Shown: in pieces, positions 1 to 64,000 of the stretch
Layout: every line of letters begins with the position of its first letter
How positions within the stretch are numbered: the stretch's first letter is position 1
Assembly: GCA_964019335.1 (NCBI GenBank)
Contig: OZ025659.1
Span: 744,001-808,000 of the forward strand
From: Diplonema japonicum
Taxonomy: Eukaryota; Protista; Euglenozoa: Diplonemea
DNA length: 64,000 bases
Direction of reading: 5' to 3'
Notes under the pieces: model-generated
What the model was told of the DNA's origin: nothing
The model's input: the letters and a program-made list of their open reading frames with translations, nothing else
Database searches by the model: none
Made by a program: the position numbers and the translations under genes

Positions 1-1304
1 AAGGGAGAAAGGACTCACAGGTTAAAGTGCGAGGGAACAGAATAGAGCTGGGTGGTATTGAGAGCCATGCGCTAGCGGTCGATGGTGTGCAGCAGGCTGT
101 GGCTGTGGTACAGGGCGACAGTAGTGAAGCGAGAATCGTACTCTATGTGACCCCAGAGGTGGAAAAGAAAGTAGTTATGGCCCACCTTGCTGCGTCCCTA
201 CCTCAGTACATGCTCCCGACTCTGGTACACGCAGTGGACTCCCTCCCCTTGAATCCAAGCACAGGCAAGGTTGACCGCTCTGCTCTCCCTGACGTGGAGG
301 ATGCCTACAAAGCTCCCGCTGGGACGTCCCTCCCTGACATCGTGCAGGGTCTTGTCTCAGATCTGCTCGACGCACCTGATTTTCCTTGGGACGCACCACT
401 GCACCCTACATTGGACTCCATCAGCATCATTATCTTATGTGAACGGCTGGAAAAGCAATTCCTAAAGCTCAATATCGGTGACTGGCACGGGATCAGCGAC
501 GGTGTGCCCGTGGTGTTAGCTGCGACATCTATCGATGACCTCTGCGGCAAGCTGTGCGGAGCTGTGCCGGAACTAGCTCAGTATAACAGGCGAGGGACGA
601 AGAAGAAGAAGGCAGGGACCAAAAAGCAAACACCACCCTTGATCGATGCCTGCAAGGCAGGCGATGTAGCGACAGTCACAGAGCTGCTTGCGGGCGGTGA
701 ATGCATAGAGAGTGCCGACAGGTTTGGGTCGACTGCCATACACTACGCAGCTGGGGCGGGGCATCTGGAGCTGTGCATGCTGCTGGTAGCGAAAGGCGCT
801 GATGACAGGGTGCCTGATAAAAAAAGTGGGCGGACCACGCTGCACTGGGCAGCTCGCCAGGGGAAGACCGATGTCTGCAGGTGGCTGGTCGAGGACAGAG
901 AACACGGTGTAGAGGTGAGAGCCAAGGACGACACCACACCTTTGCAACTCGCTGCATGGGGAGGGCACATCGAGACGTGTAAATGGCTAATGACGCAGTC
1001 AGCAAACGTCATGTTTATCAACAAGTGGGGGTGCACTGCTGTGCACTTTGCCTCACTCGCAGGAGAGCTCGACACCTGCAAGTGGCTGCACTCTTTAAGC
1101 CTCGACCTTTCACACGCCAATTACCAAGGTCACAACGCACTTCATAAAGCTGCGTACGGGGGGCACAGGGAGCTGTGTGAATGGCTGCACACCGGACCCC
1201 CTTCAATACCCATCACAGCTGACGTCAGGGACCAGCTCCCTTCAAGACTGGCTGCAAAAGCAGGACACGCAGAGCTTTCAGCCTGGTTATTGTCATTAGA
1301 ATAG
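1..1304 (+). CDS. NRPS-like protein, 5'-truncated by the window: adenylation domain C-terminus + carrier (T/PCP) domain + ankyrin repeats
   Basis: Frame open from the window start. A8-like motif GRKDSQVKVRGNRIELGGIE, A9/A10-like LPQYMLP...LPLNPSTGKVDR, carrier-like LDSI serine, then about 6 ankyrin repeats (TAIHYAA, TTLHWAA, TPLQLAA, TAVHFAS, NALHKAA). Confidence 0.85.
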   Translation, partial: GRKDSQVKVRGNRIELGGIESHALAVDGVQQAVAVVQGDSSEARIVLYVTPEVEKKVVMAHLAASLPQYMLPTLVHAVDSLPLNPSTGKVDRSALPDVEDAYKAPAGTSLPDIVQGLVSDLLDAPDFPWDAPLHPTLDSISIIILCERLEKQFLKLNIGDWHGISDGVPVVLAATSIDDLCGKLCGAVPELAQYNRRGTKKKKAGTKKQTPPLIDACKAGDVATVTELLAGGECIESADRFGSTAIHYAAGAGHLELCMLLVAKGADDRVPDKKSGRTTLHWAARQGKTDVCRWLVEDREHGVEVRAKDDTTPLQLAAWGGHIETCKWLMTQSANVMFINKWGCTAVHFASLAGELDTCKWLHSLSLDLSHANYQGHNALHKAAYGGHRELCEWLHTGPPSIPITADVRDQLPSRLAAKAGHAELSAWLLSLE

Positions 1305-1349
1305 TTTATTTAAAACTGATGCAGCTTGTTTACCACACTGCAGGGATGA

Positions 1350-2669
1350 ATGGCGACTAGTGATGCAGAATGCAAGTGGGTGAGTGGGATACCAGGGCAG
1401 CTGAATAGTGCCCTCGTCGATGGGTTCATGGTCAAGAAGAGCGGGTGCCAGCATAAGTTTCTGACGCACTTTCACGGCGACCACACAACAGGGTTGTACA
1501 AAAGCTTCAATGAAGGTATCATCTATTGCTCGGAAGTGACGAGGAACTTGGTGATTAGCGAGATTGGCGTCGAACCTAAGAGGGTGGTGGCCTTGCCTCT
1601 GGAGAGGGGGCGGGTCATCGAGACGTTGGGCTTGAAGGTAACTCTAATCGACGCGAACCACTGCCCGGGTGCCGTGGTGATACTGTTCGAGTCGATGCGC
1701 CCGCATGCAGCGTTCTTGGGTGTGCATACAGGGGATTTCAGAGCAGGATCACAACTGATTACCAAGATACAGTCTGCTGTTTCCGCCACTAGAGCTGCGA
1801 AGATAGACAAGCTCTGGCTTGACACGACGTACGCACTCCCTCCTGACAAGTGGCGGCTCCCCCCAATGGGTGACACACTGGATGCAGTGAAGAGGGTTTG
1901 CCTTCAGGAGCTGGAGCGTGACAAGAACACCGTATTCGTGATCGGGATGTATACAATAGGTAAGGAAAGGGTCCTCAATGCGGTGGTCGAGGCCACAGGC
2001 ATCAAGGCCACGCCTTGCAACTCGAAAAGGTACAACCTCCTCTCACTCTGCGGCTACGGCTCCATTTTGTCGCCGAAAGGTGTCATGACCAACGTCATTG
2101 CAGCGCCCCTGAACGACCTAAAGCCACAGGAGCTTGGCTCGATATACAAGGGGAGCAATATCGTCGGGTTCAGATGCACTGGGTGGGGACTCAGGAAGAT
2201 TGATATGCCACCTCCTACAACGACATCTGTTCAGCACCAGGCGGCTTGGAAGTTGCCCACTCCTGCATCTTACAGACATGGGAACGCCGTCGTGTACACG
2301 ATCCCCTATAGCGAGCACTCTAGCTTCGATGAGCTCTGCTCTTTTACGTCCACTGTAAAGCCTTCTCTCATTATCTCTACAGTGGGCGGAGAAGAAGCGC
2401 GCCTTGCAGCAGTTAGGGCAGTCACCCAGTCCCGTTATACACAACAAAATATCCAATCTCTTTTTGCGTCGAAGAAGCCTGTCCCTGTTTCCGCCTGCAC
2501 AACAGTCCAGCCTGCGGTGAGCCCTGGAGCGAGGAAGCAAACAGAAGTGAAAGGCTTCCACACTTTATTTAGCGCCCCAAAGAGACAGAAGTCGAACTTC
2601 GCGCAACCGGAAGTGATAGACATCGATAGCCTCGAGTCTGAACCCGAAGAGGTGGTAGATTTGACTTAA
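1350..2669 (+). CDS. SNM1: DNA cross-link repair nuclease SNM1/PSO2 (metallo-beta-lactamase/beta-CASP)
   Basis: FLTHFHGDH, DANHCPGA, HTGDFR, LDTTY, YTIGKER and PYSEHSS motifs. Confidence 0.9.
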   Translation: MATSDAECKWVSGIPGQLNSALVDGFMVKKSGCQHKFLTHFHGDHTTGLYKSFNEGIIYCSEVTRNLVISEIGVEPKRVVALPLERGRVIETLGLKVTLIDANHCPGAVVILFESMRPHAAFLGVHTGDFRAGSQLITKIQSAVSATRAAKIDKLWLDTTYALPPDKWRLPPMGDTLDAVKRVCLQELERDKNTVFVIGMYTIGKERVLNAVVEATGIKATPCNSKRYNLLSLCGYGSILSPKGVMTNVIAAPLNDLKPQELGSIYKGSNIVGFRCTGWGLRKIDMPPPTTTSVQHQAAWKLPTPASYRHGNAVVYTIPYSEHSSFDELCSFTSTVKPSLIISTVGGEEARLAAVRAVTQSRYTQQNIQSLFASKKPVPVSACTTVQPAVSPGARKQTEVKGFHTLFSAPKRQKSNFAQPEVIDIDSLESEPEEVVDLT

Positions 2670-2715
2670 AGTGTTTTCGTTTGTCTTACTGCATTACGAC
2701 GCTCATACAGGAGCC

Positions 2716-5700
2716 ATGCCAGCAGGCTGGAAATATGTCGTGTGCCATGAAGTCGTGTGTGACGAGAAGAAAGCAAAGGAAGACCTGCAAAAGCTCACCA
2801 GAGTTGTTGATACATATTTGCAAGTTTCAGGGAGGAATAGGAACAGACACAACAAAGTGCTGTGGAACATGTTTTATTCGCTTGAAGCAGAAGGCATGCA
2901 AGCTGCGATGCAGAAGGATCTGGGAGGCACGAAGGCGAAGTGCCCGGTGGAAGTCACAAAGCATCTAATCAAGTTCAAGGAAAGCGGCGGGAGAACACAG
3001 AACAATCTTTCCAGCCTTGTGTCAGAAGTGCTCTGGAAGTACAATGAGAGTCCAAGGGTGTGCTTTGTGATTCATCTTAGCACCGACGATGAAGGTGCTG
3101 TGGGAGTGCACATAAACGAGATGCTTGACATGGGGTCTGCACGGTTCCTCGTTATGTCGCCATACAGCAACTGGAACCTGACTAGCAGCGAGAGGGTGAA
3201 GTTCGAGCTAATCGAAGACAAGTACAAGAAGACGGCGTCTGCTGAGACATGGCGGTCGAATGACGAGGACGTCTGTAAGCTGCCTGCATACCTCCAGCGG
3301 CAGGAGGTGATTGACGCTGTTGATGCAAACGATGTGGTGATCATCACAGGACCGACGGGGTCGGGTAAGTCGACCATCTTGCCCATGGTCATCAGGCAGA
3401 ACAAGCTGTTCAAAAACACCGACGTGAAAATCCTGGTGGGACAACCCAGACGACTTGCTGCTGTGACGTTGTGCGAGCGAGTGCGGAAGCTAGAAGGCGA
3501 GCACCACGACGTTTACGCAGAGACATCCTACAGGATAGGCATGGACAACAAGACCACCTCCCTCACCACATTGGAGTACGCAACGTACGGCTCGATGGCC
3601 AACCTCCTTACAAAGTCGCCGAGGCTTGAAGGCTACACACACGTCTTCCTCGACGAGATCCACGAGAGGAGCCTTGATATGGACCTAGCGTTGGCGATGC
3701 TTCTACCGGCCGCTCGGAAAGGCGGTTTGAAGCTCATTATTATGAGTGCGACTTGCAGCACAGAGCCCCTCATGAAGTATCTAGAGCAAGTGGAGTTAGA
3801 CTGCGGCACTGGCTTCAAGGATCGGTACTTTCCCGTGGAGCTCACACAGGAACGGCAGCACAACATCGATTTCAAGTACCTCGGCGACGTGATGACCTTG
3901 TTGCATCCCAACAAAAGACGAGATTTGATAGAAGAGGACAGCAAAGACAAGCTTCTGGATGCGTACATGTCGGCTGCGAGAGAGTCGCAAAAAGGCTCGA
4001 AGGAACAACTTGCCTTTGAGCACGGGTATTTTAAGTGGAAACCAAAAGATAAATGGCAAGAATACTTAAAAAAGAAGCTACCCACTGCTGTGGAGATTGA
4101 GGAGGAGAGGAGCGGGTACCACAAAGAGATCAGAGAGGGATCAGAGGAGTATCTCAGTGGAATGATGGGCATACTCCGCGAGGAGGCTGAAGAGTACGCA
4201 CAGTTTGTGCTGAGGGGCACCAAGGGTCTTGAAAAGATGTGCGAAAGCCTTGGGGTCTTGGGGATCATGAGATCAGCACGCAAGCCAAGGGAGCTTGAGG
4301 AAGACATTAGACCAATTACCTTCTTTGAGTTGGCGGAGATACTGCCCAACAAGCTCACGTTCATGCTGCCAAATAGCGAGAGGGTAGAGCTTGCGTTTAA
4401 GCTACTCAGGCACTTGGTCAAGGTAGGAGACCTCAGAGGTGTTCTGCTGTTCTTGCCAGGGTTCCAGCAGATTAATCTGATCAAGAACAGGTTGATGAAG
4501 GACGCGTCTCTCCGTAAGAGAGCAATCGTGTTCATAATGCACTCGAACGTACCGCTGAGCGAGCAGAAGAAGGCCATGGAGAACACCGGGGAGATGGTTC
4601 AGGTTATCCTCGCAACGAACGCGGCAGAGTCGAGCATCACGCTGCCCAATGTAGATGCTGTGATCGATGTATGTCTGGGGAGGTACGAGAAGGACTTCAA
4701 TGTCATCCAAACGGAGAGGAGCAGCCAGGACGCTGCGAATCAACGTGCCGGTAGGACAGGTAGAACGAAAGACGGTGTCGTATACCGCCTTGTGACGAAG
4801 TTAGAGTGGACGAACATGTCCTCCTTCAGGAAGCCCGAGGTGTACGCCAAAGGATTGTTCGATCCCATGAGGAAGCTCCTGGCGTCCAACCACATGTCGC
4901 AGACAGCTGCGGACTACTCGCTCGACAAAATCCTGCGACGCATGATCCATCCATCTGGCACTGTCGATACAGAAGCCTGTGCAGAAAACCTAATCAACAG
5001 AGCGGCAGCAACACTCTTGCACCAAGAGGCTATCACGAGGCATGATGTTGAGACGGAAGAAACCGATGAGGAGGAGCTCGAAGAAGCAGAACATGAAGAG
5101 GAAGAGGAGGAGGAGGAGGAAGAAGGGGAAGACAGTCAGGGTCTGAAGGTGTGTTACCACTTGACGTTATTGGGTAAGTACCAAGCCTCTCTGCCCTTGT
5201 CGTGGCAGTGGGCGAAGTTCTTGTTCGTTGGCAGCAGGTTGGGTGTGCATGTGGAGTGTGCTTATGCAGCTGCGTTGTGTTCGCGTTCTGCTCTGTACTT
5301 CTTGCCTGACAGCAGTGCCTCTGTCCACTACTTCCTTCGGTTCGGGGGCGGGACGGCCAGTGACCCCATCATGGCCATCGAGACTATGAGGTACTTCATG
5401 TACCTAGATCAGCATGGGAGGATAGACCGTGACGGGGACACCATCGTCTTAACAGATGGTAAGGCAAGACACAAACTCAGCTACCGTGCGCTGAATGAGT
5501 CTCGTGAGACAGCTGGGGCCATCTTGGATGGCATGAAGCGCTACAGGATCGTGAAGCAAGTGAAGACACGCGCTTTCCACGGACACATGAGCGACGAGAC
5601 GAAGTTCCTCGTCATGCTTGCCTGGGCAGCCGCCTTCATCCCGAATATGTGCGTGTTCTCACCCAGCGAACAGCAGCGAGCAAGAAAGGTGAACAGTATA

Positions 5701-6780
5701 AAATGCTCTGCAGACGTGAAGCAGCGGTCGGTATGTAACTCAATCGCCATGCGCAACACCACAGGTGGCACTCACAATCGAGTGGGAAAGCGAAGCTGCG
5801 CGAGAAGAAGAGATAGAAAAGTTCAAGAACAGCATCGGCGGGTGGAAGAGCATCAGAAAGCTCGAGAACAGCGACTGGGAGCACGGTACACAACCTCAGA
5901 TTGCCACCGATAAGAATATCAGCTTCGTATGACACCTTTTTTTTAAGAATATTTCTTAACTCCTGCACAGCACCTCGTCACGTTCGAGAAAGCGAAGGAG
6001 AAGGTCTGGGGCGTGCACTATAAGGTGTGGCTGTCCGAGAAGTACTACACGATAAGCACACACATCATGGGGTGCAGTGTGTGGCGGGCGCATTCAGATG
6101 TGGACAACTGGGTACCTTTCGGGAAATGTAAAATCAAGGACAAGAGCGGGTACAAGGTGGACCACTTTGGTGTGGCGGACCCCGTGCTGTGCAGGGAGAC
6201 CATCATTGCAATCCCGTCAGAAATGAACGAGTTCAGGACAGAGCGCGAGGACGGTGCGTGGTGCATGCGCGACACAGTCTTCTTGCCGTTCCAGGGGGAC
6301 GGAAAGATACCTTTGTCCGTGGTTCTCGTGGCACTGATGACCAACAAGATGTGCAAGTCTGCCTACACCTACGAGCAGCAACCTTTCAGGATAGAGGATA
6401 TCACAGATGATCACAAGATCATCACAGTTGAGGACTTCCTGATTGACACGACGAAGGGCAACAACTGGATACGGTCAGAGGTCTTCAAGGACCTGAGAAA
6501 GGTCCTGCACTACACAGAAGAGAGTGTCAATAGCCACATAAGCCCTGCGAAGGTTGTGTCCTGGCTGGATAAGCTGCTTGACCTTACAGGGTACACCAGC
6601 GCGAGAGAGAGTCTCCTCAACTCCCCTAGCTGCGAAGAGCACAAGCAGTTCCTCACAAATCTCTATTCAAGAAAGAGTCTATATCAGCACAAGAATCATG
6701 ATTATGCCGATAACCTGGAAGAGCTCACACACCCTTATGACTGGTCGTTCGTCAAAAACCACCTCCCAGCGTGCCCGTAG
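2716..6780 (+). CDS. DEAH/RHA-family RNA helicase (Spindle-E/TDRD9-like features); introns 5731-5764 and 5927-5970
   Basis: GPTGSGKST, QPRRLAA, DEIH, SAT, TNAAESSIT and QRAGRTGR motifs. Two GTATG..CAG introns join the ORF in frame to the 6013-6780 ORF. Confidence 0.85.
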
Positions 6781-6979
6781 GGGTTGTGCCATCTCAGAGG
6801 CTTGGTGGACAGGAACTTGTAGCAAGAATTTTCAATTAAAAAAAGAAGAGATTCTAAGAACAAACTTGTCTGCTTTGTCTTTTTTCACGTTTTCTTTTTT
6901 CCTATTTTTTCGTGGTCGCTCTTCTTACAATTCATCAGGTGACATTAGATAAGATTAAGACCCAAGGGACCAAGCAGCC

Positions 6980-9900
6980 ATGAACAAGGGGGGCGGTGCT
7001 CAACTGGGGACATGTCCCAGAACTGGGCTGCATTACCAGAACCTACCGAAGATGAAGCAGTTCAATGATAACCAATCGTTGCTGATGAAAGTGGTCGAAA
7101 AGAAGTCGAGCAAAGGGAAGCAGCAGAAGAGAGTGCTGGGGCTGCGCTTTGACTACTTGATTTTGAGCGAGCTGACGAACCCCCCAAAGGTGAAGAGATT
7201 CGTTAACGTAGGCCAGGTAAAGGAGGTACATTTCTTCGACTCCCCGAATAAGATAAGGACCACTGTGTTGAAGTTCCGACCCACAATCGACAAGCAGACG
7301 AAGCAGGAGCAGAACGAGGTGGATCTACAGTTCTGCCAGTCCGCCGACCCCAGGAATCCCTCGGACGGCCAGACAGAGTTCGTGGACATCTTGAAGCGGA
7401 TCGCAGAGGTTCGTAAGATCATCATCTCATACCACACAGCGACGTCTCTTGAGGAGCTCAGCAGGGCCAGCGCACTGCAGAAAGATAGAAAAGGCGGGTA
7501 CCAGTCACCTAATTTGATTTTAAAGGAAAGGAGGAAATCCCTCCCCCCCGAGCAAGGCGGTCTTCCTGCATCTCCCATTTCCAAGGTCTTCTCGTCTATG
7601 AGGAGCAGGTCTCAGTCATCCAGTCCAACAGGCAGCCGTACTGGCTCCCTGTCCCCCGCTAGCCCGAAGACCACAAACGGATCGCTACCGCCTCAGTCGC
7701 CCACGTCGCGTACGGCCCGTGGAAAGTCAGCACCTCCCTCCTCCGGTATTGAAGCAGACCCCGACTTCGGCGCGACTGTCGGCTCCGTGAACGGCTCATT
7801 CTCCTCCGTCCCTGGTTCCACCCGCTCCCGTACCGTTTCTATCGGTGTCTGCAATGAGGCTGAGCTCCCCCCAGTCATTGCCCCCCCCAAGGCACTCGCA
7901 TCGTTCAACGAACCGACCTTACGATTCATCAGAGTGGTTGAAAAAAAGAGCGCCAAAGGACAATTCCAAAAGCGTGTCATTGCCCTCACCCACTCAAAGT
8001 TGATCCTTGCAGAACTAAACTGCTCTATTAAGCGCTACTTGTCCTTCGAGTACATCGAGCACATCTACTACCAACCGAGGAGCAAGGTCAACGGGAAGAG
8101 GATCTACCAGTACCTTGTGAAGATCCCCAGCGAGGGGGTCGACATCCTCTTCCAGTTGTCTCATGATGACAGGAACGAGCAGAACGAAGACCAAGACGAG
8201 TTCCAGCGTGTCATCCGTCAGATCTTCACTGCGAGGTCGCTCAACATCCCGTTCGAACTGCTCCCTGAGCAGCCAGATTTGGTGCGAGAAGCACGGCTCC
8301 AGAAGCCGGAAGGATGGGTGAAGCCTGCACGAAAGGCCGCAGAGTCTCCGAACAGCCCGGCCAAGCAGCGTACCAGTTCCTGGTTTGGCGGGATGAGCAG
8401 GCGGAATTCGAAGCCTCCCGAGTCTCCCAAGTCGGTTAACACGAGTCTTCCGAGAGCGCGTCAAAATGCAGAGCACCCCGACTCTATCCCCGCCCCCGTG
8501 CTGGGTCCCGTGCCAACGAAGCAGAACGGAAACACACTTACAGCTAACAAGATACCTGACCAAGAACCTCTTGTCTCCGAGATCTATCAAGGGCTACAGG
8601 ATGATGAACAGGTCTTGTTCCGCGCCTTAGCGAATGTCAACACCAACCAGCAATGGTCTGACGTAAGGCGTCTGTTCAAACAGACGCACCCAGGTTTTCA
8701 CAAAGGCGACCCCATTGAGGCCATGCAGGCAGAGCTCCGAGGGAGAGACTACAAGAAGTGCGTAGATATCTTAAGCGGCAAAGGGATCACAATTGATGGA
8801 CCTTTGCTGAAGCCCGAAGAACGAGCAGCGAGCGCATGTTCTGGAGAGCCCTTGACGAGACTCAATAGCGCATTGAAGAGGCAGAAAAGTGACAAGGAAG
8901 AGGAGGTGTCCCCTCCTGTTTCACCATTTGTGCTGAGACACTCTGCGAACAAAGAAAGTGTCGCATTCTTGATTCAAGAGATACCACCTATCACGGTGCC
9001 TGCTGCCTTGCAGAGCGCATTCAACGACCCAAACACCGACGTGCTGTTCATCCGTGTTGTGGAGAGGGTGAGCAATACTGGGCACCAAGCACCTCGTGTC
9101 TTGGTGGTGACCCCTCACCATGTTATCGTGGCTACATTTATGGGGAGCATCAAGAGGTACATACCTTTGGAAAGCGTCCAGTCCGCTGTCATCACACGCA
9201 GCGCTGTTCGGCAGTATTTGCTGTGCGTGCCAAGCGAGGACAGCGATCTGCACTTCATCACATCGAACGACGAGAGAAACAGCGACGACTCCCAGACTTC
9301 CCTCAGGGACCTGCTTGTGAAACTCTTCCAACTCCGCTCCCTTCCTTTCTCAGTGCTTGAGGTTGCCGTTGAGGAGCTGAAGGAACACAAACGCTTGCCT
9401 GCCAAGAGAAGAGCGTCCATCGCACCTGCTGCTATGGACGGCGTGTGCTCCACGACAGGTCTCCCCACTACACCTTGTCCCGCACACCTAATGGAGTACG
9501 ACCTTCCTAATCTCCTTTATATTCGTATCGTGGAGTGCCGTAATGGGGACGAGCACAAGAAAGCTGTGCTATGCATTAACCACTCTACCCTAAAGTTGGC
9601 TACTGAGGGTGACAGAGTCAGCATCCAGGTGAACTCTATCACAGCTGTCATCACTCAGGTTATCGACCACTCTGGGGTCCCTGTCACCTTGTACTTGATC
9701 AGATCGGAGGGCGCCAAGGACATCCTGATCGCCCAGACTTATGACGAAAGGAACGCCAGTCATAACCAAGACACGCTTGGCGAGCTCCTGAAAGATCTCC
9801 TTGCCTTTTACAACAAGGAATTCGATGAACGTCAGCTGCCCCCCAGCGAAGACATCACGAAGCACGTCGACAGGGTGGCAGGGTCTGCAAAGACCAAGGT

Positions 9901-12900
9901 CGAACCTGAACAATCTGCTCCAGTCGAACAACAGCGCAAGGGGAGTGTGCCCCCCGGGCTTGCGATCATCGCGTCACCGCCAGAATTCCGACAGTTCAAC
10001 GCCTCCAACCTGCTGTACGCTAGAATTGTTGAAAAGATATCAGCAAAGGGCTTGAAGCAGAAGCGTGTTCTGATGCTGACTACTAGCAAGCTGATTGTAG
10101 CTGATGAGAAAGCGGGTGTCATAAAGAGGGAGATTCCTGCTGAGCTCATCACAGACATGTCTCTGCAACTCACGACAGTAAAACACTTCTTCAGCGGGAA
10201 GGAGGAAACCGTGTACACCATCTTGCTGCGCGTACCTAGCGAGGGACTCGACCTGTTGTTCGTGCAGTCGCATGATGCCCGAAACGCAAGTGACGATCAG
10301 GAGGAGTTCCCGAAGATCCTCCGCAGCCTCCTTGCACACCTGGATAAGTCTCTTGTGGAGAGGCACGTAGGGCCTTCGGAGAACATGTCTGAAAGCGCTG
10401 TGCTAAAGAGGGCAGACGGTCATAAAACTCCTGATAAGCATAGGGCCAAGGCTGTTGAGCTAAAGGAAGCAGAATCTGCTGTCGATGACATGTTCGCGAA
10501 CAAGGCACCTGCAGCCCAGCCGGCACCTACCCCAGTTCCTGCCTCAACTCAAGAACCTACCCAGGTCTCTGAAGAGAACACCACCCCTACTACTCCTCCT
10601 CCTATTCCTACACCTGCACCTATTCCTGCCCCTGTTCCTGTTCCTGTTCCTGTTGCTCAACTTGCAACACCTGCTCCTGAGCCTGTTGCTGCCCCTACCA
10701 CTGACTCCCCATCTGCTCACGTACCTGCTACCCCTGCGCCTGTTGTTCCAGTGCAAGAACCTTCAAGAGTGTCTACACCAGTTCAAGAGTCTTCTGCGCC
10801 TGAAACACAGAAAGAAACAGTCCCCATTCACCAAACAGTTTCCATCGAGGCGCAAGAACTAGAGAGGCTGAGGGAAGAGATTCGGGTGCTAAGGTCGCCC
10901 GAAAGGGACATGGAGCACGAGCAGCTGAAGCGGCAGCTGCAGGACGAGGTGGTGAGGTCCGAAGAGCTTAAGACGCTTGTTGAATATTTGCACAAGGAAA
11001 ACAATAGCAACAACGCGTCTCCAAGCAAGCCTGTGCGGGAGATCGACCCACTTGAGATGGAGAGGTTGCAGAATGAGATCCGTACTCTAAAGAAAGACAA
11101 GTCGGATGCAGAAAATAAATTAAGGTTAGCAAGGAACGCAGCGCACCAAGCCGCACTGGCGGAGGCAGATGCACCAATTTCGCCCACTTCATTGCAGCAA
11201 GTACTCCCTTCCAGCATGAGACCCAAGAAAGCACCTGCGGTTGACACAATTGTTGACTACAGCAAGCTGACTGAGGAATTCATCCTCCAGCTAACGCAAG
11301 CTGGCGTCGAACCCCACGAGATGTCTGTGTTCAACGTGCTGTCCATCAGGCAGGGCACCGACCTGCTCGATGCGTCGATTGCTGAGCTTAAGGAGTACTT
11401 GCCTGGCCCGCTGGTAAGACGGGTCTTGCGCATCGCAGGGTACCAGCCTGGGAAGACTGATTTCCACCCTTGCATCTCCATCAATGATGTCCCAGTAAGC
11501 AGCAGAAAGGAGGAAAAGGCGAGGAAGATAGCGCAGGAGAGGCTCCGCATCGTTCAGAGCGAGAACCAATCCTTGAAGGAGACAATCCTTATCCTCAAGG
11601 AGCAGATCAAGGTTCTGAGGGGGCAGCGGGGCATTCCACCTCCTGCAGGTGTTGCAGACTATGAGATGCCCTCCCCCACCACCTTCTCGTCGACCTCCTT
11701 CTCCCCCTCCCCAAGCCGCCCTCGTGAGGAAGAGCACATCGTGCCTGTTCACCACACACCCGTCCCCTCACCAACACCTTCCAAGGCAAAGCGAGACGTT
11801 AGTCAGGACAGAACATCCATTCGTGCTGGAAGCGAAGGAAGCAAGAGGAGTGGAAAGTCTGGAAAGTCAGCAAGGTCTGCCGAGCGAGCCAGGCTGAAGG
11901 CAGAGGCAGCCGCCGCACAGGAGGAGCTGGACAGACGCCTGAAGGAGGAGGAGCTTAAAAAAGCAGCTGCACGACAGCAGGAAGCCATACGCATGGAACA
12001 AATGGCGATCAAGGCGAAGAAAGCACACGAAGAGCTTGAAAAGAAGCGACGAGAAGAGAAGGAAGCGGAAGCCGACAGACAGAAGGCACGTGAGCTAGAG
12101 CTGCAGCAACAAAAACAACGAGAAGTAGAACAGCAGAGGCTGCAAGAAGAGCACGAAGAGGACGCCAGAAAGCTTCACGAGGAGCAACACAGACTGCAAG
12201 AACAGCAAAGACATGCTGACATAGAGCGAGAGAAAAGTACCACGCCTGAAAGGCTCGCCGCAACACCCCTGCTGCCAACGCTCATGTCGTCAACATTTGT
12301 ATGTAGCCACACCACGAACCACAAGCCACAGGACGAGAGCGATGTTCCTGAACCCGAACCCAAGCCTCCTGCGGAGCCTGTGAAAGAGCTGCTTCAGGAG
12401 GTTGTGCAGGAAGCTGTGCGGGAGAATGCAGAAGAGCATGTACACACTCCTGGAGATGCTGTGCAGCAGGAGATGCCCAAGGCACCGGAGGAAGATATTC
12501 AAGCTGCCATGCAGCAGGAGATGCCTAAGGTACCGGAGCCAGCACCTGAGGAGACTGTGCAATCGGAGCTGGAAAAGCCTGAAGAGCCTGTTGTGGAAGA
12601 AGCAGTCCCAACCACAGCAGCCACAGAGCCAGTGCGGGAGCTCGAGCAACAAGAAGTGGTGTCGGAAGCTTTGCCTGAGCGAAAAGAGCTCGAAAAGGTA
12701 TCCGATCCTGAACCCGAACTCGAACCTGTGCCCGTGGAAGAGGAGACAACAATGGCGGCGGTGGTGCCTGAGGAGCCCCCTGTTGAAATGGAAGAACCTG
12801 CGGTGCCCAAGGAGGATGTACCAGAGGAGCCTGTTCATGTGGCGGAAGTGCAAAACAAAGCGAAGACAGAGGTGCCGCCTATCAAGGTATTGCTTGTGGA

Positions 12901-13416
12901 CGACAGCACACAACGCACAGGACATGCCCACTAACGTGCCGAGTGAGATTGTGAAGAACCTGCCTGAGGGTGTGGAGGTATGTTGTTTAAGGACATGCGT
13001 CATGAACAACAGGTTGCGTCCAGCACATCATCCGAGTCTTGCACCAAGTACAGGCGCGCGTCGATGGTATGCCCTTTGCCGCCCCAACCTTAAAAAACCT
13101 TATGCAGGTGTCGATGTCTACGGTAAAGTCGGGCAAGTCGGCTAAGTCGAAGAACGGCGAGACACGGCAAAACGGGCACAGCGAGAAGGCTGAGGATACC
13201 CTGATGGCCATGGTGCTGAGCGAGGGTGTGGACTCTGATTTTAAAATACCCAGTGAGGGGTTTGAGGGTTTGGTATGTATCTTTAAGAACACGGGCCGTG
13301 TACAAAAAAAAAAAAAAAGAAAAAAAAAAAAAGGAACACATAAAACCGAACACTACTGTGGAAAGCAGCAGCTCCGAAGCGTAGACGCAAAAAGAGACAA
13401 AAAAACCTTTTCATAA
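6980..13416 (+). CDS. Large protein with five tandem PH-like (myosin TH1-like) repeats, Pro-rich linkers and coiled coil; introns 12299-12331 (in frame), 12887-12920, 12978-13012, 13067-13107; 3' end uncertain
   Basis: Repeated unit such as RVVEKKSAKGQFQKRVIALT...IKR...(S/T)xD(x)RN. Removing the introns keeps the frame open. A further GTATG at 13273 may start another intron. Confidence 0.7.
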
Positions 13417-14718
13417 TGTCATACCAGTAACAAAAAAAAAAAAAAAAAAAAAAAAAGAATTTGAGCTTTTCATTCTCTACTTTTTCGTGCGGGCTTTCGG
13501 AGGGGGAGGAAATGTGTTTTTCTTTTTTTTTTTTAATTTGGGTAAGAGAAATAAAAAACGAATAAAAAAAAGGGGGGGGGGGATTTTGGAATAGCGTGTC
13601 TATACCTTCCGTTCAGCAGTTCTGCATCCACTGTATGTACTCCCTCTTTCCCTTCCCCTATTCCCCCCCCTCCCCCCTTGCTGTGTCGAGCTTTGCTGTT
13701 TCGGTACACTGTTTCTTGTTTCCTCATCTTTGTGGCACTCTCGATGCCCCTTCTCGTTGCCGTTCTTTCCGTATATTTCCCCCTTGTTCCACTTACATAA
13801 GGTGATTGAAGCATTTTCGGCCGTTAAAAAGAAGGGGGGAAAAAAAATGACCCGAACAAAAAAATTTTTCGAAAAGTTACTAACAGTTCCCTTCCTCTTT
13901 TTTTTCTTCCCCTTTATTCTTTTTTTTAGTGGGGAGGGGGGGGGTTGATGCTCTGCTATTTACCTTACTGGTTATATGGAGCCTTTCTCTCACAAAAAGA
14001 AATTGTCCTATTTTTTCTTTTCTTTTTTCCAAAAAAAAAACTTTTCATTGTATTGTCACCCCCCCCCCCGCCTCCCCGCTCCCTCCCTCAGTCATCCATC
14101 ACAACTTGAACACGGATTTGAACCAGAAAAAGATTTTTTTTAAAAAAAAAAAACCCGTAAACCCGATGAAGTGCAATCGCTTTAAACCATGAACGGCAGA
14201 AAATACTCTTTTCCAGTAGAGATCCAAAGGATGGGACCTCGCTCCACGATTTCCCCCCCCTTTTTTTATTCTTTCGATGTGGCCTTTTTTTTTTTCTTCT
14301 TCCAGTTTAAAAAAAAAAAATGAAAATGATTAAAACTTATTATGCGGGGGAATGATTCTGCAAGTTGATACCGCCGAAGATCACCTTGATCTTTTTTCTG
14401 CATAATTAGCTTTTAGCAGAATCATCTATTTTTTTCTTTTTTTTTTTTGCAAAACCATGGGGGTTCCCTATGCTCTCTGGCGTCCCGTGTCCCGTCGCGG
14501 CCCACTGGTTCTCTCTAAACAAAAGGTGCGAAAAGGGGAGTAAAGAGGTGCGGCTTCCCCTCCTTTTAAATCCACCCCCCTTTTCCTCCTCATCAGTTAA
14601 GTACGTTCACAAGCTTCGGGGTAAAAAAAAGAAAAGAAAAAATGGAAAATAAAATAAAAAAAAAGAAAATGCAACAAAAATAGGAAATCCGCTATATGAA
14701 TCACTGCGTTAACCATCT

Positions 14719-14752
<34 letters not shown>

Positions 14753-15255
14753 AAAAAAAAGCGAAACAAAAACAAAAAAAGATAAGGACAGGGGGGGGGG
14801 GGGAAGAATTTTTGATGAAGATTTTTTTTGTTAGTAGGTGACTGTCTTTAAAAAAAGGGGGGGGGAATGCAGAATCTTTTGAAAGATGAAAGAAAGATGA
14901 AGAAAAAGAAAAGAAAATGAAGAGAGAAGGAAATAAAAGGAAAGCAAAAGTATCTCTCCATGCGTGATGCCTCTCGAAGGACGTGGTTTCTTCTTTGTTG
15001 CTAGCACTTGTTCCCAATCATAGTGATTTTTTTATATTTTCCCACCCCCTTTCCTAGATGCAGTGGGTGCGTGTGCGTGGTAGTCGATGTTGACAAAAAA
15101 ATGTAAAAAGAGAAAAAGAAGGGGGAAAAAAGACTTTATGAGCCACTAGCTCCATCCCTTTGTCCCTCCATCATCTTTCTCTTCTGGTGTGCCGCACTAT
15201 TTTTTTTTATCTTTTTTTTGACAAAATACGTTTACTGGAATGTCATTCTTCTTAT

Positions 15256-15286
<31 letters not shown>

Positions 15287-15336
15287 CCCTGTTGCTCCTC
15301 ATCTTCTCCATTTCCCTGCTTCTTTCCCACCACCCG

Positions 15337-15382
<46 letters not shown>

Positions 15383-15950
15383 CTTCCTTTCCCGCCACCC
15401 AGGATTCTTTTTTTATCTTCTTCTTCTTCCTTTTGTTTCTCAGTTTTTTATTGTTATTATTCTTGGTCAGAAAAAAAAAAAAACCGGAAAAGGAGGAGGG
15501 GGTGCTTGAATTACAGCGCAAAAACAACAAAGAAAAGAAAAGAAGACTGAAACAATGACTGTAACAAAAGTGAAGAAGAATGCTGAGCTCCCCGCCACCG
15601 TTCAAAAGGCTTTGGGGGGCTACTTTGGGCAGTCCGTACAGCGGAAGAAGGCACTCCAGATGGAAAACCTACAGCTAGCACAGGGCATAGCGGCACTGAA
15701 TTCCAACATTGAACACAAGGTATCACAAGCCAGGATTTAAAAGAAATAAAAAAACTAAAATCAAACCAGGTAGCGCTCGGCCATTCTATTCAAGAGAAGA
15801 AAAGGTGAACCAGCACCATGCCCCCTCCCCCGAAATTAATTACACGCGTAAATATCCTCTTTTTTTTCCCCAGTGTTTTTTTCCCCCTTTTCTTTTTTTT
15901 TTTCTTTCAAGTGATCCTCCTTTACCCATTTATTACACGTAGTTCTTTTT
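13300..15950. repeat. Low-complexity region of long poly-A/T/G/C tracts (long UTR or intergenic island)
   Basis: Many homopolymer runs of 10 to over 40 nt. Confidence 0.8.
15555..15740 (+). CDS. Candidate small protein (61 aa)
   Basis: Coding-like composition inside low-complexity DNA, with a TTACAG acceptor-like site ending at 15516. Confidence 0.4.
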   Translation: MTVTKVKKNAELPATVQKALGGYFGQSVQRKKALQMENLQLAQGIAALNSNIEHKVSQARI

Positions 15951-16041
15951 GTTGCTTTTTTTTGTTCTTGGTGCGGTTACTTCTCGTTTTCTTTCCCTAC
16001 TCTGCAGCCCTTCCTTGTGTACCTCACAGCAGGACGGCAGT

Positions 16042-16425
16042 ATGAGTGGCCTTGATCAGCTGGAAGAGATGTTCAAAGAGGACGCCACCCAAGAGCGGTT
16101 GAGTGCGTTCATGCACAAGGAGGCTGAAGTGAACACTATGTTCACAGAGGCCAGTATCGGCTCAGAGCAGAAGCTGGAGTACACAGAGGTGCATCTCAAG
16201 TACTGCGAGATGCTGGAGAGCATCCTTGAGGGGTTCCTGAGCAGACATACCTCCGTCACGAGGGACGGTGTCCTCAAGGAGCTCGCCTGCATCGACAACA
16301 GCAACGACATTCTTGTTTGCGCCCCTTATATATCAGCAGGGATCGATTACAGGGCCTTCATCGACCTTGTGGCGCAGTGGAAGGCCTCCTATGCGGACGA
16401 GGAGGAGGAGGAAGAGGAAGAATAG
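16042..16425 (+). CDS. ARL2-binding BART domain protein (ARL2BP/CFAP36-like)
   Basis: EQKLEYTEVHLKYCEMLESILEGFL and IDYRAFIDLV segments; acidic tail. Confidence 0.75.
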   Translation: MSGLDQLEEMFKEDATQERLSAFMHKEAEVNTMFTEASIGSEQKLEYTEVHLKYCEMLESILEGFLSRHTSVTRDGVLKELACIDNSNDILVCAPYISAGIDYRAFIDLVAQWKASYADEEEEEEEE

Positions 16426-16500
16426 ATGTTTACAGTCTGACACGAGACACATGACTTTTATTGCTTGTTGTGTTCTTCATGTTCACTCACACAGGTGGCA

Positions 16501-17826
16501 ATGGACCTCGATGGCACAACATGCATCCAAGTGTCCGACTGCCTCAAGGACCGCCACCCCTACAGTCGGAGCGACAGGGGAACGGTCATCAACAGCTCCA
16601 ATGGGTTCGGTCTTGGGGGCATTCAGGACAGCATCAGCACACTCGGAGCGAAAGAAGGGAAGTCTGTGAAACAAAAAGAAGAAGCTCTGGTGCACTTGTT
16701 GAGGAAGTTGTCCAGTGCCGAGATGAAGACGCGCCTTGTCTCGATGGGGTTGCTGCAAGGCTTGAAAGAGGTCACAACACCACCCGGCTCTCTTTCCTTG
16801 AAATGTGACAAACTTGCTTGCGATGCACTGCGGCAGCTGTCAGTGCTTCCCTCATGTATGGCAGACCTGTACGCCAACAACTGCGTCGAGATGGTGGTGG
16901 CCGTCCTGCAGCACCACACGGACCCCACTACACAGCTCGCAGCGTGCAACGCTTTGAAACAGATGTCGGAGATTTGGGACGGCAAAGCCTTGCTTCTAGG
17001 AGAGCCCCTCCCCGAGGGGATGGTGGAAATAGCTGATGATTTGCAGACAACGATGAAGCGGGACAACCTTGCCAGGGGCATCGTCGCAGCGCTGACTTCG
17101 ATCATTCTCCACGAGCACAAACCGCTGGTCACTGCTTCGTTGAAAACGTTGGCGAACCTCACAACCCTTGAGAAAGGGCTGCAGCATGCGTTGTGTGAGA
17201 ATGTGTTTGCAGACATCAACAAACTGCTTGAGAACACAAGTGCGTCGGAGGACTGGATGTTCAACGACGACGCGGTCGAGATCGTGCACCAGTCGGTTGT
17301 GGTGGTCTGGAACATTTCTCTGGACGACTTTGGGAAGGAAAGATCGTTAGAGCTCCCGCTTGTGCCGTACACATTGGGGCGGCTGCTGCACGCTGTGCTG
17401 AAGTACCCTGACAAGCTGATCAATGTGAAGGCGTCCATTGCAGGCGCCATCAGCGCCATGTACGTAAGGGCAGATGCCAAACGCACGTGCCTGACGCCCT
17501 TGCACGACCCACCACTTGTGGAGGCCGGTGCTGAGGTTGACTTGTGCGTACTACTTGTAAAACTGCTCAAGCAAGCGAACGCTCTGTATGGACCCATCCA
17601 AAAGGCTGTGAAGCATGGTGTGGACATCGATGACAGCAACCTCTCACACGTCACGTCGGTTATTGCAAACTGCAACCAGTGCATTAGGCTGCTTTCAGAG
17701 CTGCCGTGTGCGCGCAAGAGGGTCAAGTCGATCTTGGAGAATGAGGACATCTACATACGCAGGCAAATCTTCTATGGAACACACTTCGAAGCGGAATTCT
17801 TACCGCAGGGGGTGAAGACCTATTGA
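16501..17826 (+). CDS. Armadillo-repeat protein, possibly radial spoke RSP14-like
   Basis: Helical ARM pattern (ACDALRQLS, ACNALKQMS, SLKTLANLT, VVWNIS). The RSP14 resemblance is from recalled N-terminal similarity only. Confidence 0.6.
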   Translation: MDLDGTTCIQVSDCLKDRHPYSRSDRGTVINSSNGFGLGGIQDSISTLGAKEGKSVKQKEEALVHLLRKLSSAEMKTRLVSMGLLQGLKEVTTPPGSLSLKCDKLACDALRQLSVLPSCMADLYANNCVEMVVAVLQHHTDPTTQLAACNALKQMSEIWDGKALLLGEPLPEGMVEIADDLQTTMKRDNLARGIVAALTSIILHEHKPLVTASLKTLANLTTLEKGLQHALCENVFADINKLLENTSASEDWMFNDDAVEIVHQSVVVVWNISLDDFGKERSLELPLVPYTLGRLLHAVLKYPDKLINVKASIAGAISAMYVRADAKRTCLTPLHDPPLVEAGAEVDLCVLLVKLLKQANALYGPIQKAVKHGVDIDDSNLSHVTSVIANCNQCIRLLSELPCARKRVKSILENEDIYIRRQIFYGTHFEAEFLPQGVKTY

Positions 17827-17907
17827 CAGCGTTTGACGGTTAGTGTTAATAAAGCTTTATTATTATTTGCCATACACCCTTTACTCACCACAGGCACCGG
17901 CAATACT

Positions 17908-19237
17908 ATGCGCCCCGTTCAGAAGTGGTTGGTGCTTGCTGCCTTTTGCTACAACACGGCATGTAATTCTTTCATGTTCATGGACTTTGCCACTGTCGGA
18001 GAGTATGTAATAACAAGAAGCCACATGACACCCGCACAGTGTTTCGAAAGAGGAGTTCGGTATTGGTGACTCCGCCTTGAACTGGCTGTACTCCGCGTCG
18101 CTTCTGTCGGTGCTGCCCATTGCTTTCCCCGTGTCGTTCTACCTAAACAAGTACAACATGCTGACAACTGGCTACGGCGTGTGTATGAATGTGCTAGGCG
18201 GGTGGCTGAGGTACTTCTCTGCAGTGCATTCGAACTACACTCTTGCTGTGATATCCTCGATCGCTATTGGGCAGGGCGCTGGTGTTATCATCACCTCTGT
18301 TGCGCACGTCCCGCAGAGTTGGTTCCCCAAACAGACGAGGATGCTCGCAACGTCGATTGGTGTGCAGGCCAACTACGCAGGGTGGTGCCTGGCGACTGTG
18401 CTCCTGCCGTACACAATCAACAATACGGCCGATCTGGAGCGCCTGCTTCTCATTCAAGCCATCATTGTGTCGGGGGCATTTGTGATGTTCATAGCGTTCC
18501 ACAGGGCTCCTCCGGCTGAAGTCGGAACCAGCAAGAGCCTCACAACTAAGGACGCAGTCAGCAATAACTTGCCGTTCTTTGCAGAGTTCTCGCGAGTCAT
18601 CAAGGAGCTTGCTTACAACAAGAAGTTCCTTGTGGAGCTGATTGCCTTCTCCATCCTGGGTGGGGTGTCCTTCACCATCCCCGCTGTGCAGGGCGAAGTG
18701 TTCGACAACTTTGACACGAAAGAGACAGCGTGGACCAACTTTGCGTTTGTTTTCTCTGGTGTTGTGGGAGGGCTGATCTTCGGCACCGTAAAACCGGAGT
18801 ATGTGGACAGAATCATCACCGCATGCTTCGTGTTGTGCAGCGTGGGGCTGACGTTGCTGGTGGCGCTGTCGTATGTCCCGTCGGAGCACATCTCCTTTAA
18901 GACACAGTACATTCTATCGATTATCCTGATGGCGGTGTCGGGGTGTTCGTCTCTTGGGTTCATTGGGCCGGCTCTTAGCAAAGCCTGCAGAAACGCGCAT
19001 CCAATCAGCCATTCATGGTCAGGGGGTGCAGTTGAGTGGTGGATCCAGTTGTGGGGCACTGGGCTGACGCAGATGTCAGTCGTCGTGAATTTCAGCGGGT
19101 GTGCGGTGTCAGCCATCCTTGGGACCATCTTGATCCTGGCTGAAGACTCCATCGTAGGGAACAACAACGAAGATGGCGAAGCCCTTGCACACATCAACGA
19201 GGTAGCACATGAAGAAGAAGATGGGATCGAGAGCTAA
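17908..19237 (+). CDS. MFS transporter (FLVCR/SLC49-like); intron 18003-18039
   Basis: About 12 hydrophobic segments; KWLVLAAF, NWLYS, GGWLRY and SWFPKQTRMLATSIG motifs. Splicing joins the two ORFs in frame. Confidence 0.8.
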
Positions 19238-19551
19238 AGGAGGCGGGGGGAAAAGATATCTTTATAAATGCTCTCACTGTCAAGAAAGGGATGAAAGATA
19301 AAAATGTGATTAGTGCCTCTGCTTCAAGCCACGTGTGATCAATGTCCGTTTCAAGTAACGTGGCGGTCGGCTCTCTCCCTCACCCCTTTCTCTTTTTTTT
19401 TTAATAAACTGGAAAAGAAAACAAAACAGAACAGTGCAGCACGTGTAAATTATTTTGGCCCTTTGACGCCAGATCGACACACTCGCTGATCGGAGTTAAA
19501 AGGGCTAGGCGAAGGGGGGAAGGAAAGTCTCGGGGAGGGCGTCGGCCTTTT

Positions 19552-19601
<50 letters not shown>

Positions 19602-20693
19602 GCGAGGTCACTTACCCCGACTTTGCATCACAATCACCTCTTTTTTATTTTCTCATTTGGCGAAAATCCTCCGTTATTTTTAGAAGAAAAATAGTGGGGG
19701 GAAGAAGGTAGCAACACGCGTGTGGTACCTGGCACGGGTAGTGGTTTTCTCTTTTTTTTTTTGTTCTGTTTGTGGTCTCCTAACACCCCCTTCCCTCCCT
19801 CCTCCCTTTTTTTAAAAAATACTGCTAATGGGAACTTTCTGGGGTCGTTCTGAGTCATTTTGGCTACTGAACGCAAGGAGGGGGACACTTCACCCGATTT
19901 ATTTTCCCTTTCGCAGCAAACAAAGAAAAATCGGAAGATATAAAAGTTGTTAAAATGGGGAATGTATACAAAAAAAGAAAAAAAGGCACGTTGTAGTTGC
20001 ATTTCCTGTGTGAAGATTTAATTAAAAAAGGGGGAACGAATGCAAGAGAAAACAAGGAAAGGGAAGGATGATAATTAGGTAGGCGAAAAATCGTTCACCT
20101 TTATACGTGCTTGTGCTAGTGTTTTTCTTTTCTTTTTTTCCTATTCTTCTTTAACCTTCCTGTGCCCACTGCTGACTGGTTTTCACCTTTTTTTCGCTTT
20201 AAAAAATGGAATTCTTGCATTCTCAAAGAAACTGGCCCTTTCAGATGAACACCAAAAGAAGAATTAGAAAAGTAGGGCCCAGACTTTTCAAAGTAAGTTT
20301 TCAATCGTCCAAAAAAAAAAAAATGATTTTTTTTTGGACGAAGGGGTGCAGGAAGGTTAAATGCTTTGTTGTGTGATCGTGTTTTTTTGTCTGTTTGTTT
20401 TGTGCGTGTTTTAGGGCAGCTCCACAGGCAGTTTACTTCCCCCCCCCCCCCCCCCTCCCTATTTTTTAGTAAAGTGCCACCTCACTTCATTTCTATGTCA
20501 ATGGTGAGGCACACAGCCATGCTGCTCCATCAAACAAGCACGGCGTGCCGGCCTCCTGGACGTAGCCCTACAATTAATACTCAGCATAAGGTAGCTACTT
20601 ACGGTGTTTCGTAAGTTTGTTTGGTCTCTTTCCGCTCTTTTTATACTTCCACCCTTTCGCACCCTTCACTGTCTCGCAGGGTTATCAAGCTAC

Positions 20694-23056
20694 ATGGCAA
20701 CATCTCCACGTGCGTCGGGCACCCTGAGTGCTGGCAAGATCTCATACCAGGAGGTGAAGGAGCACAACAAGCCTGAAGACTGCTGGATGATTATCTGCGG
20801 AAAGGTCTACAACTTGACCTCCTTCGCAAGCGAACACCCGGGCGGTGAGGCCGTCGTGACGGAGCAGGCCGGGCTTGACGCGACAGAGCCCTTCCTCCAC
20901 GCACACCCCGAGAGCATTATGAAGCTCACCCTCGGCCCCAAGGGTCTCCAGGAGTGCTACGTCGGCGATGTGGACATGGCCACTGTCCCCGATGATGCAA
21001 AGAAGGCCACCAAAGTCGCTGCCGTGGCCCCCGAGGCCGTCCTGGACCCCGTCCCTCCTATTGAAGCGGTCCTCAACCTCCATGACATAGCGGCCATTGC
21101 ACAGAACAAGATGCTTGCAACGGGCAAGAAGCAGGCGTGGGATTATTACTCCTCCGGCGCAGACGACGAACTCACCTACAATGAGAACGTGAACGCCTTC
21201 CAGCGCATCTGGCTCAAGCCACGTATCATGGTGAACGTCGCGAACGTGAACACGGAGGCTACCATGCTCGATGTGAAGGCAAAGTTCCCCGTTTACCTAT
21301 CTGCTGTGGCAATGTGCGGCATGGGGCACTCAGACGGTGAGTGCGCCTGGATGCGAGGCGCAGCTGCCGCCAACGTGCCCTTCATGATCCCCAACCTGTC
21401 GTCGAAGCCTTTTGACGAAATTGTGAACGCCTCGGCACCCGGGCAGGAGTCGTGGTTCCAGATCTACGTCAACCCCGACAAGAGCGTTGTAGCGGAGCAG
21501 CTGGTAGCACTTGAGAAGGCAGGTGTGAAGGCTATCTGCCTGACTGTCGATTCTGCTGTCCCGGGGAAGAGGGAGCGTGACTTGAGGAACAAGATCGCGA
21601 TGCAGCTCGGTCAGCAAAAGCAGCAGTCGGCCGCAGCAAGCAACACCAAATCGAGGAAGGCAGGGAACTACGCCAACAGAGACCCTGCTCTTAACTGGGA
21701 AGACCTTGCGTGGTTCAAGGAGCACACCACGATCCCTATTGTCCTGAAGGGTGTCCAGTGCGCTGAGGACGCGCTCCTTGCTGCCCAGCACGGGTGCAAG
21801 GGTATCGTCCTCTCCAACCATGGTGGAAGGAACTTGGACACCAGCCGAGCAGGTATTGAGGTTCTGCCTGAGGTGATGGAAATCCTGAGGGAGAACAAAC
21901 TTGAGGACAAGATCGAAGTTTACGTCGACGGTGGCATCAGGAGGGGGACGGACATTCTGAAGGCGCTCGCTCTGGGTGCCAAAGGTGTGGGTCTTGGGAA
22001 GCCTGCTGTCTATGCCATGTATGCTATTTTTTTCCAGAAGTAATCTTACGCAAAATAAACCACAGGTCTGCCTACGGTCATGAGGGTATTACGAAGATGG
22101 TGAATATCTTGCACGAAGAGCTAATCAAAGCCATGCAGCTGTGCGGTGCCACATGCATTGCTGACTTGAAGCCTTCAATGGTGAACCTCAAGTCGCTGAC
22201 CAACCATGTCGACGTGGCACCCATCCCACCCAGCCCCTTCTCGCACGCACCTCCTGTGAAGAACGTGAGGAACCCAAGCGTTGAGGAGAAGAAGAGTGCG
22301 GATCAGATTGTAGCGGAGATCAAAACACTGGAGAAACAGCTTGCTTCGATGGGCGAGAGGGACAGGCATCCTTCGGTCATACCGACGGGGAACATCCTGC
22401 TGTTTGCCACCGCTATGGGCAAGGGCCTGGCGTCATCTATCTTCTCCACTACCCCTGCAGGGTGTCTTCACAGGTCGGCAGTGTTCCTTTTCTTCTTCCT
22501 CATCATACACGCGATGACTAACGCTTCTGTGTTCCTCGGCGGCGATGTGTTCAACGGTGCTTGCCACCTCATCAAACAGAACCCTCTTACGGTGTTCTTT
22601 GAGTACTACCTGCTCCTCGGAGCAGGGCTGCACACCCTTGTGGCGCTGTACTTTACTAAGAACAAGATTAACTACATCATGAAGAACCCCCTGCAGAACG
22701 GGAGGTTGATGCTCAGCTCGATCGGAATTTCAGTGTTCTTGCTGATGCACCTTGACCACTTCAGGTTTGGGGACATTAAGGTTAACGAGGCCGGGCAGCA
22801 CGATTTCTACGCCATGCAGCAGCAGGTGTTCGCGGACCCAGTCAATGTGGTGCTCTACTCATTGGGTTCTGTTGCTTTCCTCGTCCACCTTCAGGCGGGC
22901 TGGCCCAAGACTGTCCTAAAGATGGCCCTCCCTGACACGCAGAGGAAGATCGTTTCTGAGATGGGCCAGGCCCTCGTCATGCCACTCTGCCTCCTTTACT
23001 GCGTCATCCCCGTTATGATCTTCTTGACCTCCAGCGGTTACACAGAGAGCAACTGA
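20694..23056 (+). CDS. CYB2: Flavocytochrome b2 (L-lactate dehydrogenase: cytochrome b5 + FMN alpha-hydroxy acid dehydrogenase) fused to a C-terminal SdhC b558-type membrane cytochrome b; intron 22019-22065
   Basis: HPGG b5 motif; YYSSGADDE, LTVD, KGVQ, SNHGGR and DGGIRRGTD motifs. The splice restores YAMSAYGHEG. The C-terminal TM domain has four spaced His (IIHAMTN, GLHTL, LMHLDHF, LVHLQ). Confidence 0.88.
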
Positions 23057-23360
23057 GGAAACTGATTACGATTACACGTTGATTGACAGGCAGCGCTGTT
23101 CCCACAAGAAATAAAGAAATAGAAAAAGAAATTTTTGACCGATTAATCCCTTTCCGTCATCAACAAAAGCGATTTTCTTTCCCCCCCCCCTTTTTTTTCA
23201 TTGTACCGAGACATTTCCCTCCAAAACTCGGAAAGAAAAAGAGAAAAAAAAGCGGAAATACATACTCCCAGGATGGAGGGCAGCTGGTATTGCTCCCCTT
23301 TGAAAAAGCAGAGTTTTCATTTTTTTATTTTCTTTTCTTTGGACTTTGAACCCTTCTCCG

Positions 23361-23391
<31 letters not shown>

Positions 23392-23808
23392 TTTATTGTT
23401 CCCAGCATACAAAGACCATCATGTGTTGACAGGGATCGACAAACTCCAAAGTGAATGTCTTGAGCTCCCTTTCCTATTGTGCCGTTTCGCTTTTTTTATG
23501 TTTGGCATGGCGTGTAGTATGTCAGCTTTTTTCTTTCCCTTTTATTTTGTTTTCTTTTTTATGCTTTCCCCCCCGCTCCTCATTTTGTTCCCGTGTCCCT
23601 GCCATGGCAGTGGTTATTTTTTCGGATTTCCTTCAGATAGAATTCGGTACAAAGAAAAAAGCTGCAGTACTCGTGCTCCAGCAGTCTCTTGGCATACCCA
23701 CATAAAGTCTGGACACGAAAAACCAAAAAATAATTCCATCCACTTCGTATTCGCTTTTGCAGCCTTCTGCCTGCACCCCTTACCCTTACCCTTGCCAACA
23801 GATGCAAC

Positions 23809-26739
23809 ATGGAAGAGTATCTTGCTATACGTGACCGAGAATGGGGCCAGCAGATCACGCAACACGAAATAGACCAGAAGGCAGAGAAAAGAAAAGTACG
23901 GGAAAGCGTGCAGCTAAAATCTAAGGACAAGACTATGACGAAGCAGATAGCAGGGGCTATTCTGTTGGGTGTGATCAGGACTCGTGTATTCAACATTCAG
24001 CAAGTGGAGGACCTGAAGAAACAACAACGGCAACCTCGACAGAGTCCCACCTCCCCGCAACGCACCTGGAAGCCGCCGAGCACCATACACCGCACACCAT
24101 CTCCCACGTTAGTCACACCAACACCCCCAGACCTCAACAGCATTCAAGGCGCCTCGTTCATTCCCACTCCACCGAAGCCAAGGGCGAAGCCCCCCAAAAA
24201 GAAAAAAACTGAAAAGACAAAAAGTGCGACACCACAAATGCCGAGTAAACGGAAAGCCCCGCCGACGCTGCCACGGTCTTTGGAGCCGTGCAGTGACCTC
24301 GCCTTGCGGGAAGCGCTCGAGGATGCGTTCACCGAGAGGGAGCAGGGCATGGTGGATAATTCCTTTAAAAGGTCGTGCGGGGGTCTGCTCGTGCAGCGCC
24401 CCGTGAGAAACAGCAGAGTGATGCTGCGAAAGAGAGGAGTGTCGTTCAACCCCAAGGTGGTCCACAGCATGTTTACCATGACGCGGAAGGGGTCTTTGGT
24501 GCCGGATGACATGATGGACACGCTGGCTAAAGTCATTGTGAAAGATGGTCTGGGCTTGGCAGAGCTGTACTTGAGCCTGCAACAAGTAAGGGCAACTACC
24601 ATGACTTGTGTTGATAATAGGGAGGCTACAAAGGCTCTGAAGTACGCGCTGAACTGGAGGGCTGAGGAGCAGAAGCGGTGTGGAGAGGACTTCTACAACA
24701 CAGTGCGGTATAAGTGCTTGCTGTCATTCTCGTCGAATGTCATCATGCAACTGTTCTGCTGGGTAAGCAGAGCACGTGCTGCCACTGCAAAAAGGCGAAA
24801 GCTTCTAAGCTTGATGAATGCCAGGACGCTGTGCAAGTCTTTTAACTTCTGGGCGCGTTCGGTACGTGCAATGGGGCATTACTGTCATCAGTTGCTGAGG
24901 AGATGCTTCGTGGCGTGGCGTTCGCCCTTGAACCTGAACCTGAACCTGTCCCTTTCTCAGACCATGTCCCTTCACGTGCCTGCCCGGCTCAGTGTGTCTC
25001 CACGTTTTTCAGTTGTTGCAATGAGGAACAAAAAGTCGAAAGCAGTGGTGAACAGGCTCGATGTCGTAACTGCTCCATTTCATGCTTGGGCAACCACTGC
25101 AAAGATGAGGGCAACTAACCTCGAGAGCCTGATGAAACAGTTCCAAAAGAGGTCCTGCTTCTCCTTTGCCGATAGGAGCGTCGTGTGGTGTTGTTTTATT
25201 GCTATGAGGGACACCGTGCGGTACTCGACAAAGACGCTGTCACAACAGGTGGCAGTGGTGCGCAACAAAGGCTTGCTGCGGAGGTCGATGCGGGCCATGC
25301 GGACAACGTATATGGTGTGCATCGCGAACCAGCAGCATCAAAAGAAAATAGTACATAGTGCCTTGCAGCTGTGGAGGTATGAACTGTATCAGCTGAAAGT
25401 AGGAAGGATCTTGGCCCACACTTGCGCGGAGTCCGTATCGTTGCTAAAAAGGAATCACGCATGGGACACATGGCGCACAAAGTACCTACGATATGTGGCA
25501 CTCAGAACGCAAGGTGCGGTGAAGCAAACGCAGAAGGAAGGGATGCTGATGCCTTACGTTCTGATACTGTTGAATGACAACAGGAAACACGCAGTCATGT
25601 GTTGGAAGAACTGGCGCTTTTTTGTCACCAAAAGGAAACGGACGGCAAGCTACTTCAAAGAAGCTCAGATGCAGATGGACAGATTTGTGTTGCTGACCCT
25701 CTTCCAACGATGGCGTGGGAGGCCGCTCAATGTACTTGGCCCCTTGTCGGGCAGCAAGGTACTGTACTACGTGGAAAAGGAGATGGAGAAGAACAGCGTC
25801 TTTCTTCCCCACTTATATACAATGGAATTGATGAGCCAAATGAAGACAGATGCCGTGTGCATACTGAACAAGGTGATGCAGTTCATGCGGCTCCAAACAA
25901 TGATCCTCAAGGCACAGCAGGTGGTCCTGTCCCGAGTGCGTATTAAGAACCAAGACGCCATTGAGGAGCCCAGGACACAACGTCCCAGTGTGTCCACTCA
26001 TGATACAAACGAGAGACCTTGCCCCCTGCAGACTGCTCTGCACCTCAATCGTGTGCCTTCGACGACGAAGATAGACTTGCTCATATTGCAAAATTGTGAA
26101 AGAGTGAAGAAGAAAAACCACGTTGTGAAGGAGCTTTTGGACGCCGCGCAGAAGCTGATGAGAGAGCGGGGGGCTGTGGATCTGCGTGCACAGCTCATCG
26201 CAACAATGACTGCAAACAGGCGCAAACAAACTGCTATTGCTATGGTTAGCATAGCCTCGTTCGCAAGGACTGAAGGCAACATCATCATGGCACGAAACTG
26301 CCAGCTGGAGCCAGAGACTCGTAGCTTGCCTGCCGATGCCGCCTTCTATTTCCCATTGTGTACCTCGGAATGTCTCGGTGATGGTAGTCGTCGCAGCTCG
26401 AAATGTGATACCATTTTACAAAGCCCCCACGTTCTTCCAGTGGAATCAAAAAGCACTCCATGGTATCCTGCGAGCGCAATGCAACAGTCATGCAAACCGA
26501 TACGGCACAGTAAGTACAAGATGCAGAGATGTGCTTTGCCTGCTCCACCCACGTTAGTCGGTGTGCTCGTGCCTCCTGTTGTCTCATTCAAGCAGCATAT
26601 AACATACAAGATGAAGCCCGCCGCCAAGCCTAAGAGTCCAAATCACATGGAAGTACTTGCCAGCATGAGCCCTGATAGTTCTTTTACCCCTTCTGTGGCT
26701 GCTGATTTAACAGACACGGAGCCGTCTTTGTTGCTTTAA
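23809..26739 (+). CDS. Basic helical protein with Sfi1-like Trp repeats
   Basis: 976-aa ORF with recurring (F/W/L)xxW(R/A) units: FNFWAR, FVAWR, FHAWA, LQLWR, WDTWR, WKNWR, FQRWR. Confidence 0.55.
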   Translation: MEEYLAIRDREWGQQITQHEIDQKAEKRKVRESVQLKSKDKTMTKQIAGAILLGVIRTRVFNIQQVEDLKKQQRQPRQSPTSPQRTWKPPSTIHRTPSPTLVTPTPPDLNSIQGASFIPTPPKPRAKPPKKKKTEKTKSATPQMPSKRKAPPTLPRSLEPCSDLALREALEDAFTEREQGMVDNSFKRSCGGLLVQRPVRNSRVMLRKRGVSFNPKVVHSMFTMTRKGSLVPDDMMDTLAKVIVKDGLGLAELYLSLQQVRATTMTCVDNREATKALKYALNWRAEEQKRCGEDFYNTVRYKCLLSFSSNVIMQLFCWVSRARAATAKRRKLLSLMNARTLCKSFNFWARSVRAMGHYCHQLLRRCFVAWRSPLNLNLNLSLSQTMSLHVPARLSVSPRFSVVAMRNKKSKAVVNRLDVVTAPFHAWATTAKMRATNLESLMKQFQKRSCFSFADRSVVWCCFIAMRDTVRYSTKTLSQQVAVVRNKGLLRRSMRAMRTTYMVCIANQQHQKKIVHSALQLWRYELYQLKVGRILAHTCAESVSLLKRNHAWDTWRTKYLRYVALRTQGAVKQTQKEGMLMPYVLILLNDNRKHAVMCWKNWRFFVTKRKRTASYFKEAQMQMDRFVLLTLFQRWRGRPLNVLGPLSGSKVLYYVEKEMEKNSVFLPHLYTMELMSQMKTDAVCILNKVMQFMRLQTMILKAQQVVLSRVRIKNQDAIEEPRTQRPSVSTHDTNERPCPLQTALHLNRVPSTTKIDLLILQNCERVKKKNHVVKELLDAAQKLMRERGAVDLRAQLIATMTANRRKQTAIAMVSIASFARTEGNIIMARNCQLEPETRSLPADAAFYFPLCTSECLGDGSRRSSKCDTILQSPHVLPVESKSTPWYPASAMQQSCKPIRHSKYKMQRCALPAPPTLVGVLVPPVVSFKQHITYKMKPAAKPKSPNHMEVLASMSPDSSFTPSVAADLTDTEPSLLL

Positions 26740-26809
26740 AACATTTACACCGAATTCTTTTTTTAATTGTTCCTTTAATGTGACTCGGCGATATCCACAA
26801 ATAGGAAAC

Positions 26810-27673
26810 ATGGACGCCTTGAAGAAGTACGCCATCGCTGGTTCGCATGAGCTCATCGACATTGGGGCCAACATCACACGCCTGCCTGCGGCAGAGCTGA
26901 CGATGCAGATGCAAAGGGCCGCCGCTGCAGGGGTGAAGCGAGTGATCATCACGGGGACAAGCGTGAAGGCGTCGCAGGCCGCTGAACGGATGGTACAACG
27001 GAACATAAGCGGGGTGCAGCTGTTGTACACAGCAGGGGTCCATCCCCACGACGCGCACACATGGAGCGATAGGGCAAAGAGCATCATCACGCGCATGCTT
27101 ATGAACAAAGACTGCGTAGCGATAGGGGAGATGGGCCTAGACTACGATAGGATGCGATCGACGAAAGAGCAGCAGCTGCAAGTATTCAGGGAGCTGGTGA
27201 GCATTGCTACCACCACCGATAAGCCCTTGTTCATCCACGAGAGAGACCTTGATTCAAACAGGGGTGCGCCTTTGGGTTCTCACGATGACTTAGTAGGCAT
27301 CCTCACTGAGTACAAGATTGACCCGTCGAGGGTGTGCATCCATTGCTTCACGGCGAGCGAGGCCGCGTTGAAGGATTACGTGTCTAGAGGGTACTACATT
27401 GGTATCACAGGATTTGTGGGGATGAAGACACGAGGTGCCGCCCTGCGTGCCGCTTGCACACACATCCCACTCGACAGGCTGATGGTGGAGACAGACGCAC
27501 CGTATATGAAGCCTGACAACATCCCTTCTGATATCGGCATCAAAGGACGCAACAACGAGCCTTGCACACTGCCCTCCGTGGTGCGCACCCTTGCTAGTTG
27601 TTACGGAGAGGAGGACAGCAAGATAGCAAATGCTGTCACAGCAAACACCAAGCGATTCTTTAATTTGGCTTGA
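26810..27673 (+). CDS. tatD: TatD-family DNase
   Basis: IDIGANI, TAGVHPH, AIGEMGLDYDR, FIHER, CIHCF and ETDAPY motifs. Confidence 0.92.
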   Translation: MDALKKYAIAGSHELIDIGANITRLPAAELTMQMQRAAAAGVKRVIITGTSVKASQAAERMVQRNISGVQLLYTAGVHPHDAHTWSDRAKSIITRMLMNKDCVAIGEMGLDYDRMRSTKEQQLQVFRELVSIATTTDKPLFIHERDLDSNRGAPLGSHDDLVGILTEYKIDPSRVCIHCFTASEAALKDYVSRGYYIGITGFVGMKTRGAALRAACTHIPLDRLMVETDAPYMKPDNIPSDIGIKGRNNEPCTLPSVVRTLASCYGEEDSKIANAVTANTKRFFNLA

Positions 27674-27841
27674 TTGCTGCGTGAAAGAAAAAAGGGGAGA
27701 ATGAGGGGGGGGGGATGAAGCAAGGTACTATACTAACCCAACCTGTGCCTTGCATTGTATTTCGTAAAAGTAAATAAACGTAATTAGCTTTTTTTTTTTT
27801 TTTTTTAGTTCACTTGTACCACCGCATTGAAAGCGTTACAC

Positions 27842-28096
27842 ATGCCTGCGATAGCTACTCCCGATCAATGGAACGGAGACATGTCGTTTTCAGGACCCAG
27901 AGTAGGTGAGCTGCAGAATGCTACTGACAGGTCGTGTTTGGCAGCGGGCGCAGCAGACAAAGAGGTTTCAGGAGTGAGCTTTACACCAAGATTTCCAGGA
28001 GCGAATAGGGGCAGGTGTTTGATGCACGGGAAGAGGGACACCGTTGTTGAGAGCACGAAGTGGAAGATGGGCACCAAATGCTGGCAATTCAAGTAG
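27842..28096 (+). CDS. Small hypothetical protein, possibly a PAN/apple-like fragment
   Basis: Short coding-like ORF with a Cys pattern, lying between two genes. Confidence 0.3.
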   Translation: MPAIATPDQWNGDMSFSGPRVGELQNATDRSCLAAGAADKEVSGVSFTPRFPGANRGRCLMHGKRDTVVESTKWKMGTKCWQFK

Positions 28097-28167
28097 GCAC
28101 TTAGGGCATTTTTTTTCCGCACTCGGTTTTTCTTTCCAGCCCGCATTACCCTTCTACAGGAAGTATT

Positions 28168-29090
28168 ATGGGCATCGAGGTGAAGAAGAAGCCGATGGCG
28201 GTTGATAACCTTCTGGTTGGAGCTGTGGCTGATTTGATAAAAATCACAACGTTGGGGCAGCCTTTCAAGGTTCTCAAAACGCACATGGGCGTCGAGAGGC
28301 GGGATGGACTGATGAAGAGTATGCAGATAGCCTACGGCCGGGGGGGCATCAGGGGCTTCTACCAGGGCCTACTTCCCTGGGGCTGGGTGGAGTGCTCTAC
28401 GAAAGGGGCTGTGTTACAAGTGACATCAAGCGAGGTGGAGTATATTCTGTTGTCAAACAAGCTGAACCCAGGCACTAGCGGCATGATCGCAGGCATGGCA
28501 GGAGGCATAGCCCAGTCGTACACCACAATGGGCATCACAACATTCATGACGACAGTTGAAGTGACGCGAGCGAGGGGTGGCGGCAGTGCGTCCACCATGG
28601 CAGTGGCCAGGGATGTGGTGAAGCGAGATGGGATACGAGGGATGTACAGGGGGGTGCATGCTCTGGCAATACGGCAGATGACAAACTGGGGAAGCAGGTT
28701 CGGTATCGCTCGTGCAACAGAGTCGTTTATACAGCAAGTGAAGCAGAAGAACGGGAAAAGCGCAAAGAAAGAACCTTGGGAGAAAATAGTCGCAAGTTGC
28801 GTGGGCGGTGCCCTTGCATGCTGGAACAAGTATGGTAACTTTTGCTCAAAACACACAACAGCCCTATTGAGGTGATTCGCGTAGAGCAGCAGAAAGCAAC
28901 CACTGTCGAGGCGGGGAAGTTCGTAAGTATATCATCGGCTACGAAGACCATCTTCGTGCGCGATGGCTTCAAGGGTTTCTTTAAGGGTGTGGTCCCTCGG
29001 GTGGCCTTGAGCGTGTGGGCAACGGTGGCACAGGTGGCGGGGGGTGACCATCTGAAGGAGATGTTCAACAACTTTAAGGAGAGCCGGTAA
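28168..29090 (+). CDS. YHM2: Mitochondrial carrier, YHM2 (citrate/2-oxoglutarate) subfamily; intron 28830-28861
   Basis: TTLGQP, YQGLLPW, STKGAVL and RQMTNWGSRFG motifs. The splice restores WNNPIEVIRVE. Confidence 0.85.
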
Positions 29091-29168
29091 CTCTTAAATC
29101 ACTAGATCATAGATCATAGAATCCATTACGACTGCTAATTCTCGGCTGGCATTACAAACAAAAAGCAC

Positions 29169-29726
29169 ATGACAGTATTTACACATATGATGAACACGGT
29201 GGATGATGAGAGTACTGATGAAGAGTTCGTGCCGCCGCCTGAGGGGGAACGGCTGGCGGCGGTACTTAAAGACATGCCTGCATCAAAGCTGCATAGAAGC
29301 GAACAGGACATCAACCTTGCGGGGGTTTGGACGGTGCAGCACACACCGTCGCCGCTGGACACGAACAGGTTCTGTGTAGAGCTCACGAATGAAGATGGTG
29401 TGTTCAAGGGCACAGCGGAGGTCAGCATGCAGCGCGACTCCCTCACCACTTTCACAGTCAATCTTGAGGGAAAGGTTATGTGCGGTCCAGTCGTGAGCTT
29501 CACACAGACGTTCACACCAAAGGAATGCTCGCGAACAGAGCGCCCCAGAAACTGGGCAGGCACTTTCACCGCTCTTGTCGATAGCACGCAAAACTACTTT
29601 ACAGGGACCTTCACAAGCGGTTATTCTCAGGGCGCTGTGACAGCTGCACGCGTACATGAGCGTAACCCTGCAGAAACCTTAAAACAAACCGCAAAACAGT
29701 GGCCACCCCGTCCGCTTAAATCTTAG
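29169..29726 (+). CDS. Hypothetical beta-rich protein
   Basis: 185-aa ORF co-oriented within the gene array. Confidence 0.55.
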   Translation: MTVFTHMMNTVDDESTDEEFVPPPEGERLAAVLKDMPASKLHRSEQDINLAGVWTVQHTPSPLDTNRFCVELTNEDGVFKGTAEVSMQRDSLTTFTVNLEGKVMCGPVVSFTQTFTPKECSRTERPRNWAGTFTALVDSTQNYFTGTFTSGYSQGAVTAARVHERNPAETLKQTAKQWPPRPLKS

Positions 29727-29768
29727 CATGTATATCTAATAGTTAGTATTTGCTCTTTCCTCTGCAAG

Positions 29769-30257
29769 ATGGACCGCACACAGGATGCCACTATGTACTG
29801 CGGCGGAGCTGAGTGTGATGCGCCGATAGTGTACGTTGCAGGTGGTCTGCTAGTAGTGAGCATTATTAGCACTGCGCTGGCTGTGAGGTTGTGGAGAAAG
29901 CGCAGGGTTATTGCACAAGAGGATGAACTAGAGGATCCGATGGACCTGGGAAAGGAAGTGTCGTATGCACCGCCATGTGTCGAGCTGAGTCCCAGGAGAC
30001 ACAAACAGCAGGATGAATACAAGCACCGGTCACGAATGGTGACATACCCGAATTTGGTGAAGACTCTCGCACCCCCAAGGAGGTTCAGCACCACCTTCAC
30101 GAAACCCAGCCCGAAGGACAACCCGTTGGTGGTAGGACCGCCTCGCAACATGGACACCTTACCTACTCCAACTCCAACTTCTTACAACAGTATACTCGAA
30201 ATCACACCCGCCCCGACCACAGAACCGAGCGAGGTGTCACAGGACTGTGTATTTTAA
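29769..30257 (+). CDS. Hypothetical single-pass membrane protein
   Basis: Hydrophobic helix IVYVAGGLLVVSIISTALAV followed by RLWRKRR. Confidence 0.6.
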   Translation: MDRTQDATMYCGGAECDAPIVYVAGGLLVVSIISTALAVRLWRKRRVIAQEDELEDPMDLGKEVSYAPPCVELSPRRHKQQDEYKHRSRMVTYPNLVKTLAPPRRFSTTFTKPSPKDNPLVVGPPRNMDTLPTPTPTSYNSILEITPAPTTEPSEVSQDCVF

Positions 30258-30319
30258 TATGTTTAGAATAGAAACTTATGCTATGCTGCTCCTGCGATGC
30301 GTCATCTCACACAGGCAAA

Positions 30320-31333
30320 ATGGACAATATCATGACGTGGAGTGAAGAGAAGGCGAAGATGCTAGGGATCGACTACGACCCCTCGCAGTTGTGGATTGAC
30401 AGGACGAAGAAGGTGAGGAGTGACATCAAAGAGAAGAAAGAGATGGTGGAGTCCTTCGAAGACTTGGAATGTAAATTAGATAACCTGCTAGAGAAGACAC
30501 GTCACAAGGTTGTGCTTCCCGTTGGGAAGCTCGCGCTGCTTGAAGGCACTATCGTTCATACCAACGATCTCACAGTATTTCTGGGTGACTCGTGGTTCGC
30601 AAAGCGGTCAGTACCGCAGTCGAAAAGAATCCTAAGCAGGCGAATTGGGATCACAAAAGAACACATCGAAAACCTTGAAAACGATGAGAAAGAGTGCGTG
30701 CAGCGGCTGAACCTGTTGAGTCAGTTCCAGGGCTTGGGCTTTGGCGGCGATGGGGCACGGCCTGCTGAAAAGAAAACATCGAAGAAGAAGACAGTAAGTT
30801 TTGCAGAAGATAAAGCCTCAACGACGCAGCAGAAGACGGAGAAGAAGAAGGTGAAGGTGACGTCAGACAATTTGAAAGAGACGCTTGACATGCTTGAGAA
30901 GATGGAGGATATGGGCGTGGAAGAAAACATTGAGATAGGGAGCGAGGTGGAAGAGGAAGAAGAAGTGGAAGAAATAGAAGAGGAAGAAGAAGAAGATATC
31001 TTGACTGATGCTGAGATACAAGCCAGATTAGAGGCCGCAGGGCTAGTTGAGGCACCAAAGAAAGGCATCCTGTCGAAGCTCGACTACATGTTCTCTCCTG
31101 ATGCAGAGGCGCCGAAGTTTTCCGATCCTTCAAAGATATTCGAAGCATACGAGGTAAGTCCGGCACCCATAGCGGCACCTGAGCCGCGTGAGCAAAAGCC
31201 TCGACCTACAGAGCAGCCCAAGCGCGCGGCCGCTCAACCAGAGACAACCACTGTAAAAGAGACGGTTGTGGTGCGGAACAACTCATGTATACCACCGCCA
31301 CCGCCTCCTATGGGTGCAAGGAGGAAGAGATAA
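30320..31333 (+). CDS. URI1: Unconventional prefoldin RPB5 interactor (URI1/Bud27)
   Basis: HKVVLPVGKLALLEGTIVHTNDLTVFLGDSWFAKRS alpha-prefoldin signature followed by an acidic region. Confidence 0.85.
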   Translation: MDNIMTWSEEKAKMLGIDYDPSQLWIDRTKKVRSDIKEKKEMVESFEDLECKLDNLLEKTRHKVVLPVGKLALLEGTIVHTNDLTVFLGDSWFAKRSVPQSKRILSRRIGITKEHIENLENDEKECVQRLNLLSQFQGLGFGGDGARPAEKKTSKKKTVSFAEDKASTTQQKTEKKKVKVTSDNLKETLDMLEKMEDMGVEENIEIGSEVEEEEEVEEIEEEEEEDILTDAEIQARLEAAGLVEAPKKGILSKLDYMFSPDAEAPKFSDPSKIFEAYEVSPAPIAAPEPREQKPRPTEQPKRAAAQPETTTVKETVVVRNNSCIPPPPPPMGARRKR

Positions 31334-31391
31334 AAATTGCACATATTTATTGCAATGAAGGTTTTGATAGCAATGACAGGTTTACACAAGT

Positions 31392-32567
31392 ATGAACGAC
31401 AAACGGGGAGTATTCCAGAACATAGGATACATTGTGACGGGGAGAATAGGTGGTGAAGTGTATGGACTGAAGGACATCAATGATGGTATGCACTATGCGG
31501 GGAAGGTGCTGCGTGATGTGGATGTGGGTAACGAGAAATACTTGGAGCTAGTTGGGAGTCCTCAGAGAAATCTTGCGGCCATCAATTGCCTTCACACACA
31601 CAAGGGTTATACGTTCTTGGTCATGCCACGGTTGAAAGAGCTGGTGTTGCACCGTCCCGTTGCTGAGGAGGTAGTGTGGAGAAAGGCGTTGGAGGTATTG
31701 CGTGCGTTGCAGGCTATTCACCTATGTGGTGCATGCCATGGGGACGTGAAGCTGCCGAACATAATGGTCAGTGATACCGGAGAGTGTGTGGTGACAGATG
31801 CGTGTCTGAGGGCAGCCGGTAGACCTTTGTTCACATGTAGGTCCTATATCGTAGAAGAGGCTTCACCTGCCACCGACTGCTGGCAGCTAGCACAGACTTT
31901 GATGCATATGTGCACAGGAGTGTCGCACGGTGAACTTTCTGATGCGTCACGTCTGAGGGAGCACTGCCCACATCTATCGGAGGAACTTGAAACGTTCTTG
32001 GACATGATGCTGAGGGTCAAACACGTTGACCATTTCCCTGTCGACAGCTTGCTACAGTTCACACCAGCGTCACTGCGGTTGGAGGCTGCTTACTATTTCT
32101 CCGAGAATAGACAGCTTGAGGCACGCTTAAAGGAAAAAGAGGCTCGTCTGACTCAGAAGTCATCTGAGCTAGCTTCTGAGAGGAAGGCACTGACACAGCA
32201 ACAACTAGGCCTCGTGCAACAGCAGAAGCAGATTCTGGATCAGTGGAACAAGATGTCTCTGTGGTACAAAGACTGCTTGCTGTGGAAGGCTTCTTTGGAC
32301 GACTGGAGCAATGAAGTTGAAGTCTTGCTGTCACCTGTCAATGTTGCGCTGCCGCCTGTGCCGCGTGGCGTTCCCTTTCCCCAGACCAGTTCGCCCGACC
32401 CCTTTTTGTCAGGCACCTCGTTGCCCCAAGGTCAGTCTATTCCTGTTTTTTTTGGCACTCAGTCTGAACGTACAAATACTACCAAGAAAGACCAAACTTT
32501 GTCTTCGTCTCTCTTGGATACTCCAGAGTCGGAGCAGTCTGTCTCTGGCTCTAACTTAGTAGTCTAA
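31392..32567 (+). CDS. Divergent protein kinase with coiled coil
   Basis: YAGK and HGDVKLPNI motifs. DFG appears as DAC and no APE is recognisable. Confidence 0.7.
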   Translation: MNDKRGVFQNIGYIVTGRIGGEVYGLKDINDGMHYAGKVLRDVDVGNEKYLELVGSPQRNLAAINCLHTHKGYTFLVMPRLKELVLHRPVAEEVVWRKALEVLRALQAIHLCGACHGDVKLPNIMVSDTGECVVTDACLRAAGRPLFTCRSYIVEEASPATDCWQLAQTLMHMCTGVSHGELSDASRLREHCPHLSEELETFLDMMLRVKHVDHFPVDSLLQFTPASLRLEAAYYFSENRQLEARLKEKEARLTQKSSELASERKALTQQQLGLVQQQKQILDQWNKMSLWYKDCLLWKASLDDWSNEVEVLLSPVNVALPPVPRGVPFPQTSSPDPFLSGTSLPQGQSIPVFFGTQSERTNTTKKDQTLSSSLLDTPESEQSVSGSNLVV

Positions 32568-32698
32568 TAGGTTTTCTGCCGTGCAGCACTTTGAATAGTG
32601 TGTTCTGGTGCTCTGGAGCTAGTGGCTCGCAGGTAGTTGCATTCTTGTTCTATTGATTTACGCATATTCCCTACACCTATTACAGGAATGGGCATGGC

Positions 32699-35600
32699 AT
32701 GAGTGACAGCGACAGCTACAGTGACAACTACAGTGATGACTTCGATGACACGAGCTCCGGAACGCGGAGCGTGACAACGTCAAAAGCGCGTGTCACTGTG
32801 CTGACAGTTAGCGGCGGACATCACTTTGCCTTGCGTATCGATGACAAGGTTCGCATCTTGAGGAAGTGTCTCGAGGAGAAAGTAGGGTCTCTAGACGGGT
32901 ATAAGGTGTTGTGGAACGGAACAGAGCTTAAAGACGACGAGAACACATTAAAGGAGAAAGGTATCGGTGATCGCAGCGTCCTGTCGTTGGAGACAATAAA
33001 TGACACACCTCCTATCATTCCAGGGGCCACGAGTTTGCTTTTCGTGATACTTGGTGCGGTGGTCATGAATCAAAAAAAGAGAAACGAAACACCAGAAGGC
33101 AGAAAGGTAACAAGCTTCATGCAAAGGTTGACTGCACGCCGAAAGCTGGAGATGTTGGCATTCAGAAAGGTTGTGGCGTGGGAAATGCACATGCACAGAC
33201 GCACCGCACGGGTGGACGTCGGGGAACGGGTATTAACAAGCGTGGGCGTCAGTTTTAAAGAGTTGCAGGAGCTCTTCGTTCAACTTGGAAGAGGGAAATG
33301 TCCTTCAAGGGAGATGTTCACAAGACTCATGCACACGGCGACGGAGCGCATCGTTCGCTCTTTCCCAAGTTGCGTGAAAGTCACGATCGACGAGCAGAGG
33401 CTAGTGATAGTAGGCGACCTCAAAGGAGATATCGAAGCACTGGAGAGAATTCTATCTTCTACCGGGAAGGACAACACAGTATACCTCTTCAACGGCAGCT
33501 TAACAGCTGCAAATTCTCTCGAGGTAGCTTTGCGAGTCCTCTGTTTGCATCTCCTCGCACCTAACCATGTGTTGATTACACGTTCCTGTGCTGACGATCA
33601 CGGCGCCGACGCGCTGAGGTCTGCAGTGCACTACGGAAGTGACGCGGTGTGTGACATGATACGCTGCCTCCGTGCTTTTCCTCTCATGTACATCGTGAAC
33701 AGCAAGGCAGTTGTAGTGCACAGTGGTCTACCTGTCGAAAAGATTAATTTATACTCCAACTTAGAAGAACACAGCAACGCAGTGATGCAAAACGAGCCGC
33801 GTGACATGCTTGTAGGAAGCACTGTGACAGAAGCGACCCAGTGTGGCACGTGCGGTGATGTGTACGGTGCTCGTCACACACAATCGTTCTTATCAGATCA
33901 CAATCTGAGTTTCATGATACGCTCGCACACAGTGAGCACCGCTGAAGGATATGATCTGCGGCACAACCAGCTCGTGCACAGTGTGTGGTCTGCCCCTGAC
34001 CATGTACCCGGTGTTGGAGGGTCCTATCTTACTGTGAGTCCTGACCTTAAAGTACGCCAAGTCCTCTTGACCAAAGGCACACCCCTCTCGTATCGTGCCA
34101 TGAGAGAGCACTCGCTCAGTATCATGTCCCATGCCACGGTGGGGTGTCGGCCTGTGACCCTGACTGCACTTCGATCGGACTGGGTTGCAGTTCTGCAGCA
34201 ACAGGTCACGCGGCACATTCCCTGGAGACTTTTGTGGCGTGATGTTATTGAGGGATCTACAGTCGGAGACTTCAATGTTGTGGCGCCATCCTCTTACAAT
34301 TGCCACTTGCGTATGGAAGCTACTTGGGTGCAGGATTGGGGCGCGGAGGTACACCCTTTACTCTCCACGTTGCATACTGTTGAACCATCTAAGGAAAATG
34401 GGCTGACAGTAGCTAATGACTTGATAGAAGCAGCACCACACTTGCCCACGGAAGCTATCTGCTACTACACACTTTATATGAAGCAACGTCCGAATGAGTG
34501 CGACACCGCATCTGCGGTCTTTGTGGCCCTGTGGAACTTGTACAGAAGCAACAAACTTATGTGGGACACGCTTGAGCACCTTGCGACACCCGTGGTTTCG
34601 TGTGATGAATTCGTGGCTTTCGCTGTGCAGCACTGCAAGTTACGAGGAAGGTCCATGAAAAAGAGACAACAGGTTGCCCTGTGGCAGAAGGCAGTTGGCT
34701 CACTCGTGACAACTAGGGGTGTGGAGTGGTACACAGTACAGAGCATCGTGCTTGAGATCGACAAGGTTTTGACCGAGACACCGTGCAAGATGGCAGTCCT
34801 GTTCGGCCTTGTGTGCCGTAATGCTGAAGCGTTAGTCGCAAACATCCTGCTTGACGCCACCACTAACAGCACGATCCGCATGGCAGGCTTCATCAAGGCG
34901 TGCATGTATGTTCTAGGAGTGGAACACCACGCGGGGTATCTCAACCTGTGGCACCTCATGGCAGCCGACAAAGATACGATACCAGCAGCAGCTCTTGTGC
35001 GTTTTTTCGATGTCACACCTGCAGTACAAACCCCTTCACTTGTGTTCCGAAGGGAATGGAAGATCCTGCCATTACCCACCACGCTTGTGGCTGTTGGTGT
35101 ATCTGCTGTGTGCCTTGTTGCTGCTTGTTCTACAACTGCTTTCGCAACAGAGTTAGATAAGCTCGCACAGAAAATGAAGGCCAGGAGTACCAGCAGTGCC
35201 AAGAGTGCGTCTGATGTGCTGCTGATACACGGTGTCCACGAGTGGCGGCCTTTGACAAGAAAGCTGTCCTTGGGGGAGTATTCCTTTGAGTGCAAAGCAG
35301 GAACGTGCATCGCGAAAAGGGTTAATAGAATTACGGAGTTCAGCAGTCTAAAACTCGTGCCTGTTTCGCAAGGGTGCACCATACGGGTTACTTGCAAGGC
35401 GACAAACAAAAGAGAGCTGTTGAGTGTGCCGTCGCACCCGACCTGCGTTGCTTCTGTATTGCGGTTGTGGACCTTCTTGGATAGCAACAAGATCCCTCAT
35501 AACATTGGATTGCAGTTCGTCACACCACTAGGCGCAATAGCCTCAAATTCATCAGCTTGCGAACCGTACAACATATCTCTGGCGTCAATGAAAAAAGCGC

Positions 35601-37522
35601 TGCACACATGCCTACTGTTGCTGAAGAACAGATATGGCACTCTTAAAGCAGCTTGGAAAGAAACAAACGCTAGTATCTCAGTCACGAAGCTGCTGCAAGG
35701 CATGCATAAAGACAAGGGGCTCGAACCAGCCCTGGAATGCATCGTGGGTGAAGGCAGTGCAGCTGAGCTGTTCGCAATTCTGCGTGAGGTCGATCAGAAG
35801 CCGAGCAAGCCCAAAGCCGTTGAGAAGGTTGCAGGTAGCGAAGGTGACGAGGCTGTGCCACATATCAAAGAAACCATTCACGGCCTGGCGTACTCCGTGG
35901 AAGCAGATGAAATGTTCAAATTGGAAGGTGCTCTTGAAAAAGCAGAGAAAAAGATCATCAACACATCAGGGGCTATTATCGTGGGCAGCGAAGTGCAGCT
36001 GTTGAACAATAGTAGTATAGGCAGTGGTGAGGTCATCAAGTGCAACAGAGAGTACGTCACAGTCAGGTTCAGGTCGATGTTAATGAACGCAGAGAGGACG
36101 AAGCTCAGGATCGTGCGGAAAAGTGACAGAGTCAAGCTGCTGAATGAGCTTGCATTCATCGAGTACAACAGAAGTAGTTTGGGCATTAAGAAATCTAGTG
36201 GCTGCTTTGTTCTTGGATATGGCCGGAAAGCTACACCACTGATGTACGCGTGCCTGGCCCTTAGGAAACATGTTGTAGAATGGCTGCTGCTCAACGGGGC
36301 CGACCCGAATCTGGGGTGCACACCGAGTGATGGCATCTCGCCTAGATGTCTGTGTAGTACTAATCAGAAAGCAGCAGCTGCTGCAGTGGAGACTATCAAC
36401 CTTGATGCTAGAGAGATCCAGATCAAGGTGACCGATTCTAAAAAGCATGAAAGTGTTTTGAGCAGCGAAGTCCTTTCTCTGCAGCAGTTGTTGAAGGAGG
36501 CACACAACGACAAGAAGCCAAGCAGTACGATAACGGAGTTGGAGAAGAAACTACGGGACAAGGAAGAGGAGGAGAAGAAAGCGGAGGAAGCGACTAACGC
36601 TGTAGAGGAGAAGCACAAGGAGAAGCAAATGTTTGCAGAGCATACTAAGCAAGCTTCTTCTGCTTATATGAGGTTTGGGAAGATGCTGGCAGGTGACCAT
36701 AGCACTCACGGGACGGGGCCGCTCCTTAAGACGCGTTTGGAGGAAGGCACGATTAAACTTACGACACCGGCTTTCAAAGCACTATGCACAGCGCTGCAAA
36801 AGGGCGCGCTTACAGCATTGAATTTGGGTAATATATGTTTTACCACAGAAGAGGTGCACACACTCATGGAGAGCGTTCAAGAGAGCGCGCTGCGGGAGCT
36901 CAACTTGCGGTCGTGTGGACTGGAGGAGGAGTCGGCGTATGAAATAGCAAAGATGCTGATGAACAACAGCAACTTGCGGGGGCTGTACTTATGGAACAAC
37001 AATCTTAAGGGTGGGGGAACGGCCATTGTTGAGGCACTGGGCATACGGGGAACACTGCGGCATCTTGACCTGACACTGACAGGAATGACAAAGGAGGAGT
37101 GCAGGGAGGCAGCTGCCATTTGCGCAGACAGAGACGTGACTCTGTTTGTCGACAAGATCCCCATGACATCAAGACAACGAGTTAAAAAGGCATCATTCGA
37201 AGAAGTCATGGAAGCAATGGGAAGTAAAAAAGAAGCGTTGCAAACAGCTATAGATCAGAAAGCCAAGCAAGGGGAAAGTAACGGTGAAGAAAAGGCAGTT
37301 GACAGCGAGGAAAAAGAAAAGGAGCAAAAAAGCAAGGAAGATGCAAAAAAAGAAACAGCTGAAAAGGAAGAGCTGTCGAAAAGTACCAATCAACTAGCGC
37401 AAGAGAAAAAAGAGCGCGAAGAACAGGAAAAAGAAGAGAACGAGAAAAAAGCTCAAGAACAGGAGGAGAAAGAAAAGTACTTAGAAATGCAAAAGCAGAA
37501 GCAACGTGAAGAAGTGGTTTAG
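32699..37522 (+). CDS. Multidomain protein: ubiquitin-like + degenerate PPP phosphatase + ankyrin + RI-type LRR + coiled coil
   Basis: UBL segment (KVLWNGTELKDDENTLKEKGI); PPP remnants IVGDLKG, YLFNG, VVHSGLP, MIRSH, WSAPD; TPLMYAC..LLLNGADPN; LRELNLRSC and LRGLYLWNN. Confidence 0.7.
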   Translation: MSDSDSYSDNYSDDFDDTSSGTRSVTTSKARVTVLTVSGGHHFALRIDDKVRILRKCLEEKVGSLDGYKVLWNGTELKDDENTLKEKGIGDRSVLSLETINDTPPIIPGATSLLFVILGAVVMNQKKRNETPEGRKVTSFMQRLTARRKLEMLAFRKVVAWEMHMHRRTARVDVGERVLTSVGVSFKELQELFVQLGRGKCPSREMFTRLMHTATERIVRSFPSCVKVTIDEQRLVIVGDLKGDIEALERILSSTGKDNTVYLFNGSLTAANSLEVALRVLCLHLLAPNHVLITRSCADDHGADALRSAVHYGSDAVCDMIRCLRAFPLMYIVNSKAVVVHSGLPVEKINLYSNLEEHSNAVMQNEPRDMLVGSTVTEATQCGTCGDVYGARHTQSFLSDHNLSFMIRSHTVSTAEGYDLRHNQLVHSVWSAPDHVPGVGGSYLTVSPDLKVRQVLLTKGTPLSYRAMREHSLSIMSHATVGCRPVTLTALRSDWVAVLQQQVTRHIPWRLLWRDVIEGSTVGDFNVVAPSSYNCHLRMEATWVQDWGAEVHPLLSTLHTVEPSKENGLTVANDLIEAAPHLPTEAICYYTLYMKQRPNECDTASAVFVALWNLYRSNKLMWDTLEHLATPVVSCDEFVAFAVQHCKLRGRSMKKRQQVALWQKAVGSLVTTRGVEWYTVQSIVLEIDKVLTETPCKMAVLFGLVCRNAEALVANILLDATTNSTIRMAGFIKACMYVLGVEHHAGYLNLWHLMAADKDTIPAAALVRFFDVTPAVQTPSLVFRREWKILPLPTTLVAVGVSAVCLVAACSTTAFATELDKLAQKMKARSTSSAKSASDVLLIHGVHEWRPLTRKLSLGEYSFECKAGTCIAKRVNRITEFSSLKLVPVSQGCTIRVTCKATNKRELLSVPSHPTCVASVLRLWTFLDSNKIPHNIGLQFVTPLGAIASNSSACEPYNISLASMKKALHTCLLLLKNRYGTLKAAWKETNASISVTKLLQGMHKDKGLEPALECIVGEGSAAELFAILREVDQKPSKPKAVEKVAGSEGDEAVPHIKETIHGLAYSVEADEMFKLEGALEKAEKKIINTSGAIIVGSEVQLLNNSSIGSGEVIKCNREYVTVRFRSMLMNAERTKLRIVRKSDRVKLLNELAFIEYNRSSLGIKKSSGCFVLGYGRKATPLMYACLALRKHVVEWLLLNGADPNLGCTPSDGISPRCLCSTNQKAAAAAVETINLDAREIQIKVTDSKKHESVLSSEVLSLQQLLKEAHNDKKPSSTITELEKKLRDKEEEEKKAEEATNAVEEKHKEKQMFAEHTKQASSAYMRFGKMLAGDHSTHGTGPLLKTRLEEGTIKLTTPAFKALCTALQKGALTALNLGNICFTTEEVHTLMESVQESALRELNLRSCGLEEESAYEIAKMLMNNSNLRGLYLWNNNLKGGGTAIVEALGIRGTLRHLDLTLTGMTKEECREAAAICADRDVTLFVDKIPMTSRQRVKKASFEEVMEAMGSKKEALQTAIDQKAKQGESNGEEKAVDSEEKEKEQKSKEDAKKETAEKEELSKSTNQLAQEKKEREEQEKEENEKKAQEQEEKEKYLEMQKQKQREEVV

Positions 37523-37621
37523 ATTAGATTTTCTTATTTTCTTTAGTATTGAAACACTTCTCGAATACACATGCTTTGCTACCCTTCACTCAGGTGTTCT
37601 ACTTTCCGTTTAGTATCCGAC

Positions 37622-38087
37622 ATGGCTGACGAGGACATTGTTCAGGAGATTGAGGAGACTCCCGTCGAAGTGGAGGACGATGCTGAACCGGAAGATATGA
37701 ATGCTGCTCTCCAGCAAGTGCTCAAGCGTGCCCGCTTCCACAAGGGGCTTTGCCGTGGTCTTCACGAGACTGTGAAGGCTCTTGACAAGCGTGTTGCCCA
37801 TCTGTGTGTCCTTGCCGAGGACTGCAATGAGGGTGCGTACACCGCACTCATTGAGGCCCTCTGCACCGAGCACGGGATTGACCTTATCAAGGTATGTTAA
37901 CGAAAATCACCATCATTTTTTACAGGTTCCCGAGAAGAAGAAGCTTGGTGAGTGGGTTGGTCTTGCAAAGTACGACCAGGCGGCTAACATCAAGAAGGTC
38001 ATCGGTGCGTCGTGCGTTGCTGTCACTGACTACGGTGAGAAGTCCAAGGCCTTGGACATGATTTTGAGTCACTTCGGGCGAAACTAA
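37622..38087 (+). CDS. RPS12: 40S ribosomal protein S12 (eS12), copy 1; intron 37892-37925
   Basis: [27 protein letters not shown]...KLGEWVGL...[12 protein letters not shown]. Confidence 0.95.
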
Positions 38088-38191
38088 AGTACCTAAATAA
38101 ATGAGTTTTACCAGTGTCATCATTTATTTCCGCGCTAGTTTCGCACTTTCGCACCTCCTTACAGGTCTTATTTTCTGTTTTAGTATCCGAC

Positions 38192-38662
38192 ATGGCTGAC
38201 GAGGACATTGTTCAGGAGATTGAGGAGACTCCCGTCGAAGTGGAGGACGATGCTGAACCGGAAGATATGAATGCTGCTCTCCAGCAGGTGCTCAAGCGTG
38301 CCCGCTTCCACAAGGGGCTTTGCCGTGGTCTTCACGAGACTGTGAAGGCTCTTGACAAGCGTGTTGCCCATCTGTGTGTCCTTGCCGAGGACTGCAATGA
38401 GGGTGCGTACACCGCACTCATTGAGGCCCTCTGCACCGAGCACGGGATTGACCTTATCAAGGTATGAAAATAGAAAAGCCAACAACATCAAACACTTCAG
38501 GTTCCCGAGAAGAAGAAGCTCGGTGAGTGGGTTGGTCTTGCAAAGTACGACCAGGCGGCTAACATCAAGAAGGTCATCGGTGCGTCGTGCGTTGCTGTCA
38601 CTGACTACGGTGAGAAGTCCAAGGCCTTGGACATGATCTTGAGTCACTTCGGGCGCAGTTAG
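38192..38662 (+). CDS. RPS12: 40S ribosomal protein S12 (eS12), copy 2; intron 38462-38500
   Basis: Exons are nearly identical to copy 1. Confidence 0.95.
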
Positions 38663-38731
38663 ATTGTGTCAACGTTTTTAACACATACAGTACGACAAGT
38701 AACAATCATTAACAGGTTGGCTTCTGCAAAA

Positions 38732-39856
38732 ATGGAAAGAAATCTTGTACTAACAATGCTGGGGTGCAGTGTGGCTGTGGTACTTGTGATACTCGGTTTT
38801 GAACATCACTTGGGTACGGGCACTGGTGCGGGTGCTGGTGCTGAGGCTGGGGTTGCTGCTGGCGTGGTTAAGCTGCAAGCGAATCCTGCGACACGAGTAG
38901 TGCTCACATTACCCCAAACGCTCCTATCGGGGACAGTCATGCTCTTCGCGGCAGGCATCTCATGGGTAATGGGACTGGGGCTTACAAATATGCTGCTGGT
39001 GGCATACGCAAGGACTGCAGTGCAGCTTGCGCTACTGGGTCTTTTCCTGACGCCCATTCTGTTGTCAAACTCCCTCCTTGTTGTTCTTCTTGTTATGACT
39101 CTGATGGTTTTCATCGCCTCGATGGAAGTCAAGGCAAGGATGCTGTTTTCTTACGAAGGCCTCACTGGAGTGATTGCCATGGCTCTAGGTGTTGGTGTGG
39201 GTCTAAACATGATAATGTGTTTGTATTTCGTGCAGCCAGACCCGATATGGTCACCCATCTATTCCATCCCGATGTGGGGCATGACGTTGGGAAACGCGCT
39301 GTCAGCGGTGACCTTGGGAACGGGAAATGTACTGGAGGGCTTGGCTGGGGGTGAGCTCAAGAATGTGGAGACGATTCTGTGTCACGGTGGGACCAGGTGG
39401 GAGGCAATGCGCCCCCTTATTTCTGAAGCGCTCCGCAAGGGTCTCATTCCGTGCATAAACCAAATGAATGTGATAGGGCTTGTGTACCTTCCTGGGATGA
39501 TGACGGGTCAGCTGCTCGGAGGTTCCTCCGCAACGCAGGCGTGTTACTACCAGATGCTCATCATGTTCATGATTGCCAGCAGCACTGCATGCTCGCTGTT
39601 TCTCTCTCTTATGGGGTCCTGCTACATGTTATCAGACGACAAGCACCGCATCTTGTCTCATCTTCTCACACAGAAAGCGCAGGGAGGTGACCCGTTATCA
39701 AGGCTTTTCGAGACTGTGAAAAGCTGTTTCGTGTCGCTGGGTACCTTCCCATTCTTCCTCGTCCTTTCTCTTTCCGTAAGTGTGGTATGCAAACAAGACA
39801 TAAATTACTATAAAACAGGTTTCTTTGTTTTTTCAAATGTTGGGCATTTTCCCTGA
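38732..39856 (+). CDS. UPF0014 family permease (FetB/YbbM/STAR2-like); 3' end uncertain
   Basis: RTAVQLALLG, IPMWGMTLGNALSA, VIGLVYLPGMMTGQLLGG and YQMLIMFMI motifs. Confidence 0.85.
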   Translation: MERNLVLTMLGCSVAVVLVILGFEHHLGTGTGAGAGAEAGVAAGVVKLQANPATRVVLTLPQTLLSGTVMLFAAGISWVMGLGLTNMLLVAYARTAVQLALLGLFLTPILLSNSLLVVLLVMTLMVFIASMEVKARMLFSYEGLTGVIAMALGVGVGLNMIMCLYFVQPDPIWSPIYSIPMWGMTLGNALSAVTLGTGNVLEGLAGGELKNVETILCHGGTRWEAMRPLISEALRKGLIPCINQMNVIGLVYLPGMMTGQLLGGSSATQACYYQMLIMFMIASSTACSLFLSLMGSCYMLSDDKHRILSHLLTQKAQGGDPLSRLFETVKSCFVSLGTFPFFLVLSLSVSVVCKQDINYYKTGFFVFSNVGHFP

Positions 39857-40110
39857 GCTGCCTCTAACACACATAATCACTTTTTCATTAGTATGCTCAA
39901 CATCATTGTCTTGCTACAAACACCACAGCTCGCTGCCGTTGTCATTGCCCCTCTCATGCTCGTATTCGCTTTACGCAAGAGAGGAAGAGAGAGCGCGGAA
40001 GAGGATCCTTTGTTGGGGTGACCTACCTGCAAGATACCTAAACGTTCGGCTCTTTTTACTGTAGTTTATTTTCTATTTTCTGTGTTATTAGTCAAACAGA
40101 TTAACGAAAC

Positions 40111-41970
40111 ATGGCACGAAAGCTTCTCTTAAGCGGCATTGGGTGCGGGCTAGTTACCGCAGGTCTAACGCGTCGGGAGCCACTACACGTGTACTATAAG
40201 GGAGAGGCATACGATGTGTCTGGGTTCGTTGACATGCACCCAGGGGGGAAGGACCTGCTGCTCGGAGCAGTCGGGAAGGACCTGGAAACCTTTTTCAGGT
40301 ACTACACCATCCACAACAACAACCCAAGGGTTGATGCATACTTGGAAGGCCTGAAGGACGATCGGGTGAGCGGCAGACAGGTCACTCAGCGCGACGACGT
40401 GGTGTGCAGCAACCAGAACTGGTTCAAAAGGTACATCAATGTTCTCTGCGTTGTGTTGACGCTGCCGTTGTGGCTGCTGCTGCGGACTGTATTCAGATCG
40501 TCTAGCGCCCTTTGCAGCTTGCCTGTGGCTGTGGGGCACACTGAGGATGAGGGTGCCAAACAAATTGCCATTATCGGAGGTGGTATTGCTGGCTGTGGTG
40601 CTGCGTACGCTTTGAAGAAAGCAGGACATGAGGTGACGATCTACGAGTCCAGGGAAAAGCTAGGGGGCAACGCCACTACCTTCACATGGTCGCTAGGCAA
40701 CAATAAGTACGTCAACACAGGGCTTGCGGTCCTTGCGTGGCCCGTTAAGTACTTCAAAAACTACACGACCCTACTGGGGGAGCTGTCAATCGACACGGTT
40801 GACGTTGAACTCCCCTTTTTCATCCGCAGCAGAGTGCCAGGATGTGAGGGTGACTTCGCACAGGCGGACACTGTCCCTGCTTCCGAGTCGTTGCACATTA
40901 GATTCGAGGACGATTTCAAGAAGTGGGATAAAGCGGTGGAATTTGTGAGGAGCATGAACCAGTTCTTTTGCAGAAGCGAGGAGCCTTCCCTCTACCACTC
41001 GTCGTACTTCAACCCCCTCAACCTGGTCTCGCTGAAGAGGCTGCTTGCCTGCTACGGATGCAGCCAGGAATTCTGGGACGTGATTGTCGTGTCGCAGTAC
41101 GGCAGCAGCTTTCTAACGAATAAGATTGAAGGTGTGTTATGCCCGGTGTTGCCAATCTTGGATGACATGATACCTTTGAACAGGGTACCCGGCCACGAGG
41201 GCGCTGTCATGCAGTCTTGGAAGCACACTTCCGAAGCTGTGTTTGATAAGATGACACATGGCTGTAAGGTGCACTGCTCGTCCAGGGTGCTCTCAGTGAC
41301 GCCTTACGATGAGAACAGTGCACACAAACAAGAAGTAGTGACCCAAGAAGGCAAGGTCAGCTCATATGACAATGTTGTGTTTGCCTGCAACGCCAGTGCT
41401 GTGGCGAACATACTAAAGGGCAGCAGCTGGGTTGAGAACGCACTGTTGAGGGGCGTGTCTTACACGGACGACAGCGACGTGGCGTGGATGACCGGCCACA
41501 TGCACCAGGATACTTCCCTGCTGCCTGAGAGATACGCAACGAGGCTTGCTAATAATTATGCGAATTACATTCATGTGACAGGCGAACACGAGAAGTCTTA
41601 CGAGCAACATTTTATTATCGGATCGTGGTACGCCACAAACCAGGTGTATGGTGATGAAAAGCAGCCTCTGTTTGTGTCACACGGGATAAGTGCTGACAGG
41701 ATGCCACAGGCAGACAAGCTGCAAGGTTCAATCACACATGCACGTGCACACCCCGACCTTAACCTCCCCAACCTTGTCATAAGCCAGCTGCTCCACTTGG
41801 TCCAAGGCAGGCGGGGTGTATATTACTGTAGCAGTTATACAACACCCGGCAACGGTCACGATTTGTCCCTTCTGTCGGGATTCATCGCTGCCAGCAGGTT
41901 GGGAGCACCCTACCCGTTCGGCGATGGTCCTGCATGCGAGGACTTCAAACGTCTTCGGAGATTAATGTGA
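40111..41970 (+). CDS. Cytochrome b5 domain + TM helix + FAD-dependent amine-oxidase-fold oxidoreductase
   Basis: YDVSGFVDMHPGG; IAIIGGGIAG..E..KLGGNA; C-terminal QGRRGVYYC..GNGHD. Confidence 0.8.
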   Translation: MARKLLLSGIGCGLVTAGLTRREPLHVYYKGEAYDVSGFVDMHPGGKDLLLGAVGKDLETFFRYYTIHNNNPRVDAYLEGLKDDRVSGRQVTQRDDVVCSNQNWFKRYINVLCVVLTLPLWLLLRTVFRSSSALCSLPVAVGHTEDEGAKQIAIIGGGIAGCGAAYALKKAGHEVTIYESREKLGGNATTFTWSLGNNKYVNTGLAVLAWPVKYFKNYTTLLGELSIDTVDVELPFFIRSRVPGCEGDFAQADTVPASESLHIRFEDDFKKWDKAVEFVRSMNQFFCRSEEPSLYHSSYFNPLNLVSLKRLLACYGCSQEFWDVIVVSQYGSSFLTNKIEGVLCPVLPILDDMIPLNRVPGHEGAVMQSWKHTSEAVFDKMTHGCKVHCSSRVLSVTPYDENSAHKQEVVTQEGKVSSYDNVVFACNASAVANILKGSSWVENALLRGVSYTDDSDVAWMTGHMHQDTSLLPERYATRLANNYANYIHVTGEHEKSYEQHFIIGSWYATNQVYGDEKQPLFVSHGISADRMPQADKLQGSITHARAHPDLNLPNLVISQLLHLVQGRRGVYYCSSYTTPGNGHDLSLLSGFIAASRLGAPYPFGDGPACEDFKRLRRLM

Positions 41971-42108
41971 TCTCCGATTATCTATCTCATTGGTTTCAAC
42001 CAGTAATCAATAGGTGCACACGCATATTCTTTCCGGTTGTTCCGGTCATAAGTCCGTGTAACTAAGATCATTGATCACAGTATCACTTTAACATTTTCCA
42101 CAGGTAAC

Positions 42109-42985
42109 ATGAAGAGTGTGAACGTGCTACTAAGGCAGAAGAGGTGGTACAATAGCTATGACATGCCCGCGTCGGGTGGCTACTATGGCAAGGGGAGCGC
42201 ACCACCGGGGTGGGACACCAGCAAAGCAGCACAATACGATGATAACGTGAGGGAGATGAAGGAGAACCAGCGCTTGAAAGTCACAAAGGGCTACGACATG
42301 AGCCCTAGGGGTTCTGACAAGGAGCACCTGGCAGGGACACCTGTCTTCAAAATGAAAATATCAAGAAAGACTCAGGAAGAGATCGACAGGGAGAACGAAG
42401 GTTCACAAGGGGTCGTCGCAGACCTGACCGATAAGCAGCGTGAGAACATGAGGAAAAGACGTAACCGGAAGGCCTTCTGGGCAGATCTGATGCAGAGTAT
42501 AAAATTAAACTCGAAGTACGTGAACAAAGGGAGGTCGAACATAGGGTTCCTCAACTTCGGAGATAACAATATCGGTGTTTTGAACTTCGGCGATGGCAGC
42601 AAAGGCTTCATGACGAAGGGCGACTACAACAACGGGGCCTTCCTTAATGGGGCAGACAATATTGGGGTCTGTATTTGGGGAAATGGCAACATCGGTGCGT
42701 TTATTTACGGCAATCAGAACAGAGGTTTGGATATTTGGGGAGACAAGGAGCGAGGTTGGTTGAAAACATCCCAGCACCTGATGAAGATACGGTATGTACA
42801 TATGCCAATTATGACTCTCGCACAGGATGCGTGTCATCTACGCTGTGTTCTTACTGATAGTGCTGTACGTTCCCATCGCTTACAACAACATGAAGCGCCG
42901 TGAGAGAACGCGTTGGTTGAAGGCAATGGATATAGAGGTGAATGAAGAGAATATCGACAAGATGATGACAAAGAAGAGTTGGTAG
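42109..42985 (+). CDS. NxGxxNxG pentapeptide-repeat protein with a C-terminal TM helix; intron 42792-42825
   Basis: NIGFLNFGDNNIGVLNFG... repeats. The spliced end reads RVIYAVFLLIVLYVPIAY...SW*. Confidence 0.7.
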
Positions 42986-43041
42986 TCGCTTCCCGTCTTG
43001 CTTGATGCTGGTTTGTATGTCAGTTATCACAGGTGGTTAAA

Positions 43042-44645
43042 ATGTGCGATTTGGACCACACTTATGACAGATTCTACGACACGATCTCGACAGTAGAAGG
43101 CCATAAGTACAAAGGGCAGCTCATCGATGCTGTGGGTAAGACATGGGTGATGGACGGGAAGGGTACCATGAGTTACACCAACAGTGACTTGTACGAAGGT
43201 GAATGGAAGAATGGCATAAAGGAAGGGACAGGTGTCATGCACTACACAGACGGTAGTATCTATGAAGGGGAATGGTGCGGCAACGAGCCCAATGGCTGCG
43301 GTACGTTGACTTTGGAGAACAATGACATCTACGAAGGTGCATTCGTGAGCGGGAAGAGACACGGCATGGGAACAGAGGTGATCAAGTCGACAGGTGAGAG
43401 GTATGTGGGCTCGTTCCGCAACAATAAACGTGAGGGACGAGGCATCTTAGAGATGAACAACGGTGTGAAGTACGAAGGCACTTTCCACAACAGTGTCATA
43501 CAAGGCACAGGAACCATGACTTTCCCAAACAAGGACAGCTACACAGGATCCTTCGAGAACGGCACTATGCACGGCAATGGTATCTATGCCTTTGCGAACG
43601 GCGACCAATATGAAGGGGTTTACAAGCATGGCAAGCGTGTGGGCGGCACTCTCGTACAAAATGACGGTAAGACTTTCGACGCCGAGTTCGGCCCTTCTGG
43701 CGAGTTGTCGAAGCTCCGTTCGCATGGTGAAGATTGCATCGAAGTAGAGCACAGCAGCATTGTTTCGCCTTCTAAGAACGCCAGTTCATGGAAGGAAGGC
43801 AGGGGGTCCATCGTATATAGCAACAGTGACAAGTACACAGGTGAGTTTGTACAAAACAAACGCAGTGGCATTGGTGTAATGCAGTACAAGAATGGTGACC
43901 AATATGAAGGCGGGTGGTTGGAAGACCAGCAGCACGGCAGGGGGAGGATGACATGGCATGAGATGGGCCCTCCAAACATAGGAGGCTGGCGGTACGATGG
44001 CGAGTGGTGCCACGGGGAGCCCAATGGGCACGGAACGCTTATTATGGACTTAGAGGGCAGCAAGTATGAGGGCTGCTGGGTTGCAGGGGTGCGAAGTGGA
44101 TTGGGCATTGAAGTGAAGCCGGACTACACTTATGAAGGGGAATTCATCGGGAATAACATGAACGGGAAAGGAAAGCTGACAACGGCTGATGGCGACATCT
44201 ACATCGGCACTTTCAAGGAGGGGAAGCTGACGGACCCTAGTGCTAAGATCATCTGTAGCAACGGCGACGTGTACGTTGGCAGTGTGGTTGAGAACGTGAT
44301 CGAGGGTGAGGGGGTCCTGAACTATATTAACAATGACAAATACGAAGGCGAGTTTAAGAAAGGCGTAAAGTGGGGGAGTGGCATGATGACCTACAGTAAT
44401 GGTGACAGCTACGAGGGCCTGTGGGTTGAGGACAGCATGCATGGGCACGGTCTCTTCTGCTACAAGGACAATGGCATCTACGAGGGCAGCTTTAGGGAGA
44501 ATTCCAAACACGGAAGAGGTATATCTACACTCACTAGTACCTTGCCACAGGCACTTGGAGGGACGAGACAGGATGCAAGTACGCTGTCACCTTTAAGGAC
44601 AACGAGTTAGTATGTAGGGAAAAGGTCGCAACACCGAGCCACTAG
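43042..44645 (+). CDS. MORN-repeat protein; intron 44519-44550
   Basis: Many YxGx(W/F)xxxxxxGxG repeats in two blocks. Confidence 0.9.
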
Positions 44646-44755
44646 TGGCATCGCTTTAAACTTAAGTTATGATTAACATCTAACATAATATCACCATTCT
44701 TTTTTTTCTTCCACTTTCACCTGTTTAGTTGCACGCATTTCTAGTAATCAATAAA

Positions 44756-46487
44756 ATGGCGTTCGCACTGCCTGTTATGAGCGAGAACCCCGGATGGGGT
44801 CCACCGAAGACGGATGACGGTCTCAGCTTTGACATCCCTTACCAGCACTTCTTCAAGGGAGACAGGATCTCCAAGATCGCCGACTGGATCAGTGACAACA
44901 GGGGTAGGGGCAGGGGTGGCCGTTCCAGGTACTGGAATGGCGAGGGTGTCGATGAAGAGGAGAAGAACTGGACTACGGCTGACTACACGAAGAACACAAG
45001 GAACATGAGGCCGTGGTACCGTGGAGGAAAGGGCCGTGGTAGGGGCAACAACATGCAGAACAGGGGTGGCCCCAGGAGGACTGGTGGCAGAGGTCAGGGT
45101 GCTGTTGGCAAGCCTAAGAAGAAGGAGCTCAGGGACATGGGTTTCAACAGGGCCAGGAGGGACCTGAACCTCAAGGCTTCTACTGAGGTGAAGCAATCCT
45201 GGGTGATGAAGACCGCCATTAACATTTCTGACCTCAGCAAGTGCTTGACAATCCCCGACCACCCCACTCCCCTGCCTACTGACCTTGCGGTATGCTTATA
45301 AGAATGAATGTAACACTACTATACAGTGCCAAGGCGAAGCGCTCTTCTATAATGATAAGTTGGAGAAAATGGCGGCAGCCAAGTCCCCTCTCCCTATTGT
45401 TGAGCAGAACAGGGCCATGGAGGAGGGCCCTTTGATCAACGCCGAGGCAACCAGGACCTTCCTTAGGGACAAGCAGAAGATGGATGGTAAGATCAAGGTG
45501 GTTGCTTCCGATAAGGCGCTCGCCACGCTAATGGCCGCACCGAAGGCCACGATCGCCTGGGACATACGCATCGAGCGTGTTGGCGATATCTACTTCATTG
45601 ACTGGGATCCTGAGTCCGACGGCAAGAAGTGGACTGTCAACGAGACCTCAACGGAACCGCCTCCTCTTGAAGCCACAGATGAGAACAAGCTCAACTCGCA
45701 GCCGCACCTTATGAACGAGCTCAGCAAGATGAGCATGAACTTCTCCCAGCAGGTTCTTGACAGAAAGAAGGGTACCGTAAAGGGTAAGAACTATGTTCAG
45801 GCACCTGTGCCGGAGCACCTTGAAGGGAAGGACCAGCCTGCCAGTTTGGTGTACAAGTGGAGAACGTGGAAGATCAAGACCGCCTTCCCCAAGGACCCGG
45901 ACACGCACATCTCGTTGATTTCCAGGACGCACGTCGACGGGTTCGTCACCAACGCAAAGTCGTTCCGTGCCTTTACCACTCTCGACCCCACTGGCAACAC
46001 CTACAAGACCCTCCCCAACCAAGAGGGTGCTATTACCGCCGCTGAGATCAAGAACAACTGCTGCAGGCTGGTGAAGCAGGTCGCCGTGTCTATGCTCGCA
46101 GGTGCCGACCACATGAAGCTCGGTTTCTGTACCAGGAAGAAGGCCTCCGACAACACCTCCCATCAGATCGTGCACATCGCCTCGCACGAACCCAAGGTGT
46201 TCGCGAAGTCCATCAACTTGACCCAGAGGGGCTTCTGGAACGTCCTCATCAAGATCTTGCAAGAGCTTTTTACCTGCAAGAGCACTGAAACAAAGCAGAG
46301 GTTCGTTCTCATGAAAGACCCTACCAAGCCCCAGCTCAAGGTATGTTGGTAATCATATTTTCATGTCACGCAGATTTATGACACCACTGGCGATGTTAGC
46401 GACGATGAGTCCAGCGAGGATGACGAGGATGAGGAATCGGAGAGTGACTCGGACTCGGACTCCGACTCTTCCTCTTCGTCGGACTAG
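44756..46487 (+). CDS. EIF3D: Translation initiation factor eIF3 subunit d; introns 45290-45326 and 46341-46373
   Basis: NPGWGP, PYQHFFKGDRISKIADW, TVNETS, EIKNN, LAGADHMKLGF and LMKDPTKP motifs; acidic tail. Confidence 0.92.
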
Positions 46488-46988
46488 AAGTTAAATTCCC
46501 GATCATCCCTCCCCTTTGCTTTTGGGTTTTTTTAATGTCATGCTTTTTATCAACACGTAGTATTTATTTTAAACCCCCCCCCCATTTCTCTTTCCCCTCT
46601 TTTTGTCCACCCCCGCCCAACCCACCATCCCCATTTCCACTGGTTCGCACCCGCCGACGGGACTCTTTTTAAATCAACTCATTTGCTTTCAGTACGGCAG
46701 CTTAAAGCAAAAGTGTAGCGAGCCGGCTATTGGTTTTCAAGAGATTATTTTCCCCTGAGGTTAGATAAGTAAACAAATATGTTTGGCTTGCCTCGTGAGC
46801 TGATTTAATTGGGCCTAGACTTGGCGCTGTGATGCTGCTTTGAGTCCAGGTTCCGAAGGGGTCTTGCGAATGAGGCATGCTATGTTTTTAAACATTTTTA
46901 CAACTCAGGTTTGCTTGTGTTTTTTTCTTATTCTTTTCCGTATCTTTTCACAACGTCACCTCCTTACGTTTAAATCATTCGCAGCACA

Positions 46989-48264
46989 ATGAACAAAGCA
47001 ACATGCACGGGGTGCGGCAAGGACGCACCAACTATGCAATGCCCTCAGTGCAGGGAGCTCGGATTGCCACCGGCATACTTCTGCGCCCAGGACTGCTTCA
47101 AGAAGAGCTGGGGCACACACAAAAAAGAACACAAAAAAGCACCGGAGGCCAGCATCCCCACTATGAGTGCTGAGCAGATGTTGTTATTCGACTTCAGGGG
47201 TGATTTGAGGCCCGGGAAGATTACACCGATGAGAAAGGTGCCAAAAACCATTCCCAGGCCTGACTACGCCGACCACCCGCAGGGACACAGTCTGTCAGAA
47301 CAGAAGGACACTAGCCAGAAGGCGGTCCGTATTAGGGGCGAGGATCTCGTGGGGCTCAAGAAGGTTTGCAAGCTTGCAAGAGAGGTGCTGGACATTGCAT
47401 GTGCCGCCGTGAAGCCCGGTATCACTGGTGATGAGATCGATAAGATCGTACACGACGCGTGTGTGGCCAGGGAGTCTTACCCTTCACCGTTGAACTACTT
47501 TGGGTTCCCTAAATCAGTTTGCACCAGGTATGTTTTTTAATGGTACAGCATGTCATGCAGCATCAATGAAATCATCTGCCATGGGATCCCCGATTCGCGA
47601 CCCCTCGAAGAGGGCGACATTGTGAACATCGATGTGACCCTCTTCCACGGTATGACATGTGTCGTGTGTTACTTCTTACGCAGGCGGTTTCCATGGTGAT
47701 CTCAACGAGACGGTGTTTGTGGGCAAACCCAGCGCAGAGTCGAAGAAACTGGTCATCGCAGCTTACGAGTGTCTGTGGGAGGGTATTAACAGCGTCAAAC
47801 CTGGTGCTTTCTACCGAAACGTGGGCACCACGATCGACATCAGGGCCAAGCAGGACAACCTCAGTGTCGTGAAAACATACTGTGGACACGGCATCCACAA
47901 GCTCTTCCACACTGCCCCAAATGTACCGCATTACGCAAAAAACAAGGCAGTTGGTGTGATGGAAACTGGCCATGCCTTCACCATCGAGCCCATGATCAAC
48001 GTGGGTGAGTACGGCGATGTGCTGTGGCCCGACAACTGGACCAGCTCGACCACTGACGGGAAGAGGTCTGCGCAGTTCGAGGAGACTTTGTACGTTGTTG
48101 ACGATGGTATGTTTTGACATCTGCAAGCTTATAACTTCACAGGTGTCGAAGTCCTCACCATGCGTGAAAACCCAAAGCCACACTTCGCCCGCCAGCTTGA
48201 TGAATGGGGTGTTCCTTATGAAATCAAGGTGGGGCCAGGCGGCTCTGACCCGAGGTGGCAGTAA
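46989..48264 (+). CDS. METAP1: Methionine aminopeptidase 1 with N-terminal zinc finger; introns 47528-47560, 47650-47683, 48107-48142
   Basis: Cxx[14 protein letters not shown]; [40 protein letters not shown] and SAQFE motifs. Confidence 0.95.
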
Positions 48265-48355
48265 ATCTCAGTTTTTCTTTTTTTTTCTTAGTGTATCAGT
48301 TATAGTCTTTTTCATTGATTCTTGCATTTATTTTCAAGAGGTCACAGGATGGAGA

Positions 48356-49293
48356 ATGGGAGGGTGCCTTAGTAGGATCCTGATAAGAGATGAGCGCCTG
48401 GGTCGTGCGGTGTGGTTGTTTCGCGAGGGTGGGGTGATGCTGTCGCCTTACTGGTGGGCTGCGGCTCTTACCTTTCAGCTTCCTTTGATTACTACAGTTG
48501 TATTCTGCAGGTGCACTCCTGCAAGGCACCACAAAGTGGTGGTGGCGGGGTCTGCTACGCTGCTGTTGGCTGTAGGATATTTTCAGGTAATGGTAAGCAC
48601 CTCTGATCCTGGAATCATACCTCGAAGTGATGGGGAGGAGGAGGGGCAGAACGAACGCGTTGGGGAGCGCGTGATGGGTCTTATCGTGCAGCCCCGTGAC
48701 CAGGTTGTGCAGACAGGTAAAGGCCCGCTTGTCTATAGATGGTGTCGTACGTGCAAGATCCATCGCCCTCCGCGTGCGTCGCACTGTGACACGCTCGATT
48801 GCTGTGTTGCTGACTATGATCACTTCTGCCCAGTGGTAGGTTCCTGCATTGCGCAACGGACACTGAGGTACTTCGTCGGGTTCCTCTCTTCTTGCGCGCT
48901 TCTTGCTTCGTGGACTGGGGGGTGCACCTATTACCTCATGAAGACATCGTGCGGACCTTCAGGACCTTACTATTCTGCCTTCAGAGAAAAAGAAAGAATG
49001 TGCGCCGCAGCTTCGATTGGGTGTGGTGCGGGCTTCTGGACAGGCGTCATGTCGATTTTTTACTTTTAGTATGCCACACACCAATCACACACATCTCAGC
49101 TTGATATGCACTGAGCACACGAAACGTGAGGACGTGCGCGGGCTGCCGAACCCCTATGCCGAAAAGGAGGTATGCGTCTGGTAAAACTACAGCAACACAG
49201 TGGACGTTGACGGGTAGCTTACGCGCCATACGATCAGCACTTTGTGGTTTCTTGCCTTCGAGCAAGGTGCAATTCACAGCAGATTCCTCATAG
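48356..49293 (+). CDS. DHHC-family palmitoyltransferase (DHFC variant); introns 49069-49099 and 49170-49200
   Basis: SDPG, CRTCKIHRPPRASHC and DHFCPVVGSCI motifs; spliced NPY motif. Confidence 0.8.
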
Positions 49294-49386
49294 ACCTGAC
49301 ACGCAATGCGGTTTAGTTTCTTTCGATCGTTACTTCTACCGCTCGATTCTACTTGGCGATGTATACAGGTGACATAACATTGCAAA

Positions 49387-51012
49387 ATGGAACATTGGAA
49401 ACTAGGATTTGAAGATAAAGGGACGTATATTGAACCAATGGCTCTCCCCACAGAAAACGGACATGTCAATAAGGAAAAGTGGGTTGCAGACAGGCTGGCG
49501 GCCAGGGAGAGTATACCGCACAATTCAAATCACTATGCAGTGCTTGAAACGATCGAAGGCGTGTCACCAGCACTTGTGGTAAATAAGTTGGTTGGTGTGT
49601 ACTTGGAGCTGATCAGCAGCAAGCCCACGTTGTTTCACAGGAAGCAGCAGCTGTGCATAGCACAAATTAGCAACCTGTTCGGATGCGCCCGCCTTCCCTG
49701 TGATACTAGTGATATAGACAACATACACATCTTCCACGCTTCTCAGCATATAACCGTACTATGCAACGGGTCGCTCTTTGAAGTTCAGGTAATCCAAGAC
49801 GGTAAGCCTGTTCCCACGGAGCAACTTCAACAAGCACTTGAGAAAGCCGAGACGATTGCAGAGGAGAACAAGACTACCGGTCTTGGAGAAGGGGGCGAGC
49901 TGGCCTACTTCACGATGCTTCCGCGTGGTGATTGGAGAGCACTACGCACAGAGCTCCAGAAAGACATCAGAAATCGAACGGTACTCAAGTGTGTGGAGTC
50001 CTCGCTATTCGTGCTAGGGTTAGACGCTGTGCCCGAGGGGCATGATTGGTCTAGCACATGCTATGCCGGTGATGGAGTGTCGCGCTGGTACGATCAGTGC
50101 TTCAATGTCTCGGTGCACGATGGTTCTGTGGCTTTGATCCTAGAGGAGTCCTGCTGCGATAGTGTTGCTCTCTCATGGCTGGCGAACAAATTGTATTCTC
50201 TGTTGAAACCGCTACAGGAAATGTCTGAAGTAGTTAAAGGGATGGAAATAGCAGATCAACAAGTGCAATCTCAGGAAGATAAAATAGCACAAACAGCGAA
50301 AGAAGGCGTACTGCGCCACCACTCAGGCTCATTGAAAGATCCCATGCTTAGTCGCTATCCGCCATTAGCATTACACAAGGCGTTGTGCACACGGAGTATC
50401 CGGGCTATCGAGACGCCCTCATTCGCAAGCCTGCTGTACAGACTGGACATCGACTACGACGCATTGGTGATGGTTAGCGGTGCTCTTGCTTTCTACAGGT
50501 GCACCAAAACCACTCCCAATGCAGCGCATACCGTTGGCCTTCACTCATTTGCTGGGGGGAGGAACATGGTCCGCCAGCCAGTGGCCACCAGTGAATGCGT
50601 CGCGTTTCTCAAGGCGATTTGCAAGGATGACCCAGAAAGGATCCACACCAAGCATCAAGTTAAGAAAGTGCTACTCAATGCCCTCGATGCAGCTCGAGAG
50701 GATAAACAAAAAGCCGCCCAGGGTTCCTTACTCAACTGCAAGGACGGCCATGCCCTGCACTACTCGGCAGAGCGGATTTGGAAGCCCAACCCAAAGCCGC
50801 GAAAGACATACAACATCTTCGGTAATCCCAGCCCTAATTCCGACCTGCATTTCACCTACCACATCTGCTGCCACCCGAACACTTTTTGTTTTACTTGGGA
50901 ACGGCCAGACTTTGCTGTGTTCCCTGAGAAGTTTAAGGAAGTATGTGACAAAGACACAAAAGAAATCACACGCCACAGTGCCTCATCGAATGCGTTGGCA
51001 TGCTGTAGTTGA
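49387..51012 (+). CDS. Choline/carnitine O-acyltransferase family, divergent
   Basis: LFGCARLP, HITVLCNG, VESSLFVLGLD and RWYD motifs. The catalytic EHxxxD motif reads EESCCD. Confidence 0.7.
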   Translation: MEHWKLGFEDKGTYIEPMALPTENGHVNKEKWVADRLAARESIPHNSNHYAVLETIEGVSPALVVNKLVGVYLELISSKPTLFHRKQQLCIAQISNLFGCARLPCDTSDIDNIHIFHASQHITVLCNGSLFEVQVIQDGKPVPTEQLQQALEKAETIAEENKTTGLGEGGELAYFTMLPRGDWRALRTELQKDIRNRTVLKCVESSLFVLGLDAVPEGHDWSSTCYAGDGVSRWYDQCFNVSVHDGSVALILEESCCDSVALSWLANKLYSLLKPLQEMSEVVKGMEIADQQVQSQEDKIAQTAKEGVLRHHSGSLKDPMLSRYPPLALHKALCTRSIRAIETPSFASLLYRLDIDYDALVMVSGALAFYRCTKTTPNAAHTVGLHSFAGGRNMVRQPVATSECVAFLKAICKDDPERIHTKHQVKKVLLNALDAAREDKQKAAQGSLLNCKDGHALHYSAERIWKPNPKPRKTYNIFGNPSPNSDLHFTYHICCHPNTFCFTWERPDFAVFPEKFKEVCDKDTKEITRHSASSNALACCS

Positions 51013-51068
51013 CACTCCTATGTATATTTACAAGCTAGTGTACTGTGATGATTCACACTCCTACAGAA

Positions 51069-54000
51069 ATGGGGGAAGGCGAAGGGGGTGCAAGCTGGGA
51101 GGGGGCAACAATGAGCGACACAGGGAGTAGCTGTGCGGAGGTTGCAGTAAATCCTTTGAGCGAACTAAGGCGAGAGTTGGTCAATGGCCCTGTGTTCCAT
51201 CCGTTGGAAGAGCTTGAGCAGGAAACTGTTGCTGAAAAGTTAGTATTTGACAGAATGCATGTGGATGACATCAAGAGACTCGGGGACGAGCGGGCGAAAG
51301 CAAGGCAAGATGAAGAAATGCAACAACTGCTGGCCCATCGTGATAAGTTAGAAGCCATCAGAAGGTCAAAGGAAGCCAGCTTGTTACGTGCAAGAGACGA
51401 AAACAAGAAGAGACTGGAAAAAGAACAGCAACGTTTCCGTGATGCTGTTATCCGACGCAACGTAGTGAGGCACAATGTGGACGCCTACTTTCAGCAGTCG
51501 CATGAGAAGTTGAAGACATTTGTCAAAACAAGGAAGTCGCAAGTTACTCACAAATACGGTGAAATGACGACAAGCGCAGCGCAGCAATTTGAGTTAGACA
51601 AAATAGACTGGGACTCTATTCCACAGCAGGTAGAAGTACACATCAGTTCAGTGCGAGGTCTGAAAGACAAGATACCGAAAGGCGACTATGTTATGCTTGT
51701 TTCAAAGTACTCACAATTAGGAGGAGAACCATTCAAATGGAGTCTGCGTGACCCTAACGGTTCTGCACCCCCTGCTTGTCCATTCCATGAACACGGGGAC
51801 CCTAGAAAAGCGGACTGCGAGGTGTGCCGGGGCTGGGTCGGTTCTACGACTCCCGTCAAGCATAGGAGCCGCTACCACGACGTCGACTTGCCACTCGACA
51901 CTTCCATCTACACCTTTTTCCCCCCAAGGAAGACGATCAAGCCGTACGCAGCTTTTATCTTCGAGCTCGTGAGGCTTCCTGATAAACCATCAGAACTTCC
52001 TCAAACTGTAGGTTGGGGTGCATTTCCAGTTATCAACGGTAGATTTTCGGTGATCAAGGGTAAGTTCAAAACACCCCTCTTGAGAGGTGGTGTGGACAGC
52101 AGTGTTGAGCACTACACTAAGGTCGAAGACATTGTTGCAGAAGACATTGAGAACTGGCTAGGGAACATCTACTTTGATGTCGTGCCGCACCCCAGGGAAT
52201 GCGACGGGAAAGGGGAGTTCGATATCGAAGCCACCACGAATGCTAAAAGGCTTGGGGTTGGTGAGTATGAAGAAAGTGAAGTCCCAATCAACAGGGGAGA
52301 AACCATGGTTGTAGGTGGCATGAAAACCCTTGGTCGGAACCTGGCTTCCATGGCGTACATGGGAAAGTCCTTCAAGAAGGCCGAGATGACTCCTAAGAGG
52401 CGCAGGTCATCATCCACCGATGTCGGACTTGCAAAGAACACAAGCTGGAGCTTTGGATTAGGTGCCACAAGGACACTGTCTATGAACTCGATGCCGATCG
52501 TGAGCAGGCGAAGGAAGTCTTCGATAGCGTTCGTGGATGAAACAGGCGACTCTGACGACGACGACGAAGATGACGATGACAAGGGCGTTGCGGGTTTTGG
52601 GAGACTGCGCTCGAAGCACATGTCAATGCACAAACTCCTCGAGAAACCGACAAGTGACGACAACAGCGCAGATGACGTGGACAGTAACGATGCCAGTAGT
52701 GGCGGTGACTCCGACAACGAAATGCTTGCCTGCGGAGATGTGACGGACCAGGAACAGGGCGAGCTCCTGTTTGATTTGATAGACCAAGACAACGATGGAG
52801 TGCTCTCGAGGGACGAGCTGCATATGTACCTCGTGAACTATCCTGAAGTCAAGGAAAAGCTGAGTATCTCGAACCTTGCTGAGTTCTTTGACAAACTGGA
52901 CGCTGACTCAGACGGCAGGATCAGCAAGAGCGAGTTTGCTGCTATGTGGGCCGCCATGGCTTCAGGAGCAGCAGACATGTTCGGCTTCCGCGATAAAGAA
53001 AATGTGCAGGAAGATTCTTATGAACTAGTTTCGAAGAAGAAGACGCTTGGCAAAAGCTTCAGGCAAGTGGCAGAGACACTAGGTACTGGGACAGGAACAT
53101 CGACAGCAAAGGGGAAGCTGTTCAATGCGTTGGATAACATTGCTAAGAACAAAAAAAGCAAGAGACGAGTATTGGTGGAAAGAGGTGAAAAATGGGGCCA
53201 GTATACCACTGAGATTAATGACACTTCATTCTTGTCGGGTGAGTCTGCGTCGTGGTCGCTGCAGCTCCAGTATTGCTGGAGGGGCATCCTCGATGAGCTG
53301 AACCTTAAGAATCCAGGAGAGCTGAAATTTTGGTTCGTAATTCTTGTCTTCCTTATAGCGCTCTACAGCCAGTTGTATGTCCATGGAATTGGGCAGTACT
53401 GTGCAGCCTTTGTGTTGGGGCTACCTACTGCCAACATCGACCCCAAGTGGTACGGGCTGATCGTTGAGTACGACAGTAACCACACGTCTGCTTTCCAAGA
53501 GCTTTTTATTGTACTCATTTCTATGACGATGAACATAGGTGTCATAGCAATGCTAATCGCCTTCAGCACTGGTATCAAAGTTGCTACAGGTGGGTTACCA
53601 CAGCAGACGTCGAAATTCGTGTACTGCTTGTCGCTGGCTTACCTGGTATTCCCTTTCCTTCATCTGGGGATCGACCTGTGGGGCGGCTACTCCGGCAATC
53701 ACTCGGACATTATGCGGCTGATAGACTTCTACAACGCCAACCAGTACGAGTCCTTCTTTGGGATATCCACGTTTGCAACACTCTACTTGAATATCTCTGC
53801 GGTGGTGGGAGTGATGAACTACTTGTACACCATGCGCGTGCACTTGAATGGTATTCTGCAGGACTGCTTCTGGAGGATTAACGTTGTCAATGAGAGGAAC
53901 TTTTTTGTCCCACTGGACTTAGAAGTATCAAAGAAGGAGCTGGAGTACGTGTGCAGAAAGTCAGAGATGTGGAGAGGAAGGAACGGTGAACGCCGAAAGA

Positions 54001-54359
54001 CCAAGTCCTCGTTGCTCGTCACCACGGTATGCTCCAGCACCATTGCTCACTATCGCAGGATGACGCCGACTGCGACTACTTGAGTAAGCAAATGCATATT
54101 GAGATTTACACCCTATTCCCACCCGAACAGGTATGCCAGCGGAACATCATTATATTAACAGTTACCGCCTGGAGTCAAGCAGCCAAAGAAAATCTTCAGA
54201 GAATTCTATGTGATGTCCGACGGTGCCATCGTGGAGGCCCGCAAGAATCGTCTCCCGATAGCTGTCTCATCAGTTGTTGAGGCCATACAGCAAGACGCGT
54301 TGGAGGTAGCTAAAGTGTTTAAAAGAAGAAGTACAGCCGTGCAGCCCACCATATGCTGA
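51069..54359 (+). CDS. Coiled-coil + C2-like + EF-hand pair + multi-TM protein (possibly OFCC1-family); introns 54027-54058 and 54131-54161
   Basis: DQDNDGVLSRDE and DADSDGRISKSE EF loops, and about 4-5 TM segments near the C-terminus. The family name is from recall only. Confidence 0.7.
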
Positions 54360-54882
54360 TGCACAAGCGCATTAAAGCATTAAGGGCGTTTCATGCGAAC
54401 ATACATCCTAGTATTTGTTTAGTTAGTTATTATGTTTTGACATGCTTTATGAGACCATTCACAAGTGCACAGCAGGGAAGATGAGATTTAAAGAATACAT
54501 GGGAGTTTGATTTGGTAGTAAGGTGTCCGGCTGATATCTTCTTACCTGCAGAGACTTCGGAAAGCACTTCTGTAATAATAGTTATAAATGAACCACTGAC
54601 GTGCGAAGCAAAGGCTGGGGTGTGGGACAGAATAGGTGAACCGAAGTGAAGGGGCGGGGAAAGGTGAAGACAGAAGTGTTGGGGTGCACGACAGGGTAAT
54701 AATGGGAAACACAGGGGGGGGAGGGTTCACTAGTACTCTTTGTTGGAAGATAGAAGATCCAAGAGTACTGTGCAGGGGATGGTAGCTGGACCTACACAGC
54801 ATACCTGGAGATATCTACTGGACGTGCAAAGAGTATGAATCTGTATGAAAGGAAACGATGTACGCTACGGCAATTTTACGAA

Positions 54883-54894
54883 GGTTCAATTTCA
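54883..54894 (+). promoter_or_regulatory. B-box-like upstream element of U1 (GGTTCAATTTCA), at -121
   Basis: Matches the Pol III B-box consensus and sits at the same distance as the element upstream of U2. Confidence 0.65.
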
Positions 54895-55003
54895 CGTTTC
54901 TTTGGGTTTCCTTTGTTGTAATCGAAAATGTGTGCATAACCTGTGGCAAAGATCTTGGGTTGGGATTTCTGATAAGATAGCCTTCCTTGTTTCTTGGGAA
55001 GGT

Positions 55004-55161
55004 ACATACCTGATTGGTGTCTGGCCTGATCAAGTAGGGTGCCGACATATCAACGGTCCTTGCATTGCACTTCGCTTGGAACGTTGGTAGGGGCTGGGCT
55101 TGCCTGGCTTCCACAATGAAATTTTTGGTAGCGGTGGTGCTGCGCTTGCGCAAACCCACCT
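55004..55161 (+). ncRNA. U1: U1 snRNA with variant 5' arm ACAUACCUG
   Basis: SL I loop GATCAAGTAG (55028-55037), SL II loop ATTGCAC (55064-55070), SL III, Sm site AATTTTTGG (55120-55128), SL IV, then a T-tract. Confidence 0.92.
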
Positions 55162-55437
55162 TTCTTTTTTTTGTTTTGTTTTTCTCAAACATTTGACGTT
55201 GCCCAGCCTCCTGAGATGCGTTATAACATGTGAGTAAGAAAATGAGTATAATTCTTTACTTGAGGGCACAAATTCCGACAGATCCTGTTGTGATATTTGT
55301 ACCGCGTACTGTGAAAAGAAATAAAAGATTTGAAAACTAAAAGTGTGAAAACAACAAAGTGTGCTGATGCGCGCTCACGGTGCGTCATCTGCCCGTCCCA
55401 GAGCACATTCCTTCAGTAATCGAAGATTGCTAATCAA

Positions 55438-55904
55438 GATGAGAGGACGCAGAGAGAGGGGAGCGAGAGGGAGGCCCTGGTGCAGGCGGTCTCCGTCACG
55501 AGGGCGGAGTCCCTAGGGATGATGGCGGCCAGGCTAGCCCGGCAGGAGGAGGCGCAGGCTCAGCAGCGAGGCCCGCACGCAGCAGATCCTGCGCAAGATG
55601 GAAGATGATTTATTGAGGCTAGAAAGGGAGTCTTACCGAGAACGAGGACAGCGAGGTACGATACGAGCTAGAGAGGTACGTCCAGTACCACAGGCAAACG
55701 GAGGTCCACAAACACGAAGTGGATTCGACGGTGGCCTGTCTTGTCCTGCAGTTGGGTTTGATTAGAGAGATCGGTACACTTCCCGCGTCGCAGCATACGG
55801 TCAACGCAATGTCAAAGGTCACGGCGACGATCAGGTACCTCCTGGAAAGGTTGGAAGTCCGGATCACCGGTCTGGAAGACGGTTATCTAGCCGTTCAGGA
55901 GTAA
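55438..55904 (+). pseudogene. Frameshifted coiled-coil coding remnant
   Basis: Coding-like text (EALVQAVSVTRAES...ILRKMEDDLLRLE...YELERYVQYH...LERLEVRITGLE) needs at least 2 frameshifts. Confidence 0.4.
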
Positions 55905-56135
55905 ACAAGAGCGACGCTCAAAGGCGAGGAAATGAGCGGAGGACAAACTCAAGGAGGCTTGTTTTTCTTCCTGTTTAAAGAGAGGTGGACGACCAACAGC
56001 ACAAAAACGACGCGGAATCAGGTTTTCTGTTAGCATACTGATCTTTCCAGTCTGATATGCTGGAGGTCGGTACCAGAGTCAAAGTTACTCGGTACTGTAC
56101 TGTCCTGTGAAATAAAATAACCACTGGATTTGCTG

Positions 56136-56203
56136 AAAAAAGAACTTTCCAAGGTTTTGAACCCCTGCTGCGATGACACGTCTTGCATTAGGCCACGGAA
56201 TGG
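56136..56203 (-). ncRNA. tRNA-like Pol III element (A box, B box, T6 terminator); not a canonical tRNA
   Basis: Minus strand reads TTCCG-TGGCCTAATGC...GGTTCAAAACC-TTGGAAAGTTC-TTTTTT. The anticodon arm is too short. Confidence 0.55.
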
Positions 56204-56386
56204 ATATGTTTCGTTTTCTTTCACAAACCGCTTACAAAAAGAAAATAAGCCGTGATTGGGAGACGAAGTAAGCAACGGCCCACCGCAGTGCGTGTCCTGG
56301 GGGTGCCGCCCCCCCCCCCCCGAAAAAAACGTCCCGAAGTAAACCCAACTTCCGGTCCTTTGCTTTATTTGAATCGAGGTATTTAA

Positions 56387-56513
56387 GGGGTCGAATATAC
56401 ACACACACATGAATGTAAGCCCACCCGTGTGTGTGGTGGCTGCCCATTCTAACTTACAATCATTTCAGCTACCTCCCTGTGGTGGTCCTGGGCAACGTGC
56501 ACGGCTAAGAGCT
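56387..56513 (+). ncRNA. HDV-like self-cleaving ribozyme (core 56467-56513)
   Basis: P2 AGCT, P3 ACC, L3 TCCCTGT, P3 GGT, P1 GGTCCT, P1.1 GG, GCAA, mini-P4 CG-TGCA-CG, GCTAAG with the catalytic-position C at 56505, P2 AGCT. Candidate P1 5' strand GGGGTC at 56387-56392. Confidence 0.7.
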
Positions 56514-56848
56514 TCCCTCTTGTTGTGTGGGGTGGGAGCGAAGACGGTCTGTTTGGCACAAGCTGCCATCGGGGCACTGGGAGCAGGGGTGCGGTGGAGC
56601 GGAGCCAGGGAGCGTTCGTGCTGATCCCCCGACCGGCCCTATCCCCTTCCTCTCACGAGCAGGCCCTGTCGCTCCATCACGCTGGCTGACGCCAGCACCG
56701 ACGCCGACGACAACCGGGGCCCTCGACATGGGCAACTTAAAAGAGTAGAGTCATCTTTCCCCCCATTTATTCCCAAAACCTCAGGTCTTTTCTGTTTCTA
56801 TTCCTCCATTTTCCCCTTTTGTCCCCTGCACTTCTCCAACTCATAGTG

Positions 56849-56860
56849 GGTTCAATTCCA
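56849..56860 (+). promoter_or_regulatory. B-box-like upstream element of U2 (GGTTCAATTCCA), at -121
   Basis: Matches the B-box consensus with identical spacing to the U1 element. Confidence 0.65.
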
Positions 56861-56969
56861 GTTGGTTCTTGTTCTCGTGTTGCGGATCGTGGTGTCCCCC
56901 ATGGTTAATGGGCAAGTAAAAGGAAAGGGTTTTTATTGTTGTTTTGGTGTTGCCTTATTCTGAGAGGGC

Positions 56970-57160
56970 ATACCTTCTCGGCCTTTTGGCTAAGATCAAG
57001 TGTAGTATCTGTTCTTATCAGCTTAATATCTGATACAGCACCTCGTGTGCTGCGATATTAAACTAATTTGTCGTTGGGGGTGGCAGGTAGCTCAGGGCAA
57101 CCTGAGTCTGTCCACAGGTGTTGCCCTGGAGCTGCACAACATCCAGGAGTGGCACACCCT
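56970..57160 (+). ncRNA. U2: U2 snRNA
   Basis: ATACCTTCTCGGCCTTTTGGCTAAGATCAAGTGTAGTATCTGTTCTTATCAGCTTAATATCTGATA, 3' stem-loops, then a T-tract. Confidence 0.97.
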
Positions 57161-59943
57161 ACTCTTCTTTTTTAAAATCCACTAACTCAAACGCATAATT
57201 CACGTTGTTAACTTGGTAAAACCGCACTTCGCATTTCCGCAATAGGTACACAGAGTGCGTCCTGTCCTCGAAATCAACCAAAGAAGAAGGACCGTCTGGA
57301 CTTTTTTAGGGCGAACCGACGGTCGGGCAAGGCCGCCGTTCATGCGCTAGCTGAAGAACACCGAGCGGTCTGGAGGACAAATTCTCGCACACAAAACTAG
57401 CGACGGCCGGGGTCGTCGAAGCGGAGAGGGAGTGGACTCCAGAAACCATGATACGAGTATGCAGGCACGTACCGAGGAGCCTAAAACCGCGGAGGAGCTC
57501 GGGGATCACATGCGTTTTGTCCGGTTCGCCCTCATCCTCGACTTCGACAACACGTGGATCATGGCCAAGCTTGACTTGGAAGGCTGGAAGGCGAAGAGGG
57601 ACGTCGATAGACGACAACAGTACACGCGGCCTGGAAATAGGAGAGCCTTAAAGGATCACTACTCCATGGCGACTGACTGGCTGTTCTTCTCGACGCTGCA
57701 ATGGCACAACATCAGTTACTCCCGCCGTTTACCCGCGCTTGTGTTGTTCAAGCAACTTCTCAAGCTGCTTCTGAGCAGTTCATACTTTTTTAAATCCAGC
57801 GATGCATTGAGAGCACCCATGCATCCAAGGGGAAAATTCAGTCCTGGATGGTAGGCTCGAATCCAGACCCAGTGGTCTTTTCACTTTCGGAGGGCACAAC
57901 ACCGACCCCCCCCTTTTGGAAGGATAGAGAAAATCAGCCGGGATGTGTAGGCAGCATCCTGAAACACCCAGCTTTGGGGGGGCAAGCGACGATGTGGAAC
58001 TGGGTCGTTCCTGTGTGGGGATCGGAGGCGCAGTGTGCTGTGCTGATGTTCTGTCCTGGTTAGTCCGGTGTGCTCAGTGCAGGCTTGTCGCAAGACTCGT
58101 CGACACAGAGCTTGAAGAGGGACGAACCGGGCCAGGCTGGCCATCAGAGCAGCTCCTAGTTCCCGCAACGGACAGTTCCAGGATAGCAGAACTGAGCAGT
58201 GCCTGTGTCTCTGCCACTCAGACTACCTGAACCGCATCGCCCATCTTTTTTGCTTGCTTGCTTTTTTATATTGGTGAGAGTGGTTCAGCTACCGCCGCGC
58301 ATTTCAGTTCCGCGAAGTTGCGAATGTTGGGGACGCTGCCGAGAAGCGAGAAGTCCGAGATCACAGCGCCGTGGCATGGACAAGCTTCCCCAAAGACATT
58401 CCGGAGGCAGAAGTCTGCATCACGGGACAAGCGGGCCCTAGTCTCTAGAAAGACTCCAGCTGCAGCCGAGCCCCAGCAACAACCAAGGAGGGCGCTCGAC
58501 GACAACGGAGAGGTACAGATCTCAACAACGGCCACTACCAAGCAGTTGCTAGGAAGATCATGCACACCTCCTCCGGACTGACGGTGGGCGTCGTACTTTC
58601 GTGCAAAGGAATTTTGCTACTTTGTTCTTTTTGGTCTTCGTTATGTCTATCCTGATCGGACGTTTTCCCTGTGGTTTCTGGGCAAAAACAGCAGGGACAG
58701 CCACTTTGCTGTGCTCTCTCGTGTTTGGCTTTGGGTGCCTCGTTCCACAACAATTAAAACTGTGGAACAAATAGCTAACATCACCAATACGATACGGTGC
58801 ACCGTGCATGTAGTTACTGATGTCTTTAGCCCGTACAAAAAGAAAATTCTTGAGTTTCCAGATTTTACAGGTGCATATGAGCTCAGGAGCACACCGGAGG
58901 GTGTATTTGCTACGTGCGCATCCACGAGCAAGAAAGAACTAAAGTACATCATCAAACTCGATGCAGACAGGGCAGAGAAAAGGCCCCCAGTCTGTGAATC
59001 TCGTGATGAGTATGAGGACGTTCCTGATAGCCTTCCAGGACTTGAAAAACGAGAAAGAATAGTACGGGTTTGCGGAAGTAACCAAATTACAAAAATACTC
59101 GACACCCCCCATGACAAGCCCAAAGCACCAAGTACACCTACGAATGAGCCTCTTAAAACCCCCCAAAATGCAGTAGAAGGCCTAATAGTATGAAAAAGAA
59201 ACGAGATCGCCCACCCAGCAGCAGTGCATCTCAGCCGCAGAAGATTAGGAAATGAAGGTTTCCACTTCCAACATCATTTCAGCCACCTTCTAGTAGTGAG
59301 TTCCGCTATTTCTTGCTATTGAAAGCATACTCTCTGACTTTACCAAAACCACTAAAACCCGATTTTGACCCTAAAACTGAATTTTTCATAGGTCAAAAGC
59401 ACTCTCGAGCGATTTCTGACCCGGGTTCTTTCCTCATATGGGCCGGGGAATATAGAGAATCTTTTTTTAAAGGGGGTGGCATGCCCAAAGATGCAACGAA
59501 AGTGTCAATTGGCCTCATTTTTTTTGGGGGGGGTTTGAAATCAACCCATATTAAAATCAGTCCAAGTCACGAAGTACATGTGGAGTCGCCCTCACAGAAG
59601 AGCCTTTTATGCACATCTTACTTGAGCAGACGTCAGACATGATATATCGACCAAATGATAATAATACAAAGATCCTTTCTTCATACGGAATTAAGGGCAC
59701 TAGTAAACAAGGGTGTTACAAGAAGTGTGCGGCTTTGCAGGAGGAAAGGTGGGGAGCTTGAGGCTGTACATTAGTGAGTACGCGACGTGTGGTTGTCTGC
59801 TGGTCAGAGGATGGGACATCCGTATCAGTAATCCATCTTTCGATAGGTCTTGAAATCGAAGGGTGACATGCAGATTACGCCTACGCTGGCGGTTTGTGTT
59901 ACGGTACAATAGTAATAGGCCAATTTTTGCTCGGTTCAGTTGT

Positions 59944-60097
59944 GGGGCAACTTGTATTGTAGGAGACTTCAAAATACCAGGGAGGAGCGAGTGGCCGCGC
60001 CAGGTTTGAGAAGGCCTGATTAGAGATGGTGACAGTGGCAATGCCAGCGACAGCAGCAGCTCTTAGTCAACAAAAGGGGGGGGCAACTTGTATTGTA
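59944..60097. repeat. 18-bp direct repeat GGGGCAACTTGTATTGTA (59944-59961 and 60080-60097)
   Basis: Exact duplicate flanking 118 nt. Confidence 0.75.
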
Positions 60098-60198
60098 ACC
60101 TTTGTTTCCCCTCTCTTGTTGTACCCCTTGTTTCCTTTATGTACCTCGTGGTGAAGTAACTTCAGTGTGTCGTGAAATAATAACTATTTATATAACTC

Positions 60199-60908
60199 GA
60201 GCCGGGTTTTCAAGGGTGGGAGTGAAAATAATATTTTACATTATGTCACTCCCAGCTTTATTTTCACTCCCAGTTTACCTTGAATTAGGCCCAGGAGTGA
60301 AATAATGTTCGAGCGTGAAATAATGTAACATTATTCCACTCCTGGGCCTAATTTCACCTATTTCACCTATTTTTACAATGGGAAGCCGAAGGCAAAAGGC
60401 GAAGGGTACAAAGGCAGAGGCGTCGAAGATCATGAACGTTAGCTTGCCATGAAAAGCACCAGCACTTACGAAGCAGAGTGGCACCGCTTTTGCTCTTTTC
60501 ACAACTTCAGAACAACAAGATCGAAAAGCCCGATGGAAGACGAGTTAGTATTGTATTTCCAAGATATGAAGGACAATTTGGGCAAGTTACAGCAAGATCA
60601 ACGCCATCATCCAACGAAACTTCGGTAAAAAAATGCAGAGCTTTCCCAGGGTTGCACTGCTTTTGAAGCGCTTTGAAGAAGGCCATGAGGTGAAAAAAGC
60701 TTCGGTGTTCAGTCAGGAACAAATGAAAGAGTATCTGGCAATGAAAATCAGCGACCCCTACAACATAGTGTGTCAGGCATATGCAGCTTGCATGTTTGCA
60801 GAACAAAAGAGTCGCACAAACTGAAATTTAGCGACTACACCCTGTAACCCAAATCCCACTTTTCACCTGTTGTAACCCTGTAACCTCCCACCCTTTCAAA
60901 CCCGGCTC
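60199..60908 (+). mobile_element. Non-autonomous TIR-bounded element carrying a disrupted Crypton-like tyrosine recombinase N-terminal fragment
   Basis: 24-bp inverted repeats at 60199-60222 and 60885-60908 (22/24 match), with internal palindromes. Fragmented ORF: LP*KS..YE.EW..F...EDELVLYF...WASYSKIN...QSFPRVALLLKRFEEGHEVKKASVFS. Confidence 0.65.
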
Positions 60909-61109
60909 TTGTCATCAGTAAAGTCATTACTTGTTGGCAGTAAATAGCATTAGTATCCCTCTGCAGAAAGTAACTGAAGAAAAAGGAGGGGTTTATGGTA
61001 CGATCTGTTATAATCTGACGATTATGCTGGAGCGAGGTCGGTATTGTCTTCCTATAATCCATGCAGATGTGTCACCACGCAGGCCCTTTTGGGTATCACC
61101 TCTTAAAAC

Positions 61110-64000
61110 TTTTTTTTTTTTTTTTTTCAAAATACCAATGCAGGGCCGCCATGGAGAGCAACACCTGAGAAAAGGGAAAAAAGGTGAAGGGAAACCATGG
61201 GGAAATAGGGAGGGCAAAGGACCAGGCTTCTGCAAGCAGGAGGAGCCCTGGTCCCCCACCAACCCGTGCTCTGCTTTGGGACAGCCGAAGAGGGCTGAAT
61301 TACATTATTCCCCAGTCAAGTGAGAGAAAAACGGGGGCCTACCTTCCAGCTGGATGTCCTTCTTTGGCTGGAACCTCCGGCGGAAAGCCCCCCCAGGGAG
61401 GTATTGCTCCTATTGAGCGAATCATTGGTGAGTGTGAAAAAAAAGGGGAAATGGGAAACAGTGAGAGGAAGAGGGGAAGGAAGGGAAAGGAAAGTGGGAA
61501 ACACAACATTTCATCTTACACACACACGCGGGGTGATCCCTTAGCGCAACACGGGGGTCGCGGGACCGGCGTCAAGAGAGACCGGAGGAGGGGGCGGCAC
61601 GTTTGAAGGTGCAGTGACGTCTGTAGACGCCAGGGATGATGGCGAGGTGAACAGTCCGGAGCGTGACCAGGCGAGCAGGCCAGACTCAACAATGAGGTCG
61701 TAGATCTGGGTCACGCGTCTCGACAGGGAGAACGCTAGGGAGGGAGTACCAGCAGGAGTGTCGATCGCCCCCCTCCCGATCACAGGGCACCCACCGACAA
61801 CATGCTCCCTGGACATCGGCGCGTGGCAGGCTGGGCACCGGAGCACACCCTTGTGCTTCCTGTTCGGGCCAGCAGTCTGCAGGAAGCCGAAGAAGAGAGC
61901 CGAGTGACCAATCCGCAGCCGCGAGATGACCGTTTCAGCCTGTCTGGGGAAGCCAAGGGGGAAGTGCGCGGACCGAAGCTCGGTCGCCACCGCGTAGTTG
62001 TGGGCGAGGGATGTTATGAGCTCCGCGGACCTCCGCACCACCCACCGTCGCACCATGGCCCTCACTGATCGGTAGTCAAGGGAGGGCCTGTCCTGCTTCC
62101 GCTTCGTTCCCTCCCCGGCCAGAGCGTCAGCCTTCTCGTTCCCGTCCACCCACAGTGGGAGGGCACAAACTGGAGGACCACCGGTGTCCCCTGCGTGCGC
62201 GCCGCGGACACCAGCCGGCTCCACGTCTGGTGGTCGAGCTTCTCCCTCTGTCGCGTTGGGCCAGCTCGCAGCTGCTCGACGAAGGAGAGGGAGTCGGTGC
62301 AGATCGACAGCGGGGACTTCGCCAGCGAAGGGTGTGTTTTTCGGAGGGTGGCCACCATATCCAGCGCCGTTTTCACAGCCATGCCCTGCCCGAAAAGATG
62401 AACAGAAGTCGTTGACGCCATGGCACACAGACACAGGGGTCAGGGGGGGAGGCAGCTGCAGATAAACCCCAGAGCCACCTTTCGCCTTCTGTCCGACCTG
62501 CACAACCGAGCCATCCGTGTAGGCATGGATGCCCGGGGGGAGGGCCGCAAGAGCAGCCTCGGCCGCCTTCCGCCTGTCCGCGTCTGGCGACGATCGCGTG
62601 ACCCCGCCGGGAAGGTCAGTCCTGAAGTCGACCATGCCTGTCTGCCACGGGGCCGCCAGGGGCGTAGCCGACAGGTACTCGAAGTGCACCTTTGGTTCCA
62701 ACCCGCATCGACGCAGTGCTTGGTAGCCAGAGCGCAGCCACCCACACCCCAGCCTGTTCGCCTGCTTCAGCTTGACCGTCTCCCTGTGAACCGGGGAGGA
62801 CTGCCAGCAGAAGGCCTTCGCCGTCATCGTCGCCGCAGCACCCTCCGCCATTCTTTCGAGGGGAAGCAGTCCTGCCTCAGCTAGGAGCTTGTACCCTCCG
62901 GAGCCACTCCAGCAGCCCGTGATCAGCACCGCCGCCTCCTGGTGAAGCCCAGCCAGGTCCTTCCTCCCGACATCATCGAGCCTGCTGTAGTAGACCCCCA
63001 TGCAGTAGCGCAGCAGTGGGAGGATGTACGTAACGTAGAGAGACCGCAGAGTGTCCCTCTTGCTGCCCCAGGACGTGCCAGACAAGAGCTTCGGCACCCT
63101 CAGCCTTTTGCTGGCCCGCCGTAGGATGTCCTGTGCGTGTTCACCGAACGTGAGCCCAGAGTCCACCGTAACCCCAAGGTACCTCGCGTGTTCAGACAGA
63201 GGCAGGGGACGGGCCGCAACGTAATCCACGTCGGGCCGTCGCACGGCTGCATGCATGTCCCGCACGCAGCGGATCCGCACACCACCCGCCTCCACAACCT
63301 GAAGGCCCGCCAGCTCCTGGTCCCCGGAGATCGTGCCATCGGCGTTCACCCCCAGGCCGAAGAGCGGGTTCTGGAAGGCACCTGGCTGAGGGGACTCGAG
63401 ACGAAGTGAAGTAGACCCCGAGACGTTTCTGGGGGGGGACGCAGACTGCCTGCGTCTTGGACGTGCTCAGCAGCATGTCACGCTCCCTGCACCAGTCCTC
63501 AACCGCATCCACCACTGCCTGCGCCTTCCGCTCCAGCCCAGCCACGTCCCCTTGTCCAGAGGAGATCACGACTGCCACGTCGTCGGCGTAGAGCACCGAG
63601 ACGTCCGCCAGTCCCTCCAGTCTCCTGGCGAGTTCGTCGACGTAGATGGTGTACAGGATGGGACCCAAGACAGAGCCCTGGGGGACACCCCGTCGCACCT
63701 TCGTCGTCGACCCCCTCGACCGTCCAATCGTGACCGCAGCAGTACGGCCGCATAGAAAGGACCGCGTCCACTCCACGAAGGGTTCGGGGAGACCCTTCCC
63801 TCGCATCTTGTCCAGCAGGGCACCATGGGGCACCAGGTCGAAGGCAGAAGAGAAGTCGAACAGCAGTGCGGCCGAGAGACGTCGATCGTCTTTGTTCCTC
63901 GACATGCACTCAGTGAGGGTTGCCACCTGCTCCTCCGTGGAGCGGCCGCGTCTGAAACCAGCCTGGCTGTCGTGGAGTCCCTCGACTCCCGTCCCGTCCG
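61110..64000 (-). mobile_element. Non-LTR retrotransposon of the ingi/L1Tc/I-like group (RT + RNase H + CCHC-like knuckle), frameshifted, with poly(A) tail; 5' part outside the window
   Basis: QAGFRRGRST, DFSSAFD, GVPQGSVLGP, YADD and YLGV motifs. RNase H motifs YTDGS, CTDSLS, VPSHCG and GNEKADALA; CPACH..H..C knuckle. 18 T at 61110-61127 reads as poly(A) on the minus strand. Confidence 0.92.

What the first reader, a model, noticed from the sequence alone, without database searches (positions are those of the whole stretch)
20694..23056. Flavocytochrome b2 fused to a bacterial-type di-heme SdhC anchor: candidate single-chain L-lactate:quinone oxidoreductase
Seen: removing one 47-nt GTATG..CAG intron, which restores the conserved YAMSAYGxxG motif, gives one ORF. 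It runs cytochrome b5, then FMN alpha-hydroxy acid dehydrogenase, a linker, and a ~190-aa multi-TM domain (about 22460-23030) with four His on successive helices. Known: canonical Cyb2 is soluble and reduces cytochrome c. This His spacing and the HxxxN..F...FN..NP and Y...F.DP...LY...HL..G patterns are typical of the b558 (type B) SdhC/FrdC anchors that carry two hemes and react with quinones. Inference: an electron wire FMN to b5 to two b hemes to quinone, possibly using a low-potential quinone or forming a transmembrane redox loop, with the anchor gained by horizontal transfer. No long Cyb2-type presequence is evident.
Basis: partly seen in the sequence, partly recalled or inferred. Interest (0 to 1): 0.88.

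Follow-up and report, generated by a model that had tools for sequence, protein, structure and literature searches.

The report
Lactate dehydrogenase fused to two-heme membrane anchor
A marine diplonemid flagellate makes one spliced mRNA for a lactate-oxidising flavocytochrome b2 joined to a bacterial-type two-heme succinate-dehydrogenase membrane anchor, an uncharacterised enzyme design that probably feeds lactate electrons into the membrane through hemes alone.

Summary
A transcript contig from the same organism starts with the spliced leader at 20679/20680, skips exactly 22019-22065 (47 nt, GT..AG) and runs to 23170. Two DNA runs keep the 47 nt. The product reads cytochrome b5, then an FMN L-2-hydroxyacid dehydrogenase (best solved relative: yeast flavocytochrome b2, E 9e-104), a linker, and a five-helix C-terminal domain.

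That domain is homologous to bacterial type-B SdhC/FrdC:
- TIGR02046 matches at E 9e-12, but below NCBI's cut-off.
- A direct phmmer search reaches true bacterial SdhC.
- The predicted fold matches Chloroflexus SdhC at Z 20.3.
- Four near-invariant His align with its four heme ligands.

The fusion is conserved in at least five diplonemid genera and occurs in other protist data. Sister fusions join the same anchor to cytochrome b5 alone or to a fumarate-reductase flavoprotein plus b5. This genome has one copy and no soluble b2.

The function is inferred: most likely a membrane-integral lactate:quinone oxidoreductase (FMN, b5, two b hemes, quinone). Transmembrane electron transfer to another acceptor is a serious rival. 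Classical menaquinone genes were not found. A bacterial origin is plausible but old, and the donor is unresolved. I found no paper describing this.

The parts
20441..20679 (+). Upstream polypyrimidine tract (C/T run 20441-20466) and the trans-splice acceptor AG at 20678-20679
   Evidence: Sequence. The X9 transcript contig starts at 20679, preceded by the spliced-leader tail. The leader 23-mer occurs 214 times in the genome.
20680..20693 (+). 5' UTR of 14 nt; the ATG at 20694 is the first ATG of the mRNA
20694..22018 (+). Exon 1: 441 codons plus 2 nt of a split Met codon
20745..20972 (+). Cytochrome b5 heme domain (aa 18-93), with HPGG and a second His ligand
   Evidence: Pfam PF00173 at 5.6e-22. 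Alignment to 1FCB.
21126..22018 (+). FMN-dependent 2-hydroxyacid dehydrogenase barrel, first part (aa 145-441), with the Cyb2 catalytic and pocket residues
   Evidence: PF01070 at 7.5e-99. 1FCB at 9e-104 with the residue alignment.
22019..22065 (+). Spliceosomal intron, 47 nt, GTATG...CAG, phase 2
   Evidence: Skipped exactly in the contigs of X9 and X1 and retained in the DNA runs X4 and X8.
22066..23056 (+). Exon 2, including the stop TGA at 23054-23056
22070..22186 (+). Last part of the FMN_dh barrel (profile positions 311-349)
22187..22453 (+). Linker of about 90 aa: a conserved PIPPSP motif, a predicted long helix, then an amphipathic helix lying before TM1
   Evidence: Consensus of A2. 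Models.
22454..23032 (+). Five-helix type-B SdhC/FrdC-like di-heme domain (TM1 to TM5)
   Evidence: TIGR02046 at 9e-12. Model pLDDT 94.3. Z 20.3 to 9lay_C. Profile hits at 1.4e-34 and 5.7e-17.
22508..22510 (+). His (TM1), aligned with distal-heme ligand His32 of Chloroflexus SdhC
   Evidence: PMC12663545.
22631..22633 (+). His (TM2), aligned with proximal-heme ligand His81
   Evidence: PMC12663545.
22748..22750 (+). His (TM3), aligned with distal-heme ligand His135
   Evidence: PMC12663545.
22886..22888 (+). His (TM4), aligned with proximal-heme ligand His188
   Evidence: PMC12663545.
23057..23170 (+). 3' UTR, at least as far as the transcript contig reaches
   Evidence: record 30.

Best explanation
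This is a nuclear gene of a Diplonema-like diplonemid. It encodes one roughly 771-aa polypeptide that I read as a membrane-integral L-lactate (2-hydroxyacid) dehydrogenase.

Proposed mechanism:
- L-lactate is oxidised at the FMN barrel, as in yeast flavocytochrome b2.
- Electrons pass one at a time to the mobile N-terminal cytochrome b5 domain.
- Instead of going only to soluble cytochrome c, b5 hands them to the proximal b heme of the fused five-helix type-B SdhC domain. In that reading b5 takes the place of the SdhB iron-sulfur wire.
- The electrons then move to the distal b heme and to a quinone bound in the membrane domain. The quinone site is most likely on the distal side, because the proximal site of complex II needs SdhB.

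Shown: the transcript structure, the identity of the three modules, the conservation of the catalytic and heme-ligand residues, and the fold.

Inferred: heme occupancy, b5-to-anchor electron transfer, quinone as acceptor, the membrane in which it sits, and whether the reaction is electrogenic.
For: One mRNA:
- It is SL-trans-spliced and cis-spliced.
- The SL is confirmed as a 214-copy genomic element.
- Orthologous complete transcript ORFs of 741-799 aa exist in Diplonema ambulator, Flectonema, Artemidia, Lacrimia and Hemistasia, and D. papillatum has a gene model.

b2 module:
- 1FCB matches at E 9e-104 over the b5 and FMN domains.
- The aligned Cyb2 residues are kept: Tyr143, Tyr254, Asp282, Lys349, His373 and Arg376, plus the lactate-pocket residues Ala198 and Leu230.

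Anchor:
- TIGR02046 matches at E 9e-12.
- phmmer against 1.84 billion proteins reaches bacterial SdhC proteins that score 117-182 bits on TIGR02046.
- The AF2 model has pLDDT 94.3.
- It matches Chloroflexus SdhC at Z 20.3, rmsd 2.6 A over 194 residues, and Wolinella and Desulfovibrio FrdC at Z 14-15. The next fold scores 7.9.
- The four His are kept in 85, 92, 91 and 92 of 92 family members. They align to His32, His81, His135 and His188, the axial ligands of hemes bD and bP (PMC12663545).
- Other residues shared with bacterial SdhC lie on the distal side: N42, N53, E69, D136 and Y154 (TM-piece numbering: residue 1 is the codon at 22397).

Links to quinone chemistry and to b5:
- The same anchor is fused to FAD_binding_2 plus b5 (fumarate-reductase type). 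Such an enzyme would need a membrane electron donor such as a quinol.
- Every multi-domain eukaryotic architecture that could be read contains a b5 domain.
- Lys and Arg are commoner in the two loops on the side where the b2 module is attached. That is the side where SdhAB sit in bacteria.
Against: - No biochemical datum exists, and quinone binding cannot be read from the sequence.
- TIGR02046 and Pfam Sdh_cyt both score below their curated cut-offs (45 vs 96 bits; 20 vs 25.8 bits).
- Close relatives of the b2 module (57% identity) carry a eukaryotic cytochrome b561 domain instead (P0029, P0030). That family moves electrons across membranes to non-quinone acceptors.
- The full-length model of the orthologue has pTM 0.60 and I could not read coordinates. 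No b5-to-anchor contact or His-His distance was measured.
- Localisation is unknown. There is no long presequence, and 17 residues precede the b5 domain.
- The b5 domain could still reduce cytochrome c, as it does in yeast.
Confidence: 0.5

Rival explanations
1. Transmembrane electron shuttle. The two stacked b hemes carry electrons from lactate oxidised on one side of a membrane to a non-quinone acceptor on the other side. Candidates are ferric chelates, monodehydroascorbate, or cytochrome c in the intermembrane space. The analogy is with cytochrome b561, Dcytb or NOX-type proteins.
For: - b2 modules 57% identical to this one are fused to a Pfam Cytochrom_B561 domain (37-38 bits, above the cut-off of 23) in P0029 and P0030. 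That suggests the two kinds of two-heme membrane domain are interchangeable.
- There is no mitochondrial-type presequence.
- Conserved polar residues cluster on the far (distal) side.
- After the SdhC/FrdC (and SdhD) chains, the next folds in the structure search are cytochrome b561 and Dcytb (Z 7.4-7.8). This is weak evidence.
Against: - The distal-side residues conserved here are the ones shared with bacterial quinone-reactive SdhC.
- Known type-B anchors all react with quinones.
- The sister fusions with a fumarate-reductase flavoprotein are most simply explained by quinol as the donor.
Confidence: 0.25
2. Tethered classical cytochrome b2. The enzyme still delivers electrons from b5 to cytochrome c. 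The SdhC-like domain mainly holds it on the membrane, and its hemes play a side role such as electron buffering or regulation.
For: - The b2 module keeps all Cyb2 catalytic and heme residues.
- This is the only b2 gene in the genome, so it must also cover any Cyb2-type function.
Against: - A mere anchor would not need four invariant His, nor about 15 further conserved positions shared with bacterial SdhC across very divergent protists.
- The same domain recurs with other b5-containing modules.
Confidence: 0.15
3. Not one protein: two neighbouring genes, a pseudogene with a frameshift, or an assembly error at 22019-22065.
For: A plain ORF scan gives two ORFs, 20604-22043 and 22097-23056.
Against: - Transcript contigs from two studies remove exactly the 47 nt, which have GT..AG ends. 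One contig spans from the spliced leader to the 3' UTR.
- The FMN_dh profile continues across the joint.
- Orthologous transcripts are collinear.
Confidence: 0.02

Closest known systems
Yeast flavocytochrome b2 (Cyb2, L-lactate:cytochrome c oxidoreductase; PDB 1FCB)
   Same: It has the same b5 plus FMN-barrel order. It matches at E 9e-104 over aa 12-441. The catalytic Tyr/Tyr/Asp/Lys/His/Arg and the pocket residues Ala198 and Leu230 are conserved.
   Different: Cyb2 is a soluble intermembrane-space protein with a long bipartite presequence and no membrane domain. This protein has no such presequence. It adds a linker of about 90 aa and a five-helix, four-His domain.
Type-B di-heme anchor of bacterial succinate:menaquinone reductase / quinol:fumarate reductase (SdhC b558 family, TIGR02046; Chloroflexus aurantiacus 9LAY chain C, Wolinella succinogenes FrdC, Bacillus subtilis SdhC)
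   Same: It has the same five-helix fold (Z 20.3 and 14-15). The four axial His are in the same helices and registers. The N42, N53, E69, D136, Y154 and G168 signature (TM-piece numbering: residue 1 is the codon at 22397) is shared.
   Different: It is not a separate subunit beside SdhA and SdhB. It is fused behind a flavocytochrome in a eukaryote. It scores below the family cut-off. It has eukaryote-specific basic residues on the proximal face (R26, K171, K175). No iron-sulfur partner is evident.
Bacterial FMN-dependent L-lactate:quinone oxidoreductase LldD
   Same: It has a homologous FMN barrel, and the overall reaction I propect is the same: lactate to membrane quinone.
   Different: LldD is a peripheral, heme-free protein that reduces quinone directly from FMN. 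The match here is 164 bits against a cut-off of 550, and three hemes are interposed.
Formate dehydrogenase-N (FdnGHI) and similar redox-loop enzymes
   Same: The concept is the same: a soluble dehydrogenase module wired through two stacked b hemes to a quinone site on the opposite membrane face.
   Different: The membrane subunit fold is unrelated. Those enzymes use iron-sulfur wiring and are multi-subunit. The resemblance is functional analogy only and was not tested.

Membership tests
Flavocytochrome b2 (Cyt-b5 + FMN_dh) | N-terminal b5 domain with two His heme ligands | tested here: met
   PF00173 matches at 5.6e-22 over aa 18-93. EHPGG and FLHAHP align with the His43 and His66 regions of 1FCB.
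Flavocytochrome b2 (Cyt-b5 + FMN_dh) | FMN barrel with catalytic Tyr143, Tyr254, Asp282, Lys349, His373 and Arg376, and lactate-pocket residues Ala198 and Leu230 | tested here: met
   In the alignment to 1FCB all of these positions are identical. His, Arg, Asp and Lys are invariant in 32 fusion proteins.
Flavocytochrome b2 (Cyt-b5 + FMN_dh) | Soluble intermembrane-space protein with a long bipartite presequence | tested here: not met
   The spliced leader is added 14-15 nt before the first ATG. The N-terminus aligns with residue 7 of the 1FCB chain. A five-helix membrane domain is present.
Flavocytochrome b2 (Cyt-b5 + FMN_dh) | Reduces cytochrome c | not testable with these tools
   This needs an enzyme assay.
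SdhC/FrdC b558 family (type B anchor, TIGR02046) | Score above the curated family cut-off | tested here: not met
   It scores 45.1 bits against a cut-off of 96, at E 9e-12. Pfam Sdh_cyt scores 20.4 against 25.8.
SdhC/FrdC b558 family (type B anchor, TIGR02046) | Single polypeptide with five transmembrane helices in the type-B fold | tested here: met
   The AF2 model has pLDDT 94.3. It matches 9lay_C at Z 20.3 and FrdC chains at 14.3-14.6; the next fold scores 7.9.
SdhC/FrdC b558 family (type B anchor, TIGR02046) | Four axial His ligands (TM1 and TM3 for heme bD; TM2 and TM4 for heme bP) | tested here: met
   H38, H79, H118 and H164 of the TM piece align to His32, His81, His135 and His188 of 9lay_C. 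This also holds with a profile that lacks the ten sequences of the bacterial clade of the tree. They are kept in 85-92 of 92 members. The geometry in the model was not measured, because no coordinates were available.
SdhC/FrdC b558 family (type B anchor, TIGR02046) | Works as the anchor of SdhA/SdhB and is encoded with them | tested here: not met
   It is fused to a b2 module. The neighbouring genes are unrelated: a TatD DNase, a mitochondrial carrier and ORFs without a Pfam match.
SdhC/FrdC b558 family (type B anchor, TIGR02046) | Binds quinone | tested here: inconclusive
   The conserved distal-side residues E69, D136 and Y154 are shared with bacterial members. D136 lies next to the position aligned with the menaquinone-contacting Tyr159 of Chloroflexus (PMC12663545). 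There is no direct test.
LldD-type L-lactate:quinone oxidoreductase | Score above the NCBIfam cut-off; heme-free peripheral enzyme | tested here: not met
   NF033901 scores 164.6 bits against a cut-off of 550, and heme domains are present.

The most novel reading that the evidence does not exclude
Marine protists carry a so far undescribed class of iron-sulfur-free, single-chain respiratory enzymes. In these, a cytochrome b5 domain replaces SdhB as the wire between a soluble flavoenzyme and a bacterial-type di-heme SdhC anchor. This gene would be the lactate:quinone member, possibly an electrogenic half redox loop. The sister fusions (fumarate-reductase flavoprotein + b5 + anchor) would be single-chain quinol:fumarate reductases. 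Because diplonemids are among the most abundant heterotrophic flagellates of the ocean, this could be a quantitatively important entry of lactate or hydroxy-acid electrons into their respiratory chains, and it needs less iron-sulfur cofactor.
Probability: 0.35. Interest if true: 0.85.

Novelty: new variant of a known kind. Interest (0 to 1): 0.72.

Why it matters
- Both modules are textbook proteins, but their union predicts an enzyme type I did not find described. It would be a eukaryotic lactate dehydrogenase that enters the membrane through three b hemes and no iron-sulfur clusters.
- As far as I know, it would also be the first type-B (bacterial, di-heme, single-subunit) complex-II anchor working in eukaryotes, and it does so outside complex II.
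- The fusion is the only b2-type gene in this genome. It is conserved across diplonemid genera, so it is likely the route by which these abundant ocean heterotrophs respire lactate.
- The wider family (b5 + anchor; fumarate reductase + b5 + anchor; a five-b5 protein in Perkinsus marinus) suggests a modular toolkit.
- The idea is directly testable, because Diplonema papillatum is genetically tractable (PMC8611851).

Tried and rejected
1. The search for homologous proteins with the 219-aa anchor alone found nothing. This is a limit of the word index. The full HMMER scan found 230 relatives.
2. phmmer of the anchor alone against PDB sequences found nothing. Profiles were needed.
I therefore could not read the gene context of the stand-alone 190-290-aa homologues, so whether they are bacterial, eukaryotic or fragments stays open. 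I also could not check whether the 460-aa model P0008 stops at the same intron.
No broad bacterial sample was obtained and the donor lineage is unresolved.
5. Menaquinone as the partner quinone: menA gave no hit, and menB and menD gave only paralogue-level hits far below their cut-offs. The classical pathway is not supported. The futalosine route and rhodoquinone (RquA) were not tested.
6. A canonical Sdh_cyt elsewhere in the genome: none was detected. This is uninformative, because (from general knowledge) euglenozoan complex II anchors are very divergent.
7. The exons were never joined into one typed or built protein. Every search was done exon by exon by reference. The full-length fold was done on the natural orthologue P0001, but pTM is 0.60 and no coordinates were readable, so no inter-domain distance was obtained.
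8. Eight literature searches found no description of this fusion. The D. papillatum metabolism paper lists other lactate dehydrogenases and does not mention cytochrome b2. The Perkinsus complexome paper does not mention the five-b5 protein.
Full report
**1. What is in the sequence**

The window is a stretch of same-strand, almost intron-free ORFs separated by pyrimidine tracts. That is the layout of euglenozoan polycistrons. The best named relative of the gene is 'Cytochrome b2 [Diplonema papillatum]' (P0007, 774 aa, 70% identity to exon 1). The best overall is a Diplonema ambulator transcript ORF (P0001, 779 aa, 83%). The organism is therefore a diplonemid close to Diplonema. The assembly G000 has 62.5 Mb in 132 contigs.

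- The ATG is at 20694 and exon 1 runs to 22018.
- The intron 22019-22065 is 47 nt, GTATG...CAG.
- Exon 2 runs from 22066 to the TGA at 23054-23056.
- Exon 1 aligns to P0001 residues 1-442 and exon 2 aligns from 444. The residue between is the Met of the split codon.
- The Pfam FMN_dh profile runs 6-308 in exon 1 and 311-349 in exon 2.

**2. Transcript evidence**

Read laying put four runs on 20400-23400.
- Run X9 (organism C, study P6) has a 2484-nt contig with no mismatch. It starts at 20679, joins 22018 to 22066 (GT..AG, 47 nt skipped) and ends at 23170.
- Its unaligned 5' end reads GCTACAGTTTCTGTACTTTATT. With a final G, this 23-mer occurs 214 times dispersed in G000, and its reversed control occurs 0 times. 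From general knowledge, it also resembles the euglenozoan spliced leader.
- The mRNA is therefore trans-spliced at the AG at 20678-20679, which is 14-15 nt before the ATG, and cis-spliced once. It carries all three modules.
- Run X1 (another study, about 98.5% identical) shows the same joint.
- Runs X4 and X8 carry the 47 nt, as genomic DNA would.

All four runs are contigs, so they show the presence of the spliced form, not expression levels.

**3. The b2 module**

Cyt-b5 matches at 5.6e-22 and FMN_dh at 7.5e-99. The best solved relative is yeast flavocytochrome b2 (1FCB, E 9e-104, aa 12-441 against 7-438).

In that alignment the following match:
- the b5 ligand motifs;
- catalytic Tyr143, Tyr254, Asp282, Lys349, His373 and Arg376;
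- pocket residues Ala198 and Leu230.

From general knowledge, Ala198 and Leu230 set L-lactate preference in Cyb2. L-lactate is thus a reasonable, but inferred, substrate.

G000 has no second b2. The next FMN_dh hit is 29% identical and covers only the FMN-dehydrogenase part of the query.

**4. The membrane domain**

Sequence evidence:
- TIGR02046 (sdhC_b558_fam) matches exon 2 aa 139-283 at E 2.7e-11 to 9e-12. The score of 45 bits is below the cut-off of 96.
- A full phmmer scan of 1.84 billion representatives with exon 2 gave 230 hits.
- Among them are proteins that score 117-182 bits on TIGR02046. One cluster is named succinate dehydrogenase cytochrome b subunit of Flavobacteriales.
- The ESM Atlas neighbours are all bacterial b558 SdhC.

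Structure evidence:
- An AlphaFold2 model of the domain has pLDDT 94.3 and pTM 0.88, with five long helices.
- By VIA-align it matches Chloroflexus aurantiacus SdhC (9lay_C) at Z 20.3, rmsd 2.6 A over 194 residues.
- Desulfovibrio gigas and Wolinella succinogenes FrdC score Z 14.3-14.6. The next fold scores 7.9. Foldseek gives the same first hits.

Heme ligands:
- In 92 near-complete family members the four His are kept in 85, 92, 91 and 92 sequences. Their codons are at 22508, 22631, 22748 and 22886.
- They align with His32 and His135 (distal heme) and His81 and His188 (proximal heme) of the solved Chloroflexus enzyme (ligands from PMC12663545).
- The alignment also holds with a profile that leaves out the bacterial clade (E 5.7e-17).

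Other conserved residues (TM-piece numbering: residue 1 is the codon at 22397):
- N42, N53, E69, F114, D136, Y154 and G168 are shared by eukaryotic and bacterial members. Most lie on the distal side.
- R26, W169, K171 and K175, on the proximal face, are specific to the eukaryotic fusions.

**5. The family**

The b5-FMN_dh-anchor architecture (about 740-840 aa) is found in these sources:
- Diplonema ambulator, D. papillatum, Flectonema neradi, Artemidia motanka, Lacrimia lanifica and Hemistasia phaeocysticola;
- a Picozoa single-cell assembly;
- many marine metagenome and metatranscriptome contigs.

The same anchor also follows other modules:
- a lone b5 (P0185, P0226, P0240);
- five b5 repeats in Perkinsus marinus (P0254, annotated 'succinate dehydrogenase, putative');
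- a fumarate-reductase-type FAD_binding_2 domain plus one or two b5 (P0222, P0230, P0244).

In a quick ML tree the bacterial SdhC form one clade (SH-aLRT 100). The b5/FRD fusions form another (100). The b2 fusions group together, with fragments interspersed. This is compatible with one eukaryotic origin, but the bacterial sample is only ten sequences.

Two proteins whose b2 module is 57% identical to this one carry a eukaryotic cytochrome b561 domain instead (P0029, P0030).

**6. How it most likely works**

By charge, the two loops on the N-terminal side of the anchor hold more Lys and Arg. So the b2 module sits on the 'inside' face, where SdhAB sit in bacteria, next to the proximal heme.

The simplest path is FMN, b5, bP, bD, quinone. 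The proximal quinone site of complex II is built with SdhB, which is absent here. The conserved residues shared with quinone-reactive bacterial anchors are distal. A distal site is therefore favoured. All of this is inference.

Lactate/pyruvate lies near -190 mV (general knowledge). It can therefore reduce ubiquinone, rhodoquinone or menaquinone.

Classical menaquinone genes are not detectable in G000. The D. papillatum paper states that that species makes menaquinone (PMC8611851).

The membrane, the orientation and any electrogenicity are unknown.

**7. Rivals**

- Transmembrane transfer to a non-quinone acceptor is kept alive by the b561 variants.
- A tethered Cyb2 that still reduces cytochrome c cannot be excluded.
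- The two-gene or artefact reading is refuted, as far as contigs allow.

**8. Novelty**

Eight literature searches found no description. Automatic annotation already labels fragments as 'b558 family' and the whole protein as 'cytochrome b2'. The parts are therefore visible in databases, but I found no discussion of the enzyme. I file it as a new variant of known kinds.

**9. Limits**

- The exons were not joined. All searches were done exon by exon by reference.
- The full-length fold used the natural orthologue P0001 (pTM 0.60).
- No model coordinates could be read, so the heme geometry rests on alignment to 9LAY.

Noticed in passing
P0029, P0030 (metagenome proteins, 768 and 776 aa): Their b5 + FMN_dh module is 57% identical to this gene's. 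It is fused to a eukaryotic cytochrome b561 domain (PF03188, 37-38 bits) instead of the SdhC-like anchor. This is a second, independent way of joining b2 to a two-heme membrane domain.
   Followed up: partly
P0222, P0230, P0244; P0254 (Perkinsus marinus XP_002784279.1); P0185, P0226, P0240: The same SdhC-like anchor follows FAD_binding_2 (fumarate-reductase type) plus b5, five tandem b5 domains, or a single b5. These form their own well-supported clade in the tree. They are candidate single-chain quinol:fumarate reductases.
   Followed up: partly
G000, genome-wide (for example C1:315922-315944; nearest copy C12:811893-811915, about 3.9 kb beyond the window's end): The spliced-leader 23-mer GCTACAGTTTCTGTACTTTATTG occurs 214 times on many contigs, dispersed or in small clusters rather than in one array.
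   Followed up: no
G000: No menA match was found. The menB and menD hits are only paralogue-level, far below their cut-offs. A published statement says that D. papillatum makes menaquinone. The futalosine route and RquA were not checked.
   Followed up: partly
window 26780-27670, 28168-28872, 6980-12931: The same-strand neighbours are a TatD-type DNase, a mitochondrial carrier protein and a large protein with a weak, sub-threshold match to the myosin TH1 tail domain. The ORFs directly flanking the gene (16465-17823, 18077-19234, 23809-26736) have no Pfam match.
   Followed up: no
P0008 (460 aa, from a 1.83-Mb contig of another diplonemid-like genome): This gene model is 74% identical to exon 1. 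Its length (460 aa) is close to the 450 aa expected if the caller read exon 1 into an unspliced intron. That hints that the intron position is conserved.
   Followed up: no
The intron confirmed here has such a donor (GTATG at 22019).
   Followed up: no

Follow-up and report, generated by a model that had tools for sequence, protein, structure and literature searches.

A close described counterpart of the gene reported here is the U1 snRNA of Paradiplonema (Diplonema) papillatum. According to Valach et al. (2023; section 4 of Additional file 1, BMC Biol), the CAUACCU motif of this RNA is reverse complementary to the donor aGGTaTG; its departure from the near-universal ACUUACCU they left unmentioned. 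P. papillatum shares with the present organism, Diplonema japonicum, the CAUACCU motif, the cloverleaf U1 and membership of the family Diplonemidae, and differs in being another species, with a genome of about 280 Mb and four U1 copies that differ from one another by 1-3 nt. For D. japonicum itself, Thakur et al. (2025; RNA) documented 10,131 introns whose median length is 41 nt, with an A-rich 3' region, and gave the donor as (G)/GTATG in this species as well as in L. lanifica and R. humris. The same study identified diplonemid U1 genes in genomic sequence and presents an alignment of them (their Fig. 4A); the text describes these U1s as classical or well conserved and passes over position 5 without comment. 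Three U1 copies were reported there from a fragmented draft, as against the six loci described below. A diplonemid U1 with adenine at position 5 (A5) that matches GUAUG donors has thus been documented before within the clade and falls into a rare class, and the complementarity is no discovery of ours because Valach et al. (2023) stated it for D. papillatum. The literature on diplonemid U1 that we searched does not, however, frame this arm as a departure from the universal one. Searching the literature for words of the ACAUACCU type yielded noise from siRNAs and primers, and a Giardia match was set aside because it concerned the U1A loop rather than the U1 arm.

Outside the diplonemids, the relation between the U1 arm and the donor takes several forms. 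The kinetoplastids, the sister group within Euglenozoa, also have a non-standard 5' arm (AACUCACCUGCA; Kostygov et al. 2024), but it lacks A5, position 6 being C and position 5 U, and their U1 is reduced to two hairpins and serves introns in three genes only. Saccharomycotina, Giardia and Trichomonas resemble the diplonemids in their GUAUGU-type donors with +4U, yet retain ACUUAC in U1, which leaves +4 mismatched (Roy & Bowser 2022); the contrast with yeast drawn in an earlier sequence-only reading of this DNA is therefore right. According to the same authors, the ACAUAC of Physarum was the sole earlier compensatory case, to which they added Entamoeba and Mastigamoeba. In their summary, Physarum polycephalum has the identical ACAUAC change together with GUAUGU donors; it differs in that standard and modified U1 reportedly coexist there, whereas no intact standard copy is present here, and because Physarum is an amoebozoan its change is of independent origin. 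The arm of U1 has likewise shifted along with the donor consensus in Entamoeba (ACAAAC with GUUUGU) and Mastigamoeba (ACGUAC), but other bases are involved, and Entamoeba is intron-poor where diplonemids have about 10^4 introns.

Identity of the U1 gene

The DNA analysed here, referred to as the window, is a stretch of 64,000 nucleotides (contig 12:744001-808000 of the assembly). A cmscan search of the whole window located three clustered RNA genes, for U1, U2 and SRP RNA (Table 1). The U1 match covers the full RF00003 model (1-166) on the plus strand with 80.6 bits and an E value of 2.4e-18, and so passes the gathering score of the family (69.5). The sequence-only reading had described a complete U1 with a 70K loop, a U1A loop, an Sm site and stem-loop IV at 55004-55161, and all of these parts are indeed present, stem-loop IV being paired 3' of the Sm site up to 55161 and followed by a T-rich tail. 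The end of the span was correctly placed, while the true start lies two bases earlier, at 55002. In the recognition arm, which aligns against the RF00003 consensus AUACUUACCUG, U1 position 5 is A (window 55006), against the U found there in nearly all eukaryotes; both the direct reading and the model alignment bear out the altered base that had been noticed from the letters.

Table 1 Coordinates of features in the window and of plant-type U1 genes on metagenome contigs (window positions unless a contig is named)
Feature	Position	Strand	Basis
Conserved upstream block, 119 nt, presumed promoter	54883..55001	+	alignment of five intact U1 copies
U1 snRNA gene, 160 nt	55002..55161	+	RF00003 match, full model
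5' splice-site recognition arm GUACAUACCUG	55002..55012	+	direct reading and RF00003 alignment
Stem-loop I loop GAUCAAGUAG, U1-70K binding motif	55028..55037	+	aligned with Rfam consensus GAUCAaGAAG
Stem-loop II loop AUUGCAC, U1A binding motif	55064..55070	+	aligned with Rfam consensus CAUUGCACU
Sm site AAUUUUUGG	55120..55128	+	direct reading and RF00003 alignment
U2	56970-57162		cmscan
SRP RNA	57937-58241		cmscan
Intron, 37 nt, gcg|GTATGC...CAG	45290..45326	+	joint in X1 and X2
Intron, 33 nt, aag|GTATGT...CAG	46341..46373	+	RNA joint
Intron, 33 nt, cag|GTATGT...CAG, nine uninterrupted pairs with U1	47528..47560	+	RNA joint
Intron, 34 nt, acg|GTATGA...CAG	47650..47683	+	RNA joint
Intron, 36 nt, atg|GTATGT...CAG	48107..48142	+	RNA joint
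Intron, 31 nt, tta|GTATGC...CAG	49069..49099	+	joint in X1 only
Intron, 31 nt, gag|GTATGC...CAG	49170..49200	+	joint in X1 only
Intron, 38 nt, gaa|GTATGT...CAG	50941..50978	+	joint in X1 only
Plant-type U1 genes	L032:8812-8971 and 10191-10348		metagenome scan
Plant-type U1 genes	L034:7593-7753 and 6944-7100		metagenome scan
Plant-type U1 genes	L036:2-164 and 956-1121		metagenome scan
Further contigs with plant-type U1	L033, L035, L038, L041, L048, L049		metagenome scan

U1 copies in the genome

When the entire assembly (62.5 Mb, 132 contigs) was searched with Rfam, six U1 loci came up, five of them intact and one a deletion derivative. The window U1 is identical or nearly identical to the four other intact copies. 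All five carry A5 within the arm ACAUACCUG and read ACATACCTG, position 1 being G in all but one copy, which has A, and the 119-nt upstream block precedes each of them in the alignment. A second, identical U1 (G000:C12:809296-809455) lies on the same strand 1.3 kb past the window end, 10,294 bp downstream of the window U1; this spacing suggests that the U1/U2/SRP RNA cluster may belong to a duplication of about 10 kb.

The sixth locus, on contig 81 (L006; G000:C81:426362-426521), reads GATCTTACCTG and is the sole genomic copy with a standard-looking arm (CUUACCUG / GAUCUUACCUG). Its GAUCUUACCUG is what could be cited for a view of the window gene as a pseudogene or silent variant, with a standard ACUUAC arm on the working U1. 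This copy, however, has suffered a 51-nt deletion, equivalent to window positions 54956-55006, which takes U1 nucleotides 1-5 and, from the conserved upstream block, its proximal 46 nt, and joins upstream sequence to U1 position 6-7. The CUUACCUG at the joint, and with it the standard-looking arm, is an accident of the junction. A whole-genome pattern search for any other standard-arm U1 (CTTACCTG...GATCANG) gave only the contig 81 locus and five unrelated matches, the Rfam search produced only the six loci, and the sister species has CAUACCU as well. A major U1 with ACUUAC accordingly finds no genomic support, the only copy of that kind being the deletion derivative, and we regard a silent window gene as exceedingly improbable. 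The window U1 is one of five equivalent, presumably active genes for the organism's only U1 type, an RNA of the usual four-stem build; indirect support for their activity comes from the near identity of the five copies, the upstream block that they share and the T-rich tail.

Relatives with the same arm

JGI metagenome contigs were scanned with an exact pattern that combined the A5 arm, the 70K loop and the U1A loop. The scan gave 18 loci, 13 of which are bona fide U1 genes and five chance matches. Three marine contigs (L042, L043 and L046; 56-60% GC) hold diplonemid-like U1 genes within clusters of snRNA, SRP and tRNA genes. They show about 93% identity to the window U1, with about 11 differences, and keep the arm ACAUACCUG unchanged. 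Across the five intact genomic copies and the three marine genes, arm positions 3-11 are invariant, and an arm that stays constant while some 11 other positions drift argues for constraint. L042 also bears a diplonemid SL RNA gene, whose leader is that of the present genome. The comparison with related species finds the same arm in all three marine contigs and, as reported by Valach et al. (2023), in D. papillatum. The density of small-RNA genes on L046 is striking in itself: a diplonemid-like U1, SRP RNA, U4, 5S rRNA, tRNA-Sec and about 17 tRNA genes are packed into 3 kb (L046:1-2985).

The same scan brought up U1 genes of a different origin. Several AT-rich metagenome contigs (29-40% GC) contain plant-type U1 genes with an A5 arm, UUACAUACCUG (Table 1), preceded by a plant snRNA promoter with a USE of the TCCCACAT(CG) / RTCCCACATCG type at about -70 and a TATA box. 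On three contig types an A5-arm and a standard-arm U1 are neighbours, separated by 0.5-1.3 kb. The A5 copies of one lineage, drawn from four contig types, group in a clade of their own (99/97 support), apart from the neighbouring standard copies, and this separation suggests a conserved paralogue. No description of a plant-type A5 U1 beside a standard U1 was found in the searchable literature.

Introns and their pairing with U1

ORF-bridging heuristics for recovering introns from the DNA alone were tried and rejected; about 4% of GT sites bridge open reading frames, with no enrichment of any pentamer, and because this failed to discriminate we turned to splice joints in RNA. The RNA test covered 6 kb of the window (45200-51199) and used two runs of RNA-derived contigs (X1 and X2, organisms coded A and B) and two DNA runs (X3 and X4, organism C). 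The DNA runs match this region at 100%, whereas the RNA-derived contigs are 95-99% identical to it and differ by 1-5%, mostly by transitions, from which we conclude that the RNA came from a near relative, a sibling species or another strain and not from the isolate that was assembled. The RNA contigs carry loose spliced-leader tails (...CTACAGTTTCTGTACTTTATT), the 3' part of the leader, at 46984 and 49368, which identifies them as cDNA from trans-spliced mRNA.

Eight splice joints are present in the RNA runs and in neither DNA run, and all eight intron positions are common to the assembly and the divergent source of the RNA. The introns are GT..AG introns of 31-38 nt (Table 1), and every one of them begins with GTATG; for eight of the 22 introns that it had reconstructed (20 GTATG, one GTATT and one GTATA), this agrees with the sequence-only claim that introns of this locus begin GTAT. 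Position -1 is G in 6/8, positions +1 to +5 are invariant GUAUG, and position +6 varies (four U, three C, one A). In the window, GTATG accounts for 107 of about 7,600 GT-initiated pentamers (about 1.4%), so its occurrence at eight donors out of eight is far beyond chance. Raw counts gave no overall enrichment of GTATG in the window; the signal is confined to real introns. The bias towards +4U that had been expected for the genome as a whole is thus seen in all RNA-confirmed introns of the region and, genome-wide, in the (G)/GTATG logo of Thakur et al. (2025).

In the standard register, U1 C8, A7, U6, A5 and C4 would bind positions +1 to +5 of the intron. A5 gives the arm full Watson-Crick complementarity to G|GUAUG(U), the donor that hardly varies among the tiny introns of this organism, and with each of the eight donors 5-9 Watson-Crick pairs follow one another without a gap. 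The full complementarity to CAG/GUAUGU that had been claimed is realized at the donor at 47528, where all nine bases pair contiguously. Were the standard U placed at position 5, the helix would be interrupted at +4 for all eight donors. The A5:+4U pair would do away with a mismatch that is tolerated in budding yeast, in Giardia and in Trichomonas. In other eukaryotes U1 positions 5 and 6 are pseudouridine, and it might be imagined that A5 is likewise modified after transcription, by deamination or methylation, so that the mature arm pairs otherwise. Direct support for such a modification is absent, the unmodified A already fits the donors perfectly, and no data point to nuclear snRNA editing here, which makes this a very unlikely account of the arm.

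The spliced leader was considered separately. In mRNA it is 39 nt long and of euglenozoan type, and the positions 46984 and 49368 (+) are SL trans-splice acceptor sites of two plus-strand genes. This leader, the tiny GTATG introns, which resemble those reported for D. japonicum (Thakur et al. 2025), and the near-identical U1 beside an SL RNA gene on L042 all agree with a diplonemid source of the DNA. A GUAUG donor in the SL RNA was rejected, since nowhere in the genome does GTATG follow an SL exon. Likely SL RNA genes (L014 and L019; G000:C2:150557 and C4:650072) have the sequence SL exon|GTACCCAATCTGATCC, and tandem pairs of such candidates lie at G000:C59:512397/512743 and C15:779062/779414. 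As the candidate genes read SL|GTACCC, the SL donor would be GUACCC and not GUAUG; on the marine contig L042 it is GUAUAG. Most genomic matches to the leader followed by GT are SL-headed repeats. One repeat family (L050-L059, e.g. G000:C7:48927 and C15:625757) begins with a complete spliced leader, continues with GTATCGACCGTGCC and has T-tracts in front.

U6 and METTL16

In budding yeast the +4U is read mainly by U6, and in the yeasts +4U has been proposed to follow the loss of U6 m6A. Inspection of both components in the present genome gave a standard U6 and a METTL16 homologue. The ACAGAGA box is canonical in all six genomic U6 loci, in which GAUACAGAGAAGAUUAGC / UACAGAGAA are kept. An intron-free open reading frame of 362 aa on contig 1 (L031:1183-2271; G000:C1:1171958-1172722) belongs to the METTL16/RlmF family, with 133.7 bits to PF05971; its best solved relatives are U6 A43 N6-methyltransferases (E 5e-36). 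Loss of U6 m6A was consequently rejected as a simple explanation of the +4U. In light of what is known of U6 m6A, the presence of the homologue together with a standard U6 box would speak against a simple yeast-like route to +4U.

These results bear on the main alternative, in which the +4U is set by U6 (ACAGAGA with +4 to +6) or by other factors and A5 is a secondary, nearly neutral change. The U6 ACAGAGA could read +4U by itself, so that the change in U1 may not be what selects +4U; the box is indeed unchanged in all six U6 copies, and since several GUAUGU lineages cope with a standard U1 (Roy & Bowser 2022), pairing of U1 at +4 is not generally required for donors of this type. Against a neutral A5 stand its fixation in the intact copies and its retention in relatives that differ at about 11 positions, which points to constraint, and the METTL16-family enzyme, whose presence means that the yeast route without U6 m6A does not obviously apply. 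We consider this alternative improbable, although not so remote as the two discussed above. It touches causation, with U1 following a +4U set elsewhere, and leaves the identity of the U1 gene unaffected.

Discussion

Taken from the gene, its copies and the donors, the reading that we prefer is that the window U1 is very probably the working U1 of this organism and recognizes donors of the form G|GUAUG by an unbroken helix in which A5 pairs with +4U. Since A5 is fixed in every intact copy and common to the relatives, a co-adaptation of U1 and donors at the level of the lineage is suggested. The sequence-only reading had proposed a compensatory co-evolution of U1 and 5' splice site, and both of its molecular sides stand, with A5 in 5/5 intact copies and GUAUG in 8/8 donors; the history itself, including the order of the changes, we infer, as we do the expression of the RNA with this 5' end, its state of modification and the importance of pairing at +4.

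A more far-reaching proposal, which we put forward only tentatively and hold to be rather doubtful, would combine three elements: a complete replacement of U1, a +4U that is read twice, by U1 A5 and then by U6 ACAGAGA, and a strong donor that defines the introns. If true, a complete switch in a genome with about ten thousand introns would contradict the need for massive intron loss beforehand. The +4U would be read in Watson-Crick fashion by U1 A5 and later by an unchanged U6 ACAGAGA in the presence of a METTL16 homologue, and a very strong donor would let introns of 31-40 nt with weak branch and tract signals work.

Changes in the donor-reading arm of U1 are among the rarest events in the evolution of the spliceosome, and most GUAUGU lineages lack a matching change in U1 (Roy & Bowser 2022). 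The diplonemid case has so far gone unremarked, in a supplement (Valach et al. 2023) and in an alignment figure (Thakur et al. 2025). Diplonemids offer a clean case, in that all intact copies are changed and the lineage contains introns, and it bears on how an snRNA and a splice signal co-evolve while thousands of introns depend on both.
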